Notes under the pieces: generated by a model
Seen by the model: the letters and a program-made list of their open reading frames with translations, nothing else
Databases searched by the model: none
Told to the model about the DNA's origin: nothing
Program-made: the position numbers and the translations under genes
Assembly (NCBI GenBank): GCA_024679065.1
Contig: JAGIQG010000009.1
Location: 44,516,001 to 44,580,000, forward strand
Length of the DNA stretch: 64,000 bases
Reading direction: 5' to 3'
From: Sphyrna mokarran
Taxonomy: Eukaryota
Part shown: piece by piece, positions 1 to 64,000 of the stretch
How positions within the stretch are numbered: position 1 is the stretch's first letter
How the letters are laid out: the number at the start of each line of letters is the position of its first letter

Positions 1-380
1 TATGTCAGCACAGTGGCCCCACGTTGCCGGTCTCCTGATCACTAGCCAACCGGATTGCTGGCCTTCTCTGCAACCCCTGATCGCTGGCCTCCCAGATCTC
101 TCCAGGCCAACCCTAAAATCCCACTTCCTGGCCAGGCCCTACCCGCACTGATTGCCCACCCAACAGGCTCCACCCCTTTGGCACTGCCCACTAATGTAAA
201 TCCAGATTAGCATATTGAAATCAGCATTACGCTGATTTCCAGCATGGTCCTGATTATTTTCAGAGTTTTTCGGGTGGGAGACTTGTGGAGACTGTGGCAC
301 CCAGTGGGAAGCCCACAAAACAGCCTCTGCTGATGTCTTCCGGCTCACTGTGCTGGTTGAGAGAGTCATTCCCATAGTGT
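1..380. mobile_element. Fragment of GC-rich non-autonomous DNA-transposon-like repeat (truncated by window edge)
   Basis: cagtggccccacgttgccggtctcctgatc at the window start resembles the interior of the TIR-bounded element at 48531-48968 (aatggctccacactgccagcctcctgattg). Confidence 0.45.
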
Positions 381-1402
381 CAATGAATTAACAAAGATGG
401 CATTTAAGGTAACACCTACCTACAAAAGTTACACAAATTAAACTAAAGCATTCCTGCACAGTTGTGTACAATTCATAAATGCATTTACAAGTTAACTTTT
501 TAACATTTTATGCACATTGTGTCAACAATAGCTCCGCAGACATAATATAAAAATACATTATGCACAGAGTGAATGCTTTTAATTCCTCCAGTGTGCATTG
601 TGGCTGAACAAAGTGTATTTGCAGCAACTCTATCCCTCTTTCCTTTTTATTCAGTAAAAGAGATCCCCACAAATTGTTCTCAGACCTGCAATAGCCTGAG
701 ACTGAGAGATAGTCATACTGCCAGCCCTGTAAGTGAGACACGAGATGGTTGTAGCTTTCATGCCTGCTACTAAATTGAACATGTCTCTTCTGTGTTGTTT
801 GTCTTCAAAATATATTTCTGGAATCTTCTTCAGACACTTAGTTTGCTTTTATAGTCTCCTAGCCAAAAAAAACCTTTAGATGTGGAAATTTCCATATGCC
901 AAATATTTGCTTCTCCATTTAACTGAATCTAGTCCTCAGTCCACTGTTAATATTGTTCCTGATTACTGCCCTATGCTGAGTTCACTAATCTCTCTGACTT
1001 CTTTGCACATAGACCCTGGATTACTTTTACTTTCTGATTTCTTCCCACGTCACCAGAGCACCTGTACTTTCTGACTGCTAACTGTAGGAATTTTTACTTT
1101 TACTTTTTCCATCACCTTGATGACCGAGGACTAGTGTTCCTTCCCAACTGTACACCCTTCTGAGTCTCCATGTGATCTACCCCTCTTATACCACATTAAC
1201 ACCTCTTCTTCTATTCATTCCCTTAGATGTCATCATTTTATATAGTCCTGTAAGAGTCAGCTCCTCACCCCCTCTATCTTCCATTTTCCCCATTCTCCTC
1301 TACCTCATTACCCCTCTGTCTTCCATTGTATCTCCTTCTCCCCTCACAACCATTTCATAGCCTTCCTTCACTATTATCCCCCCACTTGTATTTTGTCACA
1401 AA

Positions 1403-1676
1403 GGCAGCATGTAGCATAGTGGTTAACACTCCTGCTTCACAGTGCCAGGGACCTGGGTCCAATTCCCAGCCAGCGAGGATTGGCTTGGGTCACTGTCTGT
1501 GTGGAGTTTTAACATTTTCCCCATGTCTGTGTAGGAATCCTCCCACGTTCTGAAGGACGTACTAGTTAGGCTCTTGAGGCCCAAACAGGCCCAAAGTGTG
1601 GCGACTATAGGAATTTCACAGTAATTTCATTGCAGTGTTAATGTAAGCCTTAGTTATAATTAATAAACAAACTTTT
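1403..1676 (+). mobile_element. tRNA-derived SINE, HE1/V-SINE-like, tail type A
   Basis: A-box/B-box-like head (tagcatagtggttaacac...ctgggtccaattcc), V-domain-like core gggtcactgtctgtgtggagttt, tail ttcacagtaatttcattgcagtgttaatgtaagcc...aataaacaaac. Confidence 0.85.
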
Positions 1677-2181
1677 CATGTCCACCCTCCCTCCACACAC
1701 GACCCCGGTCAAAATGCTTATTGGAGTTCAGCATGAGGCCCACCGCATGGTGGTGCCATTCTGGGCAGTGGAGGTAAAGAGTGGGAGGAGGCTAACCCTA
1801 AGTCCCAATAGTATGGTATTCATCACAACAAGGCTGGTATAGCTTTGTGGCAGGTAGGTTGAGTATATTGCAGCCATCTTGACGTCAAGAGCAAACTGAG
1901 GCCTGATCTGTGCACACTCCTCATTTGCAAATGGGTTTCAGGCTGGCTGACTTTTCTGCTGGCATGATGCAAGGTTGGAAAGCGTCACGAGACTCTGGCA
2001 GGCAGCTTCTCTAATGAATGCAAATGCCATTCACATCACCAAGCAACTGACTCTCAATTATGCCGTCATCTGCAGAATCACATTACTTTTACACTTGCAG
2101 ATTTCTGCCTTTTTGCCTGCCGCTTGATTCCCTACATCTGCCTGCCACAAAATCCACAATGGCAGGATGGGGAAATGCCCA

Positions 2182-2415
2182 GGGTCATTGTCTGTGTGGA
2201 GTCTGCACATTCTCCCCGTGTCTACATGGGTTTCCTCCACGTGCTCCGGTTTCTTCCCACAGTCTGAAAGATGTGCTGGTTAGGTGCATTGGCTGTGCTA
2301 AATTCTCCCTCAATATACTCGAACAGGTGCTGGAGTGTGGTGACTAGGTGATTTTCACAGTAATTTCATTTCAGTGTTAATGTATGCCTACTTGTGACAA
2401 TAATGAATAAACTTT
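2182..2415 (+). mobile_element. 5'-truncated HE1/V-SINE-like SINE, tail type A
   Basis: Core gggtcattgtctgtgtggagtctgcacattctccccgtg and tail ...cctacttgtgacaataatgaataaac. Confidence 0.85.
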
Positions 2416-3554
2416 AATTAATTCCATATCTTGGGGGTTATTTCATTTTTTACACATTGGGCTGCCTTTTAAAAACAGTGCTCTCATCTTTCAGGAGCGT
2501 AAGTTGCTGGCAGGGCAGACTCTACAGATTTTTTCCCCCCCAGAGAGTTCAAAAATTTGGCAGGAAAACCCAGCAGCGCAGCTGACAGGCTGCTCATTGC
2601 TTCTCCAGCCTGAGGTGACACATTAAAAAGGAAAAAATTCCACCCTTTGCATTTGTTTATGAGCATCAGACATAACAACATTGTGTTTGGCTATGAAGAC
2701 CTCTGATCACTGAGCCTACTCTTGGTGTCTCGTTTTACATGGAAGAAATAGCTACTTGGCTGCAATCCTTGAATGTAGCTGATGCTTCTGGTGCCGTATC
2801 TGGGCATAGGTCAGCACTTTCAGGACAAGGAAGTGGACTTTTAAGAGTAGAATATGGGAAAAATTAGCAAACGTTTGCTTCTTGAAACATAAGCGTTCAT
2901 TATGTTGTCAATCCTCATTGGCCATCAAGAGCCAGAAATACTCCTCTTTTTGAATATCCTCCACTCCATGTGATAAAATCGTATAAGAGCACAGCAGAAA
3001 TCAAGCTACTTGAACATCACAGGCTGCTCTTTTTGTCCAATGGACGCAACTTTGACATTTGATTTATCTCTGCTTGAACTCTTCTTGGTTAGAAAAGATG
3101 GGTTCCATTCTACCCATTAGCCAGTTTCAAATCTAAAATTCTAAACATTTTCTAGATAATGAAAATGGTATTTTTTTAAAACAATACTTTAACTCACAAA
3201 CAAGGTTAAGAAAGAATATATTCAGGCTCATTGTGGTGTGTCCTCAAATGTGTACTGGTGCACTCTCTCCTCGGTGGAATACAGCAATTGGAAACAATAC
3301 ATTTTATGTGTCATAGTAAAACATTATATTTAATGTAAGATTCTCAGTTCCAGCCATCACATTACAAAATTAAACAGGGAAAAGATGCAGTGAAGATAAG
3401 GACTACCTACAAGTATAAGTGAATAAAAAAATTGTGATGTTCCCTCAGAATACGCTTCTTTAAATGAACAATTTTAAGCTGGGAGAGTAGAACATTGATC
3501 CCTTTTGAGCACCCTAGTTTCGGCATTAAGTACTCCCAGATCATACTACTCTGC

Positions 3555-3840
3555 CACAGTGATAGAGAGAAATTGTTCCCAGTGACAAGGGTAAAGAGCA
3601 CACAGATGTAAGATAATTGCAGAAAAAAGATGAGGTGGTGTGGTAGTGGAGCAAAGAGAAGTTATTTTACACAGTGACTTGTTACAATCTGGAATGCACT
3701 GCCTGAAAGTGTGGTGTCATCAGATTCAAGCTGTAAGTTTCAAAATGAAGTTGGAGGATTATTTAAGAATCATTTGCAGTATTATGGGAAAAGAGCAGGG
3801 AAATGTGACAAATCAATGCCTTTTCCCAGAGCACTGACAA
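3555..3840 (+). mobile_element. Old CR1 LINE 3' fragment
   Basis: Degenerate CR1 ORF2 end (gagagaaattgttcccagtg...ttttacacagtga...tctggaatgcactgcctgaaagtgtgg). Confidence 0.65.
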
Positions 3841-5516
3841 AGATGCTAACTCTGTCGAGATGTATAGCTTTTAAAAAGAAATTCAGACTTCTAGTTAATA
3901 GCTGAAAGGATGAAATGACAAGATTTCTCTTGTAATGTATTAAGCATAACAAAGGACTAAAAACGCTGTCTTTGTAAGCAACTTGAAGATTAAACCATAG
4001 AACAAAATATCCTGCGTCTTACTTTTAGCACAACTTTTAAAATGCATTGCACCGCTGCACATTACACAGCTCTTTCAGAAGATATTAAATTCTCCTGGAA
4101 ACTCTCTCTTGGGGTTATTTCTGTTTTTTCTTAGCCAGGCAATCTTTACACTCTATCTCTTTATGATAAGAGCGTTACTGGAGATTCTTGCTCTAATGCA
4201 AGCTGAACAAATGTAACTTTCTAGCAAGTGCCCTACTCCTGGCAAGTATCCCATTTCTAATGTATCATGACAAATGTCCTCCAGCAAATGTCCTGTAACA
4301 AATGCTAACCCTTGGCAAGTACATAGAGCTCACTTATTCCTATTGTTATACCTTATTTTACACAGTTTTGTAACATTTTGCCCAAGCATGTGTCCTGAAT
4401 CAACACAAGTAGTGACTTTCTAACTTATTATTTGCAACTCTTGATCAATGGGGAAGATGCTGCTAACTGCCGCACAACGATCTTAATTTGTATTGTGAAG
4501 TGGAGGACCTTGAATCATTCCAAACCCAAATCATTCTCCTAACCAATCAACTTTGCAGCCTTGGTATTCCTTCTGACTACTAACCTATAACATGTATTTT
4601 TGATCAGAAGACCTCAAGCCACTTTTCTGGCTTATCAGCACTGCAATGTTGGCCTCTCTTTGTTGCAAAGCTAGAGTCATTGAAGCTGTAGTGTATAAAT
4701 ATGCTGTAATTATAAACTGCAGTTCACTCCAAAAGGACCTAGGTGTTCCGTAAAATGACATCATGATATTTTACACTTAAAGACCACTTTAACATTTCTT
4801 TAACATGCTCCAAAATTCATGAAGCATCCCAATAATATGTATAAATTTAAACTTCACATTGTTCCTTCTTCAGAAGGAATTCTTCAGATGCACACAATAA
4901 AATATAACAAAATTTACTCTAACTTATAAATCAAAGAAAGGGTTTAATAAAGAAACTTTATTATTCCAAACTTGGGGCCTCATCCTGGACCATTCAAAGT
5001 TCAACAGAATTCCCAACAGGTTCTTATTTATAGTGAGTCAGCTGATTTAACTGACCTTACATCATTCTGTAATTGGTTCCATGGTTTATTGGGTCAGCTG
5101 ACTCTTACAGCTTGTTACCATTGGTCACATTACATCCGATACAAAGATGTCACTGGTTATATTCTATTAGAATCATTAAACTTCTGCATGTAGAGGTGCT
5201 GATCAGTCAGCCTTAGAGCCCAAGTCTTCTTTCATCTTGGAATTAAATGGACAGGTTAAAGCATGCTGTTTACAACCTGACATAATCATCACTTTTCTGG
5301 AACTTCGGAGATTCCCCATCGATCTACACTTAGTATCACAGCTTCAAATATTGGGCAGGATTTTACAGTCTTGTTCATCCCAAAACCATAAAATCCTGCG
5401 CAAGGTCAACAGACCTTCCCATGTTTTGCCCTTCACTGCTCTGATTCTCATGATGGGTGAGGTGATAAAATTCCAGCCTTTATCTAACTCTTGAGCCTTC
5501 TTAATAGTCAAACAAT

Positions 5517-5710
5517 CTCTCCCACTCTCCCACTCTCCCACTCTCCCACTCTCCCACTCTCCCACTCTCCCACTCTCCCACTCTCCCACTCTCCCACTCT
5601 CCCACTCTCCACTCTCCCACTCTCCCACCTCCCACTCTCCCACTCTCCCACTCTCCCACTCTCCCACTCTCCCACTCTCCCACTCTCCCACTCTCCCACT
5701 CTCCCACTCC
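5517..5710. repeat. Octanucleotide tandem repeat (ACTCTCCC)n, about 24 units
   Basis: Directly visible with two variant units; it generates the spurious ESGRVGEW/HSPTLPLS ORFs. Confidence 0.98.
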
Positions 5711-8700
5711 ATCAATCTCCAACAATCAAAACAGGCCACGTGACCCTCTTCATTTTACCTTCAAGACATCATTTCAAAACATCACACACTTATGGACTTC
5801 ATAATAGTAATGCAGACACAATGGACTGAATGATCATGAATGTATTATTCTGTAAGCCTTGGGAGAACACCTTGTGCTGTCTGACATCTCTACTATTGTT
5901 AATTTATTGTCAGTCAATACCACAGGCTTACATCTGCCTGGCTTGAATTTGAAGCCCAGCCACAAAACCAAAAGGTGCTGCCTTATATAATGAGCCATTC
6001 ATTTCCCTCTTTTTGTCTGAGGATTTATAACTCTTTCCCTTCTAGGTTTAATATAACCACAGCTTTTCCAGTAAGTGCACCTCCTAATCGGACTGATTAC
6101 CTTTCTCACTTTCAGTCTCAATGTTTATGTCTGGGTAGTCAGCCTTCACAACAACAGCTTGGCTTTTTTTATGTGTTGTTGCTTCTTTTAGATCAGGAGT
6201 AGGCATTGTGCTGCAATAAAATGGTTTCTCCTACTTTACTGTGCAAAATAAGGTAATTTAAAAAAATCAATTAACTAATGCATGTAATGAAAAAGCATAG
6301 ACACCAAATAGGTCTAGCAGATTGATGCCGTGTCCATGTGTTACATAAAAGAATGCAAAAACATTCACACCAATATACAGACTATCATCTTTCTGCAATC
6401 ATTTCAGTTTTTCTATTCAGATATTAATGCTAATTCATAATTCTTGAACTTAAAGTATCTCTGAGATGGATGAGCTACAGGGGCAGTTTTTTTCCCTTGA
6501 GTTTTCATGCTTTCTAAAAGAGCACCAGTGAAGCCTTACAAGAATTTGCCACATTTTTCTATACAAGTTTTCTGATAACCCGGCCAACCTGGGTAATACC
6601 AATACTCATCTCTGTAATAGGAAGGTTCATTACATTGGCTGCTGTGTTGTGATCAGAGAATTGACTGCAGATCTCAGTTAAACCCCATAAATCATTTAAT
6701 CTACTCTAAGTATGGTTCCATTTGCCCGACGTTTCATTAGCAAAGTCGGATTCCCAAGTCAATAGAGAGACTGGATATTCCAGTAACACCAGAACCAGAA
6801 TTTTGCTTCATCCACCTGCATTTCTTTTCTTGAAATATTTCTTAAAGAGGAAACATCTTCTTCATTTGGCTAATGTTTTATCGTTTGGAAATGGAGAAGA
6901 ACCGCATAAAATTCCACATAAGTCTGCTGAAGCAATTTAATTCCGTTTCTACCTTGTCTTTTCAAAATACATTGAAAAAGTTTTCAAATGATTTTTCAAA
7001 CATTTAGCCAATTAATAATGGTTTGAATTTGACGTACAACAGTGCTCACAGCTGACCTTGAAGAAAGGTTTAGTGATCTCTGTAATATGGAGTTCTCCTT
7101 TCCCAACATTAGTTTGGTATAGATATTCTGCAACAATGATATTATCAAGCAGGCCAAGTGCTCTATCACGTTTAAGAATTCCCATAGACGACAAACCAGA
7201 AAGTAAAATGAACTGAAACTTTTATTTTAAATTAAAAGTTTGAATGAGGTGAAAAAAAAAATTGTCACATGCACATAGGATTAAGATAGAAACTGAAATA
7301 TCTTAAATGTAAAAAAAATAAAATTATGGAATTTTTGTCACATTGAAGAAATTTGACATTCCATGAATATGATTTTAGTTTTCAGAAAGAGTGAGGTTGC
7401 TCAGCAGTTATTATGAATTAGTACATGTCATTTGACAGGATATAGCTGTTTCAAGGTTTTTTTAAATGGAGACTAATAATGTAAAAGGCCAAGTTTTTGT
7501 CTGTCCCAATTGTTGAACTGTCTGAGCAGACTTCATACTTCAACAGTGTATCTTATGGAGAAGCGTATAATTACTGACAGAAGCTCCTGGATTTCCATAT
7601 TTAATTAAGCAGACTCCTGAATTCACTTACCATTTTAGAAGTGTCATGTCCACATAGCTGTTTCCACAAACTTATAAAAAAGATGGGCACTTTCAAAAAA
7701 CAATTACCTTGACAAAAGGTGGTGACCAGGGTAGAGTGGTTGTGGCGTGGGGGCGGTGGGGAGAGTGGTGGTTGAGGTGACCCCCACCCTTTATTTGCAA
7801 GTATACATAATACTGCCTAAGGCTCAAAGTAGCCTGTTCGCCCAGCATATTAAACATAAAAGACCTTTGGGACACTGCTTTGTGCAGACGTTAAAATGCA
7901 GCAGATCTACCCTTCAGACTTAACAGCTACTATTGTCCAAATGCTGAACAAAACTGGTGTACAATAGTTAAATAAACTTAATAGCTTCAAACTGATATTG
8001 CATTAAATGGGTGTATGTAAGATGATTTTAACACAAGAAGATTGAAATGGCTGAGATTCAAACCTTCAATTTGTGTCAATACTAATGTAGTCAACAAACA
8101 TTTGTCTGGACAGTGGAAACATCTTTATTGTGTTTATGTGACAGAAACCAGTTTATAGTGGGAAGCACCTTTACTTATATTTTGAGCAATAGTTTGGGAT
8201 TTAGAGAAGAGGTCCCAGCCAGTAAAAGAAAGAACCCAACCTAGCATTCCCAAATAGATAGAGTAAGTGAGACTATCCATTTACCTGCAGAAGTCTGGAT
8301 CCAAGTCAGAAACTGAGTTGTCAGGAGTAATCCTTTGTGAATTCTTCATCAGAAAGATTCAACTTGCATTGTTGTCAGTGAATCAAAAGAGAATTATCAG
8401 GCCTGCAATATTTCAACTACCATCTCAAAAACTAGAAATAAAAGTGACTTTTTGGACTCTTTAAAAATCTAAATGCTTGCTACATCTTTTGTAATCATTT
8501 TCTCTTATGTGAATGAATAATTGGATGCTGTTGTGATTACATTTTGGGTGTTGACTTTTTTTATTTGTGAGAAAGTCTGTAATTGAGAGTCACAGCACTT
8601 GGGAGTCAAAACTCATCTTGTTGCAGCTCATCAAGACGCGGCAAAATGGGAAATCATCCTACCATTGCTCTCCTATCCCTAATATGTAAGAGCAATGAAC

Positions 8701-11354
8701 ACAAAATCTAAGCCATTCTCTTTATTGACATTCATAACACTCAGCCGAGATTTATATTTGATTTATTGAAGTATTTCTTGCTGAATTTAAGATCAAGAAA
8801 TTTAAAGGGGAATTACCTGTGATCATGGTTTTTGTGCTGGATTTTCTTGAGCAGCTCCAATCAGCAAATTCCCCAACTTGGCAGACCTGCCTCAGTTTAA
8901 AGGGTTTCTTTAGACCCAATTTTTTACTCCAGGGAGGCAGGAGCAGGATTAAGTCAGGCCCACTCGACCCCAGATTTAGATGCTGGTGACCATGGGAGTG
9001 GGCAAGTGGCAGGGCATGCTGGTTAGAAGGCCTGCCTCAGTTGTTGGAGATTTTATCCCATTTGTTTTGGGTATTGTTAGACCCAATGTATAAATTGTTT
9101 CTACAATGCACCTGTCTTTCCCCATATGCCAATAAAACTTTAGGAGTGAGCTTACTGGCTTGTCATGCTGGTCACACTCTGATCAAGGATGAGTGAGGAG
9201 GTGATGGTGTGGGGGTGATCAACTGGGAGAGGGATGATATCCGATCTGCAATTGTCCAGGTATAGTGAGAATATCAAGATGATGTCTGGGGAGGGGATGG
9301 GGGAGACTGACAGACTTCTCTTCTTGCACAGAAAACTGAGAGATCTGCCCTTGTACAATAGCGCCCTGTAGCGGTGAGCAGCCAGTTTTCCAGCAAGAAT
9401 AGACTCCATCCACTCCCTCTACTGACGTGAATCACATTTTGCCTCTTCTTTTGCATGAAGTGGCATAAGATCATGTCTGAAAGCTTGTGGAAGAAATGGG
9501 CATGATTCTCTCCCGTTTTCATGCTCCTTCAGTACTTAGAATTTTTTTTGGTCAGATTGCCCCTTTGGGGCTATAAATGCAGACACAATGTTCTCTATCT
9601 ATGTAACTGTCTCCAGCCTGCTAATTGCCTCCAGCCTATAATCTCTTCCCTGAACACACACTTGCTCAGACTCTCATATTTTGTGCATTCCCCAACTGTG
9701 CATTCTACTGTCACGGCCCACAATTTAATCAAGACTCTATTATCCAATTGTTATTGGTGTTTTATTTGCCCATCTGCTTTATTGCAAGTTGGTTTCTTTA
9801 GTATTGGTTAGGAAAAATGAAAATCCAATTCTCCTGGCCAAAATATCTGACCTTCCTAACTTCTAGTGAACATTGGTGCATTTCCATAAAATCCAATCTG
9901 ATTCATTATTGACATATGCTCTTTTTATCTTTGACATGGTCAAAGAGATTGGATCTTAGATTGGCAGGCACCAGACAATTCTAAACAAGCCTACAGCTAT
10001 ACATTATGCTGATCTTTTTCTCCAAAGGCAATGCAGATGGGAAGATTGGCATTTCAAAACTATGTGTAAAAGGATCGACCAGAAATAAATCCAAATTATG
10101 TCAAATTCAATTACTCATAAATGATCCTGAGAGGACTAAAACCTTCAGACATGTGCGCAAAAAAACACCATTCGTTCAAAGTGCTGCAATCTTTAGAGAG
10201 TTACACAGTGGTCAGGATAAGGGCGTGCCAGTCAATGTCTATGTTTATTCATGATTATCATAAAAATCAATTATCTCTGATAGCTTGGCTGGCCCTACAT
10301 ATTTGGCAGGGGAACCCATCTGTAAGATTCTTGAGGTTGACTGTGAGGCACCAGCCGGTGACTGGAATTTCGATTTTACTTCCTTCGAACAGAAATCACA
10401 AACCAGATCAGCTTTCAAGCACATTACTCTGCCAGCAGCTAAACTGTAAACTTTAAATCAAAAATCTGTTCAAGCATAAAGCCTGGAAATTTCATCAGCA
10501 TCAACAAAAACCCAATGCCATGTCGACCTGTTCCTTTAGTTCTCATGAAGAAATGCATTTATTTGGTTGTAATGCAGACCACCATTATTAAGGCAAACAT
10601 TGTGTGGATTAATAAAGAAAATAGTCACATCCTCATTTCACAAAGACAAGGATCAGATCCCTCTTTGAACAAGGTGTCAATTTGGTGCGTTTACGTTGGT
10701 TTGAATAATGCTGGTAATTTTTGATTAGCCCTGTTCTTTTTATACTTAAATCGTCCCTCTTTAAATATGCATAGCCTTTTATTTCTCTCTGGGTGGGTGG
10801 GGGGAGGTGGAATGGCAGTGTTGTTATAACACTTCATTGGTATGCTTATAGAGACCATCTGTTGCTTGGCAACATAGCAGATAGCACACGTTTTGCTTTT
10901 TCCAATTTTCTCCCATTCCTTTCTGATGACACGCATGCCCAAGTACAATTTTACATCTCTACATATCTAAATACCAGACATTTCTGTCAATTATCTATCA
11001 AATTGTTTTTGACTCCTTTCTTGTTTACCTTCATGCATTTGCTCATATTCTGATTTTACTTTTGACTAACTTCATTATGCTTTCTTTAGGAGTTCAGTTG
11101 CAATCCTGCTTTATTTGCATAATGCGTGCCTTTGAAATGGTAAATTTGCTTCGTATATTGAATTTGGCAGTAAAATTGTACAATTGTTATTATCCGAGGG
11201 TTATTTTTCTTTCCTGGATCATCATTTTATGTTCCACCATTTCTGTCCAATGATTGGATGTTGGGCTTAAACCTTGACGTGAATTGCTGATTTATTGACC
11301 ACGCAAGTTGGCAATGTACCTGCAGCTCATTCTACTCTCGCCAAATATTTCTTT

Positions 11355-11752
11355 AGGAATTGCAGGCCTGTAAAAGGACACTTTGTTGCGGTTCATTCCA
11401 AGCAGTGCTGGAACACAGACCGGTATTCAATGAGCTGCTCCCAAGGATGCACTCCAAGCAAAATACAACTGCTGCTGGAGGACCAACAACTTGGTGAAAG
11501 GAATTCTTTCTGCCCAAGAGTCGCTGGTCTTTGAGTGCAAAGAATGGCACAATCTCTGGTCCAGAACCAGGTGTTGAGGGACACACTACAAATGGGAAAG
11601 GCCACTGGTGAAGGTCTTAGCCCTATAGAATCCATGTAAAGCCCTTCAGATTGTACACACTAGAGAATGTTTGACATGAGATAGTTACATTATAAATATA
11701 GGCTCTAATAGCTAATGCAGGGAGGCACCTCATCTACTGTATTAAAAAAAAA
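11355..11752 (+). mobile_element. Old, degraded Tx1-clade retrotransposon 3' fragment
   Basis: caactgctgctggaggaccaacaacttggtgaaagga...gtgttgagggacacact aligns by eye with 37095-37245 (cagctgctgctggaggatcatcaagtcggtgaagga...gtgctgagggacgcgct); ends in a short A run. Confidence 0.7.
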
Positions 11753-12784
11753 CTTTATCTGTCTTGCTCTTTCAATCTGCTTTTTAATTAACTTTTAGAA
11801 ACTGTACCAATAAAGCATACATTAGGGAAACAAATCCTGCATGAATTGCTGAATGGTACATGAGTGGGGACCATGTTTTTTTTTCTCTATCCCATCAAGG
11901 CCAAATGTACCATCACAAAAACAATCCCGCTGTGTATCAGGAAAAATGAAATGAAAAACACCTCAGTTTTAGGCATTTGTTAAGCTGAACAGGGATTGTT
12001 TCCACTGCTAAATTTGTGGCAAACATTTTCTTCAGTGTGCTTCCTGATCACTTGGCATCTGAAGTCAGGAGGAGGTGGCAGCTGGCTGGGCAAATGGAAC
12101 AGAATCTTAGACAGTAGTGACAGAGGCTGGGGGGGTGGGGGGTGGTGGTGGCGTGGTTCTTAGGTTGAAATGAATGATTGGTCTACATTACGTTGCTAAG
12201 CTAAAGAAAGTGGGTTTGGGAAATACACCCCAAGAAGCACTTTTACTCTTCTGAGCTCCACAAGGAAAGTAAATCTACCAAGTAGTCCTATGTTCCTAAC
12301 AAAAACCAATGTTAAAATGACCTTTATGCCATTCCTGGCTTCCACTCTTCTTTCTGCTAGCTCCATATGGCATGTAAAGTACAATGGCTCTGCGCTTTGG
12401 CAATCAATTAAAGTAAGAGTTAGGTCTTGATGACAGTGTCTGAGCATAACCTGCACAGTTAATTCATGTTCCAGATGTTGTCTTTGTCGCCTGCTCCAAA
12501 GAGTTAAAATTAAAAACTCCAGGAAGTGAACAGAATGGCAATGGACAAGTTTCTTGGCTAATTTTAACTCCCACCTGTTGGATGGACGGGATTAAAATGA
12601 TCTCTCTGATGTGTAGACAGCAGATGTACAACTTGCTCTGTGCTTTCAGAAATTAATTGGATAATTGTAAGCTAAAATCAATTTACCTCCTTGTTACACC
12701 CTATACTTACTACCATTCACTTTTTGGTATCACGCAAAAAAAAAATGATGTGCTCTCTACTCATTGATGGATGTTAAAGATAAT

Positions 12785-13566
12785 GGTTCAAATCTTCCAG
12801 TGTCCTGATCATCGGAGATATGTCAGTTGGGGGAATATGTGTCAGCATTCTCTGGGAACTCTGACATGCATATGTGCATTGAAATTTCCTGGGAAGTTTA
12901 AACTTCTGATGGGCTGATTTCTGCTGCCTGTTCATCTCTGTCTCTGAAGTGTCAGAGACTTGAGCTCAATATTCAACTGGGATTTAACTGCAAACTTTCC
13001 TAGAAATGTTACACTGGCTAATACCTGATCTAACTAATTAATTAGCTGGCATAAATGAACTTCACCACACCCCATCTCCCCCATTCTCTGGTCTGACCTG
13101 TCTCGACTATCCCCCTGACCTGGCATGACAATCCCTATCCCGAACACCTGACTATCCCCAACCCTGACAATCTCTACATCTCAGCACCCCGAACGCACTT
13201 TGATAATTTCCTTGATTAGGTTAAGGCAGGGGGGAGGGATACTCCCCTTTTCCCCGTGCCCCCCCCCCCAACCTAATCAAGCTATCGTCCTCACTTGGCT
13301 ATTCACTGATTTCCACTCCCTAACCCAGCAAAAGACTTGAAGTCTTTAGAGACTTGTTGAATGTTAGCAGCTACTGTTGTGAAAAAGGGGTGTGTCCTGT
13401 ATTCATCTGTCTTGTCCTTGTCAGTTTTCTGTGGAGTTGGCTGCGTTGATACCTCAATGCTTCAGCCAGGATTGGGAGTCCCGGATGAAAAATCAGCAAA
13501 AGAGTTTGGTGACAGAAATCTTCATGGGCAGTATCAAGTATTGATGCTGACTGGAAGATGCGGGCC
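12785..13566. mobile_element. Non-autonomous TIR element (MITE, Harbinger-like)
   Basis: Imperfect terminal inverted repeats ggttcaaatcttccagt / actggaagatgcgggcc, with TAA at or near both flanks. Confidence 0.5.
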
Positions 13567-14418
13567 TAAGTTAGGGATCAGCCTCCAGTTGCAGGGAGAT
13601 GTCTTACACTAAAGTAGAAGACAAATGGATAAAAAAGGCACCTTATATTAAAACACAGGAAAGTACTTATGATGATGGAATGGATACAAAAGCTAGAGTA
13701 AAAATTAAAACTAAGCTAAATAAAATATATAGTCACATAAATTGCACTTTACAAATTTTTTGTTATTAACAAAACAGAATGAAACACAAGAATGTGGGAC
13801 ATGATGTTCGTTATGATAATATAACATAGAAACTTGATTTCATTTAAATTTATATGAATATTGGTTTTTATCCTTTAAGAACAAATCTAATTTTTTTAGC
13901 ATCCAAGAAATTGTCGTTGAAACAAAGAAAGCAAGACATGTTCAGCAGTATTGCAAGTTGTAGGATTATGTGCACTGAGGCTCACATTTGAATGTATTGC
14001 CACTTGGAATCTCTCTGCCAAAACCTAACACAAGCTCCCTCAATAAATTAGAATATATTTCATCAGGTGCTGTCTTCTCATAATAATGAAGGATTTCCTG
14101 CAAACAATGGCAAGCATTGAGAGTTGGGATGTCTAATCCTGGGACTGGGAAGATGCATAAAGGATGTTTGATTTCCTGTCAGTTGAAATGAATTAACCCT
14201 ATATCTTTATAATAAGATTTCTTGTGCATGACAAAGTTCTACCATCTTCTTCATGACTGCTGAACCATGATAACACTTATCCTCACGAGTTAAGAATTGC
14301 CTATTTTTTTTTTTTCTTTTGATGTGGTTACTTTCTATTTATGTTGTGCTTCCGTAAACCATCAACCACGTTATATAAAATATTTTTCCTCAAGCACTTT
14401 CCGCTGAAATAAAATTAG

Positions 14419-14900
14419 GAATAAGAGATCTTCAAAATTCTGAAAGGTCTGGAAAGATTGGATGCAGAGAGAATGGCGGAATTTAATCCCACATCTTGCA
14501 ATGGCTACCTGGCCCACTTAATTTTCAGAGAAGCTGTTGCATCTGTCTCCCGGTGTTGGGAATACCTCCCACAAAGAGGCAGAAATGACCCCATGTTGGA
14601 AATTAGCTTGCTCGTGGTGGGATGTCAGTTAGACTTGTTAGCCCTATGTTTCCTCTTGGGTGTGGTAGGACCAAACTGGGGACCATCAGTCATTACCAAG
14701 AAATCCGTTAGGAAACGAAGAAGAGACATCTCGCTGAGAATGTTACATGCTAACACGGGGAGTGATTGAAGTGAATAGTATTAATGCATTAAAAAAAACA
14801 TAAGCACATGAGGAAGAAGAGAAGATGGTTATGATCGTAAACTTAGGCAGCAAAATGTGAATGCAGCATAACCCCAGGCATTGACTGGTAAATCCTGTTA
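14419..14900 (+). mobile_element. Old CR1 3' fragment with a ~170-bp internal insertion; also the left arm of an inverted duplication
   Basis: ttcaaaattctgaaaggtctggaaagattggatgcagagagaatg (FKILKGLERLDAERM); CR1-like sequence resumes at atgtttcctcttg and runs to gaagtgaatagtattaatgcatt. Confidence 0.6.
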
Positions 14901-15257
14901 TGTATTACAGCTATAGAGTGCCATGATTTGACACCACATATATATGTTTAAACTTTAGAATATCATGAATGATGAAAAATATCAATAACTCAGGAAACAA
15001 GAATTACAAGTTTACCCAGTTTATAAATTTTCAATCCTGTTGGGTTTGTCGGTGCTACCTGGGATTGGGGAATAGGGAAAGGGTCTCATTGTCTGATCAG
15101 GGGACCTGGTGTCGGGAGGGTTGAAAGTGTGGGTAGGGGGAGGAAGGGAAGGGTTTGCACTTGAATGTCATTCCTTGTCCCAGCTCCAACAACCCCTGCT
15201 CTCCCAACCATGACACTCCTCCCTCCCATGAAGAAATGACATAGGGTACTCCAACCA

Positions 15258-15582
15258 ATGTCTCTTCTTAGTTTCCTAACGGATTTCTTGGTAATGACTG
15301 ATGGTCCCCAGTTTGGTCCTACCACACCCACCCCACTGCACCCAAGAGGAAACATAGGGCTAACAAGTCTGACTGACATCCCACCACGAGCAAGCTAATT
15401 TCCAACATGGAGTCATTTCTGCCTCTTTGTGGGAGGTATTCCCAACACTGGGAGACAGATGCAACAGCTTCTCTGAAAATTAAGTGGGCCAGGTAGCAAT
15501 TGCAAAATGTGGGATTAAATTCCGCCATTCTCTCTGCATCCAATCTTTCCAGACCTTTCAGAATTTTGAAGAACTCTTATTC
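15258..15582 (-). repeat. Right arm of local inverted duplication of 14419-14729
   Basis: Reverse complement matches 14419-14729 with a few substitutions and one 14-bp indel; ORFs 14458(+) and 15319(-) are near-identical. Confidence 0.97.
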
Positions 15583-15861
15583 ACTCTATCACCCATGCTA
15601 AATCTGGTGACACAGGAACTCCTGTGAGTCACTTCATGAGTTAGTCTGCACCACAATATACACATCAAATTGCAAATTATTCTGTAAAGCTGACATATGC
15701 CACAATGAATTTTTGCTCAGCTTAAGTTTAATTTTCGGGTCAGACATCTATAGATTTATTCTTAAAAGTACCAAATGAGAAAAGCTTCGCCTCCAAGCGT
15801 GGTCCCACTCTGTGGGGCCTCAGAGTAGGTTTAGGCCCTTTGCTTAATGGCCTTGCATAAC

Positions 15862-16143
15862 GGCACAGTGGTTAGCACTGCTGCTTCACAGTGCCAGGGA
15901 TCCGAGTTCTATTCGGGCCTTGGATGACTCTGTGGAGTTTGCATCTTCTCCCCGTGTCTATGTGGGTTTCCTCCGGGTGCTCTGGTCTCTTCCCATAATC
16001 CAAAGATATGCAGGTTAAGACTTTGTTAAATTGACCCTTAGTGTTCCAAAATATCTAAATTAGATGGATTAGTATTGGAAATGTGTGGGGCTATAAGGAT
16101 AGGATACGGGAAAGGGCCTGTTATTCTGTCAGAGAGTCAGTGC
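15862..16143 (+). mobile_element. HE1/V-SINE-like SINE, 3'-truncated
   Basis: Head ggcacagtggttagcactgctgcttcacagtgccagggatccgagttc and V-domain-like core. Confidence 0.85.
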
Positions 16144-17589
16144 CCTCCACAAACCCCTCCTCTCCAGAGGTGTGTCTCACAACGATTGCAAATTACTTAG
16201 TAGGTAGGCTGACATATACAATAAATCGCTACACAGTCAGCATGGACGTATCACTATAATTCAGCACAAATTGCCTTGTTGGTTATAAGCTGACATGATC
16301 TGTTGCTGAGATTGATACACTTTGGAGAGAGAGTTTATGATTACCTCCTTGCATCGGTGAGAAGTTAATCGTCTTACAAAACAAGTCTACTTGATATGTT
16401 GAAATGTAATTGGTTCAGTTTATTACTGATTATACTTACAACTATAAAATTATTCTAGGAACAGATAGGATGTGATCTTTGAGTTGACAGTGGAGTTGAT
16501 TTCCTTGCATTCCTCTTGGTTGATGGCGGCCGCCTCTTTGGATGTCAGAGTGATGAATCTTTATCTGTGAATGTGATATCTATTCCTTCGCAATCTTCTT
16601 GGTTTGAGAGATCCATCTTGTGTACAGGTATTTGTATTTGGCATAGTTAGTTCAAATCATGTTTTGCTTAGTTTCAGGGAAATGTCTTGTACTTAATATA
16701 TCTTTCTGGCATAGCTTCAAATCTCCAGCTTCCCTGGTCTGTCTTTCATTCTCTCTTATATCCTTTCAGAGAAAGAGTGTTACTTTGCTGGAGATTAATT
16801 TTCTATCTTTTAACAGACATTCTTATACATACAGGAGCCATTGAACTTCTGCACTAGAATATTTAATACTATCTTCATTTATGTAACAAATATAAAACAA
16901 ATGTTCAACTTAGATATTATTGATTTTCTAAGTTTTCTCAATATTGTCATTAATCACTCTGAGTGACCCATATCATGTGTGACCCAAGTCACATATGTTA
17001 CTCAGGTCACACATGTTTACCCCTTAGTTAGCATACAGTGCGATTTTAGAGAGTTATGTTGACTCAGAAGAAAAACTACTGAATACACACACAGACATGG
17101 CAGATGGTAATTTTACTCTTAACTTCTCAGTTTCCTCATTAGAAAGAAATTGGGAAAAATATGCTGACAATTATATAGCACTTTTCACAACCTCCGGGCC
17201 CCCCTAAGTACTAAACAATCAAATTTGAAATCTAGCCCAAGTTGTAATGCAGAAAATTTTAATAAAGAAATAGCTTGTCTTTCAGATAAGAAGCAAAATA
17301 GTTGAAATCTTCGTGTTATGATCAAACAATTTAAATCAAGAAGCCTTTGTTTTATGTAACTTCGTTTTGTTTAGTGTTAGCTTTTTAATTTTCCTGGTGT
17401 TCGGCATAAATGCTGAAGTTTCATTTTGAGAACGCAATTGGGACATTTTAAAGAAGTTTTCCAGCTGGAATCAGGCACCAATCTACATGGCACAGCACTA
17501 ATTCCCAGCCAGGTGTTTTCCCATTTACTAGACTTTCAATTTAGACTTTCTATATATCCCATGGGCTTGAGCATTGAAACTGGGTCAAA

Positions 17590-17900
17590 CACACATTTTT
17601 AAAATCCAGGTAAATAACATTCAGTGTGCCACTCTAATCCATAAGGTCAGTAACTTCATCGAAAAAAAAATCTAATAGATTTGGCAAAACATGACCTCCT
17701 ATTTCTAAAGCCATATTGCCTGTTTCCTGTTAATCTGTGTCTCTCAAGATGATCCTTTATACTGCCCTAAGCAATTTTTCCATAATTGATGGAAGATTTA
17801 CAGGTCTATAATTAGACAGCTCATCCCTAGCTCTTTCTTGAATGCAGCAGCTATATATTTCCAATTTTCTTTTCTTCAATGAATGCAAGTTTCATTCTGC
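17590..17900 (-). mobile_element. Old CR1 reverse transcriptase fragment
   Basis: Minus strand gives degenerate YGFRNRRSC...VIYLDFK motifs. Confidence 0.65.
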
Positions 17901-18622
17901 AAATCTTTTTTTTTTTCAGGACTTATAATCACAAACAGCAGAATAATCCTTGACATTTTTCTTTGAATTTTCTGCAACGCATCAGTGCTCTTTTGCGAAT
18001 CAGACCATCCTAGAAATGTATTCTGATAATAAATGAAAAAAGGTTAAAAAATAATCTAATTTGACACAATCAAATACTCTTGAGGTGCACCCTGTACTTA
18101 TTTCCTCACATTGACATCCAGTTCAAAATTAATTAGATGCTGTCAATGTATGGTCAGTAATTACATCCAAGACATTCTCTTTTTGCACCTTTGTTAATGT
18201 ACAACTGTTCATTGTGCACATATTTCATGTTTCCTGTTGTAATCTACACTCATTAACAGTGAAACACATTAACATTTATTTGGCATCCTCAACTCATCTT
18301 TGTTACCTTAAATTCTTTGATATACCAGGATCTATTTGAATAATTTTCTATCATTCTGTCAGGAATTAATTTTATCTTGAACAGTCCTTGAATTTCCTAC
18401 CGGGGTCTTCCACTGCCTCTTCAGAGCTTTAATCACAAACTTGCAGTGTCTCCATTTTCCAAAGCTGACATCCACTGCAAAGACAAACCACCTCCAGAAT
18501 CACTCCACACCTATGTAATATCCTTCAACTATTTTCAGCATGAATCGCATCTTTATGCTTCAATTATTTGACAAAATTTATCTTTGACTTCAAGTGCAGT
18601 CTTAATTTTCTGGAACTTTTCT

Positions 18623-18955
18623 GGGCGGCATGGAGGCACAGTGGTTAGCACCACTGCCCCACAGTACGAGGGACCCTAGTTTGATTCCCAGCTTGGGTCA
18701 CTGCGTGTGTGGAGTTTGCACATTCTCCCTGTGTCTGTGTGGGTTTTCTCCTGGTATTCCAGTTTCCTTCCACACACCAAATATGTGTGGATTAGGTAGA
18801 TAGGCCATGCTAAATTGCCCCTTAGTGTCAGTGGACTAACAGGGGTAAATGCATGGGGTTATGGGGATAGGGTCTGATTGGTATTGTGATCGGTGCAGAC
18901 TCAATGGGCTGAATGGCCTCCTTCTGTACTGTAGGATTTTATGATTCCATGATGA
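18623..18955 (+). mobile_element. Full-length HE1/V-SINE-like SINE, CR1-type tail B
   Basis: Head gggcggcatggaggcacagtggttagc; tail ggtgcagactcaatgggctgaatggcctccttctgtactgtaggattttatga. Confidence 0.9.
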
Positions 18956-19061
18956 TTTTATGAACTTCGATTGCTAAGAGCAGCTATTTGAGCCATTGAA
19001 TTAAGAGCCGATGGATTGTTGGACTGTTCATCCTGGCCAATACTACCTTTCAACTTGGCAA

Positions 19062-19700
19062 TCAAGTTGATTAAGGTTGTTAAGAAGGCATACGGAGTCT
19101 TGGCTTTTATTGGTAGGGGGATTGAATTTCGGAGCCGCAACGTCACGTTCAACTGTACAAAATTCTGGTGCGGCCGCACTTGGAGTATTGTGTACAGTTC
19201 TGGTCCCCACGTTATAAGAAAGATGTGGAGGCATTGGAGAGGGTGCAGAGGAGATTTACCAGGATGTTGCCTGGTATGGAGGGCAGGTCTTATGAGGAGA
19301 GGCTGAGGAATTTGAGGTTGTTTTCGTTAGAAAGAAGGCGGCTAAGAGGAGACCTTTTTGAAACATATAAGATGATTAGAGGATTAGATAGGGTGGACAG
19401 TGATAGCCTTTATCCTAGGATGGAGAAAGCCAGCACGAGGGAACATAGCTTTAAATTAAGGGGTGGTAGCTTTATGACGGATGTCAGAGATAGGTTCTTT
19501 ACCCAGAGGGTGGTAAGGGTATGGAATGCCCTGCCTGCTACAGTTGTAGATGCACCAAGTTTGGGGGCGTTTAAGAGGTCAGTAGATAAGTTTATGGATG
19601 AAAAGGAATGGTTTAGGTTAGAGGGTCATTACTTTTTCTTAATTGGTTGGCGCAACATCGAAGGCCAAAGGACCTGTTCTGCACTGTAATGTTCTATGTT
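19062..19700 (+). mobile_element. CR1 LINE 3' fragment (ORF2 C-terminus and 3'UTR)
   Basis: RPHLEYCVQFWSP...LERVQRRFTRM...FFTQRVVRVWNALP; terminal gttctatgtt repeat. Confidence 0.95.
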
Positions 19701-20464
19701 CATTTTGCCTGTCAAGATTGGAGTTTTCCAGACTCGCACCATGGGCTAATGGCGCTGAATCAAAGGAAGTGCAGCATTGAAGGCAACTTGCTCTTATTTT
19801 AGTAATCATAGCAGAGATAGTACCCTTCTACCTTCACAGCTGCCTCTTTAGATTTTGGAAAGATAACTCAATTGCTGCTAACAATGTTCCTTCCAGTCAG
19901 TTTCAGTTTGGACTGATGATAAATCCCCATTCCCGGATCCATGTCGCTCAGACAACATGGGAGGAGTTTTCCATTCTCTGCACAGAGTGCTTGCTGAGAT
20001 GTGAAACCCGATATGCAGCTCTCAGGTTGTACAGCTGCCTTTTCTCTCCAGGTAATCTGGAACTCAGAAAAATCTGGAGGGATGGCTCATACCATCACTC
20101 TGAAGATAGAGCCAGGAGAAAGATGGCAGCTGGGAATCCCGAGATCTCTGAGAGGCAACATAGAAACATATTTCCCCACATGCATGCAGACACCACCCCG
20201 CCTCTCCCGCAAGAACACAGGAGACCCACCCCCAATGGACATGAGGAATCCCTCCTCTGCCCACCCTCAGTGGACACGGGAAATCCCTCCTCCACTGCAC
20301 ACACAAGAAAGTAGTGCCAGGGAGCAATGCCAATGTACTCTCTGGACGTGTCCTCTCACCCTCCCTGCCAGTGCTATAATTCCTGTGCACCTCCAGCATA
20401 TGCCATCCACCTGATTCATGTTTCTAAAAAGCTATTGTAAAGCTCACTGACATGTTTAGGTTCA

Positions 20465-20622
20465 GGATGTCTATCAGGTTTCTGATAGACAAGGGAATTA
20501 AGGCTTATGGAAGAGGAAAATGGAACTAATCCAGTTCAGATCAGCCATGATCTTGTTGAATGGCGGGGCAGGCTCAAAGGGCTAGATGGCCTACTCCTGC
20601 TCCTATTTCTTATGTTCTTACG
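20465..20622 (+). mobile_element. CR1 3'UTR fragment inserted in a GC-rich non-autonomous repeat (~19700-20860)
   Basis: Near-identical to 25010-25170 (caagggaattaag...gatcagccatgatctt...ctatttcttatgttctt). Confidence 0.85.
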
Positions 20623-22286
20623 TTGTCACGTCGACAAGGGGTGAATTCCAAATGTAGGGGGACAATACAGTGGGGAAGCCCATTAATTATATTGAAATGG
20701 GTTTAAATTAGGTTCCTGGCTTTTCTGGGTGGGAATCTCATTACATCACTGGCAAAATGAACTGGGAAATGAGTTCTCACAGCGAGATTCTCATTTGTAT
20801 TTTCATAAGATAGTTCACACCTAATGAAGGAAGTTGTTCAGCAGTGATTAAAAATCTTGACTTCCATAGATTTCAAATGTAGCATAGGTTTTTATGAGGT
20901 AATAATTTCACAGCACTCTGGGGAAACAACAACATTTGAATTACTTGAGCTTCAGTTAATCACTTTGTTTGGGCTTTAATTAAAATTCTATGAGTCTAAA
21001 GTTTTATAGAGAGCACAATACTGTAATTCAGAGGGTTTATTGATCCTGGTTTAATGCGAATGTTATCCACGACTGAGAAGCTAAAATCCATGCTTAAGAC
21101 AACACGTTTACAATAAATGTTTGCTGGTGATGGCAATGATCTTGAAACTAATTTTATTTCTTTAACAACAAAGAATGCTATAAAGTAATTTTGTCACTTC
21201 ACTTTTTGGTAGCAAGTTTTTAACCCTTTATCTGTTTAAAAAGCATCTTGCAGTATTTCTGATGAATTCAAACAGTAAAAGCATTATTCACCTGGTGACT
21301 AAGACAATACTGACCAGGACTCAGCTTTGCCCCATTATGGAGAGCGTCTCTATCCTGGTGAAAATGATGGAACTAGCTGAAAATCATAAGTCCTGCCCCC
21401 CAAATTCCACACTTTGCATTTTTGTGGGGATGGATATGAGGACAATTCACGTTTTGCACAGGCAGTTGATGTGTCACACCTGTGGCTTACAAAGACAACT
21501 AGCCATTTAAATTGTCTGTTGTCTCCACTATAACCCAAGAGTGTGAAACCTGAAATGTGTAAATAAGACCTGGTAAGAGCAGATCTAAAATTTATACATT
21601 TGTTTGGATAGCCAGGGGTACTCCTTTCGAGAGATCAGGCATCCCTTTGGGTCCAGACCTGGGCAGGTCAGTCCTTTGTGAGCGGTAATGTGCCCTTTGG
21701 ATTTGGAATTGTGAAAAGCAGACATGAATATGCATAAAATGTGCATAATTATCAACTATCAAGCTCATTGGAACTGTCAATAAACCTGTCAAAACCATCT
21801 GTCACTCAGACCTATTAAAAGCGTTAAGAGGACCTATCAAAGAGGGCATTTGAAAGTCTGTCCTTTAAATCTTAAAAAAAAATGTCTGGAATGCTAAAGA
21901 AATCATTGCCTGCAATTTAAGTAGCAGACATAGGCTTGAGGACTGTCATTACTATATCACTGCATTACTGATTTCACAACCATCCATTAATATAATGGGG
22001 TGCATGCCATTTCACAGTTTGATACAAGTGGTTATAGACTCTTGGATTCCAATGTTTGTTGTTACAGGGGATTATGCACTGGAATAAAATAATTGTTATA
22101 AAGCTTTATTTAGTGAAAGAATGTAAATGTAGTAAAAAGTATTTAATGAATCAGTGTTTTTTTCAATATAATGAAGTTTGCAATAGATATTTGGAAATCT
22201 ATTTTATCAAACTTTAAACTCTGCATGGGTCCTTACTGAGTGTCCATGGTGGGTACTGGCTGAGCTTTCATAGTAGGTGTAAGTAG

Positions 22287-23916
22287 GCTATGGAGAACAC
22301 TGAGGTACAGGGTTGCAAATTGGGAAGTATTGTAGTAGATAGGGAGGATGTGCTAGAAATTCTCGAGGGTTTGAAGTTGGATAAGTCCCCTGGGCCGGAC
22401 GGGATTAACCCTAGGATTCTCTGGGAGGCAAGAGAGGAGATTGCAGAGCCTCTGGCTCTGATCTTCAGGTCGTCGTTGGTTACGGGTGTGGTTCCGGAGG
22501 ACTGGAGGATAGCGAATGTGGTCCCGTTGTTCAAGAAGGGGAAGAGACCTTCCAGGGAATTATAGGCCAGTGAGTCTTACTTCTGTTGTGGGCAAGGTAT
22601 GGGAGAGAATTATTAGGGATAGGATTTATAGTTATTTAGAGAGAAATGAATTGATTGGGGATAGTCAGCATGGTTTCGTGAAGGGTAGGTCATGCCTTAC
22701 TAACCTCATTGAGTTTTTTGAGAAAGTGACCAGAGAGGTGGATGGGGTAAGGCGGTTGATGTAGTATATATGGACTTTAGTAAGGCGTTTGATAAGGTGG
22801 CCCATGGAAGACTTCTACAGAAAATGCAGATGTGTGGAATAGCGGGTGATTTAGCTAATTGGATTAGGAATTGGCTGGCAGATAGAAGACAGAGGGTGGT
22901 GGTTGATGGGAGATATTCATCGTGGAGTTTGGTGACGAGTGGTGTGCCTCAGGGGTCTGTTTTGGGCCCCTGCTGTTTGTAATTTTTATAAATGATCTGG
23001 ATGAGGGTATTGAGGGATGGATCAGTAAATTTGCAGATGACACTAAAGTCGGTGGAGTGGTCGATAGTGAAGAGGGGTGTTATAGTTTACAGAGTGACTT
23101 GGACAAGTTGCAGAGCTGGGCCGAGAGTTGGCAAATGGAGTTTAATGTGGAAAAGTGTGAGGTAATGCACTTTGGCAGGAACAATAAATGTGTAGAGTAT
23201 AGGGCTAATGGTAGGGCTCTAATAGTGTTGAGGAACAGAAGGATCTTGGTGTATGTGTCAATAGATCCCTGAAAGTAGGCAGTCAAGTGGATAAAGTTGT
23301 TAAGAAGGCATATGGAGTCTTAGCTTTTATTGGCAGGGGGATTGAATTTAGGAGCTGCAGCATCATGTTGCAACTGTACAAAACTCTAGTGCGGCCGCAC
23401 TTGAAGTATTGTGTGCAGTTCTGGTCCCCACATTATAAGAAAGATGTGGAGGCATTGGAGAGGGTACAGAGGAGGTTTACCAGGATGTTGCCTGGTATTG
23501 AGGGCAGGTCTTATGAAGAGAGGCTGAGGGATTTGAGGTTGTTTTCGTTAGAAAGGAGGCGGCTAAGAGAAGACCTAATCGAAACATATAAGATGATTAG
23601 AGGTTTAGATAGGGTGGACAGTGATATCCTTTTTCCTAGGATGGAGAAAGCTAGCACGAGGGGACACAGCTTTAAATTCAGGGGTATGAGTTATAGGACG
23701 GATATCAGAGGTAGGTTCTTTACTCAAAGAGTGATTAGGGAGTGGAATGCCCTGCCTGCAGCTGTTGTAGATGCGCCAAGTTTGGTGGCGTTTAAGAGGT
23801 TAATTGATAAGTATATGGAAGAGAAAGGGATGGTTTAGTTTGGAGGGGCATTGCTTTTTATTTTGGTCGGCACAACATCGAAGGCCGAAGGGCCTGTTCT
23901 GTGCTGTAATGTTCTA
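22287..23916 (+). mobile_element. 5'-truncated CR1 LINE, near-complete RT domain with a few frameshifts
   Basis: KSPGPDGI, NYRPVSLTS, QHGFVKGRSCLTNL, MDFSKAFDKV, GVPQGSVLGP, KFADDTK motifs; probable TSD tgtaagtag (22278-22286) / tgtaggtag (23917-23925). Confidence 0.97.
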
Positions 23917-24649
23917 TGTAGGTAGCACTAAGTTGGCACACATGTTAGGGGACATGAGGGTTACAGTGGCATAGGTTGGCATGCAGAATATATGGGGTTG
24001 ATAGACATAAGTTGGCATGGAACGAATGAGGTATTTTGAGGTGAGTTGACATGAGTTGGCATGAATAAGGCATGGGGTTTGTGTGGCGGGTGAGAGGATG
24101 TGAGATGTGAAGTGTGAGAACTAGTGAAATGCTTTGGGTTTTATTCTTTTGAAACAAATTTTGGACACAGTGCTAGTGTCCCGAGGTATGCCTTCCATCC
24201 TGTCTGCCTCTGCACCTGGCATCCTCCTCACTATATCTGAGGATATCCCTCAAGCTTCTAATATAGAGAGGAGTTTTATAAAACAAAGTATGACACTGAC
24301 CCATGTGAGAAAATATTAAATCAGATGACAAAAAGATGTAGGTCTTAAAAGAGGAAAGTGAGGTGGAGAGGCAGAAAAGTTTGGGGAGAGTATTCCAGAG
24401 CTTGGGGCCTAGGCAATCTAAGGTGCAGCCCCCAATCATGGAATGGCTAAAATCATGGATGTGAGAAAAGACAGAATTAGAGGAATGCAGATATCCGGAA
24501 TGATTATGGTATTAGGACAAATGTAGGGAGAGATGAAGCTATTCAGGGATTTGAACACAAGGATAAGACTCAAATCACTATGTTGCTTGACTGGAAGCCA
24601 ATGATAATTTGGAAATGGGATTTGTTGGAAGGCAGCAGTATTTTGAATG

Positions 24650-25170
24650 AGAGCAGGAGTGCAGAGAATGTTCACTAGGCTGATAGCAGAGATGAGGGGG
24701 TTAGCCTATGAAGAGAGATTGAATAGACTGGGTCTTACTCGTTGGAGTTTAGAAGGCTGAGGGGAAATCTTATAGAGACATATAAGATAATGAAGAGGAT
24801 AGATAGGGTAGAGGTAGAGAGATTCTTCCTGCTTAGAAAGGATAGCAGAACTAGAGGGCACAGCCTCAAAAAGAAAGGGGGGGGGGGCGGGCAGTTTAGA
24901 TCAGATTTGAGGAGGAACTTTTTCACTTAAAGGGTGGTGAATTTCTGGAATTCTCTGCCCTTTGAAGTGGTGGAGGCTACCTCACTGAGTATATTTAAGT
25001 CACGGATAGATAGGTTTCTGATAGACAAGGGAATTAAGAGTTATGGGGAGAAAGCAGGAAAGTGGAACTGATCCACTTCAGATCAGCCATGATCTTATTG
25101 AATGACGGGGCAGGCTCGTAGGGCTAGATGGCCTACTCCTGCTGCTATTTCTTATGTTCTTGTGTTTTTA
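24650..25170 (+). mobile_element. CR1 3' fragment nested in L2
   Basis: EFRRLRGNLIETYKIM...RTRGHSLK...LRRNFFT plus CR1 3'UTR; L2 sequence resumes at atgacctcaag. Confidence 0.93.
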
Positions 25171-25277
25171 TGACCTCAAGTTTATGGGTTGAACATGGGA
25201 GACCAGTCAGGAGTGTGGTGGAATAATCAATTCTAGGGGTAACAAAAGCATGAATGAGCGTTATTGGATGAAATTCA

Positions 25278-25447
25278 ATTACTGTGTGTTTCTACCCATT
25301 CCACCTTCTCTGATTTGTAAGCTGCAGATGTCAGTCTGTACCTCTTACTTTACAACTCTCCTCGCCTTTCCCCTTTCAGATATACTACAATGGCCACTAG
25401 AACAGTGAGCAGGAAGATCAAGGGCAGCAGGACACTGATCATTAACA
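25278..25447 (+). repeat. Left arm of 170-bp inverted duplication (copy of 26256-26425)
   Basis: Reverse complement of 26256-26425; I count 2 mismatches in 170 bp. Confidence 0.97.
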
Positions 25448-26199
25448 TAACATAATAGTTATGGAGGTGGAAACAGGCGGCCTCAGTAATGGATGAATAT
25501 GAAGTGGGAAGCTCACACTGGAGTTGAATGTAACAGTAAGGTTACGAAGGAGAGGGTTGAGGTTGGTAGGGAATGGAGCATGGAGCAGGGACCAAAAAAC
25601 AATGGCTTCAGTCTTCCCAAACTAAATTGGAAGGAATATTTGCTCATATCTTCACAGGATGCAGACAAGCGGTGCGACAGTGGCAGAGCCAAGGGACATT
25701 GTGGTGAGGGAGAATTGGGTGTCATCAGCATCTTTATAAAAATTAATGCTGTGCCTTTGGCTAATGTATTCGAGGGGTAGCAATTAGATGAAAAATAAAA
25801 GGAGGATGAAGAAAGAAGGACCACCTTCTTCAGGTGCATCCATATTTATTCCAAGTTGTCTGTCAATTGCTGTGAACACAACCCCAGATTCCTATTGTCC
25901 AATAATTCCACACAAAACTGTCCCTCTCTTTTGGGCCAAACATTTCACTGAACCTATCTGTAATCCTTTTCCTGTCTGCTGTCCCAGCAAATTGCTCAAC
26001 TGAGTGCTGTGCATCACAACTCCTCTGTGACCTTGTCCTTCAAGAAACAAAACATCAGGGTTATTATTTCCTCTTGCCTTGGCTGCAAGCCACTTGTGTC
26101 CTGTGATTCAAAACCTTTATTGTTATTCTTTCATGGAATGTAGGTGCCACTGGCCAGGTCAGCATTTGTTGCCCATCCCAATCCAAAACTTGCAGATCC

Positions 26200-27095
26200 C
26201 ACCTCTTCTGTCCTGTAAAGTATCTGAGCTGATGGTTATAAGTATTAAATCAGACTGTTAATGATCAGTGTCCTGCTGCCCTTGATCTTCCTGCTTACTG
26301 TTCTAGTGGCCATTGTAGTATATCTGAAAGGGGAAAGGCGAGGAGAGTTGTAAAGTAAGAGGTACAGACTGACATCTGCAGCTTACAAATCAGAGAAGGT
26401 GGAATGGTTAGAAACACACAGTAATCTTTTCTGGTCTCACCCCATTGCTGATATAGCATCAATAATGGTTGCTCCAATTAAGGTGAGCACACCTCTTCCA
26501 CTAGCGTAAAGGCATGCAGCTGTGCCTGTACTCCCTCATTAGCTGCTGCAACATCATGTTATTTATCACTTTGTCCTGCAAGAGAGAGGGAAATGGTTCA
26601 TAGAGTGTGATGCAGTATGTTTAGGTGATGCTGTCATGGTTGAATAGGTGGCAGGGCTTGTAAGGAGTAAAATGTGGATGGGTATGAGACTTGTAGCAAT
26701 GCTAAGCGTGTGAGAGTGAGGTGCAATAATGAATGTGGGTATGAGTCATGCTTGATAGAGAATTTTGGTAGGTGTGTGATGGGCTTTGGTTCACATTGCA
26801 GAATGGGAGGCTCATAGCTCAGCTGCATGGATGTGACATTTGAAGATGAAGTCACTGACCTTGACAACTCGTGTATGATCCTTAAACATTTCTGGCATTA
26901 CATCCAAGTCCTCAGGGTGACTGTGCTCATATTGACCTTCAAGACTATCATCTCCCAGTCCTTTCTAACCAGTTGCCTGGAAGGCCTCCTGGTCTCTTGT
27001 AGGAAAAAGATCCCATTCCTCCTGCCCACCTCCTACATCTAGATCTCCAATGCTCCATCAGCAAAGCTGGGAATGCACTCTTTGCCATATTGTGA
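26200..27095 (-). pseudogene. Decayed PIF/Harbinger Myb/SANT-like (NAIF1-like) DNA-binding protein gene with two introns
   Basis: Exon 27095-26860 reads ...PSFADGALEI*M*EVGRRNGIFF...RRPSRQLVRKDWEMIVLKVNMSTVTLRTWM*CQK..KDHTRVVK followed by GTCAGT. Intron 26859-26576 ends ctctcttgcAG and the next exon starts DKVINN. A second GT..tttcAG intron lies at 26419-26324. Multiple stops and frameshifts. Confidence 0.72.
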
Positions 27096-30000
27096 GAGTT
27101 TTACCCTTTTGTTGGTCAAACACTTTGCTGCAACCAAAATGCCTCTTCCCTTTAACATGTTAACTTTAATTAGTACAGATATTTGTAAGTGGTGCTGGTC
27201 TCATGAACTTGGGCCCTGCACTGTAGCATGCAGCCAGCCAACAGTGTATTCAGTGTTGGATTGCATGCTATTATTTAACTGAACAAGCAGTAGAAAGTTT
27301 GCATGCTTCCTGGTATTATTTTGACCAGGGGCTGTTTAATCACACACCGTCATCCAAGCACTCAATTTCAGGGAATTATAAATTATTAGCCCAGTCCCAA
27401 TCGGTTCCACAGGAAAAATTTATGTACTGACTAAAATTCTGAAAGGTTGATGAATAAAATTTTTCTGCAACAATAATGATCTGTGAAGATTAATAACCTG
27501 CAAATAAAAAATAAATACATTTGAAAAGGTTGATTTAAAGCATTGATGTATTGCAGAGTATTTGATGTAAATAATTCACATTCAGCAGTTTTTTTCTCTT
27601 TCTCTATCTGTTCTCAATAGATGCCAAAAGAGTGAAAATATTTTTTAATGGTATAATACCATTTCAGTTCTGGCAATACTACAAAAACTTTAGTTAAGAT
27701 GTGGGCTGCTTTACATTTTTAATAGAACATTTTCAACTTAAGATGAATATGCTTACAGTTTTGCTGCTCCTCTCTATTTCAAGAATCAGTTTGATGCAGT
27801 AATGTCCATTTTCTGGGTATGTAAACTACTGTTAAGCTACAGACCACAAGTGATGTTATCATATGACCCAATCCCTGACAATGATCATTCTTTATCATTA
27901 GAAATTGAATAACTGAATCTTTGACAATTAGGATCACTCAGGATAGTATTGATTTAGATTTGAACACAAAGAATGAAGGGAGGTAGACCAGGATACAGGG
28001 TGGTGCACTTGGACCTTGTTTAGCAACCTTCTATGATAAATCAATGAAGTCAAACATTCTTATTTGCTTAATTAGCATCAATAACAACGCTAAAAAAAAG
28101 TTGCATTTAATTTTGTCATGTTAACTTATGACTAACTCATACTAGTAAATGTCAACATCTCTGTTGTGAGTATTTTGCTCACTAACTTAAAAGTGTCTTG
28201 TGTTTACCAAACGTGCTGAACTAGGAACATTAACAGCAGTTTCAAAAACATTGATGTATTTAATCTGATTTCCTTGGATAAAACTATTCACATAATCTCC
28301 CATCAAGGGTTGTTTTCCAAAAGTTGTAACTTGGATTTGTCCTTTGACAATGTGATGTGAGATTATATCAGTTGTGGGGAATAAAACAGTTTTACAAAAT
28401 GCAACTCCTTTTGGCATCAAGCAATTCCAGGTCATTTGCAGCAGAGGTTAGAAGTACAATACTGTTCACTTTGCATTGTCCCAAGAATGTGCCGTAACTC
28501 CTATCCTTTGTGATGCTTGATGATACCAGATTGTCATTTTTCAGTCATTTGGCCCCCTCCGAATGACATTATCAATTTGATGTTGTTGAGATTATGATGT
28601 AAACTTTGGAGGTGATTTCCAGTTTAGAAGCCTGAGTTAAATATAGGTAAATATATATTACATACCTTCCTTTCTGATTTATTGCGAATGCTGGATGTCT
28701 AACTCAAGACCCACTCCAACTTTGCATTGGTAAGCTACAAGCTGAAAGTAGGCTTTTTGGTTCAAATTTTTTCTTACTGTAAACTAAGCAATAGCAGGGT
28801 GAACACCACTCCCACAACAACATTAAGTCAAGCTTCTGTAAATTAATTCAATGTCAGATCCGTACATTTGGCAGTGCAAGGATATTTTCTTTATTAATGT
28901 GATAACCCACTGTACACTCCAAAAACCATCACTATATGCAGTAGGCCATATCTGGACAGTGTGCAAAATCACATTTAGTGATGCTGATAACTGACTTATT
29001 AATCTTTCAACTGAAGTAAAGCTCCATTCAGAGTGGAACCATTTGTACTTAAATGACATTGATCTACTTTTTTGATTTCCATTTTGTTTAAAATGTGTAA
29101 GGCTTGATTAATGGAATGGACATGGGACATTAAGACACTTTAACCAAAAAAAAGCTATCCCTGGGAAGGATTTGCAACAGCTTTTAAAGAGGCATGCAAA
29201 AAGATTGGATAAAATATTACCTTTCTTGCTTCAAACGAGAGCAAAACCTTGACTGAATAATATTGCATAATGTTGATAGGTACGCATCACATATATCACT
29301 TTACTGCTGACATACAGTGGATCACTTCTGTTTCTGCGGTCAGGACCTATTTGTTACGGATTAAATTTTGCCCAATGTTAACATAGACAGATTCCAGCAT
29401 GGATAACTGAGTAGGAATCAAGAGCAAGAATCCTGACTGAATTCTTCACTTAATTACCAGCCAAATAACACTGTGACATGACAGCCATGCTGAAATCAAC
29501 TAACTGTCAGACAAAAACTGGGATAAAATCTGGCTCAATACTGCATTGAACAATGAATATACTACCTAAACTGTTTGGGAACAGCCAATTATATACGATT
29601 GGTTCAAAGTTGCATTTCTCTTTATTTCTTTATTTGAAAAGCATGGTTAGAATGTGGAACTCACTATAACAGGAAATAGTTGAGACAAATAACTTAGATG
29701 CTTTTGAAAACAAACTAGATGACTTCTTACTGTATATAAACAAGGATCAGGGGTTGTTACTTGACCCTTGGGTTTCTAGCATTCATGTTTACACATTTTA
29801 GGGAGACGGAATAGAGGAAACCAAAGCTTGGCCTCCCCCAACACAAAGAGGGAGCTTCCTCCACCTTCCCAGGGCAAAAATTATTAATTAAAAGTTGACA
29901 CGACTTTGGAGGAGACATTATAGAAGAGAAATTGGAATAGAAAGGTAAGGCTGGCAGAATGGGAGGAGACTCTTGTGAAGTACAAACCCATGCACTGGCT

Positions 30001-30869
30001 AGTTGGGCCAAATCGCCTGCTTTGATGTAGTATAGTCTCAGTAATCTAAAATCAGAAATTCAGTGAAAATAGCTACAAATCTCTGAGTAGCCTGCTCTAC
30101 ATAGCATTTACCTGTCAGAAAACAGAATGAGAACAGGTTCGACAATTACAACTCATTCTGAGGGAATTCCACCACACTACTAAATGTGGTTATTAATTAT
30201 TCACAAGTATTTTAATGGGCTTTTTGATCGTCACCAGTGTGAATAATTAGCACAAGATGCATAACCCAAATAAACACTTCCCTTGCAAAATAATTAGTGA
30301 ATAAATAACAAGTCCCCGGATCATGCACTGAGTACCTTTTGATCAGGGGACTATCCCTCCTCCCCCCCCCCCCCCCCCCCCCTTACCCACTCCCCACTGG
30401 AACTCACAAGCAATACTTGCAGGACTTGCTTTGTAGGCTTCCCACGTGTGAGTTCCTAGTGCCCACTGTTGGGCAAATACCTCATCTCAGTAGTGGTGGA
30501 TGAGGCCTTAAATGGGGAATTAATTGTCAGTAGGGCAGGAAGGCCATCCATGAGTCTCCTGGCCTTGGCTAATTGAGACATTCTCCCACTTGATTAAATG
30601 CTCCCCGCCAGAAAACTCACCAGGGGAGGACATCACATTCTGTCCCTTTCATTCTTCTTATTACATACATGTTCTTATAATTCCAGTTCCTCAGGAAATG
30701 CTGGCAAGTACCATTCTGGTTAATTAGCAGCTAGATAAAGAAAAGACAAGTTAAGACATATTAGGTGTGTAAACTTCTTTAGAGCACCTTATCTTATGTA
30801 CTGATATCTCCACATATATATAGTTTGTAGCATACACAACTTACACTCTTACGGCTTCTTGGACATGTT

Positions 30870-31230
30870 GAAGTCTCTCATGACTTTTATAGATAGAAGT
30901 GAGGTTTGAGAGGTTTCATCTAACACTGCCAGTTTTAAGGGAGTTGTTTAAGATAGGGAAGAATGTCATAAAGTCGATGGATTTAAGAAAGATAATTCAA
31001 AGTTCAGGGCAATGATGGTTGAAGGCATTGCTATTGATATTAGAGAAAGACCATGTATTAGTCCACAAGAGAAAAGACTAATGATTGTAAAGCTAGAAAA
31101 GGCTGCACAGGAATGCCTTAAAGCAACTTATAAACTAGAACAATGATTTTGAACTTATGTGCTTGACTGCGAGAAGGAGTGAAAGTCAATAACAACAGAG
31201 GTGACAAGTTAGCAATTGAGCATTGCTATA
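30870..31230 (-). mobile_element. Very old L2-like fragment
   Basis: ttttaagggagttgtttaaga...gataattcaaagttcagggc...ggttgaaggcattgc resembles the L2 3' region at 24340-24440. Confidence 0.45.
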
Positions 31231-32052
31231 AAAAAAACATTTTTGTTGAAGCTTTTTGTCTGGCACTTGTAGCACAATTCACAAGAATACCATTGTAAGG
31301 AAGAACAACAAATTTATACGCTATGCAAAGAGAGTTGGGAAATGGACTCTATTTGGTAGAAACAATGCAACAATTGATAGTAACCGATAGTTAACCGCCA
31401 TTTATTTTTTGAAAATATAACCTAGGTAGCTTGACTCCAATTGGTCAATTGCCCACATAATAAATCAGCTGTCATTTATTTTGTTTAGCAGAAACTGGTG
31501 CAATGTGCATAAATATTCTTTGTGTCTGTCCTGTGAACATTATGTGACTAGTATTTGAGGAGGGGGTGAGGGGGAGAAATTGGGGCTGGTTGCAAGTGCA
31601 GAGCTTATCTTAAAATTTTGGAGTTGCAAAACAGGAGAGGCCATTGCTGGAGATGTACTGGTTATGCTAGAACTGATGGGAATTGAGCTCACAGAGAAAT
31701 GCATGATATTTGCTTATTTCTTTCTGACAAGAGCAAGAATCAAATTAGCTCAGAAAATTTAGTGAAATTTGTTTTGTGCGCAAGGGATTCAGAATAGATG
31801 CATTGTCTGTCTAGATAAGTATCAGTTTACATCCTCGTAGATTATATATTCAAATAAATTCACATCTAGGTGGGAAATTGATTTTGTTTTTAAGAGAAAT
31901 GTATTTGATTTCTTTTCTGTCCTAGTCATTCTTGAATAGTATTTCTCAACCTATGTTGTTGAAATTTGATGTTCTGTCAGCAGCCATGAGAGACCACTCG
32001 ATAAACCAAAGAAATTATGGGGGCAAACTGCCACATGTAAAGTGATGTATTG

Positions 32053-32320
32053 GAGAGATGGTGATGTAGTGGTATTGTCGCTGGATTAGGAATCTACAGA
32101 CCCTGTATAGTGTTCTGGTGATCTGGGTGTGAATCCTACCATAACAGATGGTGGAATTTAAACTCAGTAAAACAAATGGAATTAAAAGGCTACTGATGAT
32201 CATGAAACCAGTCATCAATTGTCGTAAAAATCCAACTGGTTCACGAATGTCCTTTAAGGAAGGAAGTCTGCCATACCTTACTTAGGCTAGTCCACATGTC
32301 ACTCCAGACCCACAGCAATG
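32053..32320 (+). mobile_element. 5' part of a tRNA-derived elasmobranch SINE, fused to the downstream LINE
   Basis: A-box-like ggtgatgtagtggta and B-box-like gggtgtgaatcc; body ctggttcacgaatgtcctttaaggaaggaagtctgcc matches the minus-strand copy at 51485-51670. Confidence 0.75.
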
Positions 32321-33975
32321 AGGAGCCCTGCACACAGCTATGGAAAAGACAAATTTGAAGCAGTCGCCTTCAGCCAGAAGTGCTGAGTGGACAATCCATC
32401 TCAACTTCCTTCGACAGTCCCCAGCACCACAGATGTCTTCCGCTAATTCAGTTCATTCCATGTGCTGTCAAAAACAAGTTGAAAGCACTGGATGTTGCAA
32501 AGGCTGTGGATCCTGGCAGTAGAACTGAAGACTTGTGCTCCAGAACTTACCTTTGCCCTAGTCAAGCTGTTCCTTTAGAGCTACAACACAGGCATCTACC
32601 TGGCAGTGTGGAAAATTGCGTATGTCCTGTACGTAGAAAACAGGACAAATCCAACCTGGCCAATGATCGTCCCATCAATGGACTCTCGATCAGCAGCAAA
32701 GTGATGGAAGGAGTCATCAGCAGTATTATTAAGTGGCACTTACTCAACAATAACCCATTCATGGATGCTCAGTTTGGGTTTTGCCATGGTCACTCAGGGC
32801 AAGACCTCATTATAGCTTTGTTCAAAGGAGTTGTATGCCAGAGGTAAGGTGAGACTGCCAGCCCTTGATGTCAGGCAGCAACTGAAGAATATGGCATCAA
32901 AGAGCCCTTGCAAAACTGGAGTCAATGGGAATCAGGAAGAAAACCCTCCACTGATTGGAGTCATACCTGACAAAGAGGAAGTTGGTTGTGGATGTTGGAA
33001 GTCAATCTTTTCAGCTCCAGGACATCACTGCAAGAGTTTCTCAGGTTAATGTTCATCTTCAGCTGCTTCATCAATGATCTTCCCTCCATCATAAGTTCAG
33101 AAGTGCAAATGTTCGCTGATGATTGCACAATGCTCAATATCATTTATAACTCCTCCAATACTGAGCCAGTCCATGTCCAAATGCAGCAAGACCTGGAAAA
33201 GTGGCAAGTGACATTCGTGCCACACAAGAGCCAAGCAATGATCATCTCCAACAAGAGAAGGTTTAACTATCGCCCTTTGACATTCAACGGCACTTCCATC
33301 ACTGAATCCCTTCATAACGTTACCCAGAATGTCACCATTGACCAGAGACTAGCCATATAAAGCCCTGTGGCTACCTGGGCAGGTCAAAGGCTGGGATTTC
33401 TGTGACAATTAACTCACCTCTTTATCCCCACAAAGTCTGTTCACCATCTACAAGGTACAAATAAGGAGTGCAATGGAATACTCTCCATGTGCCTGGATAA
33501 GTGCAGCTCCAACTCAGGAAGCTTGACACCATCTGGAACAAATCAATGCTGTTGATTGCTACCCTTTCCACAAACATTCAATCTCTTCACCACTGACGAA
33601 CAGCGGCAGCTATGTGTAGCACGTACAAGGTGCGCTACAGGGACTCACCAAGATTCCTTAGTTAGCAACTGCCAACCAATGACCACTACCATCTGAAAGG
33701 ACAAAAACAGTAAGGACAAAATACCTGGAAACGGCACCTCCCAGCAATTCCCTCCCAAGTCACTCACCCTTCTGATTTGGAAATATATCACATTCCTTCA
33801 TGTCACTGGGTTTAAATACTGGAACTCTTTCAATAACGGCACTGTATGTACTTCTGCCTCAGCAACTGCAGTTATTCAAGAAGCCAGCTCTCTCTACCTT
33901 CTGAAGGGCAACTATGGATGGGCAATAAATGCTGGCCTAGCCAGCAACACCCACATCCCATAAATAAAAGAAATA
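32320..33975 (+). mobile_element. Degraded CR1-group LINE (RT domain and 3' tail)
   Basis: KQDKSNLANDRPI...SKVMEGVI...DAQFGF, FSCFINDLPS...MFADDCT; tail gggcaataaatgctggcctagccagcaacacccacatccca. Confidence 0.9.
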
Positions 33976-34466
33976 ATCGAGAGGCTTTAGTTCAGTTCAG
34001 GTAACATTGCAGTTTAACCCATCATTATTATTCTGTCTTCTGAGGAGTGATAATTAAAACTGTAAATACTCTACATCTGCAGTATGTAATTATTTCTGTT
34101 AATTTGTCCAAGGGCTGTTTAATACATCTATTTGGCAGTTTACATCCTACCTCAGAGTATAGTGGAACAATTATTCAACTGCCTTCAAATGTAGGAAAAT
34201 CACTTGCAGGAAAGTAATATAATCAGTGAGCCAAAATATCGTAATATGGGTTTTTTGTTTCATCTTTTGAGCGTGCTACAAATCACCAGCAAATTAACTG
34301 GGCAAAGCATGGGATCACCTTTGGGCAAGAATATGAAATATCGAAGCTGAGAAAATATCTGGAGCAAAAACTTAAAAATACAACAACAGGAAGCAAAGCT
34401 GGAAACACACACACTAATGGTTGAATAATACTAAAGCATGTAGTCAATCATAGCTAAGATAACATT

Positions 34467-34640
34467 AGAATCGTAGAAAGGATCTCTACAGTGCAGAAGG
34501 AGACCATTCGGCCTATCGAGTCTGCACTGATAACAATCCCATCTAAGCCCTATCCCCGCATATTTACCCAACTAATCCCTGACACTAAGGATCAATTTAG
34601 CATGGCCATTCAACCTAACCCACATATTTTTGGACTTGGC
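34467..34640 (-). mobile_element. HE1-like SINE 3' fragment, tail B
   Basis: ctacagtgcagaaggagaccattcggcctatcgagtctgcac is the reverse complement of tail B. Confidence 0.8.
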
Positions 34641-35439
34641 AGCATAATAATTTGTTTAAACTTTAATCCTTAAACAAATTATTGTGTTGCTAATGTTATC
34701 CCAGCCATGATTGACTGACATTGCAAAGAACACAGGAATCAGATGCAGTACCTTCCAGGTTGTATCAATCCAGGTAGTGCAATTAGTAGTCAAACAGTTG
34801 GTGGATGTCAAATGGCTATTTTTAAGAGGTCTTATTGACCTCATGTAACCTTCAGAATGCACTAATTTGATAACACTCTTGTTTAGCAGTGTACGTAAGG
34901 TTTACATACAGTTGTCTGGTATTTGATACATGGCCACTTAATAGCAGTCAGTTGTAATAAATAGGCTTCATGGTAACATAGCTTCTCAATGATGAAATAA
35001 CTAACATTGTAAAATCTTGTTACAAATCATTAGTTGCTGAATGATAGTGAGTGATCTTGAGCAATATTATTTAGCCAGTTGGATAGTTAACAAAGCCATG
35101 GGGGAATTGGTCGTAAAAAGAGAAAGCCCATATTATAGGTCTTCACCAAGGGGAAAAGGGAGAGGTGATGGGCTACGTCAAAATATATCTGATTAGACAT
35201 CATCAAATTTGCATTTTAGAAGCACTAAATTGGGAGAGGAAGAGATGGTTGAAGGAAATGAGAAATTTCTTTGAGATTTGGAAGAGTGTAATAAATGAAC
35301 AAAGCAGTAACGAAAGAACAAGGTAAAGAAAATGTTTGAGCAGCTAGAAAATTAACAGGGAAGGATGACAGGGAAAATTCAAAAGAATTAATGTAAGAGT
35401 CATGTGGATGTGTCAAAAAGAATCACCAAGTGTAGGAAT

Positions 35440-35770
35440 GTCTGAAATGGGAACATGAGTAGGCAGTTTGGTCCCTGAAGCCTGCTCCAGCATTCAACAA
35501 GTTATTGGCTCTTTGTTTATGTTTTGAATTCTATATCCCTATCCAAATCAATAACCTTTGAGTTCTTTGCCCAACAAGAATCTATCTAACTCTGCCTTAA
35601 AAATATTCAGTGATTCTGCTTGCACTACCTTCTGGGGAAGGGCATTCTAAAGTTGCACAACTCTCAGAGGAAAAAATCCCCCTCATCATCCATAATGACA
35701 ATCCCTAATTTAAAAAAAAATGCACTGGGTTCTGAACTGTCACACAGGAGGAAACATTTTCTGGACACTG
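35440..35770 (-). mobile_element. CR1 3' fragment
   Basis: gaagcctgctccagcattcaacaag...ggcattctaaagttgcacaactctcagag matches the reverse complement of the CR1 3' end. Confidence 0.7.
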
Positions 35771-35971
35771 GAATATTCTCATATTAGCCATGATTCAGTT
35801 CAAGAACAGGAGGGAATCATTTGATCAGGTTCAGAACATTTAGCCTCAGTCAAGGAAGTAACAGAGGTGGGCGGGTAAGAGGGAGTATGCCAATACCCTG
35901 CACCATCCTCCAAGCAGGAAGTAGCCAATTAAAACAACAAAAGGCCTGCTGATATTAATTGATGGAGGTCA

Positions 35972-36269
35972 ACTTTGTTTATTTATCAGTGTCACAAATA
36001 GGTTACATTAACACTGCAATGATGTTACTGTGAAAATCACCAAGTTGTCACACTCTGGTACTTGTTCGAGTATGACTAAAGGAAAATTTAGTATGGCCAA
36101 TGCACCTCACCAGCTTGTTTTTCAGACTGAGAGAGGAAACTGGAGCAATCCGGAGGAAACCCACACAGACGCAGGGAGGATATGTAGATTCCACAAAGAG
36201 CTTGACCCAACTAGGAATTAAACCGGGGTCCCTGGTGCTGTGAAGCAGCCATGTTAACCACTGTGCCAA
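35972..36269 (-). mobile_element. HE1/V-SINE-like SINE, tail type A
   Basis: tttatttatcagtgtcacaaataggttacattaacactgcaatg (tail) ... ccctggtgctgtgaagcagccatgttaaccactgtgcca (head). Confidence 0.88.
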
Positions 36270-36443
36270 CTGGAATTTTCCAGTTAGCTTCTAGCTCCCT
36301 ACAGGCAGCTGGGACAGTTTAGCAAACGGCCAGCATTTCAGGCTGACTTAGAAGCCATTTCATTCCTGCCTGGGTTCAACAGCAGCTACAGATTGCCCTG
36401 TACAGGGATTCTTGTGGCCTGGCTGAGAAAGGCCATTTCTTAT

Positions 36444-37521
36444 AACGGAGGGAAAAACATTCCCAGTGCCACCATCATCCTAATGGCCACCTTTGTGTGC
36501 AGCTGCATCAAGCTGTGCGTAGATCCTCAGTACACTAACAGCAAGTGCCACTACTTTTTGAGGTTCTACCTGTCCCGAGTGTTGTGGGGGATGGGTCTGG
36601 CCACACTGCTGTGGAACGCTCCAAGTAGTTGGATCGTACCGCAACACCTGTCCTTCATGGAGAAATTTTTCCTCAAACACACCTTTGACCACGTGGTGAT
36701 TAAGCAGTGATCAGTGCGTAACGTCGCTGGGGCCCTGAGAGAGAAGGAGATGGCAGATCCTGTTGGATTGTTCCCTGAGCAGACTATCAGTATCATCTGG
36801 CAGAATGCCTCATCACTAGAACCAAGCATCAAGATCTGGCTTGGCTGGTGATGAGAACGGCACTCCCCGTCAGGTCCTTTATGCACGCTCGAGGTCTCAA
36901 CGTCACCACATACTGTCTTCAAATTGGCAGCGGGGCTGATGAGACGGTCGCACACCTCCTTGTGGAATGTGCCTTTGCAAAGAAGGTCTGGAGTGAGATG
37001 CAGTGGTATTGTCGAGGTTAGTCCCAAGCAGCTCAGTGACATAGGACTCTGTGTTCTATGGGTTGTTTCTGGGGACGCACACTGAGACAAATATCAGCTG
37101 CTGCTGGAGGATCATCAAGTCGGTGAAGGATGCACTTGGTCCACCTGAAACTTGCTGATCTTCCAGTTAAAGGAAATATTCTCAACCAAATGTTGCAGAC
37201 TGGCGCATTCCAAGGTCCAGGACTACGTGCTGAGGGACGCGCTGAAGCTTGGGGCAGTCGGCACAATGGGGAAAGACAACACTGTAAGGGAACTGCAGAA
37301 TACCCTTGGCCAGCGTAAGTGTGTGCCAATCTGACAAATAATGACACACAGTAAATTTTGAAGCATGTATATAATTTAAAATTTTGAAATGTAATGACTG
37401 TAATTTGTATACTATTGTAAAGATGTTTTTATTCTGTACTGTTTGCAATTTTTAGATACGTAAGTTTGCAATAGTTTAATTGAAATTTTTACGAATAAAG
37501 TATATTTTTGAAATAAAAAAA
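36444..37521 (+). mobile_element. 5'-truncated Tx1-clade (L1 superfamily) non-LTR retrotransposon
   Basis: GGKNIPSATIILMATFVCSCIKLCVDPQYTNSKCHYFLRFYLS; degenerate CCHC finger YCLQIGSGADETVAHLLVECAFAKKVW (~36911-36991); CCRLAHSKVQDYVLRDALKLG; AT-rich 3'UTR, AATAAA and A tail. Confidence 0.85.
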
Positions 37522-37529
37522 TTCTTATT

Positions 37530-37568
37530 ATCGCTTCTCAGCCTTTGAGCTAAGATCAAGTGTAGTAT
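37530..37568 (+). pseudogene. U2 snRNA 5' fragment (nt 1-39)
   Basis: atcgcttctcagcctttgagctaagatcaagtgtagtat vs vertebrate U2 ATCGCTTCTCGGCCTTTTGGCTAAGATCAAGTGTAGTAT = 36/39; includes the branch-point recognition sequence GTAGTA; no Sm site or 3' stems. Confidence 0.93.
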
Positions 37569-37845
37569 AGACATGCTATACTTGGTTGATATCATTGGGT
37601 TACATTTTAGCTTCATTTGAAGCAATTTTTTCAAGCAGCATCTCGGCCTCTTGGCTAAGATGCAAATGAGATCAAGCCTTGGATGAGGAGCTATGCCTAC
37701 TCTAGTCAGCTTGGATCATGTAGATCAAGCCCAAGACAGGAGGTGAGAGCCCTGTCTTGTCAGCTTGGATCAGGAATGTCCCAACTTGTTGGGACTCTGA
37801 ATTAGATTTGATTGGATTGAATTGGAATAAAGTATAAAAAAAAAA
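37530..37845 (+). mobile_element. Candidate U2-headed SINE-like element, or U2-derived extended 3' tail of the Tx1
   Basis: Starts at U2 nt 1; second U2 fragment 37638-37661; three stem-loops 37670-37795; AATAAA at 37826 and A tail to 37845. Confidence 0.62.
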
Positions 37846-38424
37846 CCTAATTTTAAACAAAATAAATTTTAAAAAGAATCTGCTCCTGTCTTTAAGCTGG
37901 TAAGTCTCTGGCCTTAGAGCTTTGAGTATTTACCTGTCATCCTTATTTGGCAGCAGAAACACCCTTGGGCCACTAATTGGCCAATTTGGTGAAAACTATG
38001 GCTGTTTCTCACACATTGTGTGGGCTTCTGACCCCAATTTGAGCCTGACAGCAAGGTTACACACTCGGTGAGATTCTTGTCCCAGGATTCTCTATTAACC
38101 GGCTGCCAAGGCATTGTGCTGTAGGGGGTTTTGCTAACAATCCTGGGGATGCTCCACACTTGGGGGTTATAGTGGAGTTATATTATCTATAATTAATCAA
38201 CTGCATTAAAGATCCATGCTATGCCTGATTTGGTACTGTTCTCACTAACACTGAAACAACCTAATTCATATATGATTAGTGCACATTTTATAAAGAATTG
38301 CTGAATTGAAAGGTTGCTCACAAATGGTATTTTTATCTGTAGCCAATCACCTTTCAATGTCCTAAGTTTAGGTGAGAATTCCATGTGTTTTGTTATAGTG
38401 GAGAAAATGCTTGAATCTATCATC

Positions 38425-39822
38425 AGGGCTGAAATAGTGAGACAGCTGTGTTCATGGGAGACAGGTAATGTTTAATTAATTTACTGGAAGTCTTTGAGGA
38501 TATTACAAGTGCGATGAATGATGGGGAACCGGTGGATGTGATATATCTGGATTTCCAGAAGGCATTCAACAAGATGCCGCACAAAAGTCTGCTCCACAAG
38601 ATAAAGGTGCACAGCATTATGGGTAATTTATTAGTACAGATAGAGGATTAGTTAATTAATGGCAAGCAAAGCGTAGAAGGTAAATGGATGGTTTTCTGGT
38701 TGGTGATCAGTGACTATGCCTCACATAGGGATCAGTGTTGGGATCGCAATTGTTTACAATTTACATAGATGATTTGGAGTTGGGGACCAAATGAAGTGTA
38801 TCAAAATTCGCAAATGACACTAAGATAAGTAGTAGAGCAAAGTGTGCAGAGGATGTTGAAAGTTTGCAAAGGGATATAGATAGTTTAAGTGAATGGGTAA
38901 GGGTCTGGCAGATGGTGTACAATGTTGGTAAATATGAAGTTATTCATTTTGGTATGAAAAGCAGCAAAGTGGACTATTATTTAAATTGCAGCATGCTGCT
39001 GTGAAGAGGGATCTGAGTGTCCTTGTGTACGAATCGCAAGAAGTTGGTTTGCAGGTGCAGCAGGTAATTAAGAAGTCAAATGGAACTTTGTTCTTCATTG
39101 CCAGAGGAGTGGAATTTAAAAAGAGAAAGATTATATTGCAGCTGCATAAAGTGCTGGTGAGGCCACATCTGGAATCCTGTGTATTGTTTTGGTCTCCTTA
39201 CTTGAAAAAGGATGTACTGGCACTGGATGGAGCGCAGAGGAGATTCACTAGTTGATTCTGGAGTCGAGAGAGTTGTCTTATGAGGAGAGTCTAAGTATAA
39301 TCATAGAATAGAATCATAGAATCCCACAGTGCAGAAAGAGGCCATTCTGTCCATCAAGTCTGCACCAACCAGAATCCTGCCCAGGCATCAAGTAGATAGC
39401 GACTATTATCATTGAAATTTAGAAGAATAAGGGGGGACGTTATAGAAATTTTTAAAATGATGAAGGAAATGCATGAGAAAGAAGCAGGGAGTTGCTTCCA
39501 CTGATGGGTGAAACCAGGACTAGGGGACATGGCCTCAAAATAAGGGAAAGCAGATTTAGGACTGAATTGAGGAGGAACTTCTTCACCCAAAGGGTTGTGA
39601 ATCTATGGAATTCCCTGCCCAGTGAAGCCATTGAGGCTTCTTCATTGAATGTTTTTAAGGCAAAGATAGATAGGTTTTTGATCAGTAAAGGAATTAAGCG
39701 TTCCGGTGGCTGGATGGTTAAGTGGAACTGAGTCTACAAAAAGGTCAGGTATGATCTTATTGAATGGCAGAGCAGGCTCGAGGGGCCAGATGGCCTACTC
39801 CTGCTCCTAGTTTTTATGTTTG
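38425..39822 (+). mobile_element. Degraded CR1 LINE with a nested antisense SINE-tail insertion (39300-39389)
   Basis: VDVIYLDFQKAFNK, VRPHLESCVLFWSP, RTRGHGLKI...FFTQRVVNLWNSLP; insertion flanked by aagtata/aagtaga. Confidence 0.92.
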
Positions 39823-40152
39823 AGGACATGTGTCATTCTTTTTCCATGTGCTAGTTAAAGCTCTCTATCAGCTGATGTCCATTATCCATGTGTGTTCAGC
39901 ACTCAATTAAAGTTGGATCACTGATTCATTATATACTTTAAACAGTTTTAAAAGTTTGTATGAATTAGTGATTCCACTCATTTAGTTGTTTTATATTAAC
40001 AATTGTCACAGCCATGAATCAAAATCAGACAACCTCAGAGCTGGATGGTAATCTGTCAATATGTTTTAGAACATATATGTAGCTTTCATCCAATATAAAT
40101 TTCTGCAGCAGATTATAACTCGCTATTGGATTGCCAGATCTGCACTAGATCT

Positions 40153-40620
40153 TTGATTTTATTTGATTATTTTTGTCACAGGTACTAATATACAGTGAAA
40201 AATATTGTTTCTTACGTGCTCATCACATATTGTCTACAGTGCAGGAGGAGGCCATTCGGCCCATCAAGCCTGCACCGACAACAATCCCACTAAGGCCCTA
40301 TTCCCAGAACCCCACATATTTACTTTGATAATCCCCCTGACACTAAGGGTTAATTTAGCACAGCCAATCAACCAAACCCACACATTTTGGATGTGGGAGG
40401 AAACCGGAGTGCCTGGAGGAAATAGACGCAGACTCGGGGAGAACGTCCAAACTCCATACAGACAGTGATCCAAACCAGGAATCGAACTCAGGTCCCTGAC
40501 GCTGTGAAGCAACAATGCTAACCATTGTGCCACCATGCCACCCTTACAGATAAAGAATCCTGTTCATAGAGAATATAGGGGAAAAGGAAAAGATAGGATG
40601 CAGAACATAGTGTTATAGAT
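40153..40620 (-). mobile_element. Rex1/Babar-like LINE 3' end interrupted by a SINE
   Basis: gatttt...tttttgtcacagg...tacagtgaaaaatattgtttctt is the reverse complement of the tail at 46400-46480. Confidence 0.75.
40234..40543 (-). mobile_element. Full-length HE1/V-SINE-like SINE, tail B
   Basis: ctacagtgcaggaggaggccattcggcccatcaag (tail) ... gctaaccattgtgccaccatgccaccc (head). Confidence 0.9.
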
Positions 40621-40649
40621 CTTTTAAGTATTGAACTAATTCTTAAACC

Positions 40650-41885
40650 AAAGCAAAAATTGCAAATGCTGGAATTAAATCAGAAAATGCCAGATATGCT
40701 CAGTAAGTCTGGCAGAACCTGTGGGGAGCAGAACAAACATTTCAGTTTAGTGGCTTTTCAATAGATTATTGAGGAAAGCCCTCTGAAATGTTGGGGGTGA
40801 TTCTATCAAAAGTGCTGAATTGGTGAGAAAACTGTTTTAGGTCACAACTGTTTTCGCAGTTTAACTTCACACTCGAACCTCCCCACTCTGTGCAACGCAG
40901 AGATCCCAATCGGAAATGTCTTTAAAAACCAGGGGAGAGCGAAGCCTATTTGCACCAGGGTCTGACAGCTCTGGAACTCTGTACATGTGCAGTAGTCCCG
41001 ATCTATCAGTCTCCCCAGTTCGTTGGCCAGCCTAGGACCCCTGCAGTGCTGCCCCACTACCACAACCCGATCGCGGCTCCCAGAACAATTCCCAGACTTG
41101 ACCCACTCTCCATGCCCTTTAGCGCCTCGATGTCCAGCTGCACACCCCGGAACCAGCAATGGTGATTCACCCCACCCAGGCAGACCCATCCCCTCCAGGT
41201 CCAGACACCCCCCTGAGAGGCAGACTCCCTAGCAGACCAACACCCCCCCCAGCCTGCCCGATTGCTGGCCTCCCTCCATCCCAGAGTGACAGTGGGACTC
41301 CCACATTCATCAATTGCCCCTAGGCCCTGCCACAATAGGCCCCACCCCCTGCCAAGATGCCCCCTGGGAATGGACATTTGCCCCTCAGGCAGTGCAGGGG
41401 GCACAGGCCAATACTGCCAAGGGATCCATGCTTGGAGGCACCACCCACTTCCCCCCACCCCCCGCAACTGCCCGACCGCCTGAAGGGCCCAATTGCCCCC
41501 TTTCATTCCAGCAAGGCCTCCCGCAAGTTCTCCGCATGTGTCCAATTACTCTAAACCCCGCTGGAATATAGTACCCCTGGCGGAGTGGGAAATTCAATTG
41601 GGACCGGCAAGTTTCCGATAATGACATTGAAAATGTATTTAAACTACTTTGGAAAAAGATTTAGATGATTTACCTGTCTTCCTGCTGGTTTCCAGTGTGG
41701 TCTAGATTTTGACTGTTCTCCGGTTCTGGGTGATGCACATGTATTCCTGACACGTGCAAATCCCAGTACAAGACCAATAACGTGCATCTCCCATCCCGAC
41801 CCACCATAAAAGTTGTGGTTGTGATGGGAGAATCACCCCTGTTAATTCTGTTTCCTGCTCCACAGATGCTGCTGCACCTGCGTTT
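40650..41885. mobile_element. Short palindromic Penelope-like terminal-repeat remnant split by a TIR element
   Basis: aaagcaaaaattgcaaatgctggaa...ctggcagaacctgtggggagcagaac (left) and gaaatgtt|aattctgtttcctgctccacagatgctgc (inverted right half). Confidence 0.55.
40793..41840. mobile_element. Non-autonomous TIR DNA transposon with a 3-bp TSD (Harbinger-like)
   Basis: TIRs (g)ggggtgattct / agaatcacccc(t); GTT at 40790-40792 and 41841-41843; removal restores gaaatgttaattctg. Confidence 0.75.
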
Positions 41886-41889
41886 TAAA

Positions 41890-42015
41890 AAATTCATTCA
41901 TGAGACATGGGCGTCGCTGGCTGGCCAGCATTTATTGCCCATCCCTAGTTGCTCCTGACAAGGTGGTGGTGAGCTGCCTTCTTGAATTGTTGCAGTCCAC
42001 GTGTTGTGGGTTGAT
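41890..42015 (-). mobile_element. 3' tail of the CR1-group LINE seen at 32320-33975
   Basis: gctggctggccagcatttattgcccatcc...ggtgagctgccttcttgaattgttgcagt is the reverse complement of 33860-33965. Confidence 0.8.
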
Positions 42016-44760
42016 TTCATCATTTGCTATTTTTAATTTCTAAACGTATTTGTGTCTGACTGATAAATGGGTATAGAAATGCTTCTTAATCACAGCCCAA
42101 CACAAAGGGCTCTCTGGACCATTGGAGCCTTTTCATTTAGGAAACAAGAATGTTTAGATGCGTAATAGTTGCCAAGCACTTAGACCAGGAGGCATGTGAT
42201 ACTAGCAGAACAATTTTGTTTAAATGTGCCATCTGGAATTTGAGTACTTGCTCTGCCAGTTACTTTTTCAAATACTGTAGCAGAAAAGATAGTGAATCAG
42301 TTGGAAATGCCAAAATAACAAGCGGGTTTCACCCAATCTCTGCAAGATTTCAGAAATCCATCAAGAATAACACCAAAATTATTTCTCAGTGGTCTCTGTA
42401 TACCACCAACCAAAGTTACAATGGGAGAAATTATCTGAAGTGAAATTAATGGTGCCGGAATTGGACTAAATGAGGCAATGAAGATAAACATTGCAGTAAA
42501 AACAGCTGGAAAGGTCAATTCACAGTTGAGAAGAAGTTCAGGTTTTGATATGTAAAAAGAAATGTCTGCAACTTGGAGAAAATTGTATCTAGTGACTTCA
42601 TTCATACAATCAAAGAATCATACACTGTTATTGTCTTGTCCTTTTGGAAAAAAATTCAAAATGCGAAGGCTAGATTTTGGCCAAACCGGGATTATTTGGG
42701 AGTGTTTTAAAAATTGCAGGAGGCGATTCTGGGATTCACGACCCTATTCCCAGAATTTCCAATTTTGAGGAGTGCCTTTAAAGGGTGTGACATGGTTTGG
42801 GTTGCGAGTCCGCACTCTGCAGTCATGACCTACTGGAGTCCATTGAAGGATTTGGCGTGTTATGTTCTCATCCTCCACAATTTTCATAGGCTTGGGCGAG
42901 CTTTTCCAGTCCCCCACAGCTGATTACCCTGGGAGCGTAGTTGGGTTACGGAGAGTAGTCTAGTCCAGCTGGAGGAGTGAAGTGGATTTGGGTTGTTGGA
43001 GCTTTGGTATAGGTCAATTTGTAGGGTAGTTGGGTGGTTAGGAGATAGACAAGCTTAGGGAATAGTGAGTGAGGGGTTTGAGGGAGTATTTTGGGGGTTG
43101 TGAAGGTATACAGGTTTTGGACCAGGTTTTAATCTGTCCAATATTTCTTGGATGCACAAAGGCTAGATCCAGACTGTTATACATTATTCATACAGGACAC
43201 AATGAGTTAGCAGCTTAGCTTACATCAATAATAATCAGAGGAGGTATGAAGCAGTTGGCTGATTCATTATCACTCATTTTACACCATTGCACAAAGTTCA
43301 GATCAACACTTAACACTTGTTGAATGAATTACTTAGGAGGCAGTTTAAACAGATCCAAGAGACAATTAAATATGTTTCTCGAGATGGAACGAATTGAGAG
43401 ATACAGATAGGCTGTTTAAAGAGATAGGCTTGTTCAGTTTAATGGGCTTTTCCTTCTGCTAAAAATTCTTGTGGTCTTACCTATTGTTACACCATTACTG
43501 AGCTTCAGCTGGAAATGAATGTGTATAATTAAGTTCTTGTAGATCTTTCTCTTGACAAAATAATAACCTCATCATTTCCAACTTACTTACAGCTACTTTG
43601 TATTGCTGGCCCATTGGCATCATATCATATTCCATTTGAAGGAATGCATGTTGCTGACTTGTATCCACGAGGAATTGGATTTAATGCAATACTGCTCAGT
43701 CTCATTTAACTGAGCAAATGTGATGGCTGTCAGAGAAAGAAATTATTATTGTTCTTGTTCCTGTCTGGGCAGGAATCAACCTTAGATAGTGGTGATTCTA
43801 CAAATATGTGCTACTTTATACATAATACAAAAAAACTGTTTTGTTTTCTAGTTGCAAATTACATATCCATTAGAGTAATAGAAGTATAAAATGTGATTAT
43901 GGTGGTAACTGAGATTCTATTCCAGTTGAAAAGGGTATATTTGGTGTTATAAAGTACTATAAAGAGACACTGATGGGCAGTACTGCGGTTTGACGTTTAA
44001 TTCAGGATCTTGTGTAGTATTGTGTCTATTTTACTCGAACAGGATTGCAGGACTAAGGTTTAAAATAAGCGAGCCTGAAGTAAATTTCGGGATTTTTTTT
44101 TCCCCCTCAGAGTAACAAATACATAAAACATACTTCTTCAAACTATTATAGATTAAAGCTCCTTGAGATACATTGGTACTGGGTTTGGTTTTATTGCTTC
44201 CTGTACAATGTTGAGAAGTAAATATGTGGGGTTTGATAAAAATTCCAGTTTTGTTTAATTATCTTTGGTTATAAAGGAGTATGTATGCAATACTAACTCC
44301 CTTGAGCTAAAATTGTGGAGCTGTATTTATTATAATATAGGTTTTACATGGAGATGTTCTGATATAGGACTAATGAACACTACAATGATGACACTTTCCA
44401 CTGGCACAAATGCAGCTTGGCGCTTTCACCCAATTTCAAAGTCAATTCATTGTTAAAAATTATATGTGGTTCTAGGTGCAGAATTGGCATTGGTGGAAGA
44501 GAACTATGTGTATGTGAAATTTAAAAGAAATGTGATGTCAGGGTGCCAAAAAATATTAATTAATTCAGAAAGGCTCAACAGACTTCTAGTTTCAACAGTA
44601 GCCTTTTCTGAAGCCGCAAAGGGTATAAGTATTGGCAAAACAGAAATGAAGGGAACGTTGACCAAAGGTTCAGTCTGAGTCGTGCAGCCAAGTGACAAAG
44701 CATCCCAGCATCCCGACCTTTAATTTAACAACTGCCCAAGTTAAAGTGATATTGTATTGA

Positions 44761-45057
44761 AAGTTTAAAGTTTATTTATTAGTCAACGTAGGCTTACATT
44801 CAGAATGCAATGAAGTTACTGTGGAAGTCCCCTAGTTGCCATACCTGTTTGGGAAATTGAGGAAGAATTTAGCATGTCCAATTACCTAACCTTCAAATCT
44901 TCGGACTGTGGAAGGGGACGGGAGCACCCAAAGGAAACCATGCAGACACAGGGAGAATGTGCAAACTCCACACATTCAATGACCCAAGCCAGGAATCGAA
45001 CCTGGCCCCTGACACTGTAAGGCAACAGTGCTAACCACTATGCCACTATGCTGCCCA
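44761..45057 (-). mobile_element. HE1/V-SINE-like SINE, tail type A
   Basis: aagtttatttattagtc...taggcttacatt...tgcaatgaagttactgtg (tail); gtgctaaccactatgccactatgctgccc (head). Confidence 0.88.
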
Positions 45058-45879
45058 GTAGCTGGAAGGGGATTTGATTATTGAGTATCTTGAAGGCACG
45101 AGCACCAAAGGATACCATTGCATGGTGTTTGTAATGAAGTAGAATTAGGTTCAGCATGCTGTGTCACCCAACATACTGCCATTCATGTAGCAATAGCAAA
45201 GCTCTGCTTTCATTTTATCAATGTTTCAGGCCTCCATTACTACCCCTTCTTCCCTATTGTTTGTAATCTTGGCAATTTTATGAACTTTCTCAATTTAAAA
45301 GTGCACTTTCTTAATAATAGGGATGCTTTAAACTGTCTGATTCAGTTTCTAATGCAAGCAGACTGTAATTTAGAATCTATTATTTGTAAAGTTGTTGATT
45401 AAAAGGACCCAGGCACCACAATTAAACGTTGAAGCAAAATAATTTGCTTAATTAAAGCTTCGTTAAAGCTCACTGTTTTCTTAATCTGAGTCACACTGAA
45501 AGACGGTTACTAATCATATACCAAACTATTTTCCTACTGAGTAGTACCAGCAAGCTGTTTCCTTCCTGATTGTTCTCCTTTTCTCCTTCCTTCCATTCCT
45601 ATTTCCTCCCTACTCTGCTTTGAGGAAGGTTTTGACTCTTTAATGTAGAATTGCTCTCTGTTCAGGGAGTTTAACACATGAAATATTCATAGCAGGAAGG
45701 CCCTCGGTTTGATCACCACTCTGGTCAGAGTTGGCTGATCACAACCCGGATGGGATGGTGGATAAAGAGCCAGACGGACAGAATCTCCAAATTCTTCTGA
45801 CCTACTGTCTGTAATCAGAATGGTTCCACTTTGATGAAGCTGAAGTATGTTTCCTAAACTCTGTTCACATTTTGTATAA

Positions 45880-46482
45880 AGTCACCAGCAGTTGCCTTGC
45901 TGATACTACAATTAAGAAAACCCACCAATGTCTCTACTTTCTCAGAAGACTAACGAAATTTGGCATGTCAGCTACAACTCTCACCAACTTTTACAGATGC
46001 ACAATAGAAAGCACCATTCTTTCTGGTTGTGTCACAGCTTGGTATGGCTCCTGCTCTGCCCAAGACTGCAAGGAACTACAAAAGATCATGAACGTAGCGC
46101 AATCCATCACGCAAACCAGTTCCTATCCCTTGACTCTGTTTACACTTCCTGCCACCTCGGCAAGCCAGCCAGCATAATTAAGGACCCTACACACCTTGGA
46201 CATTCTCTCTTCCGCCTTCTTCCAGTGGGAAAAAGATACACAAGTCTGAGGTCACTTACCAACTGACTCAAGAACAGCTTCTTCCCTGCCGCTGTCAGAC
46301 TTTTGAATGGACTTACCTTGCATTAAGTTGATTTTTCTCTACACCCTAGTTATGACTGTGACACTTCATTCTACACTCTTAGTTTTCTTCTCTATGAATG
46401 TAATGTTTTGTCCGTACAGTGCACAAGAAACAATACTTTTCACTGTATGTTAACACATGTAACAATAATAAATCAAATGAAA
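45880..46482 (+). mobile_element. Rex1/Babar-clade LINE 3' fragment
   Basis: KKTHQCLYFLRRLTKFGMSATTLTNFYRCTIES...AWYGSCSAQD and IIKDPTHLGHSLFRLLPVGKRY; tail ttttcactgtatgttaacacatgtaacaataataaatc. Confidence 0.88.
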
Positions 46483-47698
46483 TTCAGTAGACTTCCTCCG
46501 ATTTTTAAACCAGGATTATTCACACATACTGACCTGTATTTTTTTGGATATTGGGATCTCCCTTCCTGCCAACTGAAAGATCAATGGGAAACATCTCCCC
46601 ATTGACTCTGAGGGCTGCAGCAATTTCATGCTTCACTAAGTGTCATTTGGCTCCAGGGCAGGACTTTGCCTTCTCACTTGGGAGGAAGTTTCACATGAGC
46701 GAGCTGATAGCCAAATAGATTGGTGGCTTTTGAGATTCTGCAGGGACAAGAATCTGAACTGAACTGAACAGGGACTTGTGGGAGTAGCCTGGCCCAAGTT
46801 CTAGGACTGAAGGGCAAGATCATTTTAGGAGGTCCCTGGCAGGGAAGGACAGGGGAAGGACTTGGGCTGATCTAGGTATTCGAGGAAAGGCCTGGGGGGG
46901 TAAAGGGAGGTCCAGAGGCTACTGGAAATTGAAGGCTTCTGATTGAGGCCTTCCCAACCTCCCATTTCCCACCTAAGATCTGAGCGTGTTCATTTTAGGG
47001 CCTTCCCCACATATCAGGTAAATCCTCCTGGCAGTCTAAGAAAGGCAGGGCAGGAAGCAGCCCAATAGTGGCTAATAATTGACCATTTAAGGATTTCAAT
47101 TGGGGCAAGGGTGGCTGGCTCATCTAAGACCTTGCCTATCCCAGCATAAAATTGCTGTGAGGTTGGGGTGGGCAGGAACTCGGAGGAAATTCCATTCCTT
47201 CAATGTCACCCTCCCTCCCATCCTGCTGGCGGGAGAGTGTGAAATTCAGGCCATTAGCCTGGAAATGGTTTTTGTCACCACTACAAGTACACGTGCACAT
47301 TCGATACACACAAGGAGAGAAAGGAGTTTCACTTCCACAAATATTAAAACTAAACAAAATATTAAACAATTCACATGAATATCATAATCCAGCAAGTGGG
47401 ATTGTTCCACGTAGGAGTTAATTCAGCAGTGACCATGTAGCTGAAAACAAGATTTTGTGGAGTTTACTTCTGCATAAGAGATGTGCATCAAGTTGAGAAA
47501 GGCAGCCTTGATAATGCTTGTAGTCAGAGTGTTGGTTTACTTTTTCAGATGAATTTAGAATCTTTTGAAGAACAGATTTCGAGGAGGTTTCAAATTTTCA
47601 GCCTTGTGGCTTGATACAAACCTGTTAATAGCTGTTAAAAGATTTTAAAAGCCAAGTTTCTGCAGTGATGTTATGTATGCATTCTGCCTCTTCTCAAG

Positions 47699-47845
47699 CA
47701 GAAAGAAATCTCACAACACCAGTTTAAAGTCCGAACAGGTTTATTTGTAGCAAAAGCCACAAGCTTTTGGGACAGCCTGTCCCTGCGTCTGGTAGACTTT
47801 AAACTGGTGTTGTGGGACTTCTTTCTGTTTTACCCCAGTCTAACG
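47699..47845. mobile_element. Short fold-back repeat, Penelope-like terminal-repeat derivative
   Basis: 33-bp inverted arms 47699-47731 / 47795-47827 with 2 mismatches; same family as 61217-61305. Confidence 0.65.
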
Positions 47846-48530
47846 GTCATTGATATACAATGTAAAGCAATCACTAGTCTGTTCATATTAACAAAGTAGT
47901 TCCACTTCCCATGGCCAAAACTATCGATATGCATTGCAGGTTGATAGCAGTTCTTAGCACTTCATTGTGTATGGTCAGTTTTGGTAGAACCCCTTCAATA
48001 CCTGACAGTTCTGGAAACAGGATTTCTGAGGTTGTATTGACCTTGTTGTTTCAAGATGAATCCTGACAATGGCAGGCACAGCATTCCACAAGGCTGTGGT
48101 TATTGTACTTAAGGAGCTTCCAGAAGCTGGACCAACTTGCAATTCCAAAAGTCAAGTAATGTGTGGCAGCCGTTTTGAAAGTCCAACAATGTCCACTTTG
48201 GTTTAGTTTTCAATAATTTGTAATATTCCCGTATCTGCCCAACATAACAGTGCCCCACATCTGAGGCTGGGTGTCTGCTTTGGAGAAAAGATTCACTGTC
48301 ATATCTCTTGTGGCTAGCTAGTCTGTTAGCTAACAAACTATTTGTATGAAATACTGCGACTCACTTTATAGAACAATTCTCTGGCAAAGACTCTTCTGGA
48401 GAGGTGGTTATTCAGGGAAACTCCTTGAAGGTGATGCAACAAACTTGCCAAACTATTTACCATTCATTTGGAGACTGTGCTATTGGGAGATGGTGTTATT
48501 CTTTGCTGTGCAGCGCTGAAAGATGTCGAC

Positions 48531-48968
48531 GGGCGATTCTCCCAAAAATACCCTTGTGTCGAATTTGTGTAAAAACTGGAGTAAAATCTTTTCCAATGAA
48601 AGTTTCAAAATGAATCTCTCACACTGTGTACACCGCTGAGTGCACTAGCCTGAATCAGTCCAAAAAGCTGGGGGTTGGCCCAATTCCTACTAGAGAGGCC
48701 AGCAGAATAGCGCTGAATGGGCTACTGCAGAGATTGGCGCATGCGCAATGGCTCCACACTGCCAGCCTCCTGATTGCTGGCTAGCTTAATCACTGCCTAG
48801 CCCCATGACTCCCACATTGCCAGCTGAGCAACTGACCCGATCGCTGGCCTTCCGAACATGTCTGGGCCAGGATTGACCATCACCACTCCCTACCCTGACC
48901 CATTCCACCACCGCCACAGTCTTGACTCCATCACAAAGGCAGTGCAGTGAGATGGGAGAATCACCCCC
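48531..48968. mobile_element. Non-autonomous TIR element, same family as 40793-41840
   Basis: TIRs gggcgattctccca / tgggagaatcaccc. Confidence 0.75.
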
Positions 48969-49079
48969 ATCTTTTGAAAAAGTGGGGAAAGTATTGGTCA
49001 AATTATTATAACCCAACGTAAGGCACCCTCTTGAACAGAAGGCAGAAAAATGGATGGGAAGAAAATATTAGTTTTCTTC

Positions 49080-49404
49080 GGTGACATGGTGGCACACTGG
49101 TTGGTATGGCTGCCTTACAGTGCCATGGATCCAGGTTCAATTCCAGCCTCAGGTGACTGTCTTATGTAGAGTTTCCACATTCTCCCTGTGTTTGTGTGGA
49201 TTTCTTCTGGGTGCTCCAGTTTCCTTCCACAGTCCAAACATGTACAGGTTAGGTTGATTAGCCATGCTAAGTTGTCCTTTAGTATCAGGGGGATTAGCAG
49301 GGTAAAAATTTAGGGTTCAAAGGATAGGGCCTCGGTGGGATTGTTCTTGTAATAAGTTTGATGAGCCAAATGGCCTCCTTTTGTACTGCAGGAGTTCTGT
49401 GATT
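49080..49404 (+). mobile_element. HE1/V-SINE-like SINE, tail B
   Basis: Head ggtgacatggtggcacactggttgg...ggttcaattcc; tail aatggcctccttttgtactgcaggagttctgtga. Confidence 0.88.
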
Positions 49405-51484
49405 AGTGAAGGACTTTCAGGAACTACAGCGTCCAGTCTTAGTGGTTGAGTTCTAATCTCAAATCATCCAAACCCACTTGATTGGCTTGTGTCCTTGGGC
49501 TATTTGTTGAACGTCTCCTCTCCTGTTTGTCTTACTTGGTTTCAGTAAGCATTGCAGTGATTAACTGCTCCTCTAAACCATCCAAATAAAATCACCATAA
49601 ATTTTAACAGTAAGTTTCTCTATATATTCCTCTATTTAAGAAACAATCTTGGAAAGAAAGGCTGCTGTAAGCTTTCTGATCTTGTTTACAAATTCTGACT
49701 TGAGTGTAGCCGCAGTTATTTTTTTGTCTAATTAAGAGTTGTAAAGACATTAATGAAAACAAATTCTTCTCCTGAACAATGCCACACATAAAACATTTCA
49801 GCAATGTGTTCAATTTGATTTTAGCTCGATTAAACTGTCTTTTCAAAAGCGTAGAGCTTTTAACTGTAATTGGTCGACATGTTATATAATTGGCCTTAGC
49901 AACCTTGGTACGAGGACGGTGACTGTCGGCCAGATTTCCCACTTCTGATCAACATCCTAGCTGGAAAGTGCACCTGTCTGAGCATCAGGTGAGAACAGAA
50001 CAAAACTTGGCTTCGATGTATTAGTGATTGAATATCCAGCTGATTCTCAGTCAGTAGGCTCAGACTTGCAAAAGACTAATTGACTGAAGGTAAGTAACAC
50101 ACATGGACTGAATTTGTGCCTTAAGGCAAAGGGAGAAAAAACTGGGTCACTAGTTGTGACAATATTGTATTAGCTGATCACAGGCGGATATTTGAAAGAA
50201 TTAGAGTTCTTTGGGTTAGTGTCACCAACACCAGTGAGTATCAGTCGTTCTTTGACAAATGCTGTAGTGGGCTGCTGATTTGACGTTTGAAAAATTGGCT
50301 TTTGGCTTTTCTAGGAAATGTTATAATTTTTACCCTCAGTATTTTTTAAAAGCAGTTAATTATCAGATTTGTGAAAGTACTGCAGGATTGTCATCAGCGT
50401 GTAATAAGACTTTGAAGTATGAATCCACCTGAGGAAAGTAATTAAAAATAACAAAGGAAAGTGGCGGGGGGAGCTCAGGCTCTTGAAAGATGCCAATTTT
50501 AACTGGACTTAAGTAGGAGAGTGCGTTGCCAAATGAGGCCCTTTGATGTTTGTTATCTGGGTATGAGTGAAACCAGTGTATGGCCCTGTCAGATTAACCA
50601 ATTCCTTTAGCTTATTGCATGGAGTATGGTGATTTACTGTATCAGGAACCTGCTTAAGGTCTGAGTGCACAGTGCCATATTTCTCTGCTTGTCAAACTGA
50701 CGCTTTACCTGCAATGCTAATAAATGGAGAGCTCCAAATTTCTCATATAATTCCATTTCCAACCACATTTGAAATTACAGGCCAACAAATATGAGCACTT
50801 TTTTATATATAAGATTCTTTCAGTTCTCTCTGTGTGTGGAATGAAGCCAAATTGTAGGAAATGTGCTTCTGGGAATAGCACAACTTGTGACAGACAGTCA
50901 GCTGGAGAAACTGGGCTAAATGGGTATTCGAGTGAAAGTGTGGTCGTCATTCATGAAGTGCTCTACTATCCAGGATACCGAATTACCTTGGCAATTTTTT
51001 GAAGTGTAGAAATTTTTAATAAAATTGGAATTTGGTCTGTGGCAGGAAAAGAATCAATGTTGGTGTTTTTAATGACTTTTTTACACTATCCAGTCTAGAT
51101 TGTGCTGTCTTCTTAAACTGAGCATTCCAGTCCACCAATTGTCAGTCAATTATGCTGCACAGCTAAGCGATTAATATGTGCTGACTATTCCTCCTCCCCA
51201 CCCCAAAGAGATCAAACGATACACACATTAGCAACAATAGTTATTGTTTGTATTACCATTAGTTACTCTTACCAACAGTTATTTTCAGAAATCTAATCAG
51301 GTTGAATATTATGTTATTAGCATCCTTTCAATTCAGTCAGAGTCCATGTTTGCTTCAACTAATCCTCAAATTGCATCCCTGAATTTGAAGCAATCAGATT
51401 TTGGCACCAAGTTGACAGCCATCCTGTTGTCCTGGCTAATGTTTCTCTGTCTATTAACATTACAAAACACAGGTCATCGTCTTT

Positions 51485-51670
51485 TTCCCATTCATTCATG
51501 AGACATGGGCGTCACAGGCTGGCCAGCATTTATTACCCGTCCCTTATTGCCCAAGGGCAGTTGAGAGTCAACCACATTACAGTGACTCTCGTGTCACATG
51601 TAGGTCAGACCGGGGTAAGGATGGGAGATTTTCTTCCTGAAAAGACATGAGTGAACCAGATGGGTTTTAT
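51485..51670 (-). mobile_element. 3' part of the SINE family seen at 32053-32320, with LINE-shared tail
   Basis: ggctggccagcatttattacccgtcc (tail) joined to gagtcaaccacatt...gtgaaccagatgggtttt (body). Confidence 0.75.
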
Positions 51671-52717
51671 CACATTGCTAATTCAGGGAGCTGGCTGAGC
51701 ACAAACTGGTGAGTTTCTCAATTGACTACACCTCAAAAATATTTCATTGACTGGGAAGCACTTTGGTACATCCTATGATGGTGAAAGGCAGTCTGTAAAT
51801 TTAAGACTTTCCGTCTTAAAATACTGTTTAAAATCTCCTCCTTTAACAATGCTTTTGCTTACCTGCCCTAATATCTCTATACTGAATCAATATACTTTGT
51901 CTTATGAAGGCTCCTTGGACCATTTTATTGCAGTAAATAAATTATATAAACACATGCTTTTCTCTCCATATATGACTCCATTTTCCCATGCTCACCCTCC
52001 CCTTCTCCTTGTTTTCTTCCATGCCCCTAACTCTTTCTGCTTCGTACGCCTGTCACTGTCAGTTTTTCCCCATTATTTTTATTTTATTTGGTTGGCAGTA
52101 GTAAGTGGCAACACCTGGTGTACAAATTATGCAATTACAGGGTGAACACTTGACACAGATGATTTCAGTTGAGGGTGAACATAGGAATTTATGATGAGCT
52201 AAAGTTGACACTAAAGGACAATGAAAACTGATGATGGGAAATAAGGTTTTTATAGATAAGATATGGGACAAAGGCATCTATATGGAACCAGGTCACAGAT
52301 CAGCTCTGATCTCATTAAATGGCTGAGCAGGCTCGAGAGGTTAAATAGTCTGCTTCTGTTCTTATGTCCCTGGAAAGTGCACACAGACATAAAATGTAAT
52401 TGCATCTGCATGTATGTCCTGGCTACAAATCTTATTTCCAGTTGTCACTGTAAACTGTAAGAGGAACAGATTCCCTTGGCATTGATTCAATAACGACATA
52501 TAGTTCTGTTAACACCTTTAATAAAACATTACAAAGCACCTCATAGAGCAGCCTCTAAGTATTTGCAATCTGAACATTAGCTGAGTGTCTCAGATTTAGA
52601 GAATTCAGAAGAAATTATCTCACACACGTGGAATATGAACGTGCAATGCTTAACCTCAGCTGTCATTTAGAAAATACAATAAGGAAGTGGTTGGAAGTGA
52701 AGAATGTAAAAATATAT

Positions 52718-54498
52718 GGGTGGAATCTTCCCAAAAAAATCCTAAGAGCACGAGCTTCCAGTCCCGTCCTGCCCATCATTTGGTAAGGCACTATGGTAAG
52801 ATCAGGCAAAAGGTGAAAAGCGAGAAATGCACCCGGTCTTTTGCCTCCTCTGATCATACTGGCCCTGTTTGGCTAGCAAAATCGCTTCTCACCCAGAAAG
52901 GACGAGATTTAAGGATGATATAAATATTGATGACATGATTAGAATGTAATTAATGAGTCCTGGACACTATTGTCTGGGTTCACTTACCTTAACTACTTTT
53001 CTGGTGATGGTCTCACTAGCGAGAATCACCAATGATCTGTACCAGTGGAGGCCAGATATTGTGGCCTTGCGGGAGAGATCAGAGACCGTTGAAGTCTCTC
53101 CCCGTCAAGTGGTTAGGGTCAGGGGCTGGGCAGTTCCCATGGCAGTGCCCATTGTGCACCATAATTGTGGTGGGACAGTACCAATGGGATCGGACCTGAG
53201 TGGTGGTGGAGCCTGTGGGGATGGAGCTACGTTAGGGAGAAGGGAAGGGTCTCTGCAGGGGTGGGATCGAGGTGGGTGGGAAGGAGAGAGAGAACTCTGC
53301 AAGGGTGGCGACTGAGGAAGGGGAAGAGGTACTCTGCAGGTGGGGCTGATCGGCAGGAGGGGGAATCCAATGTCAGTGTGGTGAATGAGGGGTTAGACCA
53401 GCTCAGGAGGTGATCAGCATGGGTGGTGGTCCCTGATGTCAATGGGGCGGGTGAGGGGAGGCGACAGGAGATCTCTGGGAAATCAGGGTGCCTGTGCAAC
53501 GACATGCCAAGACTTCTGCAGCCGGCTTTTCCAGTGAGCTCTGGCTCCGCAGCCCCCTCCCCCACTGGCGAGAATCACATCTTGCTACTTTTTTTTGCAC
53601 TAAGAACTGTAAGGTTGTCACTTGCAGCTCACCCAATAAGACAGTGCAATTCTCCACTCGTTAGCTTATTCAGCATTTAGAACGTTTTTGTAAGACTGCA
53701 CCCTCAGCATCATAACACTTCAGAGCTCTAAGGCATCATTGCACAGCATTCCCCCATCTGACAATGGATTGAGTGACTCTCTTACCCCACCCGTGGATAT
53801 CGGATTTCACACTGCCCCCCTCCCATCATCAGCAACATTGCTACCCCCCAAACACACACAGGCATGGGTTGCTCGCATCGGGATATCAAGACTCTGGTGG
53901 AACACTAACGAACCTCTCCACAGTCACTTGCTGCATGCCTCCCTTCTTGTATAGGGCCCTCTTGCGGAGCTTCCTCCTCTCAACCACCACCCTTGTAGAG
54001 TTCCTGTTTTGCATAAGTCCCCCCCTCCCCCTCATCATAGTTTTACCAATTTAGGTCACACTCCCACTCAGACCCCATCCCACTCTGGCCACACTTCCAA
54101 CTGGGCACTGCCAGATAGGTAGTGCCAGGTGGGCAATGCCAGGCTGGCACTGCCTGATGTGTACTGCCCAGCCATGCCTCTGACCATCTACAGACTTCAG
54201 TGGTCTCTGATCCCCCTCAACATAGCCGTGGCACCTGGCCTCTGCTACTGCAGACTAGTAGAGATTCTAGCCAGTATGATGTCTCATTGGTGAGATACAT
54301 CCGGGAGGGCCGGGGGCAGCCATCCGGGTGCGAAACTGTTCTCGTCAGCAAAACAGGGCCAGGAAGATACAAAACAAATTTGTTGTTCAGAGTACAGATA
54401 TCTTGTGTACGGCAGGATTGGGATTTCTCCTCTCTCATGTTATCTTCGCAGCACGCCATGCTGATCAACTGGCACAGCTAACTGGTAAAATCGCGCTC
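52718..54498. mobile_element. GC-rich composite non-autonomous DNA-transposon-like repeat(s)
   Basis: Termini gggtggaatcttccc ... ggtaaaatcgcgc, an internal agaatcac terminus at ~53575, and ggcactgcc/ggcagtgcc repeats as in 40793-41840. Confidence 0.5.
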
Positions 54499-56299
54499 TA
54501 TGTCTAAAGGCTTTGAGGAGTGTGAATAGAATGCATAACTTGAGGATCTAGCACTAGCACAGGCACAATGAGTTAAATGACCTCAGCTGTAATTTTGTAG
54601 TTCTCTGAATATGTTTATTTAATGCTAATTTAGTACGAGGAAGGAAAATGAAAGGTTTCTCAGCAGTAACTCCAAAGAAAAATGACAGGTTTGCCTCAAG
54701 CACATGAATATTTGTTTAATGTGATACAAATTTATTAGTTAAGTGCATAAACAACTGCCAGTTGCCAGCAGATATAATCAACCATGTCTGAGGCAGATCG
54801 GTCAAAACAGAGGGCAGAGACTCCTCCATTAACTAAAGTGAACGCTCAGAGGTTAGAGTCTGGCAGCCTGTGATAAGAGTTGTTAGACTAGTCGTATTTT
54901 TAGACACCTTTTCCCATATACTCAATTATTCTCAAGAGAGATGCCTTCTTAGCTGATCAGTCTGATTGACCTCGAGATTCACCAGAGTACAGATACCTTG
55001 TGTATGCATTCTTGCTTTGAAGAATAAAATATTCATCCAATTTTATGTATCTTGTTTGAATATATTCACTTTTCCCAGCAGAGTTGCTAACTGGTTGAAT
55101 TAGAAAGCAATAGAATGGATACTGTTATCGCAGACTGGATTCAACATATGCCTATGGCAGGCTTGTTACAGGAAGGTAAACGAGGGGATTAAAGTGGAGA
55201 ACCAGAGAGACTGCCTATTTTTTGCTAATAAACACATGACCTTGAATTATGCAATTTCTGAAAAGCAATTCTATTAGCAAATGTTCATAACATACAGCCC
55301 TTAAGTATTTCATTCAATTGCCACTGAGGTGGTGGTATTCTCGGACCAAGAATTTTGTTATTGAGGCAGAAAGCTCAAGCTGGAGAAGTCCCTGGATGCG
55401 CAAGCCCATCTGCTTTAAAAGGGCCCCCTCATCTTGCCATATTCCAGAATAGTGGAACCCACTTGCATTTGCATTTGCAGTTCAGAGGCAGCCAAAGAGA
55501 CAGACAAGTGCCGAAGTGTGTTGGTTAGAAGGCCTGCCTCAGTTTTTTGAATCTTCAGCCCAGTTGTATAAAAGTGTATTAGCTCTGTAACCCCTACTCT
55601 CCCACTCTTCCCATGCCCCCATATTCCTCATACCCCCTGGCCATTTCCAACACCCCCATGCCCATATATTAACTCCACCTCAATGCCTTATGTACCCTAA
55701 ATTCTCCCTACCCCATGTCATCTCCATTGATAACCTCCATTCTGCTGCCATAGTGACTCACCTAGGGTCCACTATGGACAGACATCAGGAGCACCATGAA
55801 AATGAAAAGATATTAAATTTTTAAGCGAGCTCTCACTCAATACTGGAAAAAAAAATTTGTTCATGAAATCCATTTAGAAAATTTAAATTATCTCAAGTGG
55901 TCAATCCGTTTTTAAAACTAAACAAATGGTTATTCCCTAACCTCATCAGGCATCTAATCCTTCAATATAATCTTTGTACAACTTCTACTCAAAATGTAAA
56001 CTAAGCTGCCTGCTGGGATTAATGACTTTGGAGCTTTTGAGATTCAGCCAAGCATGCATAATGAAGTCAGTTGTAAAACTTTAGAAAATGTCAACAAAAA
56101 ACTCAATTGAAACTGCAAGAAAAGATAGCTTTTTCCTCTTAATCTAAATCAGTGGGTGTTTGCTTTTTATCTCTGCAAGGGCTATGGGTTTAAATCACTT
56201 CACATCACAACACATTAATAAAACTTAACTGCTTTTCAAGAGAGTTTACACCTCCTGCTGAAGATTGTGGTTGCCATTTTGCAGGCTTAAGGCCTTTGA

Positions 56300-56560
56300 A
56301 ACATTGAACAAAGAACAAAACAGCACGGGAAACAGGCCCTTAGGCCCAACAAGCCGGGGCCGCCACCCCAATGTTCCCACCTCTACCCGTGATCCCTGTC
56401 TATGTTTATAAATCTATGGATTAAAAACCAAATTTGAGACAATTTAGGGAGAATTTGTTTTGCCAATTAGCCTAAGGGCACATCTTTGGGGTGTGGGAGG
56501 AAACCGGAGGAAACCCACACAAGCACAGGGAGAATGCGCAAACTCCCACAGACACAGGCC
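56300..56560 (-). mobile_element. SINE fragment (V-SINE-like core, CR1-like tail)
   Basis: gggaggaaaccggaggaaacccacacaagcacagggagaatgcgcaaactccca; tail gaacaaagaacaaaacagcacgggaaacaggccct. Confidence 0.7.
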
Positions 56561-56849
56561 CAAATCCATTTATCTGCACAGCACAGCGATAGTCACTGAG
56601 CTGTCGTGTTGCCCATCAAATGGTTCAGGTCAAGCGTACAGATGAGGTCTGTTTGAAATCAGCAGTAATTTCAAATGCGTGTGCTGAGTTTAGGTTCGCA
56701 CCCCGACCTTTTTCTTATGGGTACCAAAATGGGATCAGCTGTAAATGGGGAAGACTGTTAGTAGCTGGATCTGCCATCGTTTTTAAAGGTCTCTGGAGTC
56801 AAGACGACTCTGCCCTCTGTCTTATGTAGAGATTTGTGAGTTGAAGAAC

Positions 56850-57340
56850 AAATTTGAGCTCGTGATGCAGGCTGAGAAAACCGGGGCTATGCAGTTCTGT
56901 TAGAAGCAGGAGTAGACCATTTGGCCCTTCAAGCCTATTTGCTCTGCCAGTCATTATGATCGTGGCTGATCATCAAATTCAATATCCCTGCTTCCCCCTT
57001 TCCTCATATCCCCTGATCCCTTCAGCCCCAAGAGCTATAGTTAATTTCTTCTTGAAGTGCTGTCTTACTGATGAAATGTTAAACCAAGTCTGCCAGTTCA
57101 AATGGACACAAAATGGTGATATTCAAAGAAGGAAGGACAGTTTTCTCAACGTTTCATTCAAATCCACTTTCCCATCAAACGCTTTGTCAAAAGCCTGACC
57201 TAACAAAATAGGTGGATCTTTTCTGTGTCAATTTGGCTAGAATGTTTCCTGTGGTTACACTTCAAATAGAATGCATTGGCGACCCACTGTGCGACATTTG
57301 GATAAAGTGAAACATAACATAAAATGCATTTTCTTCACTC
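56850..57340 (+). mobile_element. Old DeuSINE-like element interrupted by an antisense CR1 3'UTR (~56902-57055)
   Basis: gtgctgtcttactgatgaaatgttaaacc resembles the Deu-domain as recalled; tail tacacttcaaa...cattggc...ataaaatgca; insert agcaggagtagaccatttggcccttcaagcct. Confidence 0.5.
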
Positions 57341-57371
57341 CTTCATCCAATTGCTTGCTGATGATGCTGCC

Positions 57372-57390
57372 TACTGCCCTCTGGTGGCTG
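57372..57390 (-). promoter_or_regulatory. Candidate CTCF binding site
   Basis: Minus strand CAGCCACCAGAGGGCAGTA fits the CTCF core consensus CCASYAGRKGGCRS at every position. Confidence 0.55.
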
Positions 57391-58024
57391 TTTACAGTTC
57401 TCCATAGGCTTTAACAGGACTTGATCAATACAGGTGTTTGGTTCGATTTGCCAATGATCATTGCTACCAGAGTGGGGATTCAGTTTGTGGACGTCTGCCC
57501 ATATTGTGCAACCTGACATTTTCTGGTTGGCTGAAAACTGATGAGAACTTTATTTAAATACTGTGATGGAATTGAAATTAATTCAAATAAATGCATGTGC
57601 AATTTCTTACTATTTATGCCACTTGAATATGACATAAATTCAAGCTGCCCAGGTGAAACAGGCTGATAGCTTGCCATTTTCATAGTTTGATTTATTTTTA
57701 AGTCTGCATCAGAAGAATGCATTTAAAGGTTTTATTGAGGTGTTTACATTTGGTCCACTTTATTTTCTTGCAACTTCTGCCAAGAATTCCTTCACTACCA
57801 TTTTCAGTTGCTACTATTTACTATTAATCTTTGAGTAACCAGCCCAAGTCACGGAGTTCTCTTAAACAGCTGCTTTAATCACACTATAGCTTGGTCCCTG
57901 GAAAGTCACAAACAGTGCCAGTAACTAGCCAGAGCTCAGAATTCAGCAATACACAAGTAGTTATGTTTTCACGTTCCATCCACCACGGGAATCGTAGGGG
58001 GGAGGGGATGGACCATGAAAAGGT

Positions 58025-58275
58025 CATGGAATCATGGCATCTCTACTGGAGGCCATTGGCCCATCAAGTCAGCACCGACACCAATCGCGCTCAGGCCCTA
58101 TCCCCACGTATTTACCCTGTTAGTCCCCCTGACACTAAAGGACAATTTAGCATGGCCAGTCAACCCAACCCACACATCTTTGGACAGTGGGGGCAAACCA
58201 GAGCACCTGGAAGAAACCAATGCAGGCATGGGGAGAATGTGCAGACTTCACATAGACAGTCACCTAAGTCTGTTG
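58025..58275 (-). mobile_element. HE1-like SINE, 5'-truncated, tail B
   Basis: ggaggccattggcccatcaagtcagcaccgac...ggggagaatgtgcagacttcacatagacagtcacc. Confidence 0.85.
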
Positions 58276-58599
58276 ACCTTGGGCAGGATTTCCCTGTTTT
58301 GAGATGCACGAGGCTATAAAATTCCACCCATAGTTTCAAATTCTCTTCCATCATTCATAAGGTACAAATATTAGAACCAATCATCTTATGCTTACTTAAT
58401 TGTAATATGCAAGCAGCGTGAAGACTTAATCATGTTAGCTGATGTAATCCATCATTGCTACAATTGTCATTGTCCCAGCTTGTATGTGTGTATCTTGAAT
58501 ATTACTTCCTTTTTCCAGTTCCATGATGTCTGATTTAATGAATTCTTCAGACTAATGGCCCTGGTGCTTATCTGTTAAGACTTTTATAAGACCTTCATT

Positions 58600-59480
58600 A
58601 GTGTGCAGAGGATGCTGAAAGTCTGAAAAGGGATATAGATAATCTAAGTGAGAGGGCGAGGCTTTGGCAGATGAAGCACAATGTTGGTAAATGTGAGGTC
58701 ATCCATTTTGGTAGGAATAACAGCAAAATGGACTATTATTTAAATGGTAAAAAATTGCAGCATGTTGCTATGCACAGGGACCTGGCTGTTCTTGTGCAGA
58801 ATCACAAGGAGTTGGTTTGCAGGTACAGCAGATAATTAAGAAGGCAAATGGAATTTTGTCCTTCATTGCTAGAGGAATGGAATTTAAGAACCGCGAGATT
58901 ATGTTGCAGCTGTATAAGGTGCCAATGAGGCCAAACCTGGAGTACTGTGTACAGTTTTGGTCTTCTTATTTGAGAAAGGATATCCTGGCACTGAAGTGGA
59001 TGCAAAAGGGATTCACTAGATTGATTCCAGAATTGAGAGGGTTGGCTTATGAGGAAGACTGAGTCTATACTCATTGAAATTCAGAAAATTGAGGGGAGAT
59101 CTTATAGAAACATATAAGATTATGAAGGGAATAGATAAGACAGAAGCAGGGAAGAGATTTCCACTTGCGGGTGAAACCAGAACTAGGGGGCATAGTCTTA
59201 AAATAAGGGGAAGCAAATTTAGGACTGAGTTGAGGAGGAACTTTTTCACACAAAGGGTTGTGAATCTGTGGAATTCTCTGTCCAGTGAAGCAGTTGAGGC
59301 TACCTCATTGAATGTTGTTAAGGCAAGGATCAATAAATTTTTCAACAGGAAAGAAATTAAGGGCTATGATGAGTGGACAGGTAAATAGAGGTGAGTTCAC
59401 AAAAAGATCAGCCATGATCTTATTGAATGGTGGAGTAGACTCCAGAGGCCAAGATGGCCTATTCCTGCTCCTAGTTATGT
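58600..59480 (+). mobile_element. CR1 LINE 3' fragment
   Basis: KKANGILSFIARG...RPNLEYCVQFWS, RGDLIETYKIMKG...FFTQRVVNLWNSL; same subfamily as 38425-39822. Confidence 0.95.
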
Positions 59481-60119
59481 TTTTTTCTCTTAGCAGCTTA
59501 TGTAATTTCTGAACTTGTGGTGATTATTAACCCTTCCAAATGTATTCTTTTCCTGAGAGGAAATACCTTTGTTTGTGCCTTTTTCAACATACCCCTGCTA
59601 CTGTACTGCATCACTATACCTATTGATCATTGAGTAACTGTGACGTTGATGAGACTGTGATTACTGCTTTCCTCACTCTGATTTACAAACATGTGAATAT
59701 TGGAAGCAAGGACCTCTGTAGCAATGGTCAACAGTGACTACAGATGTCCTAAATTACCATATTTGAGAGCATACTCCCTTTCCTGAGTCTATATCTAGGT
59801 TCTACTCTTTGGTCACGTAATAGTATAGAACAACCATGTGGTTTAATCAAACTTCTTTTGCTTAGTATCACAAGTTACTACAAGTATACTCTCAAAATGG
59901 CAATTAGCTTTCCTGAGTGCAAGAATCCTGTCCCAGGTTATTTTCACACTTTCAGATGCTGACCTTCTGAACGCATGAGGCAGGACTTCCTGGCCATGTT
60001 TGCCTCAAGATTGGAAAATCCCACCCAAGATCATTGGACCTTTGCACAATTTGCGTCCCACCTTCTACAATTCCCATAGCAGGACGAGATGGGAAAATTT
60101 CATACCTGATGCTTACAGT

Positions 60120-61345
60120 ATCACAGAATGAAAGAATTGGTACCTTGCAGTAAGAGGGCATTCGGCCCATTGTGCCTGCACCACGCATTATGATTTGGTG
60201 CCATTCCCTTAGCTTTTCCTGTATCCCTGCACAGGAGGGGTTTCTATTCAAGTAATCGTCTAACACTCTCTCGAATGCCTCGAATTGACCTGTCTCCACC
60301 ACACACTTCAGGCAGAACATTCCAGACCCAAACCACTTGCTGTGTGAAAAATGTTTTCTCACATTATTGTCGCTCTTTTGCAAATCACTTTAAATCTATG
60401 CTCCCTTGTTTTGACCCTTTTATGAGGGGAACAGTTTCTCCCTATTTACTCTATCCATTGCCCTCATAGTTTTGAACATTTCTATCAAATCTCCTCTTAG
60501 CTTTCTTGTCTCCAAGGAGATCAGACCCAACATCTCCAATGTATCCTCATAACTGAAGTTTCTCATTCCTGGGACCATTCTTCTAAACCTTTACTGCACT
60601 CTCTCCAATGTGTTCACATCCATCCTATAGTGTGGGGCACAGAACTGTACACAATATTCTAGCTGTAATCTAACTAACATCTTGTATAAATTCAGTATAA
60701 CCTCCTTGGTTTTGTGACAATATGCTCCTGTAAATAAAGCCCAGAATACTATATATGCTTTATTAACTATTCTCTCTACCTGATCTGCCATCTCCAATGA
60801 TCTATCCAATGATCATATTCACCCAGGTCCCTTTGCTCCTGCACCCCTCTATCTCCATGATTTTCCTCCCAAATGCATTGCCTCACATTTTTCCATATTG
60901 AACTTTACTTGCCAGCTTTCTGCCCATTTCACTAACTTGCTTGTGTCCTTTTGAAGTTCTGCACTGTCCTCTTCTTAGTTCACAATACTTTCAAGTTTGT
61001 ACCATCTGCAAACTTTTAAATTGTCCCCTGCACACCAAGATCTGGCTAATTAATGTATATCAGGAAAAGCAAGGATCCCAATATCAACCCCTGAGGAACA
61101 CCACTACAAACCTTCCTCCGGCCTGAAAAATATCCATTAACCATTGCTTCCTATTATTCAGCCACTTTTATATCCCCATTGTTATGGCCCTTTTTATTTC
61201 ATGAACTTTAACTTTGATGTGGAGTTGCCAGAATTAGACTGGGGTAAGCACAGTAAATAGTCTCACAACACCAGGTTAAAGTCCAACAGGTTTATTTGGT
61301 CTCTTTGAGCTTTAACTTTGCTCACAAGTCTGTTGTGCCACTCAT
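60120..61345 (-). mobile_element. CR1 LINE fragment
   Basis: Minus strand LYKMLVRLQLEYCVQFCAPHY...LERVQ, FADGT, VPQGLILG-like motifs and CR1 3'UTR. Confidence 0.9.
61217..61305. mobile_element. Short Penelope-like terminal-repeat fragment inserted in CR1 with a 15-bp TSD
   Basis: Flanks tgaactttaactttg (61202-61216) / tgagctttaactttg (61306-61320); insert matches the 47699-47845 family. Confidence 0.75.
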
Positions 61346-62636
61346 GTCTATGCTCACACTCCCTTTGGGATGTCAGACACGTCCATTTGTCCAATCACTT
61401 GTCATCTGGGGTTGTTGCCAGGCAGTTGTATCATGGGCAGATCCACTTTTCTCCTCCTATTCGCCTCAGCCCCTGCCCAGGACCATCTTGTAGATTTTGC
61501 TCACATTAAGTCAGTTTCAACTGGTTGAACTGTAAGTTCATTAAAGTTCAACTTCAAGCCAGAAAACAGCTCCATGGTTATTAATTCCTTGTCTTAAAGG
61601 TAAACAGTTTCGGTTCTTATCTTGTCAGGTACAGATAGAGTTCATCCGTTGAGAAAAAAACAAGTTACACAGTTGTCAGGTGGTTTGCAGATGAACGATT
61701 TTTCCTGAAAGCAGAAAAACACTTCTTTAACCTTTGTCCAAATAAGCAACTGCTCATTTTACATTTTCCCAGTCGTGTAGTCTTCCTTTGTCTGATCACC
61801 CTTTGTCTGCCTCTGTACGTAGGACTGCCATGTCAGATTTACTTGTATAGGTGTCATAATGAGAGCAGCTTCATCTACAAGCAATAGCAAAAATTAACTT
61901 AAAAGAAAATATGGGTTAAAAATGGGATTGAATAAAACTGTTTTAAGACTGGGTTGACTTGAAATCTTACAGCGTGTTCCCTATTTGTCTGGAATTTCTT
62001 AATAAGCCTCATGAAGATACAGGAATGGGCTCCTGTACACAATGACGGGTGTTTGATTTCATTTCAATCACTGCTCAGGATCTGGATTCAAAAGAATATA
62101 GACTGTTGTTAAGTTGGGGGACACTTGAGAATTAACCTTTAGCCAGGAGCTTCCTGCTTCTTCAGCACAGCTGGTTGCTTCTAGTCAACTGTGCCCTGTA
62201 CATCATCAAGTGTACCTTTCTGCACTTATGTTATCTTTAAGAGTGATTTCCCCAAGTTGGTGTCTAAAAGGATAGAAACAACTAGCAGCAAATGCTGCAA
62301 GGTGGTGGTAGGTGATGTCTACTGGGTTCTGACACAGTTTTGATGTATGTCTAAATTGGGAAAAGAGGAACATTGACTACAATGCTGTTATCTGGGTCAG
62401 CTTTGAAATATAGTCAAAATGAATCATGTGATATCGCACAACATTGCATTACTTTTGCAAAAGTGAATAGTGGAGAAGGGGGATGTTTTTATTGTACTAA
62501 TTCAGTGCTTAGGCTGAGATTTTTGATTTCGGCACTTACTGCTAAGTCTGTGGCCTGACTGACTGACTGACTATGAGCTGGAGGTTGACCTCATTTTTTT
62601 CAAATCACAATTTAGGAAAGCTGCATGCTTACTTTT

Positions 62637-62845
62637 TGATTTGATTTATTATTGTCACACATATTGGGGTTCAGTGAAAAGTATTGTTTGTTACATGTGA
62701 AGCTGATAAAGCACACTGTTCATAGAGTACTTAGGGAGGAAGGGGAGGATAGGTTGCAGAATAAAATGTCACAGCTAAGGTGTAGAAAAAGATCCATTCA
62801 AAAGTCTGATGGTAGCAGGGAAGAAACTGTTCTTGAGCTCTTCTC
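62637..62845 (-). mobile_element. Rex1/Babar-like LINE 3' end
   Basis: gatttgatttattattgtcac...cagtgaaaagtattgttt...aaaagtctgatggtagcagggaagaaactgttcttgag is the reverse complement of 46265-46480 with an internal deletion. Confidence 0.85.
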
Positions 62846-63973
62846 TGCTTTCCTGAAGCACGTAACCTGAAAAAAAAACAAAGGTAATAATTTTAAATGA
62901 TCAGGAAGATGTATTGGGAAACTGTAGGGGTTATCACACTAACCATGATTGCATGCTGCATACAGCGCCATTTGGAAGGAAGGATTTATTTAGGATGAAT
63001 CTCTTGAGAGATGTGACTGAGAACCTACTTAGAATGTAGGTTTCAAGTGCAAACCAAGATCTGGCGTGGAATGGAGCAGAGCGGATGAAGTGACAAGCCA
63101 GGAAGAAAATGGCCAACATGGGAAATATTCTGTGAGGAAAGATCATGAAACTTAGGAATTACGGTAGAATCGGGGGCAACGAGCTGACATTAGTACAGTC
63201 AGCATCTCAGTTAATGCATGTTACTGACAGGAGCATGAGATAATTGCACAACAGTATTAACTAAGGATAACAAGATAACTGGGCACTTTTGTGGAATTTT
63301 TAAAAATAAATCTCCTAAAAGTGACTAAGACAAACATGCTGGAGCACTGTCTGTGTGGCTGAGTTACAAATATTCAATGCCTACCAAACACTACACTGGA
63401 AAATATGTATGTTTAGATATCAGAAAACAGAATCAAAGTCTCTTTTCCCTTCCTTCCCTCTTCACCGACATCCGTTGTTAATGGGACCAGATAATAGAGA
63501 GAGTCTGGCATTTGTGGAACATTTTTCCATGCTGATATTGAAGGTCAGGAGAGGGAAGTGAAAAGAATGACCAAACACTAAGGCTCAGAGTTTTGCTCCT
63601 AGCTCTGCTTCACAGAGATGGGAGAATGCCCCACTCCGCAAACCCTAACTTTAAAAATGGCTGCCTCTCATCAGATGTTTGGTCTGCAGGAGGAGCACGA
63701 ACTAGATTCAAAGTATGGACGGGCAACACAGGAAGAGCTGAGGAGGATGCCAAGTGATGAGGAGGATTGAGAGAAATCCTGACTCAGGAATCTGGCACTG
63801 TGTCCAAAAATTAGAAATTAAGAATAAAACATGAAGCACCTCTCCAGTCCTCACAGCTCACTCCTATCTCACATCAACCCCCCCTCCCCATTACCATTCC
63901 TCCCCCTTACCCCCGCCTCCAACCACCCCAATATACTGATCACAATCCTTCAATATCAATCAGTGCCATTATT

Positions 63974-64000
63974 GAAACATAGAAATTAGGAGCAGGAGTA
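63974..64000 (-). mobile_element. CR1 3' terminus at window edge
   Basis: gaaacatagaaattaggagcaggagta is the reverse complement of the CR1 tail tactcctgctcctatttcttatgttc. Confidence 0.7.

Follow-up and report, generated by a model that had tools for sequence, protein, structure and literature searches.

The analysed stretch of Sphyrna mokarran DNA, here called the window, is 64,000 nucleotides long and contains a short element of 316 bp directly 3′ of a 5′-truncated fragment of a Tx1-type LINE. The window copy is one array of Tx1 fragment, duplicated target and short element, with the following features:

36437..36443, forward strand: likely 5′ copy of a 7-bp target-site duplication of the Tx1 fragment; the same 7-mer stands at 37522-37528, a match short enough to be possible by chance
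36444..37521, forward strand: decayed, 5′-truncated Tx1-type LINE with the end of ORF2, 3′ UTR, AATAAA, T run and A tail
36779-37018, forward strand: zf-RVT domain in the ORF2 end of this fragment (Pfam, E=1.6e-11)
37522..37529, forward strand: spacer of 8 bp; its first 7 bp agree with U2 nt 43-49 and likely form the 3′ copy of the target-site duplication
37530..37568, forward strand: U2 head, nt 1-39 (nt 1-40 family-wide, from column counts), ending at the published Keno/Utopia insertion site
37569..37637, forward strand: body part 1 with the diagnostic 17-mer (37609-37625) and a T6 run (37626-37631)
37638..37661, forward strand: further U2 piece (nt 4-27) within the element, probably an earlier head
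37662..37824, forward strand: body part 2 with short inverted repeats and a run of 5-nt repeats; no match to Tx1, Rfam families or tRNA
37825..37845, forward strand: polyadenylation signal (37826-37831) and A10 tail (37836-37845), read from the sequence; tail variants were counted

An earlier note on this DNA had described a unit of about 315 bp beginning at U2 nt 1, and BLAST against the genome's own U2 gene bears this out, 37530-37568 matching nt 1-39 at 36 of 39 positions. Its statement that the U2 similarity stops at nt 39 holds for the window copy, while across the family the match reaches nt 40 (29/54 copies at nt 40, 0/53 at nt 41). The second U2 piece was found again as nt 7-27 at 37641-37661 (20/21, BLAST), or 22/24 by eye for nt 4-27; it recurs in most copies of the short element. 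The element's own AATAAA and A tail are likewise present.

Two further points needed correction. The 12-mer at 37493-37504 in the Tx1 fragment is indeed identical to that at 37825-37836 in the short element, but it is not the Tx1 terminus, as the LINE runs on with a T run and a G before its A tail. The 8-bp gap behind this tail exists as described and is likely a target-site duplication, since seven of its bases also stand directly before the 5′ junction of the Tx1 fragment. The origin of this 7-mer is ambiguous because it equals U2 nt 43-49.

Elsewhere in the window, decayed RT-like reading frames of other LINEs lie at 32359-33360 and 38400-39730; by their motifs they are likely of the CR1/L2 type. 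An AT-rich inverted repeat at 34629-34705, with sub-threshold miRNA matches on both strands, is probably due to chance or the remnant of a small transposon.

The short family and its probable Tx1-type partner

Searching the genome with the unit yielded 3,144 first-look candidates, and all 40 that were scored match nearly the whole unit, the 39 places other than the window copy with 88-92% identity. The 17-mer from the body has 1,322 exact matches in the genome, compared to 0 for the reversed control; as it was counted exactly and the copies are 7-9% diverged, this number is a lower bound on the copy number. The 316-bp unit belongs to a family of short retroposons that are non-coding, headed by U2 nt 1-40, old and dispersed.

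For an unbiased sample, the first 30 matches along contig C1 were taken in order of position and gave 29 distinct copies. Their 5′ ends fall within U2 nt 1-11 in 21/29 and exactly on nt 1 in 5/29. Target-site duplications of their own, which the earlier note had raised, were found for a part of the copies: a score of at least 7 was reached by 10/59 copies and by 4/354 mismatched (null) pairs, while 49/59 copies are without a clear duplication. One locus lying at the same place as another (L157, L009) was left out of the counts of ends and duplications, and two interrupted copies (L151, L165) were left out of the alignment. Mean identity to the column majority was 93.3% for 30 top hits and 90.8% for 27 position-ordered copies. 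With 96.9% for the closest pair among 57 aligned copies, the family looks inactive in this assembly. Older variants (L025, L119, L137, L160, L195) are 69-81% identical to the window copy, and in some of them the head ends at U2 nt 36-37; judged by these differences, the family has several subfamilies.

Sequencing runs containing at least half of the sampled family words numbered 14, from 6 studies; without the best study, which is a possible source, family words remain in 5 studies with three other organism labels, so the family is probably common to related species. Six runs with word shares of 0.22-0.30 were not counted as evidence. No RNA run was among the runs found to contain family words.

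Local alignment of the body with five full-length Tx1 copies gave scores of 27-32 against shuffle maxima of 29-35, that is, no similarity, which rules out the body as an internally deleted Tx1. No Rfam family reached threshold in the body. Folding z-scores of -1.5 to -4.7 for the body in five copies are suggestive only, and consensus folding of 55 bodies, with 2 gappy rows left out, gave mostly one-sided changes and no convincing covariation.

The Tx1 fragment of the window also belongs to a numerous family: 2,609 first-look candidates were obtained, 40 were scored at 79-85% identity, and the terminal 16-mer has 1,018 exact matches (control: 11). When 20 long loci were followed upstream, 6 proved to contain nearly complete copies of about 5.3 kb; the window fragment is 79-81% identical to the full-length copies L133 and L125. 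ORF1 has a weak match to RBD_ZCCHC3 below the cut-off, while ORF2 contains RVT_1 (Pfam, E=2.5e-18) in addition to the zf-RVT domain seen in the window fragment. A decayed endonuclease piece has no Pfam match; the nearest RT homologues carry PF03372/PF14529. The best RT homologue among 120 listed of 1,720 is a ray protein with 81% identity, as would fit a cartilaginous fish. Most RT homologues among the matches listed carry AP-type endonuclease domains, and none of those 120 is named Keno or Tx1. We assume the Tx1 label from the architecture and the target.

The 5′ ends of the LINE vary. The full-length copies L133 and L137 start with U2 pieces, and L122 starts with a U1-like piece (Rfam, E=0.035) plus U2 nt 29-52. 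L124 and L129 have similar U1-like/U2 pieces by eye, L122 alone reaching an Rfam E-value; such 5′ ends are also those of crocodilian Tx1-Mar. The full-length copy L125 has no snRNA piece at its 5′ end. The 3′ UTR is present twice in many Tx1 copies (L081, L088, L095-L100, L113, L115, L118, L120), and in some of these U2 nt 38-60 separates the repeats.

The short element occurs mostly without this LINE. Within 1.5 kb, no Tx1 match was detected at 26/29 other top loci using the window fragment as query, and none at 27/30 position-ordered loci using two full-length Tx1 copies. Together with the 1,322 genome matches, these counts support one of the two readings offered earlier, that of an independent U2-headed SINE tied to a Tx1 family. 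At the remaining 3/30 loci, as in the window, a Tx1 of equal orientation ends immediately before the element. Genome-wide there are 13 exact pairs of a Tx1 end followed by the body, the window included, where 0.0075 are expected from the counts of the two motifs (1,322 for the body, 1,018 for the Tx1 end); such arrays are thus 1,700-fold above chance. The spacers differ from pair to pair and recur after the short-element tail in 8/13 pairs (null: 7/156), so the pairs are separate insertions and not a carried module. Regarding the order of insertion, no more than 1-2 of 10 pairs have a spacer that matches the 5′ flank of Tx1, the junctions being approximate.

Other combinations also occur. Tandems of two short elements were found 13 times (control: 0) and show both orders, with the spacer recurring after the second copy in 4/13 (null: 8/156) and before the first in 3/13 (null: 2/156); in one of them, L226, the same duplication stands before, between and after the copies. 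Mixed arrays (L137, L235, L238) and Tx1 pieces inside short copies (L043, L183) were detected as well. The ages of the families overlap, the Tx1 family showing a mean of 92.5% (30 top hits) on the scale on which the short family shows 93.3% and 90.8%.

A shared 3′ end, formerly brought forward as an argument for partnership, turned out to be weak evidence. The tail with GTATA after AATAAA, the form seen in the 12-mer, is present in 7/30 top hits and in 0/29 unbiased copies, and the body is without Tx1 similarity. What really links the families is a common choice of targets: U2 nt 37-40, and sites that are used again where copies of either family end. From the shared sites, the nesting and the age, we infer that the short element was very probably mobilised in trans by this Tx1.

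Copies inside U2 genes and the proposed source of transcripts

The genome's own U2 genes form a four-copy array on contig C949. A U2 search gave 125,365 first-look candidates, a rough figure that was not taken as a copy number. Keno elements belong to the Tx1 clade, are specific for U2 (PMC6136364, PMC4640811, PMC4494074) and have a published 3′ target of U2 from about nt 38-40 (PMC6136364, PMC4640811). A pattern of poly(A) signal followed by U2 nt 40-52 had 9 matches (control: 0), consisting of 4 Tx1 ends, 3 short-element ends and 2 unrelated places. Of the 6 matches of a second pattern (control: 0), one is an unrelated place and the other 5 are ends of short elements, 2 of which had already been matched by the first pattern. 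Some copies of the partner LINE are followed by the published Keno target (PMC6136364), as seen for the 4 Tx1 ends and for L086, L184 and L192. L086 consists of U2 nt 1-43, a truncated Tx1 and U2 nt 38-51. As in Keno, there are two ORFs with RT and zf-RVT. The partner LINE can thus be taken to work like Keno; it differs by lacking strict U2 specificity, as most copies are dispersed and the terminal motif is followed by U2-like sequence in only 3/29 copies (L031-L060), which indicates relaxed specificity. Most insertions of both families lie outside U2.

The loci L184 (506-1856), L192 (972-2150) and L086 share a further arrangement at dispersed sites: a Tx1 end, diverged U2 nt 38-186 (76-81%), a common spacer of about 200 bp, nearly intact U2 nt 1-45/52 and another Tx1 piece. 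This looks like read-through of a short-spacer U2 array of a kind not otherwise met in the genome searches. In the C949 array itself, decayed Tx1 pieces lie in the spacer of each unit of about 8 kb (G000:C949:17,325,895-17,357,942; L102-L105), and at about 17,393,460 U2 nt 46-191 comes after one more Tx1 end.

Copies of the short element inside U2 genes had been missed by the earlier note, and they bear on the transcription of the element. At the edge of the U2 array, L178 has a promoter-homologous flank, U2 nt 4-37, the whole body, an A tail, U2 nt 40-191 and a homologous 3′ flank. Its body is an older variant with 78% identity to the window copy, about 10 bp before its start are lacking, and its upstream region holds another SINE. 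L177 has a promoter related to that of L178, followed by U2 nt 1-39, the first 15 bases of a body of the younger type and then a Tx1 piece. For a third short copy of the array region, about 30 bp are similar to the promoters of L178 and L177 (scores 42 and 40; shuffle maxima 24 and 25). As a canonical U2 promoter this flank was rejected, because 21/200 shuffles reach the score and only the variant promoters match. In one dispersed copy, L201, U2 nt 38-48 is flanked by an A run on either side, and the duplication lies outside these runs. Read-through from a U2-resident source would leave such a 3′ transduction; this reading relies on L201 as the one clear copy. L204 has a U2-like target duplication.

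Transcription of the type of U2 gene hosting L178 is evident from 8 of the 16 non-array U2 loci (L067-L072, L074, L077), which are retrocopies with the 3′ flank of this gene type. These eight have neither promoter nor A tail, share about 40 nt of the flank of this variant gene type (seen in L066 and L178) and are likely copies of a 3′-extended pre-U2.

Because of the copies at the U2 site, L178 with its promoter and 3′ flank, and the transduction in L201, the source copies likely sat in U2 genes and used the U2 promoter. Our main reading, to which we assign a probability of about 0.62, is that the family was likely copied in trans by a Keno-like Tx1 and likely transcribed from such sources. 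The Tx1 endonuclease would place the short element into a U2 gene, where Pol II, starting at the U2 promoter, would make an RNA of U2 nt 1-40, body and AATAAA that becomes polyadenylated. Tx1 ORF2 would then reverse-transcribe this RNA at relaxed, A-starting sites, with U2-like sites and the 3′ junctions of earlier Tx1 or short copies as further places of insertion. Copies dispersed elsewhere would have no promoter and be inactive from the start, so that the family would rely on new insertions into U2 genes. A head reaching from U2 nt 1 to the Keno site would be explained most simply by co-transcription from the U2 promoter, which we consider somewhat better than an even bet. To a more far-reaching version we give about even odds: a promoter-less retroposon, independently arisen in cartilaginous fish, would live by Tx1-placed homing to U2 nt 37-40, with the Pol II promoter of U2 transcribing it and its own AATAAA turning the transcript into a polyadenylated LINE substrate.

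The strongest alternative keeps the same family and the same Tx1 partner, but a single template switch to U2 RNA would have supplied the head, source copies would have been transcribed from chance upstream Pol II promoters, and the U2-resident copies would have arrived later and been dead. This is the route proposed and argued for by Kojima for the crocodilian SINEU elements (PMC4494074). This route would fit the differing lengths of the U1-like and U2 pieces that begin Tx1 copies or precede some short copies (L122, L124, L185, L200), as expected from repeated template switching. It also agrees with the promoter searches of the genome, in which no intact young U2-resident source copy was found: 8 promoter-bearing loci were recognised among 40 scored of 600 candidates and then 6 among 6, and L178 and L177, both decayed, were the only ones carrying the short element. 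The U2-resident copies may accordingly be late insertions and not sources. However, heads do not end at scattered points but at the Keno site (nt 40; nt 37 for an older variant), the flanks of 59 copies have no common non-U2 5′ extension by eye, and L201 carries downstream U2 bases as a transduction. We therefore regard template switching as possible but clearly less probable than transcription from sources in U2 genes.

Mobilisation by another LINE, either a different Tx1- or L1-type family or CR1/L2, with hot spots as all that is shared with Tx1, would explain why body and tail have no homology to Tx1 beyond an AT-rich 12-mer, a comparison that covers this Tx1 family only. Both families, however, use the U2 nt 37-40 site and nest in each other, and their arrays exceed chance by the factor given above, which makes this an improbable solution. 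Still less credit is due to an ordinary Pol III SINE (SINE1/2/3) with an internal promoter and an incidental U2 head. The element is short, A-tailed and numerous, and motifs resembling a B box can be read in the body by eye. Yet 7SL-, tRNA- and 5S-derived heads are absent, no match to tRNA, 5S or 7SL was obtained and no tRNA was detected in the body, and at about 100 nt, 47/55 bodies contain a run of at least five T. Pol III transcription terminates at such a run, whose frequency argues against Pol III, while an AATAAA preceding the tail fits Pol II. Finally, the unit could be a 3′ module of U2 origin that travels with Tx1, or a chimeric U2 pseudogene formed once, both considered earlier. This agrees with the 3/30 copies placed directly behind a Tx1 end like the window copy and is refuted by at least 1,322 copies, by 27/30 position-ordered loci without Tx1 nearby and by spacers that vary between pairs and indicate separate duplications in 8/13.

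Comparison with known elements and significance

The closest described elements are SINEU-1, -2 and -3, which together with Tx1-Mar LINEs were reported only from crocodilians, where they target the DNA transposon Mariner-N4_AMi (Kojima 2015, PMC4494074); a 2017 review likewise lists SINEU for crocodilians only in the parts covered (PMC5381603). How they are transcribed was left open there, since U1 and U2 have no internal promoter (PMC4494074). Both the crocodilian elements and the short family have an snRNA-derived head (U1/U2), a non-coding length below 500 bp and an A tail, as well as an internal oligo-T, a second internal snRNA piece and tandem insertions. In both, a target preference is shared with Tx1 LINEs of the Keno-related group, whose members include partners with U1/U2 heads, and no 3′ body is shared with the LINE (PMC4494074).

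The short element thus has a head from U2 snRNA, 316 non-coding bp with a 3′ poly(A) tail, and an internal oligo-T without a tRNA, 5S or 7SL promoter head; it belongs to an amplified family with a common structure, not to a set of independent chimeras, and shares target preference and age with a Tx1 family. By these features it agrees with the SINEU class as described for crocodilians. The differences are a cartilaginous fish host in place of a crocodilian one, a head that stops at the Keno site, insertion of both partners into U2 instead of a Mariner-N4_AMi target, and copies that stand behind the promoter within U2 genes. Inspection of the flanks of short copies by eye revealed no shared transposon that would indicate a Mariner-N4-type preference.

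For a passenger in a host RNA gene, the nearest logic, as far as the source parts used here allow, is that of the R2 SIDEs, non-autonomous passengers of a site-specific LINE in 28S rRNA genes; R2 is co-transcribed with the host RNA gene (PMC3414825). SIDEs are internal deletions of their LINE (PMC3414825), whereas the body of the short element has no Tx1 similarity. The head of the element is the retained 5′ end of the host gene, and its copies are spread over the whole genome. U2 retropseudogenes and snRNA-LINE chimeras similarly start at U2 nt 1 and stop early, but they are independent events (PMC4494074), in contrast to more than 1,300 copies with one body and one junction.

Literature searches revealed no short non-autonomous U2-headed passenger of Keno and no snRNA-headed SINE from cartilaginous fish, in agreement with the earlier note, which knew of no elasmobranch example; these searches covered few subscription papers, and a Repbase/Dfam entry may exist. 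The parts covered of PMC7245038, PMC4758252 and PMC5499810 contain no shark case, and the terms snRNA and SINEU are absent from the main text of the last, which deals with SINEs of sharks and a chimaera.

The short family extends the SINEU class from crocodilians to cartilaginous fish and links SINEU-type heads directly to the U2 target of Keno. Candidate source loci with the U2 promoter attached make the question of SINEU transcription testable; as the family looks inactive in this assembly, evidence must come from relatives or from a reporter. If our reading is true, an snRNA transcription unit was made to yield a polyadenylated retroposon RNA, and the snRNA head of SINEU-type elements would be a remnant of the host gene. 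Borrowing of the U2 promoter would then explain how elements without a promoter of their own are transcribed.
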